Of a stretch of DNA of 16,269 bases, positions 1-16,269 are shown in pieces. Within the stretch, counting starts at the first letter, position 1. Every line of letters begins with the position of its first letter. The DNA comes from an uncultured archaeon (GTDB lineage Archaea > Asgardarchaeota > Lokiarchaeia > Sigyniarchaeales > SOKP01). The position numbers were made by a program, and so were the translations under genes. The notes beneath the pieces are model-generated. The model did no database searches and was not told the origin of the DNA. It was given only the letters and a program-made list of their open reading frames with translations. The stretch is from assembly GCA_964493715.1 (NCBI GenBank), contig CAZBPC010000075.1:1-16269 (forward strand), read 5' to 3'.

Positions 1-129
1 AGAAAATTGATTAAAAATACTGGAATGAAGGATGGAAAAAGCAAGAAGTGGACGCTGATTCAAAATCAGGATTACCTAAAGCAACTATTTTTTAAATATG
101 AAAAAAAATCACAGGGGGTGATTGACTAA
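1..129 (+). CDS. 3' end of a CDS running in from the left edge (…RKLIKNTGMKDGKSKKWTLIQNQDYLKQLFFKYEKKSQGVID*), product unknown
   Basis: Frame +1 is open from base 1 to TAA at 127-129 (42 codons) and is followed by AT-rich intergenic sequence. No recognisable motif. Confidence 0.55.
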   Translation, partial: RKLIKNTGMKDGKSKKWTLIQNQDYLKQLFFKYEKKSQGVID

Positions 130-221
130 ATTTAAGATAATGTCGGCTTTCCGACCACGTAAATTAATAGAAAAAAAATAAATACTTGAATACTGTTGTC
201 AAAAAAAAGTTATAGTTATTC

Positions 222-704
222 TTAACTAATTATTGAAGATTTTGTAGGAAATTTAACTCCATGAGCCTCAACTAAAATTTTAAATAAGGCAAATTCAGCT
301 TCTGCCTGTTTAGCTATTTTCCTTTGCATTAATTTAAGGATAAATCTTGTCATTAAGGAATTACTCGTACCTTTCCAAGTTATTGATACGTTTGTACCAT
401 CTTGATGTGAATTAAAAATCGTTTCAACTTCTATTATCATTCCCTGTCCTGTAACTTGCGATAAAATTTTCCTCCCTTCTTCATATGAAAGTAATTTATC
501 CTCTAAAATATATGAACGCCCTTTCTCCAGATAATGTAAATGTGCAATAGCACCCACCTCACCAAAAGTTCCCTCAATAACTTCAACTTTTTCTAAATAT
601 CTAGTCCATTGCATCATGTTTTGAGCATCTATGTACGCTTTCCATGTAACTTCAGGAGATTGGGTGATTACCATATCTATTTTGAATTTTGCAATCATTA
701 TCAC
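222..704 (-). CDS. SRPBCC (START/Bet v1-like, polyketide cyclase/dehydrase) family protein
   Basis: 160 aa with the typical pattern 'ITQSPEVTWKAYIDAQNMMQW', central beta strands and a C-terminal helix ('RKIAKQAEAEFALFKILVE'). Start is GTG 704 or ATG 698. Confidence 0.8.
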   Translation of the reverse strand: MIMIAKFKIDMVITQSPEVTWKAYIDAQNMMQWTRYLEKVEVIEGTFGEVGAIAHLHYLEKGRSYILEDKLLSYEEGRKILSQVTGQGMIIEVETIFNSHQDGTNVSITWKGTSNSLMTRFILKLMQRKIAKQAEAEFALFKILVEAHGVKFPTKSSIIS

Positions 705-970
705 TTACATTTATTCAAATAAATTATGTCCACTATTAAAATTTGATATATTCAAATCTATAAAATATTATTGTTGAACTGAATTTAAGAATAACCATCA
801 AAATATAATGCAAATTATCTTGACAAAATTTCATTAAATAGCCTCTAATAGAATTTTTGTAAAGTTAATTCACATAATGGAATTGTTTACAATTTTGTTA
901 ACTTTTTCTTTACATTCAGAACATCAGATTTACGAAACTTTTGTTCACTTTTTCCGTATTTTCATAGGAA

Positions 971-989
971 AAAAAAGAAATTTTATAAG
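971..989 (+). promoter_or_regulatory. Putative archaeal BRE/TATA promoter for the GNAT gene
   Basis: Purine run AAAAAAGAAA (971-980) directly followed by TTTTATAAG (981-989), about 45 nt upstream of ATG 1033. Confidence 0.45.
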
Positions 990-1032
990 AGTGCTTCTAC
1001 ATAATTTAATCAAGATATATTAGGTTTTTTTT

Positions 1033-2112
1033 ATGGAAATATTACAAAGGGAATATTTAATCAAATTCAAGAGCAGAGATGGCTCTCAATATGGCTTAAG
1101 GTTAGGTGAACCTTCCGATGCAGAATTAATCAGTAATGCATTTATAGAAATCTTTAGTAACGAATATACAGATGCAATTGTATACGACGTCAGTAAATTA
1201 GCTAAAAATATTCAGAGAAATAATACGTTTTGGTTTGTAGGTGAGTGTTTGGATAATGAAGAACCGGAATTTTGTGGTGGAGGCGTCATTGACATCGAAA
1301 ATCCCTTCATAGCAAGTATGAATAAACTCATTATTCGGCCTAAATTTCGGGGAAAAGGTTTACTCTCTGAAATGGGAATTAAAGGCGTTTTGAACATTTT
1401 TAAAACTCCACAATTCAAAACCATTATACGAGTAAATACAGAAACTCGTGCGAGTCTTAAAAACACCCAACTTTCAATGCGAAATCAAAATTCCAAACCT
1501 TATGGATTTAATCCCATATTCATCAACTTAGGAGATCGTCAATATTTAAACAAGAAAGAAGAAAAGCCTTATCTCAAAGGAGAGACCGTTCCTATCATAT
1601 TTTATGCAAGAGCATTAAATAATTTCTGGGAGAGAAGAGATAATGTAATTTACTTATTGAATGATGAAGATATCTTATATTTTTATGACTATCAAATTAA
1701 AAATAACAGAATAATGAAAAAAAACGATCTCCTCATAACTATGGGGGACTCTGATTATAAAATGCATGATATTGAAATAATACAAAATTACAATTTTGGA
1801 ACCATTCACATGAAAGGATGCATGCATGATGTTTTTATAAAGATGTATCTGAAGAAGTTTAAAAAATGGAGGTTCATTGATTGGAAAATCCCCGCTACGG
1901 AAGAGGGTGTGCGCTCCATGAAGTTAGCATTAGAAAATGGTTTTAAAGTAATAGGTTATGATATAGGCTCATATTTATCTCGAGATGGAAGGTTACATGA
2001 TTCCGTTTTTCTAGCTTATTTTCCAAAAAAGGTCAAATTAAACCCAAATGAACCCCTTGATATAATAAAAAAAGTGAGACCTATTGTTGATAAGGTCCTA
2101 GATTCTCTTTAA
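1033..2112 (+). CDS. GNAT-family N-acetyltransferase, probably two GNAT-fold lobes
   Basis: Acetyl-CoA-binding motif A 'LIIRPKFRGKGLLS'. The C-terminal 'MKLALENGFKVIG' resembles motif B of a second, degenerate GNAT domain. 359 aa. Confidence 0.75.
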   Translation: MEILQREYLIKFKSRDGSQYGLRLGEPSDAELISNAFIEIFSNEYTDAIVYDVSKLAKNIQRNNTFWFVGECLDNEEPEFCGGGVIDIENPFIASMNKLIIRPKFRGKGLLSEMGIKGVLNIFKTPQFKTIIRVNTETRASLKNTQLSMRNQNSKPYGFNPIFINLGDRQYLNKKEEKPYLKGETVPIIFYARALNNFWERRDNVIYLLNDEDILYFYDYQIKNNRIMKKNDLLITMGDSDYKMHDIEIIQNYNFGTIHMKGCMHDVFIKMYLKKFKKWRFIDWKIPATEEGVRSMKLALENGFKVIGYDIGSYLSRDGRLHDSVFLAYFPKKVKLNPNEPLDIIKKVRPIVDKVLDSL

Positions 2113-2116
2113 AAAT

Positions 2117-2833
2117 TTATTCTTTTTTTACTCCTTTATATATCAGCCAGACCCAAAGAATTACGGATATCGCATAAAGTGAGCTAATCATTCTCAGAAA
2201 AAGAGTGTTTAAATAAAACGTCAGAAATGCTAAATATTCATATACAAATAATCCTAATAACCCAATTAATAACCAAATCCATCTTCTTTTCATAATTTTA
2301 TCCTTCATTACCCTAAGAATCTTGAATATGGAAATTATGATTGGAATCGTAGTAAATGCAGTAACAATAATAATAGCATAAATAAAATAAGGTAATGACC
2401 ATACTGGACGCCAATCTGTGCTTTCATTGAATTCAATTCCATGGAACAAATAAAATATGACCATAAATCCTAGAAAAAATGCATAAAGCAAAAACAATTT
2501 TAGTTCGGACTTTAAACTATATGCGCTTTCTGAATTGATTAAAATTCTATTAGTTGCAACCATAAAAACTGGTCCATAGAAAATCAGGAACGCTGAGATA
2601 TAATATAAAAATAATGCAAGGGGTTCACTTTTAAATATTTCATTAATAAAAATATAAGCTGCGTTGACTAACAAACCTAAAGCAATGGAAATATAAAATC
2701 CGCTAAAGGTTGCATTTAATCTACTTCTCCGTCTCCTAAGAATTGACCATCCTAAACCCAAAAAGAAGATAGCTACCATCATGTCAATAACAAAAATTAA
2801 AAAAATCCGTGAAAGATCAATTTGTAGTATCAT
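2117..2833 (-). CDS. Integral membrane protein with about 7 TM helices, resembling stand-alone HisKA_7TM-like sensor domains
   Basis: Seven hydrophobic segments, basic loops after TM1 (RRRRSR) and TM5 (KIMKRR), and a 'WRPVWS' loop between TM4 and TM5. No soluble output domain. Confidence 0.7.
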   Translation of the reverse strand: MILQIDLSRIFLIFVIDMMVAIFFLGLGWSILRRRRSRLNATFSGFYISIALGLLVNAAYIFINEIFKSEPLALFLYYISAFLIFYGPVFMVATNRILINSESAYSLKSELKLFLLYAFFLGFMVIFYLFHGIEFNESTDWRPVWSLPYFIYAIIIVTAFTTIPIIISIFKILRVMKDKIMKRRWIWLLIGLLGLFVYEYLAFLTFYLNTLFLRMISSLYAISVILWVWLIYKGVKKE

Positions 2834-3005
2834 AATAAAATTATCCTAAAATTACAATTTTATTAGATTATGGTAGAAGTTATATAAAAATTCTCGGCAA
2901 AAATCAACTAATTAAACTTCTAATTTCACATTTTAACAAATATTTCTGGAATTTCGGAAAATACTTTTTTGATAAAAATATATTTGAATTAAAATCTCCA
3001 TATTT

Positions 3006-3668
3006 GTGAAAAAAATGAAAGAAATAGTCAAGAATATATATCATGTGGGAGATTCTGGCTGCTCCGTGTTTTTAATTGATACTCAAAGTGAAGATGGATT
3101 AGTTCTAATTGACTGCGGAATGTCCCTCGACATGATAAAGAATATTAGCAAGCATGATCTTAATCCAATGGAAATAAAGCATTGTCTTATTACTCATTTT
3201 CATATCGATCATATCGCAGCGTGCGCTGATCTTAAAAATTTCAATAAAAAAGTTAAATTTTATGCTCATGAATTGGATGCTGACGCGATTGAAGAACCAG
3301 GACATAATAGAGAGACTGCAGCGAATTGGTATGGCGTGAGATATACTCCCATTAAATTAGAGCGAACACTTAAAGGGGACCACACCGTATTAAATTTTGG
3401 TTCATATAATTTTGAATGCATTCACATTCCAGGACATACTCCTGGTTCAATAGCAATAGTTCTAAAATTAAAAGATCCTGAGGTAAAGATTCTGTTCGGA
3501 CAAGATTTACATGGACCAATGATTCCAGGTATCAGTGATTACAACGATTATCAAAAGTCACTTAGTGTTTTGAGTGATTTAAAAGCAGATATTCTATGTG
3601 AAGGACACTTCGGAGTTTTCCAACCCGCCGAAAAAGTGCAAGAATATATTAATAACTATATCAAATGA
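3006..3668 (+). CDS. MBL-fold metallo-hydrolase (glyoxalase II-like)
   Basis: Motifs LIDCG, THFHIDH (HxHxDH), PGHTPGS, LFGQD and CEGH. Start is GTG 3006 or ATG 3015. Confidence 0.9.
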   Translation: MKKMKEIVKNIYHVGDSGCSVFLIDTQSEDGLVLIDCGMSLDMIKNISKHDLNPMEIKHCLITHFHIDHIAACADLKNFNKKVKFYAHELDADAIEEPGHNRETAANWYGVRYTPIKLERTLKGDHTVLNFGSYNFECIHIPGHTPGSIAIVLKLKDPEVKILFGQDLHGPMIPGISDYNDYQKSLSVLSDLKADILCEGHFGVFQPAEKVQEYINNYIK

Positions 3669-3772
3669 TCTAATACCTAATATCAACGATCTCAAGTTCT
3701 TTAAATAAAATCAAATCTTTATATTTAAAAAGTGTATTATTATCATTTATACAAATTATAGAATAGTATACC

Positions 3773-4603
3773 ATGTTAAATACCGTCTTTGAATCGTTTA
3801 ACGAAGCAATAAGAAGGTTTGATTACGATTATATCTATATTGATAGCATATTTCTTGCAATATGGTTAGGTTTCCTTATAAAGCATAAAAAAGGCAATGC
3901 GATTAAATTTGGAATTTTTACCGGTTTTGTGACCTATTTAATTGATGCTATAGTGTGGTGGAATTCACCAGCAGGAAATAATTATCCTATTGGAACAATG
4001 ATTAGAGAATATTGGATTGGAGGAGTTCAAGTTCCACAAACGTTGGGAATATATTTCTGGCCGAAATTTGGAGCAGATTTCATGATGACTTTTTCTTATT
4101 CCCTTTTTGCTTTTGGTTGGTTGTGGATCATGTTTGAAAACTATGTTAAAAGGAATTTTAAAGAAATATTACTATTTACGGGTATGATTTTTGGATTTTG
4201 GCTGGTTACACCATTTCTTTCAAATTTGATTACCCTTGATGATACACTAGTAATTTCAATTAGACATATGGATACTCAAATGATAACATGGACAGTAAAT
4301 TTCATTGTTGGTTACACTTTGTTTTTTGTAATATATGTGAGTGGTAAGTTCAGAAAACGCGATTTAAAATTATTCGGTTATGTCTTTTTATTAGGATGTC
4401 TTGGAGCATTCTTCATGGAATTTCCACTTTTCATATCTGGTATACGTCCTACAGGCATAGCTTTCTTACTATATGATACACTTCTAATGTTTAATCAAGG
4501 TGCACCGTATCTATATATCCTTTATGCTGAGATCTTCCCTTATTTAGCCAAAAAGTTAAAAAAAAACAAATATGCCAAAATAGAACTTCTTACTACAAAT
4601 TAA
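3773..4603 (+). CDS. Hypothetical polytopic membrane protein (about 7 TM)
   Basis: 276-aa ORF with multiple hydrophobic helices containing embedded polar residues (D, E, NQG) and a Lys-rich C-terminal tail. Confidence 0.7.
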   Translation: MLNTVFESFNEAIRRFDYDYIYIDSIFLAIWLGFLIKHKKGNAIKFGIFTGFVTYLIDAIVWWNSPAGNNYPIGTMIREYWIGGVQVPQTLGIYFWPKFGADFMMTFSYSLFAFGWLWIMFENYVKRNFKEILLFTGMIFGFWLVTPFLSNLITLDDTLVISIRHMDTQMITWTVNFIVGYTLFFVIYVSGKFRKRDLKLFGYVFLLGCLGAFFMEFPLFISGIRPTGIAFLLYDTLLMFNQGAPYLYILYAEIFPYLAKKLKKNKYAKIELLTTN

Positions 4604-4630
4604 TATGTTCTATTTTGAAAAGGAAAAAGC

Positions 4631-7600
4631 TTAGTTTTGATTAGTTTTGATCAATTTGATATTATGTTTGAGTACTTTTGTTAAAGGAAGTTTGCTATAA
4701 TTTTTACTGAATTTAGAAATAGCTTCAAGAGCTTCTTCGTGTTTTTTAAGAGCTTCTACATAGCTTTTTTGTTCTAAGTAAGTAAGTCCCAATTTATAGT
4801 GTGATTCAGCGATTCCTTCATAATTTTCGAGTTGTTCAAAGATTTCAAGAGCTTTATTTGAAGCTTTCCAAGCTTCAGCATAATCTCCCTTATTCAAATG
4901 CACTAATGATAAGTTATTCAAGAATTTTCCTTTAGATTCTGGTTCTTCTATTTCATTAGCAATTTGAATGGCTTCTTTAAATCGTTCTAAAGCAACTGAA
5001 TAATTTCCTTCATCTAAGTATATTAAACCGATATTGTTTAAACTGTCAGCTTTTCTTTTTAAATTATACAAGTCAACTTCTATTTTAAGTACTTCTTCAT
5101 AATTCTTCAAAGCCTCGAGATACTGCTTTTTATCTCGATATATCATCGCCATGTTATAATAGGCTTTTGATTTTTCTTCTGATTCGCCTAAAAATTTAAA
5201 GAATTTAATTGAACGGTCATACCAGCTCAATGCCTCATCATAATTACCTAGATCTTGGTATATTTGACCGATTTTATTAAGACTGTATGTTTTTCCATTC
5301 AAATCTCCAGTTTGATCAAAAATAGAGAGAGCTTGTTCAAAATTCTTCAATGCATCTTTATATACTCCACGATAATGATAAATACCACCTAGTTCATTCA
5401 AAAGATAACCTTTTCTTTCAAGATCATCATTCTCATCAGCAATTTTGAGTGATTGTTGGTATCGAGTTAGTGCTTTAGAATAGTCACCTTGATTTTTATA
5501 TAATTTGCCTAGACTTTCATAGCAATCGCATTTACCTTGAGACCCTTCTATTTCTTCGAATAGTTTTAAAGATTCACTGTACCATTTATAAGCTTCTTCC
5601 AAATTGTTTTGACCGTGATAGATCATTCCTATTTTTCTAAGTGTATTTGCTTGGCCGGATAAATCTCCAATTTGCTCCTTAATCTCAAGTGCATTTTTGT
5701 ATTTTTTTAAAACCTCATCGTAATCATTCCAAACGAGATGTACACTTCCAATATTCAATAAATGTTCTGCTTTTGCTTTTATATCTCCCAATTCTTCATC
5801 AATCTCAAGAGCTTTTTCAAACCAATTTAAAGCTTGAGGAAAGTCTTCTTCTTCGTAATATATAATTCCAATACTATTGAAAATGTTAGCTTTTCCTTCA
5901 AGATTGCTTAATTTTTCGACAACATTAAGAGCGTCTTGAAAACGTCTAATTGATTCAGGATAATGCTTTTGTGCTTGATAAATTTCCGCAATTGTTTTTA
6001 AGATGTTTACTTGCTCGTCTAAATTTCCCATATTTTCCGCTATTACTAAACTTTCTTCATACCTCCTTAAAGCTTCCACGAAATCCCATTGCTCCCTAAA
6101 TATTTCGCCCATTTTATTAAGGGAATCAAACTTTTTATGTAAATTTCCTATTTGATCAGCAATCTGAATTGCGGCTTCGAAACTTTCTAAAGCTAACTTG
6201 TCATTCCCTTGATAATGATAATTCAAGCCAATATTATACAAACAACTAATATTTCCATCATAATTAAGCTCAGCTTTGAAAATTTCAATAGCATTATCAA
6301 ACATCTTCTTTGCTTTATCATAATAACCTTGATCTTGAAAAATGGTGCCTATTTTATTTAGTAGATCAGCCTTTTTTTCTGGTTCTTCCAACTTCTCAAT
6401 TATCTCTAATGAATCATTATATCTTTTTAGTGCTTCAGTGTAGTCCGCTTGCTCTTGATAAAATGAACCTAGGTTTTTGAGCGTTTCTGCGCTTCCTTCT
6501 AAGCTTTCTATTTCAGTAAAAATGTCAAGAGCTTGTTGAAAGTATTCTAAAGCTTTATTAAAATTTCTTTGTTCGACAAATATCAATCCAATGGTGTTAA
6601 GAAACGTTGCGGTTCCTCGAGTATCATTCAAACGCTGATGAATTTCCAGGATTTTTTCAAAACGTCTTAAAGCTTTCGAGTAATTTCGCTGTTCCTTGTA
6701 TATTAATCCTACATTTTTTAACGTTTCCACTTTTCCTCGAAGGTTGCCAATCTGATCATACAACAAGAGAGCGGCTTCAAGCCATTCAAGTGCTTCGAAA
6801 TATTTATCTTGATTTCGAAAAATAATTCCTATTTGAGTAGAAAATTTTGCTTGTTTTTCAATCTTACCGTAGTCTTCTGCTAATTGAACAGCTTCTTTAA
6901 AATATTCATAAGCTCTTGGATAATTCCATTGATCTCTAAAAATCTCTCCCAGATTGTTTAAAACATCCATCTTTCCTTCAATAAATTGCATTTGGTTAAA
7001 TAATTCTAAAGCATTATTACAATTTTCAATTCCCAAAATTGAATTCCCAATCATGTGTTGAATCAAGCCTAGATTATTAAGAATATTCCCTTTTTCAATC
7101 ATATTTCCAAGCGTATCATTTATATCCATTGCTTCATCCAAACATTTTAATGCAGCTGAGAGATTTTTACTTCTAACGAGAGTAGCAGCAATATTTTTTA
7201 GTTTAAAAGCTTTTTCCTGCAGATCATTTAATTTTTCATCTAATTTTAATGAGGTTTCAAAATTTTTAATAGCTTCCTTATAGTTAGATCTTTCTAAGTC
7301 TAATAATCCTAATTGATTGTACAATTCTGATTCAATTCTCATATCTTTGTATTTTAAATTTATTTTTAATCCTTGCTGGAAAAAATTATACGCTTCATCA
7401 AAATTTCCTTGAGCTTGATATATTAAACCTATATTCTTGAAGATTGAAATTCTTTGAGGAAATATTTTTAATTTGACTTGTGATTGAAGGGCTTTTTTAA
7501 ACCATTCTAAAGCTTTCTCAAATTCATTTTGTTCCAAATTAACAATACCCATATTCATTAGAGAGATCGTCTTCCATTTATCATCAGTTTTTTCCTCGGC

Positions 7601-8707
7601 TAATCTATAAATCCTTTCTAGACACCTTAAAGCATCTTTATATTGCTTATTTTCATGATATATCTTAAATGCAGTGTATAATTTTACTTCATCAGTAAGT
7701 TCTTTAATTGATTTTTTTATCCGTTCAGAGAGATCAAATTCAAATCCTTCCTTGCTAATAAATTCAGTGCTTTTAATTAACTCGTTTAAAAGTGTCTTGG
7801 TATTAATATCTAATCTATAGACATTTACACCATGATTTATTCGTGCGATGTCCAATAATATTTGATCTAATTCATCAATATCTATTATTGATTGAATTTT
7901 ATTGTCTTTGATTTCTTTTAGTTCAGTTATATTCTTGGTTTTTTCATCATGATTAACCCATATCAAATTCTTCAATGAATCCATCTGTTTAATTGTAGGT
8001 GTTATGTCAAGGTCGTTTTTGCCAGAATACCCTAAAACTATTAAATTTCTATCTTTTGATATGTTTCCAATGACTTGAGCTTTATATGGTTCTAATTGAA
8101 TGAGATTATGTCTTTCTTGATTCATTCCTAATAATTTTATAGTATCTATGAGAGATTCTTGCGTATTTTCACCCGTAATTAGATTAGTAGAGGACCCATG
8201 AATTTTATAAACTGCAATCTTACCACTAGTAAATAATTTTTCAGGATTCACATACTTCTCATAATCCCGTTGAGTTATTACGGGCACGATTTTTTTTCGA
8301 GGTATATTTAAGGTTAGAAGCGCAATTTCAATAAGGTGATCGAAATTTGTCGTTATAACATAACTTCCATTGGTAACCATTTCTGCTAGAAAGAAATGTT
8401 CAATGTTTGGTTTATCACACTCGGAAAAGAAGTCAATTAGATCGGAATCTTCGCCAATTATAGAATACACTATCATTAAAACTTGTTCTAAAGTTAATTT
8501 TTCCAATTCAAGTATTTTATCAATTTCAGATTTATTAATCGTCGATTCTATGATTAATTTAATAAAATCCCGTGCATCAGGTAAGTTAGATGGTGACAAA
8601 ACCGAACAACCAGCTCCTACCAGAAAGGTTAATGATTTTTCATCTTTAATATATTCTTGAAAATTTAGTTTTGAAATTTCTTTTGTAGAGACCAAATTTT
8701 TTCGCAC
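4631..8707 (-). CDS. SIR2-like (SIR2_2-type, putative NADase) domain fused to a long TPR solenoid
   Basis: N-terminal sirtuin motifs FLVGAGCS…LPD, PNIEH, ITTNFD, KIHGS and LGYSGKND, followed by 25 consecutive 40-aa TPR units. The true start may be TTG 8695, which has GGAGTG 9 nt upstream. Confidence 0.88.
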   Translation of the reverse strand: MRKNLVSTKEISKLNFQEYIKDEKSLTFLVGAGCSVLSPSNLPDARDFIKLIIESTINKSEIDKILELEKLTLEQVLMIVYSIIGEDSDLIDFFSECDKPNIEHFFLAEMVTNGSYVITTNFDHLIEIALLTLNIPRKKIVPVITQRDYEKYVNPEKLFTSGKIAVYKIHGSSTNLITGENTQESLIDTIKLLGMNQERHNLIQLEPYKAQVIGNISKDRNLIVLGYSGKNDLDITPTIKQMDSLKNLIWVNHDEKTKNITELKEIKDNKIQSIIDIDELDQILLDIARINHGVNVYRLDINTKTLLNELIKSTEFISKEGFEFDLSERIKKSIKELTDEVKLYTAFKIYHENKQYKDALRCLERIYRLAEEKTDDKWKTISLMNMGIVNLEQNEFEKALEWFKKALQSQVKLKIFPQRISIFKNIGLIYQAQGNFDEAYNFFQQGLKINLKYKDMRIESELYNQLGLLDLERSNYKEAIKNFETSLKLDEKLNDLQEKAFKLKNIAATLVRSKNLSAALKCLDEAMDINDTLGNMIEKGNILNNLGLIQHMIGNSILGIENCNNALELFNQMQFIEGKMDVLNNLGEIFRDQWNYPRAYEYFKEAVQLAEDYGKIEKQAKFSTQIGIIFRNQDKYFEALEWLEAALLLYDQIGNLRGKVETLKNVGLIYKEQRNYSKALRRFEKILEIHQRLNDTRGTATFLNTIGLIFVEQRNFNKALEYFQQALDIFTEIESLEGSAETLKNLGSFYQEQADYTEALKRYNDSLEIIEKLEEPEKKADLLNKIGTIFQDQGYYDKAKKMFDNAIEIFKAELNYDGNISCLYNIGLNYHYQGNDKLALESFEAAIQIADQIGNLHKKFDSLNKMGEIFREQWDFVEALRRYEESLVIAENMGNLDEQVNILKTIAEIYQAQKHYPESIRRFQDALNVVEKLSNLEGKANIFNSIGIIYYEEEDFPQALNWFEKALEIDEELGDIKAKAEHLLNIGSVHLVWNDYDEVLKKYKNALEIKEQIGDLSGQANTLRKIGMIYHGQNNLEEAYKWYSESLKLFEEIEGSQGKCDCYESLGKLYKNQGDYSKALTRYQQSLKIADENDDLERKGYLLNELGGIYHYRGVYKDALKNFEQALSIFDQTGDLNGKTYSLNKIGQIYQDLGNYDEALSWYDRSIKFFKFLGESEEKSKAYYNMAMIYRDKKQYLEALKNYEEVLKIEVDLYNLKRKADSLNNIGLIYLDEGNYSVALERFKEAIQIANEIEEPESKGKFLNNLSLVHLNKGDYAEAWKASNKALEIFEQLENYEGIAESHYKLGLTYLEQKSYVEALKKHEEALEAISKFSKNYSKLPLTKVLKHNIKLIKTNQN
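4682..7681 (-). repeat. 25 tandem 40-aa (120-nt) TPR-type protein repeats, residues 343-1342
   Basis: Manual alignment in 40-aa register gives consensus LNxIGxIYxxQGxYxEALxxFExALxIxExLxxxxxKAxx with no indels. Units are diverged at the DNA level. Confidence 0.9.
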
Positions 8708-9130
8708 TCCATAAAAAACATATTCTGTTATTAGGATAAGTTTTTTTTCATTCTTTTATAATTTTGCCTTATTTTATCTAAATTATTTCATCATATTATT
8801 ATTATTATTTAATGGATAAGTTCGAAAAGATAATACTTAATAAAAAAAGAGGTTTCTCTTTCGAAAACAATCTTGATCTTTGATATTACAAAAAGCTTGG
8901 ACTTCCGCATATAAATGAATTAAATTTTCTTCGGTTTCGAATTTTTATTTTTCGTCTTTCCTCGTGTTAATGAGGAACCCCCCTAATATCTGATTCCATA
9001 AATGCAATTTTTCAAATTGTTTTTTTATTAATTCTATGAAAAAGAGACTTAAATATGTTATAACCACAAATTTTATTTTCTAATTTTAATAATAATTCTT
9101 ATAATTCTCATAATTTAAACTAATTAAATA

Positions 9131-9979
9131 ATGCTTCTTGAAGACCTGCATACTCATAGCTCATTTTGTAGACATGCTACTGGAAATCTTGAACAGTACG
9201 TTAAAGCAGCAATTAATAAAAAATTAAGTGTAATTGGATTAAGCGCCCACTTTCCATATGAAATTTTAGAGGGAATAGAGAACATTCCATATCAGGAGTA
9301 TTCCATGCCTACGGACGAGCTTGATTCATATGTTTTTAATGCAATAAGTCTGAGAGAAAAATATAAAAATCACATTGAGGTAAAAATTGCTTTTGAATTA
9401 GATTTTGTAGAAAAACAGGTTGAGAAGCACCATGAATATCTTAAGAGATATTCAGATCAAATAGATTACATTATCGGTTCCATTCATAATTTAAATACTT
9501 CATTTGGTCTTTTTGCATTCGACGATTTTCGCTTTTTGAAAGATTATCATAAATTCGAAGATACAGATGAAATTTTCATGAATTATTTTAAAACAATGCA
9601 AGCAATGATAAACTCTGAAAAGTTTAATTTCACCACAATTGGGCATTTTGATCTTCCTAAAAAATTCAATATCATTCCAAACAATAAAGAATTGATAATG
9701 GAACAAGGAATTAAAGCGTTAGAAATGGCTAAAAATCGTGATATTGTAATTGAAATAAATACAAGTGGACTTAGAAGACCAGTAAAAGAACAATATCCAA
9801 GCGAGGAATATATAAAAAAGATGTATGATTTAGGTATCGATGTTGTACTAGGGTCAGATGCTCATCACCCTGATGAAATAGCGTATGAATTCAAATCCTC
9901 AATAAAACTATTAAAGAAAATAGGGTATGAGAGATTAGTCCATTTTGATAAAATGGCAAAAACATTTATTAAAATATAA
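9131..9979 (+). CDS. hisJ: Histidinol-phosphatase, HisJ/HisK (PHP) family
   Basis: Motifs DLHTHS..CRHA, E.D, DYIIGSIH, GHFDLPKKF, EINTSGLR…YPS and GSDAHHP. TTATAA lies about 27 nt upstream of the ATG. Confidence 0.88.
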   Translation: MLLEDLHTHSSFCRHATGNLEQYVKAAINKKLSVIGLSAHFPYEILEGIENIPYQEYSMPTDELDSYVFNAISLREKYKNHIEVKIAFELDFVEKQVEKHHEYLKRYSDQIDYIIGSIHNLNTSFGLFAFDDFRFLKDYHKFEDTDEIFMNYFKTMQAMINSEKFNFTTIGHFDLPKKFNIIPNNKELIMEQGIKALEMAKNRDIVIEINTSGLRRPVKEQYPSEEYIKKMYDLGIDVVLGSDAHHPDEIAYEFKSSIKLLKKIGYERLVHFDKMAKTFIKI

Positions 9980-9999
9980 TTCATTTAGAGTTTACAATC

Positions 10000-10719
10000 A
10001 TGAATGATAAAAAAGATATCTGTGAAATATGTGGTAAAGATTTAGTATATGCTTTAACTCCTAAAGAATATAAAGACCTTACTTGTGAATTTTGTGGAAA
10101 AATCTTCAATACTAATACATTTTGTGAAGATTCTCATTATATTTGTGATAATTGTCATCAAAGCGGAGCCATAGAAATAATTGAAAAAATAACTGAAACA
10201 ACAGAAATCAAAGATCCATTTATTCTAGCAGAAAAAATCATGCATCACCCTAAATTTAAGATGTATGGTCCAGAACATCATGTGTTAACACCTGCTGTAA
10301 TTCTTACAGCAATGAAAAATAATAATATTAAAAAGCCAAATGGCGAATTAATTACCCTTTTTGATATTAAAGAAGCCATAAGGCGTGCTTCTAAGATTCC
10401 AGGGGGGTGGTGCGGATTTTATGGGTCCTGTGGAGCAGGAATGGGGTCTGGAATAACAATAAGTATTTTTACTGGTGCTACACCAGCAAAAAACAGAGAG
10501 AGAACTTTAGCAAATCAAATGACATCGATTTCTTTATCAAAAATAGGCGATAATTTAGAACATTGTTGTAAAAGATCGGTTAAAATCTCGATATGTGAAA
10601 CCCTACGTTTCTTGGAAGAAAAATTTGATATAAAAATGAATTATCAACCAAAATCATGCTCTTTTTCAAAAGCTAATGAAAAGTGTGAAAAAGAGAATTG
10701 TTTATTCAATTCAATCTAA
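10000..10719 (+). CDS. DUF5714-like Cys-rich protein with N-terminal metal-binding (CxxC) region
   Basis: N-terminal CEICG…CEFCG…C…HYICDNCH, core GPEHH, PGGWCGFYGSCGA and CCKR, and a C-terminal Cys cluster. Family recognised from motif memory. Starts 20 bp after hisJ. Confidence 0.75.
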   Translation: MNDKKDICEICGKDLVYALTPKEYKDLTCEFCGKIFNTNTFCEDSHYICDNCHQSGAIEIIEKITETTEIKDPFILAEKIMHHPKFKMYGPEHHVLTPAVILTAMKNNNIKKPNGELITLFDIKEAIRRASKIPGGWCGFYGSCGAGMGSGITISIFTGATPAKNRERTLANQMTSISLSKIGDNLEHCCKRSVKISICETLRFLEEKFDIKMNYQPKSCSFSKANEKCEKENCLFNSI

Positions 10720-11604
10720 TTTTCTTGAACGAAGCCATGCTTCCATAATTAGGGATTTTAATAATTTAATATGCTTGGAATCTTTTGTTTGAAGAATTAA
10801 ATGATTGTTTTCTTCATTTCCAACGACGGCAATGAGAATTTCCTCACTGTCACAATCAATTACGTATCTATCATCAGCTTCAAACAATCGGATTGTTATA
10901 TTATCTAAACTTTCTAATTCCTCCAGTATTTCGGCATCTTCTTCTAAAGTGATATCAATTGAAGTAGATACTTTAATAATTACAGAAGATCTTACCTCGT
11001 AAAGGGTTAACTCTTGTAAATCTTTAATATTTGGGACGACAATTGTAACATTATGCAGAGCTTTCATTAATATTTCTTTCATTTTTTCGAGGATCATTTT
11101 CTTAGGGATTTCTAAAAAAGTTGAATCAATAATTTTGGACCCAGATGATGATCCAATTTGATTTCGTAATTTCTCATTTTCAGTTTCTAAAATTTCTAAG
11201 TCTTCATCTGCTTTTTCCAATTCACCTTTTAGGATGTCTAATTTCCCTTGTAAATCTTCAATATTCTTATTTTTCTCAACCAAGTCTTCTTTATCTACTG
11301 TGCTTTCTTTAAGATCATTAATTTCTTCCTCTTTTAGCATCAATGTTCTTTCTAATGTTTTTACTTTTTCATCTTTTATCTTCAATGAACTATCTAGTGT
11401 TTTTATCTGTTCGGATTTTAAATTAATCGAATCTCTTAAGGTTTTTATTTGATCTTCCTTTAATTCCATTGAATTTTGCAGGTTTTCAATAAGTTCATCT
11501 GTTGTTTTCATCTTTACATCAAAAATCTTGACTCTTTCCCTCACTTGTTCCATTGATTTTAATTCTTTTTGCAATTGTGCAATAATTTGATCTTTATCTT
11601 CCAT
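10711..11604 (-). CDS. Coiled-coil protein with a C-terminal degenerate PLD-like/TrmB-like alpha-beta domain
   Basis: Residues about 1-150 are E/K/L heptads including four 14-aa repeats, then a GSSSGS linker. The C-terminal domain ('KALHNVTIVVP…IRL…YVIDCDSEEILIA…LIMEAW') has no HKD motif. Confidence 0.65.
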   Translation of the reverse strand: MEDKDQIIAQLQKELKSMEQVRERVKIFDVKMKTTDELIENLQNSMELKEDQIKTLRDSINLKSEQIKTLDSSLKIKDEKVKTLERTLMLKEEEINDLKESTVDKEDLVEKNKNIEDLQGKLDILKGELEKADEDLEILETENEKLRNQIGSSSGSKIIDSTFLEIPKKMILEKMKEILMKALHNVTIVVPNIKDLQELTLYEVRSSVIIKVSTSIDITLEEDAEILEELESLDNITIRLFEADDRYVIDCDSEEILIAVVGNEENNHLILQTKDSKHIKLLKSLIMEAWLRSRKLD

Positions 11605-11774
11605 TTGAAATTCGTTCTCTTCGGTCTTAAAAAATTTGCTCTAAATTATATGTATATATATAAGATTTCCTTTTTAATTCTATTTTATTAAGGTAATTTT
11701 TTCTATGTACTCAATAAACTTAATTTAGTTTAATCTACCATAGTTTTAAATTTTATTATTGCTATTATAACTTC

Positions 11775-12509
11775 ATGAAGAATAAATCAAATGTAGATGA
11801 TTTAGAATCAGATCTAAATGATCTTATTGAAAAACAATTGAATGCAAACACTGGAATATTGGGAATAAGTGTTTCAACTCATGGGGGTACATATCTTGCC
11901 AGTAAATTTAAGAAGGAACCATCGATGTCAAAAACAGAAATATCTGCAGCGAGTAGTAGCTTAGTATTCTTATCTTCAAAAATATTGCAAGATTCTTTGA
12001 ATCAAAAAATTTCCTATAATATGATTACAGGACGAAAACGAATTATTTTATCAATTTTAACAGAAAACATAGCTTTAATATCCTTTTTAAATAGACAATT
12101 AGCTGAACTTGAAGGTTTAGATAAGTTCATTAAAATATTAAAACAATTTGCCATTCATATATCAGCAATTATAGATACTTCAGATTTAATTAAAGAAGAA
12201 GTCTTTGTTGCCATAAAAAGAGCGATTCCGAACGCTTTAGTAATCGCTATTATCACAAAAGATGGCTTACCAATTAAAATGCAAACTACAATGCCTGAAC
12301 CAATACTTTCGGCTATGACGTCGGCAATCTACAATTTGGCAGGTATATTATTGGAGGAGGGTTTGGAATATTCAATAATAGGAGGAGAATATGGATCGAT
12401 TATTATTCATGAATTAGATCAAAATAGAATTCTTGCTATAGCAGTACCAGAAGCTGATGAACGTAAATTAGGCTCTTATATCGCAAAAATAAAATCAATT
12501 ATTGAATAG
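11775..12509 (+). CDS. Tandem (double) Roadblock/LC7 (LAMTOR2/MglB-like) domain protein
   Basis: Two similar halves: 'GILGISVSTHGGTYLAS…EISAASSSL' and 'NALVIAIITKDGLPIK…ILSAMTSAI…IIGGEYGSIIIHEL…ILAIA…KLG', matching the Roadblock pattern. Confidence 0.8.
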   Translation: MKNKSNVDDLESDLNDLIEKQLNANTGILGISVSTHGGTYLASKFKKEPSMSKTEISAASSSLVFLSSKILQDSLNQKISYNMITGRKRIILSILTENIALISFLNRQLAELEGLDKFIKILKQFAIHISAIIDTSDLIKEEVFVAIKRAIPNALVIAIITKDGLPIKMQTTMPEPILSAMTSAIYNLAGILLEEGLEYSIIGGEYGSIIIHELDQNRILAIAVPEADERKLGSYIAKIKSIIE

Positions 12510-12516
12510 ATTCAAC

Positions 12517-13767
12517 TTACTCTGAAATTATATCATAAATTTTATCAACAATCTTTAAAGCTCCAAAATATGAAGCTGAAAAATCGCGAGCTCCAAATAA
12601 TATTGTACACACGGGATCAAACTTTTGAACAGGATTTTCTGGATCCGATTTATCATGAATATATTCAAGTTTGTTAATTTTGACTAATTCGGATTCACTT
12701 AATTCCGTTGGAGCAAAGACTATCAATTTAGTTGCAAATTGAATAAAGTTACCACTAGACAAAACGTTTTCTATTTCATTCCAATTCTCCGAATTAAAGC
12801 TTTTAACATGCAAATCCAAAAGATTGATGTTAAATGCGAGCTCTGAAGCTCTAATTGATCCAGGTATTCGAGGATTTATTTCCATCAAATACGGATATTG
12901 ATTCCTCACAACAAAATCAAAACCATTTATCCCTTGAAGCTTTAACCCTTTTGCTAACAGTAGAGAAATATTCGCAATAAGATCCTTAATCCTGCTCCCA
13001 ATTTGGGCGGGAACGACATTACCACAATACATAAAATCTCTAGGTGCATTCAGGTACTTTTCTCCGATTATTTGACGATTAATAGATATGACTTTACAAT
13101 GAATTCCATCAGAAATTATTGTACAACTCACAGGAATTCCTTCAATGTATTCTTGTATTACCCAATCTGATACATTTTCTATCTTAGATTCAAGCAGTTT
13201 AAGAGTAAATTCTAAAGTATCTCTATTGTCTATTTTAAAGATATTTATTCCTCCTGAACTTCTAAATTTTTTTATAATAAAAGGAAAACCCTTATAATTC
13301 TTGATGTCTTCTATGCTTTTTGGAAAATTCGTCTCTGGCACTTTATATCCATTTTTAACCAAAATTTCAAAAATTCCCTTTATATTCCTAGCCTTCATTA
13401 CCACTTCTAAATCATTGTTCACGCTAAGAATGTATTTATTTTTTTTACGGATCTCCTCCAGCAGGAATTTTCTATCATCGAAAGCATCATCCAAACCACT
13501 TCCAATAATCAAATACTCTATTTTAGGGTATTTATTTGAAATTTTAATCGCAAATTCAACAAGATATTGATGATATTTTTCTTTAATTGAGTCATAATTC
13601 GTGTTTAATTCTTCCGTGATTATAATTGCATCTTTAACATAAGGGAAAAGATCCAAGTCTCCGAAGAAATCTACAGCATAGACGTCATAATTTGCTTTGA
13701 AAAGAGAGAAAGCTAATGGCCGGATATTAAACCCAATAACCAAAACAGATTTTGATTTGTGAGACAT
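12517..13767 (-). CDS. ATP-grasp carboligase (COG2232/ATP-grasp_3-like)
   Basis: N-terminal 'VLVIGFNIRPLA…AVDFFGDLDL' and ATP-grasp motifs 'PFIIK…SSGG', 'IQEYIEGIPVS', 'GINGFDF' and 'LMEINPR'. Confidence 0.85.
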   Translation of the reverse strand: MSHKSKSVLVIGFNIRPLAFSLFKANYDVYAVDFFGDLDLFPYVKDAIIITEELNTNYDSIKEKYHQYLVEFAIKISNKYPKIEYLIIGSGLDDAFDDRKFLLEEIRKKNKYILSVNNDLEVVMKARNIKGIFEILVKNGYKVPETNFPKSIEDIKNYKGFPFIIKKFRSSGGINIFKIDNRDTLEFTLKLLESKIENVSDWVIQEYIEGIPVSCTIISDGIHCKVISINRQIIGEKYLNAPRDFMYCGNVVPAQIGSRIKDLIANISLLLAKGLKLQGINGFDFVVRNQYPYLMEINPRIPGSIRASELAFNINLLDLHVKSFNSENWNEIENVLSSGNFIQFATKLIVFAPTELSESELVKINKLEYIHDKSDPENPVQKFDPVCTILFGARDFSASYFGALKIVDKIYDIISE

Positions 13768-13842
13768 AAATTATACAAAAAAGCAAAGATATATAGAAAT
13801 TGCTATCACAATTCGATTTTAAATTCTTCTAGATGAAGAGAA

Positions 13843-14733
13843 TTAGAGAATCTTCTTTAATTCTAAGATCAAATGTTCTGGATCATACTTGTCAAATTGA
13901 AAGATTTCTGCTTTACCATATTTCTTAAAATTTTTCTTTATTTTTTCTGCTGCAAAAGTATTTACTCCCAAAGCTCTAGTTGCATAACTTTTTTTAGGTT
14001 CTAATACCACCAGATGAACACCCTTTTTTGACAAGATCTTCGTCTGTTCTTTTAATTCATTTATTATAATTGAGTAATCCTCTTGTACTTGGGCTATTAG
14101 ATCAGGGTATTTAGCGGATATATTCGCCCCGCAATCAGAACATATGAAAATTACTGGCACCATGGTACGATTCTTCAACTTTTCCGCATCGATTAATTTT
14201 AAACACTTTGTTATAGCAGCCGCCATAGGAGTGTATGACTTTCCTTCTATTTTCTTCATTTTTTGAACCGCTGTTTTGAAGTAGACCGTCGGATTTTGTA
14301 AAACTATCGCTTCTTTTCCCCTAAAAATTATCAAACTGATCTTATCTTTCTTTCGGTAGCCTTCTTTGTGAAGTGACATGATGATATCTGTCATTTGCTT
14401 TATTACGTAATACATACTTGCCGAACTATCCAGAACAAAAAATAACACCAGCGGTGCGCGATATTCATAAATTTTATCCATTAAATCATACTTATTGAAT
14501 TTTATTGGATATTTTATCTCTGAATCATTGTAGAGGGTATTTTTCAAATAACTTCTAATAGTTGCATCTAACGCAATGCTTTTAGGTCGGTGTCTAGGAG
14601 TTCTATAAGAGACATAGCGTCCTTTTTGTGTCGAAGCAATTTTGATTCTCCTCCCTATCCCCCTTCCACCATAATCCGATACTTTCCTGTCTTTTCGAAT
14701 GTTATCGAGAATTGCGGTCATCTTTTTCTCCAT
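13843..14733 (-). CDS. chlD: VWA (integrin-I) domain of a ChlD-type chelatase medium subunit; probably the 3' part of a longer gene starting at 16080
   Basis: 'GRYVSYR…IALDATIR' pre-VWA segment, MIDAS 'FVLDSSASM', 'YRKKDKISLIIFRG', 'TPMA' and 'SDCGAN'. In frame with the upstream AAA ORF. Confidence 0.8.
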   Translation of the reverse strand: MEKKMTAILDNIRKDRKVSDYGGRGIGRRIKIASTQKGRYVSYRTPRHRPKSIALDATIRSYLKNTLYNDSEIKYPIKFNKYDLMDKIYEYRAPLVLFFVLDSSASMYYVIKQMTDIIMSLHKEGYRKKDKISLIIFRGKEAIVLQNPTVYFKTAVQKMKKIEGKSYTPMAAAITKCLKLIDAEKLKNRTMVPVIFICSDCGANISAKYPDLIAQVQEDYSIIINELKEQTKILSKKGVHLVVLEPKKSYATRALGVNTFAAEKIKKNFKKYGKAEIFQFDKYDPEHLILELKKIL

Positions 14734-15033
14734 TGTATAAATGAGGGGAATCGACTTAGACCCGTTTTCAAAAAATTCTAGATCGACGATTTCATAAGGG
14801 ATATCTTTTACTTTCCAACCCCCTGCTGGTTGAGGGCTCCGTTTTTTATTGTCAGGATATTTAGGAGGAGGAAGCTTTTGCTCTTTAGTTTCAGGAACCT
14901 TTACCTTTCTAGGGTCAATGGATTGTCGCTTGAACTCATTTTGAGGCGTATCATCATGTTTTAAAGGCCCTTCAGTATCTTTACTGGGTTGATAAGCTCT
15001 AGGATCCTCATAAGCTTTTTCAATTTGTCCGGC
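14734..15033 (-). other. Unannotated 100-codon in-frame Pro/charged linker between the AAA and VWA ORFs
   Basis: Translates without stop as AGQIEKAYEDPRAYQPSKDTEGPLKHDDTPQNEFKRQSIDPRKVKVPETKEQKLPPPKYPDNKKRSPQPAGGWKVKDIPYEIVDLEFFENGSKSIPLIYT and runs into MEKKM. It has no in-frame ATG/GTG/TTG. Confidence 0.88.
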
Positions 15034-16080
15034 TTAAAGAGGAATTCTCTGTAATTTTCCGTAAACCTCAGTAATTTTAGCCTTAACTTCTTCGGGTGTC
15101 ATTTCATAATGTAGAGATTGAATCCTATGCTCGAAAACAAGATCGAGGGCGATATTTAAATCTTCTTCAGCAATTTCTTTTCTTCCTTCCAAAGCTGCAT
15201 GAGCACGTGCACATCGAATGAAAGTTATGTCTGCTCGTTGAGAAAAAATACCCAATTCACTTACAATCTCCGATACAAATTCAAAAACAGATATAGGAAC
15301 TACGACATCTTTAAGAATTTGTCTCGCTTTTATAATCTTGGTCTTTAGTAATTCTTGTTCATGTTCGAAAGGTTTGATAAATTCTTTGGGATTATCATCA
15401 AACTCGATTACACTCCGAGTTATGTCTGCTCGTAGCTTACGATCTCGAGGTGCTTTAATTTTAACCTCCAATCCAAGACGATCCGCTATTTGCGGCCTGA
15501 GTTCTCCTTCCTCGGGGTTCATACTACCGACCAATACAAATCGAGAGGGATGAGCCACTGAAATTCCTTCACGTTCAATGATGTTCACTCCAGATGCGGC
15601 AGAGTCTAATAAGACATCAACTATATGATCTTGGAGTAAATTAATCTCATCTACATATAATATGCCCCGATTTGCTTTAGCAAGTAACCCTGGATGAAGG
15701 CTTCGGATTCCTTCAGTGAGGACTTTATCAATAGAGAGCGCACCGCAAACCATGTCTTCTGTTACCCCTAAGGGCAACTCTGTAATTCGCATTTTCCTCT
15801 TTTCAAGCTCAATTGTGCCATTTTTTCTCTTTTCGCGACACTCATCACATAAATCTTCGGATTCTAAATTCGGATCGCAAGAAAATACGCATCCTTTAAC
15901 CACTTCAATTTCAGGCATGACCTCAACCAAGCTTCTCACAGCAGTCGATTTTCCAGTTCCTTGTTGCCCAGTTAGCAAGACTCCACTAATTTGAGGGTCA
16001 ATTACATTCAAAATGAGCCCCATTTTCATTCTATCTTGACCGAGTATTGCCGTAAATGGGAAATTAATCCTTTTTACCAT
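15034..16080 (-). CDS. chlI: AAA+ ATPase of ChlI/ChlD chelatase type (ChlI-sized product, or 5' part of chlD)
   Basis: FPFTAILGQ, Walker A GQQGTGKST, Cys insert CVFSCDP…CDEC, LPLGVTED, PGLLAKANRGILYVDE (Walker B), GSMNPEEGELRPQIADR and sensor-2-like SQRA. Confidence 0.85.
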   Translation of the reverse strand: MVKRINFPFTAILGQDRMKMGLILNVIDPQISGVLLTGQQGTGKSTAVRSLVEVMPEIEVVKGCVFSCDPNLESEDLCDECREKRKNGTIELEKRKMRITELPLGVTEDMVCGALSIDKVLTEGIRSLHPGLLAKANRGILYVDEINLLQDHIVDVLLDSAASGVNIIEREGISVAHPSRFVLVGSMNPEEGELRPQIADRLGLEVKIKAPRDRKLRADITRSVIEFDDNPKEFIKPFEHEQELLKTKIIKARQILKDVVVPISVFEFVSEIVSELGIFSQRADITFIRCARAHAALEGRKEIAEEDLNIALDLVFEHRIQSLHYEMTPEEVKAKITEVYGKLQRIPL

Positions 16081-16269
16081 GACAAATTGGGAAAAACTAC
16101 ATTTGTATTAAAAATTTCCCCTTATAACACATTATTAGAAATAGGAATCAAAAATCAACGAGTTGAATAGTATTTCTTAAAATAATTTATCAATTCTAAT
16201 GCTTCAAGACCTTTTTTTTGTCAAAATCGTTATAAGAATTAGGTCAAGCTCATATTTATACTTAATTTA

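Follow-up and report, generated by a model that had tools for sequence, protein, structure and literature searches.

A stop-bearing 30-nt insert in a chlD-like gene of an Asgard archaeon is probably a BHB mini-intron

Introduction

RNA splicing of protein genes is very rare in archaea. As related in PMC2738675 (2009) and PMC7714728 (2020), bulge-helix-bulge (BHB) introns within archaeal coding sequences have been confirmed for one gene family, cbf5 in Crenarchaeota. The BHB intron of Haloferax volcanii HVO_1309, described in PMC7714728, is 46 nt long and lies in the 5' UTR. The locus presented here resembles it in that EndA would act on an mRNA, outside tRNA and rRNA, and differs in that the insert interrupts coding sequence. 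In Asgard archaea, BHB introns have been described in tRNA genes (bioRxiv 10.64898/2026.10.13.758758), with which our case shares the enzyme system, the host group, and the repeated gain of short inserts. That work concerns tRNA genes, whereas ours concerns a protein gene; in its main text the term "mRNA" is absent and "protein-coding" appears a single time, with reference to neighbouring genes, while its supplements might list non-tRNA BHB inserts. Our literature search returned no report of BHB introns in Asgard archaeal protein genes.

The gene itself calls to mind a second kind of system, the frameshift-dependent chlD genes (Antonov; PMC9227772). As described there, the first third of the gene is a ChlI-like module, at whose end the gene is interrupted, and termination would yield a ChlI-sized protein, all of which applies to the present locus. 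In contrast to those genes, the present locus has neither a frameshift nor a slippery site, its interruption is an insert missing from orthologues, no cobN/chlH was found in the genome, and the bypass that we propose takes place on RNA. Neither readthrough nor introns occur as terms in the main text of PMC9227772, whose supplements might list archaeal chlD variants.

The interrupted chlD-like gene

The window, i.e., the whole stretch of DNA analysed here, is 16,269 nt long (contig CAZBPC010000075.1 of assembly GCA_964493715.1) and belongs to a genome rated 100% complete in 160 contigs, hereafter G000. An earlier, sequence-only reading had described on its minus strand a single frame of 746 codons with one internal TAA after codon 348 besides the terminal TAA, and re-reading the sequence proved this correct (Table 1). 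In the ORF list, the frame appears as 15034..16080 (348 aa) and as 13843..14733 (296 aa, starting with ATG). Neither a stop nor an ATG, GTG, or TTG is therefore present in the 100 codons that separate the TAA from this ATG, and the 300-nt gap is, as had been claimed, open and without a start of its own.

Table 1. Features of the chlD-like locus in the window
Feature	Position	Strand	Remarks
chlD-like gene, interrupted in DNA	13843..16080	-	AAA+ module, Pro-rich linker, VWA/MIDAS
Exon 1 (gene nt 1-1024), ChlI-like AAA+ module with lid; ends inside Lys codon past YG motif	15057..16080	-	
Central-helix 5' strand ACGG, then bulge 1 AAA (15056-15058); predicted 5' cut after 15057	15059..15062	-	
Predicted BHB mini-intron, 30-nt insert	15027..15056	-	Missing from all uninterrupted orthologues
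In-frame TAA; in the model, 3' strand of inner helix, paired with TTA 15052-15054	15034..15036	-	
Central-helix 3' strand CCGG (TCGT in L044/L047), then bulge 2 ACA (15026-15028); predicted 3' cut after 15027	15029..15032	-	
Exon 2, Pro-rich charged linker and VWA domain; first 100 codons without canonical start	13843..15026	-	
ATP-grasp gene directly downstream of chlD-like gene	12517..13767	-	

Pfam assigned AAA_lid_2, Mg_chelatase, and AAA_5 to the 348-aa part and VWA_2 to the 296-aa part. The top NCBIfam match of both parts was TIGR02442, with profile positions 1-317 matched by part one and 328-622 by part two. Direct reading of the translated frame finds GTGKS, VDEIN, and DSSAS, which we take to be the Walker A, Walker B, and MIDAS motifs. 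All elements of the ChlD/BchD architecture (TIGR02442, TIGR02031) are thus present, i.e., an AAA+ module, a Pro-rich linker, and a VWA/MIDAS part, and an uninterrupted orthologue (L003) scores below the curated cut-offs of both families (592 bits vs. 779 for TIGR02442, 336 vs. 499.6 for TIGR02031). At the end of the ChlI-like module, where a frameshift site was looked for, the two parts lie in the same frame and the interruption is the 30-nt insert. Spliced as predicted, the ORF encodes 735 aa, and uninterrupted orthologues have 735-736 aa. The ATP-grasp neighbour is conserved beside the chlD-like gene, with a match in 37 of 46 loci. An Rfam search of the window gave zero matches.

The sequence-only reading had placed the gene in the setting of a chelatase with two subunits. 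This setting did not hold up: PF02514 (CobN/ChlH) was not found in G000, the controls having matched in 5 of 14 genomes, and the gene is therefore not that of a classical chelatase. A search for a separate chlI likewise found no second ChlI/ChlD-like locus in G000 at E<=1e-3. Across 26 members of the genus, the gene occurs only in its uninterrupted, fused form, and in most of these genomes a separate ChlI-like gene is missing. The need for a small subunit of its own is thus not evident.

Distribution of the insert

The sequence at the site is real, since contigs from three DNA runs bridge it with no difference listed there (X1 record 2, perhaps itself the source; X4 record 13; and, from a different study, X15 record 7). 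Rather than being a point mutation, the stop is part of a 30-nt in-frame insert of 10 codons that is absent from 20/20 uninterrupted orthologues in a 23-row alignment, and removing the insert restores both the reading frame and the junction (YGK-IEKAYEDP, compared with the orthologous YGK-I(Q/E)KAYEDP). By eye, the likeness of the insert to the neighbouring GK(I/L)Q(K/R) codons is confined to about its first 15 nt, and an origin by tandem duplication is doubtful.

Seven DNA sequences of one small clade carry the insert, namely the genomes G000, G022, and G001 and four metagenome contigs. The latter make up 4 of 60 informative metagenome loci and, at the same time, all informative loci at 94-96% identity, while 56 of the 58 informative genome-contig loci are without the insert. 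A quick tree groups the carriers into a single clade nested within the genus (SH-aLRT 100). Shared by three species-level genomes and four metagenome contigs, the stop is not a strain-specific nonsense mutation. The idea that close orthologues would be interrupted at the same place was thus borne out within the small clade, where the TAA is kept, but not among the 20 aligned orthologues without the insert.

Selection on the exons and the insert

Between G000 and G022, at a dS of about 0.5-1.1, 293 of 2238 nt differ, with zero indels and no second stop. Their dN/dS is 0.071 over the AAA+ part, 0.108 over the 100 codons after the TAA, and 0.035 over the VWA part, and the differences in those 100 codons fall 8/5/28 by codon position. 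One hundred start-less codons at a dN/dS of 0.11 are therefore translated, which upholds the earlier claim that the region after the stop is coding, and strong purifying selection past the TAA means that a full-length AAA+/linker/VWA protein must still be made.

The insert behaves differently. Ten of its 30 columns are variable, compared with 4 of 40 in the flanking exon, and no change within it breaks a pair of the BHB model. Between G000 and the metagenome contig L044, 6/6 differing insert codons are nonsynonymous (alignment read by eye). Judging from these comparisons, the insert evolves without protein-level constraint.

Fit of the insert to a BHB motif

A relaxed BHB motif fits the insert, with two predicted cut sites exactly 30 nt apart that restore the orthologue junction; the cut rule was taken from PMC2738675, and the register may slide by up to 2 nt because AA is shared. 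A strict BHB scan around the TAA gave no 30-nt motif, and only the relaxed definition yields one. Under that definition, three candidates of any length from 12 to 90 nt span the TAA, and only the 30-nt one gives an orthologue-like junction. The relaxed pattern occurs at 1,686 of 7,336,620 genome positions, a chance rate that is post hoc because the motif was defined after the site had been seen. The canonical hBHBh' motif has a 4-bp helix between two 3-nt bulges, one on each strand, with further helices outside them; the bulge positions and the 30-nt spacing fit this geometry, as a relaxed motif only.

Among the carriers, 84% of the model cells are paired, as against 31-52% when the partners are slid. 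The central helix consists of three pairs and an A.G mismatch in G000, G022, G001, L043, and L046 and of 4 bp in L044 and L047, in which three mismatches of G000 become pairs. The outer helix is made up of only two A-U pairs, and among the five distinct insert sequences no double-sided covariation was found. The 51-nt region has z = -0.13 relative to shuffles. The BHB conformer is calculated at -0.6 kcal/mol vs. -6.9 for the alternative MFE fold, and the L044 type at -6.0 vs. -12.6. As modelled, then, thermodynamics do not favour the BHB structure, and the fold in G000 is weak.

An RNA-library contig without the insert

Record 10 of RNA run X20 (258 nt) fits positions 15055-15279 of the window with 17 differences and then continues with 33 letters foreign to it. 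An insert-bearing DNA contig of a sister lineage, L043, carries the RNA letter at 12/12 comparable variant positions and shows two additional differences, with which the total would reach 17. The 30 loose RNA letters shown are the start of L043's exon 2, and the RNA contig therefore joins exon 1 directly to exon 2, minus 30 nt. The DNA runs show no exon-exon joint at this site and no loose end there. RNA without the insert alongside DNA with it was found for the L043 lineage only, in one Logan contig at a depth of 2.1. Run X20 covers 7 of 30 bins of the gene, and RNA contigs do not reach the junction of G000's own sequence.

We would like to note that an RNA library can contain DNA. In addition, the L043 insert is flanked by a 7-nt direct repeat, so template switching by reverse transcriptase could mimic splicing. 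The joint in X20 may thus stem from DNA carry-over or from a reverse-transcription artefact.

Other BHB inserts and the splicing enzymes

In 5/5 sister species inspected (loci L017-L020 and L022), the chlD-like gene holds a different insert, of 32 nt and with a strict BHB, at MNPE/EGELR; G004 (L023) was left out of these carriers, its two pieces lying on different contigs. In the 32-nt model, 65/65 cells are paired, with one double-sided change. This insert, at residue 190, shifts the frame.

The only RtcB locus of G000 is itself interrupted, at C2:12136-12164, by a frame-shifting 29-nt insert with a strict BHB. Profile coverage across it runs from position 1 to 46, then, after one junction codon, from 48 to 426, and G001 has the same insert. 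Besides this one RtcB locus, G000 has two matches to PF01974 (EndA domain), of 102 and 68 bits; its two EndA-domain genes lie at C5:38084-38308 and C58:18731-18976. According to PMC5829648, Asgard archaea have an (alpha-beta)2 EndA with a loop linked to a broad substrate range.

A genome-wide scan for strict BHB motifs whose removal merges ORFs gave 316 candidates at 238 loci, of which the 43 with a length <=45 and an inner helix >=5 were inspected. Four were chosen by eye, most of the others being gene junctions in AT-rich DNA. Pfam searches on the separate exons back three of the four, and the fourth, C28:34412-34441, stays a candidate. BHB inserts in NadE-like and class-I aaRS-like paralogues are probable. 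The NadE-like and LeuRS-like inserts do not prove that splicing is required, because each has an uninterrupted paralogue in G000.

Proposed mechanism and alternatives

Since the TAA lies inside a BHB-like insert that is missing from the matching RNA-library contig, it is most likely RNA splicing that repairs the gene. We put at roughly three in four the probability that the insert is a BHB mini-intron removed by EndA and RtcB and that the stop is not read through. In outline, the ancestor of a small clade within one genus of Promethearchaeota (Asgard archaea) would have gained a 30-nt BHB mini-intron in its chlD-like gene. In the pre-mRNA, ACGG at the end of exon 1 would pair with CCGG at the 3' end of the insert to give a short helix flanked by two 3-nt bulges, one on each strand, and the remainder of the insert would fold into a hairpin with the TAA in its stem. 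EndA, the tRNA-splicing endonuclease, would then cleave each bulge behind its second nucleotide, the two cuts being 30 nt apart, and RtcB would join the exons. The product would be an AAA+/linker/VWA protein of 735 aa that resembles the one encoded by the uninterrupted orthologues. We infer both the parts given to EndA and RtcB as cutter and joiner and the occurrence of splicing in the window's own organism.

An extension of this model, in which splicing would be partial or regulated, is doubtful. Unspliced mRNA would give a complete 348-aa ChlI-like AAA+ protein with QRIPL at its C-terminus and spliced mRNA the 735-aa ChlD-like protein, i.e., two subunits from one gene by alternative splicing, and the insert would be part of a wider set of BHB mini-introns in protein genes of the genus, including RtcB.

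Programmed zero-frame readthrough of the UAA, the mechanism that the sequence-only reading had put forward, now seems improbable. Here most ribosomes would stop, giving the 348-aa ChlI-like protein, and some would continue into a 745-aa ChlD-like protein that includes the insert residues. The position of the stop at the end of the ChlI-like module, the purifying selection on downstream codons that have no start codon, and the invariance of the TAA in 7/7 carriers, with the frame kept open, all suit such a system. However, pairing with TTA in the hairpin explains the invariance equally well, and the base after the TAA varies among the carriers (G, A, or T). Constraint is present in the downstream exon and absent from the stop-bearing insert, which would be translated on readthrough and in which every codon difference between G000 and L044 changes the residue. 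ARAGORN detected 16 tRNAs in G000 without intron search and 27 with it, and none of the 27 has a UUA anticodon, although this is no proof against a suppressor tRNA because the set is incomplete. Finally, the comparable inserts in RtcB and at residue 190 of the chlD-like gene shift the frame, which readthrough cannot rescue, and the sister-lineage RNA-library contig lacks the insert entirely.

A true split of the gene is slightly less probable still. The AAA+ protein would end at the TAA, and a linker-VWA protein would begin by termination-reinitiation at a non-canonical codon, e.g., the ATT four codons downstream. Purifying selection past the stop does need the linker to be translated, all carriers have ATT or ATA at codon +4, and separate ChlI-like and ChlD-like genes exist in another family of the order (G025, G028, and G032). 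Yet the region offers 100 codons free of ATG, GTG, and TTG, and in the orthologous YGKI(Q/E)K motif the ATT/ATA is simply the codon for Ile. Reading by eye shows no clear Shine-Dalgarno-like purine run ahead of the ATT, and a split leaves the insert-free RNA-library contig unexplained.

It is very unlikely that the gene is decaying or inactive, the insert having killed the fused protein and left the AAA+ part alone, or nothing, functional. Such a fate would agree with a stop codon in the DNA and a genome without the CobN partner, but not with the intact frame shared by G000 and G022 at their dS, nor with a dN/dS of 0.04-0.11 past the stop, where we found no overlapping gene that could explain the constraint; the conserved ATP-grasp neighbour also speaks against it. 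Least probable of all is translational bypass of the kind exemplified by phage T4 gene 60, in which the peptidyl-tRNA would leave the GGA at codon 341 and land on a GGA 30 nt downstream: GGA codons exactly 30 nt apart do flank the stop-holding hairpin in G000, G022, G001, L043, and L046, but L044 and L047 have GTA at the landing position and yet keep the insert and the open frame, the stop lies eight codons past the take-off codon, and the deletion is present in a nucleic-acid contig, beyond the protein alone.

Comparison with known systems

Taken with its relatives, the locus points to BHB introns in protein genes of a Promethearchaeota genus, two different ones in the chlD-like gene and a third in the only RtcB gene. 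If these are confirmed, gene callers split or truncate such genes, and screens for recoding take them for cases of readthrough or frameshifting. It would then also be shown that, among prokaryotes, the closest relatives of eukaryotes tolerate, gain, and lose protein-gene introns that are removed by the tRNA-splicing machinery, and an in-frame, stop-bearing intron at a domain boundary would offer a simple test of whether archaeal splicing can choose between two protein products.

In Crenarchaeota, the cbf5 pre-mRNA has a BHB intron (Watanabe 2002; Yokobori 2009, PMC2738675) that is likewise a short insert in a protein-coding gene and is missing from orthologues. As set out in PMC2738675, its BHB is often unconventional, with cuts between the second and third bulge residues, as predicted here; its gain and loss are lineage-specific; and it goes together with a hetero-oligomeric EndA. 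Both cases are easily mistaken for recoding, a point that PMC2738675 makes with regard to frameshifting. Unlike the cbf5 case, splicing is supported here by one RNA-library contig and not by experiment. The present insert also differs in lying in another gene, in Asgard archaea instead of Crenarchaeota, and in being in frame, with its stop at a domain boundary, and the window's genome, unlike the cbf5 case, has further BHB-interrupted protein genes, including that of RtcB.

Selection across an interrupted chlD-like gene

The chlD-like gene runs for 746 codons in one frame on the reverse strand of the window (16080-13843), with a terminal TAA and a single internal TAA (15036-15034) after codon 348. 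Translation bore out this frame as it had been read from the sequence alone, and contigs from three DNA runs span the stop with no difference listed, one of these runs coming from a separate study and one possibly being the data behind the window itself. The first ATG, GTG or TTG past the internal stop is an ATG at 14733, so that, as also proposed earlier, 100 codons lie open without a canonical start. Pfam places AAA_lid_2, Mg_chelatase and AAA_5 in the first part of the gene and VWA_2 in the second, and in NCBIfam both parts score best against TIGR02442, "putative cobaltochelatase", the first covering profile positions 1-317 and the second 328-622.

Two further genomes of the genus, G022 and G001, carry the TAA. 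The G022 gene differs from that of the window's genome (G000) at 293 of 2238 nt and 59 of 746 residues, with zero indels and the TAA at the same codon, so the stop is not the strain-specific nonsense mutation that the sequence-only reading had named as one refuting case. Between G000 and G022, dN/dS is 0.071 in the AAA+ part, 0.108 (dS 0.61) in the 100 start-less codons past the TAA, where 41 differences fall 8/5/28 on the three codon positions, and 0.035 in the VWA part. The part downstream of the TAA is translated: the low dN/dS there excludes a pseudogene, and the constraint means that something carries translation, or the message, over the stop.

The stop lies in a 30-nt insert of one clade

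A chlD-like match was found in 38 of the 41 genomes of the genus, including 26 with an uninterrupted gene (open frames of 736-753 aa), seven with two adjacent pieces near residue 190, two with partial matches and the three TAA carriers, where the G001 gene ends at a contig edge at residue 462. In the comparison with related Asgard genomes that the sequence-only reading had advised, the TAA is kept in a small clade and 26 members of the genus are uninterrupted. In an alignment of 23 orthologues, the three carriers are longer by 10 codons, which sit between ...EVYGK(I/L)Q and KAYEDP... and are absent from all 20 uninterrupted sequences. A further check covered 122 loci, of which 60 from metagenomes and 58 from genome contigs were informative. 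The insert is present in four of the former (L043, L044, L046 and L047), which are every informative metagenome locus at 94-96% identity, and in two of the latter (L113 and L114), possibly records of G022 and G001. The nearest loci beyond the carriers (81-82% identity) are without it, and in a quick tree the carriers form one clade within the genus (SH-aLRT 100). In L047, where the gene is otherwise L044-like, tblastn gives two overlapping pieces near residue 505 (1-508 and 505-735), which could mean that this contig has a frameshift or is otherwise interrupted there.

Across the five distinct insert sequences, 10 of 30 columns are variable in the insert versus 4 of 40 in the flanking exon, and all six codons that differ between the G000 and L044 inserts, as read from the alignment, are nonsynonymous. 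The insert behaves as a non-coding, putatively structured RNA.

A bulge-helix-bulge model of the insert

As modelled, the layout of the insert is that of the archaeal bulge-helix-bulge (BHB) splicing motif. AGAG/CTCT and TTA/TAA stems form a hairpin, in which the stop codon makes up one side of the TTA/TAA stem. A central helix is possible between the end of exon 1 (ACGG) and the 3' end of the insert (CCGG). Each of its strands runs into a 3-nt bulge, the two bulges lying on opposite sides, and beyond them are two A-U pairs. BHB motifs are cut between the second and third bulge residues, according to PMC2738675. Applying this rule yields two predicted cuts exactly 30 nt apart and a predicted intron at 15027-15056, removal of which would restore ...EVYGK-IEKAYEDP... 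and a 735-aa product. Three relaxed BHB candidates of any length from 12 to 90 nt span the TAA, and the 30-nt one alone gives the orthologue junction; genome-wide, the relaxed pattern, defined after the site was seen, occurs at 1,686 of 7,336,620 positions. Model cells are paired in 84% of cases versus 31-52% with the partners slid, no variable insert column disrupts a model pair, and in L044 and L047 three G000 mismatches become pairs (A-U in the central helix, A-U and G.U).

The central helix has three pairs and an A.G mismatch in five of seven carriers, and a strict BHB scan around the TAA found no motif at 30 nt. No double-sided covariation was seen in the model among the five distinct insert sequences. 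Shuffled sequences fold as well as the region does (z = -0.13), and the BHB conformer is predicted at -0.6 kcal/mol versus -6.9 for a competing fold (-6.0 versus -12.6 for the L044-type sequence). Asgard archaea have an (alpha-beta)2 tRNA-splicing endonuclease (EndA) with a loop tied to a broad substrate range, as stated in PMC5829648; G000 encodes two EndA-domain genes and the RNA ligase RtcB, and its EndA may accept this motif.

A putative spliced form in an RNA library

Part of the gene was found in one metatranscriptome run, X20. Record 10, a 258-nt Logan contig of depth 2.1 from this run, aligns to 15055-15279 with 17 differences, after which its remaining 33 letters no longer follow the window. 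Of the listed variant positions, 12 can be compared with the insert-bearing DNA contig L043, which agrees with the RNA contig at all 12, and two further differences in L043 would bring the count to 17. The 30 loose letters shown match exactly, reverse-complemented, within the first 33 nt of L043 exon 2. These two matches indicate exon 1 of the L043 lineage joined directly to exon 2, minus 30 nt, in a single low-depth contig of a sister lineage, not G000, and from a kind of library that can hold DNA. The join falls where the cuts are predicted, allowing for the freedom of register that an A-run gives, and the DNA runs X1, X4 and X15 showed no joint or loose end at the insert site. Because a 7-nt direct repeat surrounds the L043 insert, reverse-transcriptase template switching could mimic splicing. 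Over 15434-15641, record 11 of X20 (208 nt) has the G000 sequence without a difference, and it stops short of the junction; the library thus includes sequence from the window's own gene, which is no proof of transcription.

Other inserts in the same gene and genome

The two-piece genes contain a 32-nt frame-shifting insert between ...GSMNPE and EGELRPQ..., with a strict BHB in all five inspected (L017-L020 and L022). In it CCGA pairs with TCGG over 4 bp, the bulges read AGN and AAA, and the outer helix consists of 2 bp of G-C. Pairing holds in all 65 model cells, with one pair changed on both sides (compensatory). G042 and G050 have the same two-piece pattern, the BHB reading being drawn from the five loci. 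The scatter of the carriers over the gene tree suggests that the insert was gained or lost repeatedly.

RtcB is presumably the ligase that joins BHB-cut exons, and the sole RtcB locus of G000 has a 29-nt insert with a strict BHB (TTGG/CCAA helix, 9-bp inner stem). In the RtcB Pfam profile, positions 1-46 are matched on exon 1, ending with its last residue, and the match on exon 2 (48-426) begins with that exon's first residue. The split is common to G000 and G001, and 34 genus genomes, G022 among these complete matches, are uninterrupted over profile positions 1-426. A genome-wide strict BHB scan also found inserts with seamless Pfam continuity in NAD-synthase (at 143/144) and class-I aaRS-like genes, both of which have uninterrupted paralogues in G000. 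Since readthrough cannot rescue frame-shifting inserts, removal at the RNA level is the economical common explanation.

ARAGORN, run with its intron search, detected only 27 tRNAs in the whole of G000, which suggests that many tRNA genes there are interrupted in ways that it cannot read; it also reported a tRNA-Sec (anticodon TCA) at G000 C26:15797-15889.

Features of the window and inserts in related loci and in G000 contigs (C numbers)
Feature	Location	Strand	Remarks
1358-aa protein	window 4631-8707	-	SIR2_2 domain near N-terminus, then very long TPR array
244-aa protein	window 11775-12509	+	Roadblock/LC7 domain in C-terminal half
ATP-grasp gene	window 12517-13767	-	directly downstream of chlD-like gene
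32-nt insert loci	L017, L018, L019:3116-3188; L020, L022:3113-3185	-	
29-nt insert in RtcB	G000 C2:12136-12164 (L108)	-	between GGVG(Y) and DINCGVR
30-nt insert, NAD-synthase gene	G000 C39:8748-8777 (L111)		strict BHB, in-frame stop
30-nt insert, class-I aaRS (LeuRS-like) gene	G000 C44:26027-26056 (L110)		strict BHB, in-frame stop
30-nt candidate, VWA_CoxE-like gene	G000 C28:34412-34441 (L112)		strict BHB; Pfam continuity over junction not confirmed

Mechanism and alternatives

We put at about three in four the probability that the TAA belongs to a BHB-type mini-intron taken out of the mRNA by EndA and RtcB. EndA would cut the pre-mRNA at both bulges and RtcB would join the exons, giving the 735-aa protein. 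UAA readthrough, the zero-frame bypass favored by the sequence-only reading, is unlikely: the stop sits in a non-coding-like insert, the RNA contig is without that insert, and readthrough offers no rescue of the frame-shifting inserts of the same kind elsewhere. A true gene split with non-canonical reinitiation past the stop seems quite unlikely, gene decay is made very improbable by the low dN/dS past the TAA and in the VWA part, and GGA-to-GGA hopping is hardly credible, the landing GGA being missing in L044 and L047.

Under the mini-intron reading, the ChlI-like subunit earlier proposed to arise by termination is possible only via translation of unspliced mRNA. The insert does lie where the ChlI-like module ends, but the fused gene alone suffices in 26 genus members, and the other inserts interrupt conserved motifs, and an unspliced product would be of no use there.

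Gene family and neighbors

A chelatase assignment is not supported. CobN/ChlH (PF02514) has no match in G000 (160 contigs, rated 100% complete), in a search whose controls gave matches in 5 of 14 genomes, and the uninterrupted orthologue L003 scores 592 bits against TIGR02442, below the cut-off of 779. The product is thus a ChlD-like protein of AAA+/VWA type that falls outside the curated families of chelatases, its large subunit absent. A separate chlI, also raised earlier, was sought, and at E<=1e-3 the search gave no ChlI/ChlD-like locus in G000 beyond this one. In three genomes of another family in the same order (G025, G028 and G032), a ChlI-sized match (open frame about 349-367 aa) accompanies the ChlD-like gene, whereas the window's genus has the fused gene alone. 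The ATP-grasp neighbor is also directly downstream in 37 of 46 related loci, a kept pairing that hints at a shared, non-chelatase function.

Comparison with known systems

A literature search covering few subscription journals and no supplements turned up no account of BHB introns in protein-coding genes of Asgard archaea. The chlD frameshift system, as described in PMC9227772, has the same gene architecture but differs in mechanism and genomic context. Among known systems, the chlD-like insert comes nearest to the intron in crenarchaeal cbf5 pre-mRNA, which according to PMC2738675 is likewise short and lineage-specific, often departs from the conventional structure and can be mistaken for recoding. 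As of 2020, PMC7714728 named cbf5 as the sole mRNA BHB intron besides that paper's own 5'-UTR case; the interest of the chlD-like insert lies in its host group, the Asgard archaea, and in the number of genes involved.
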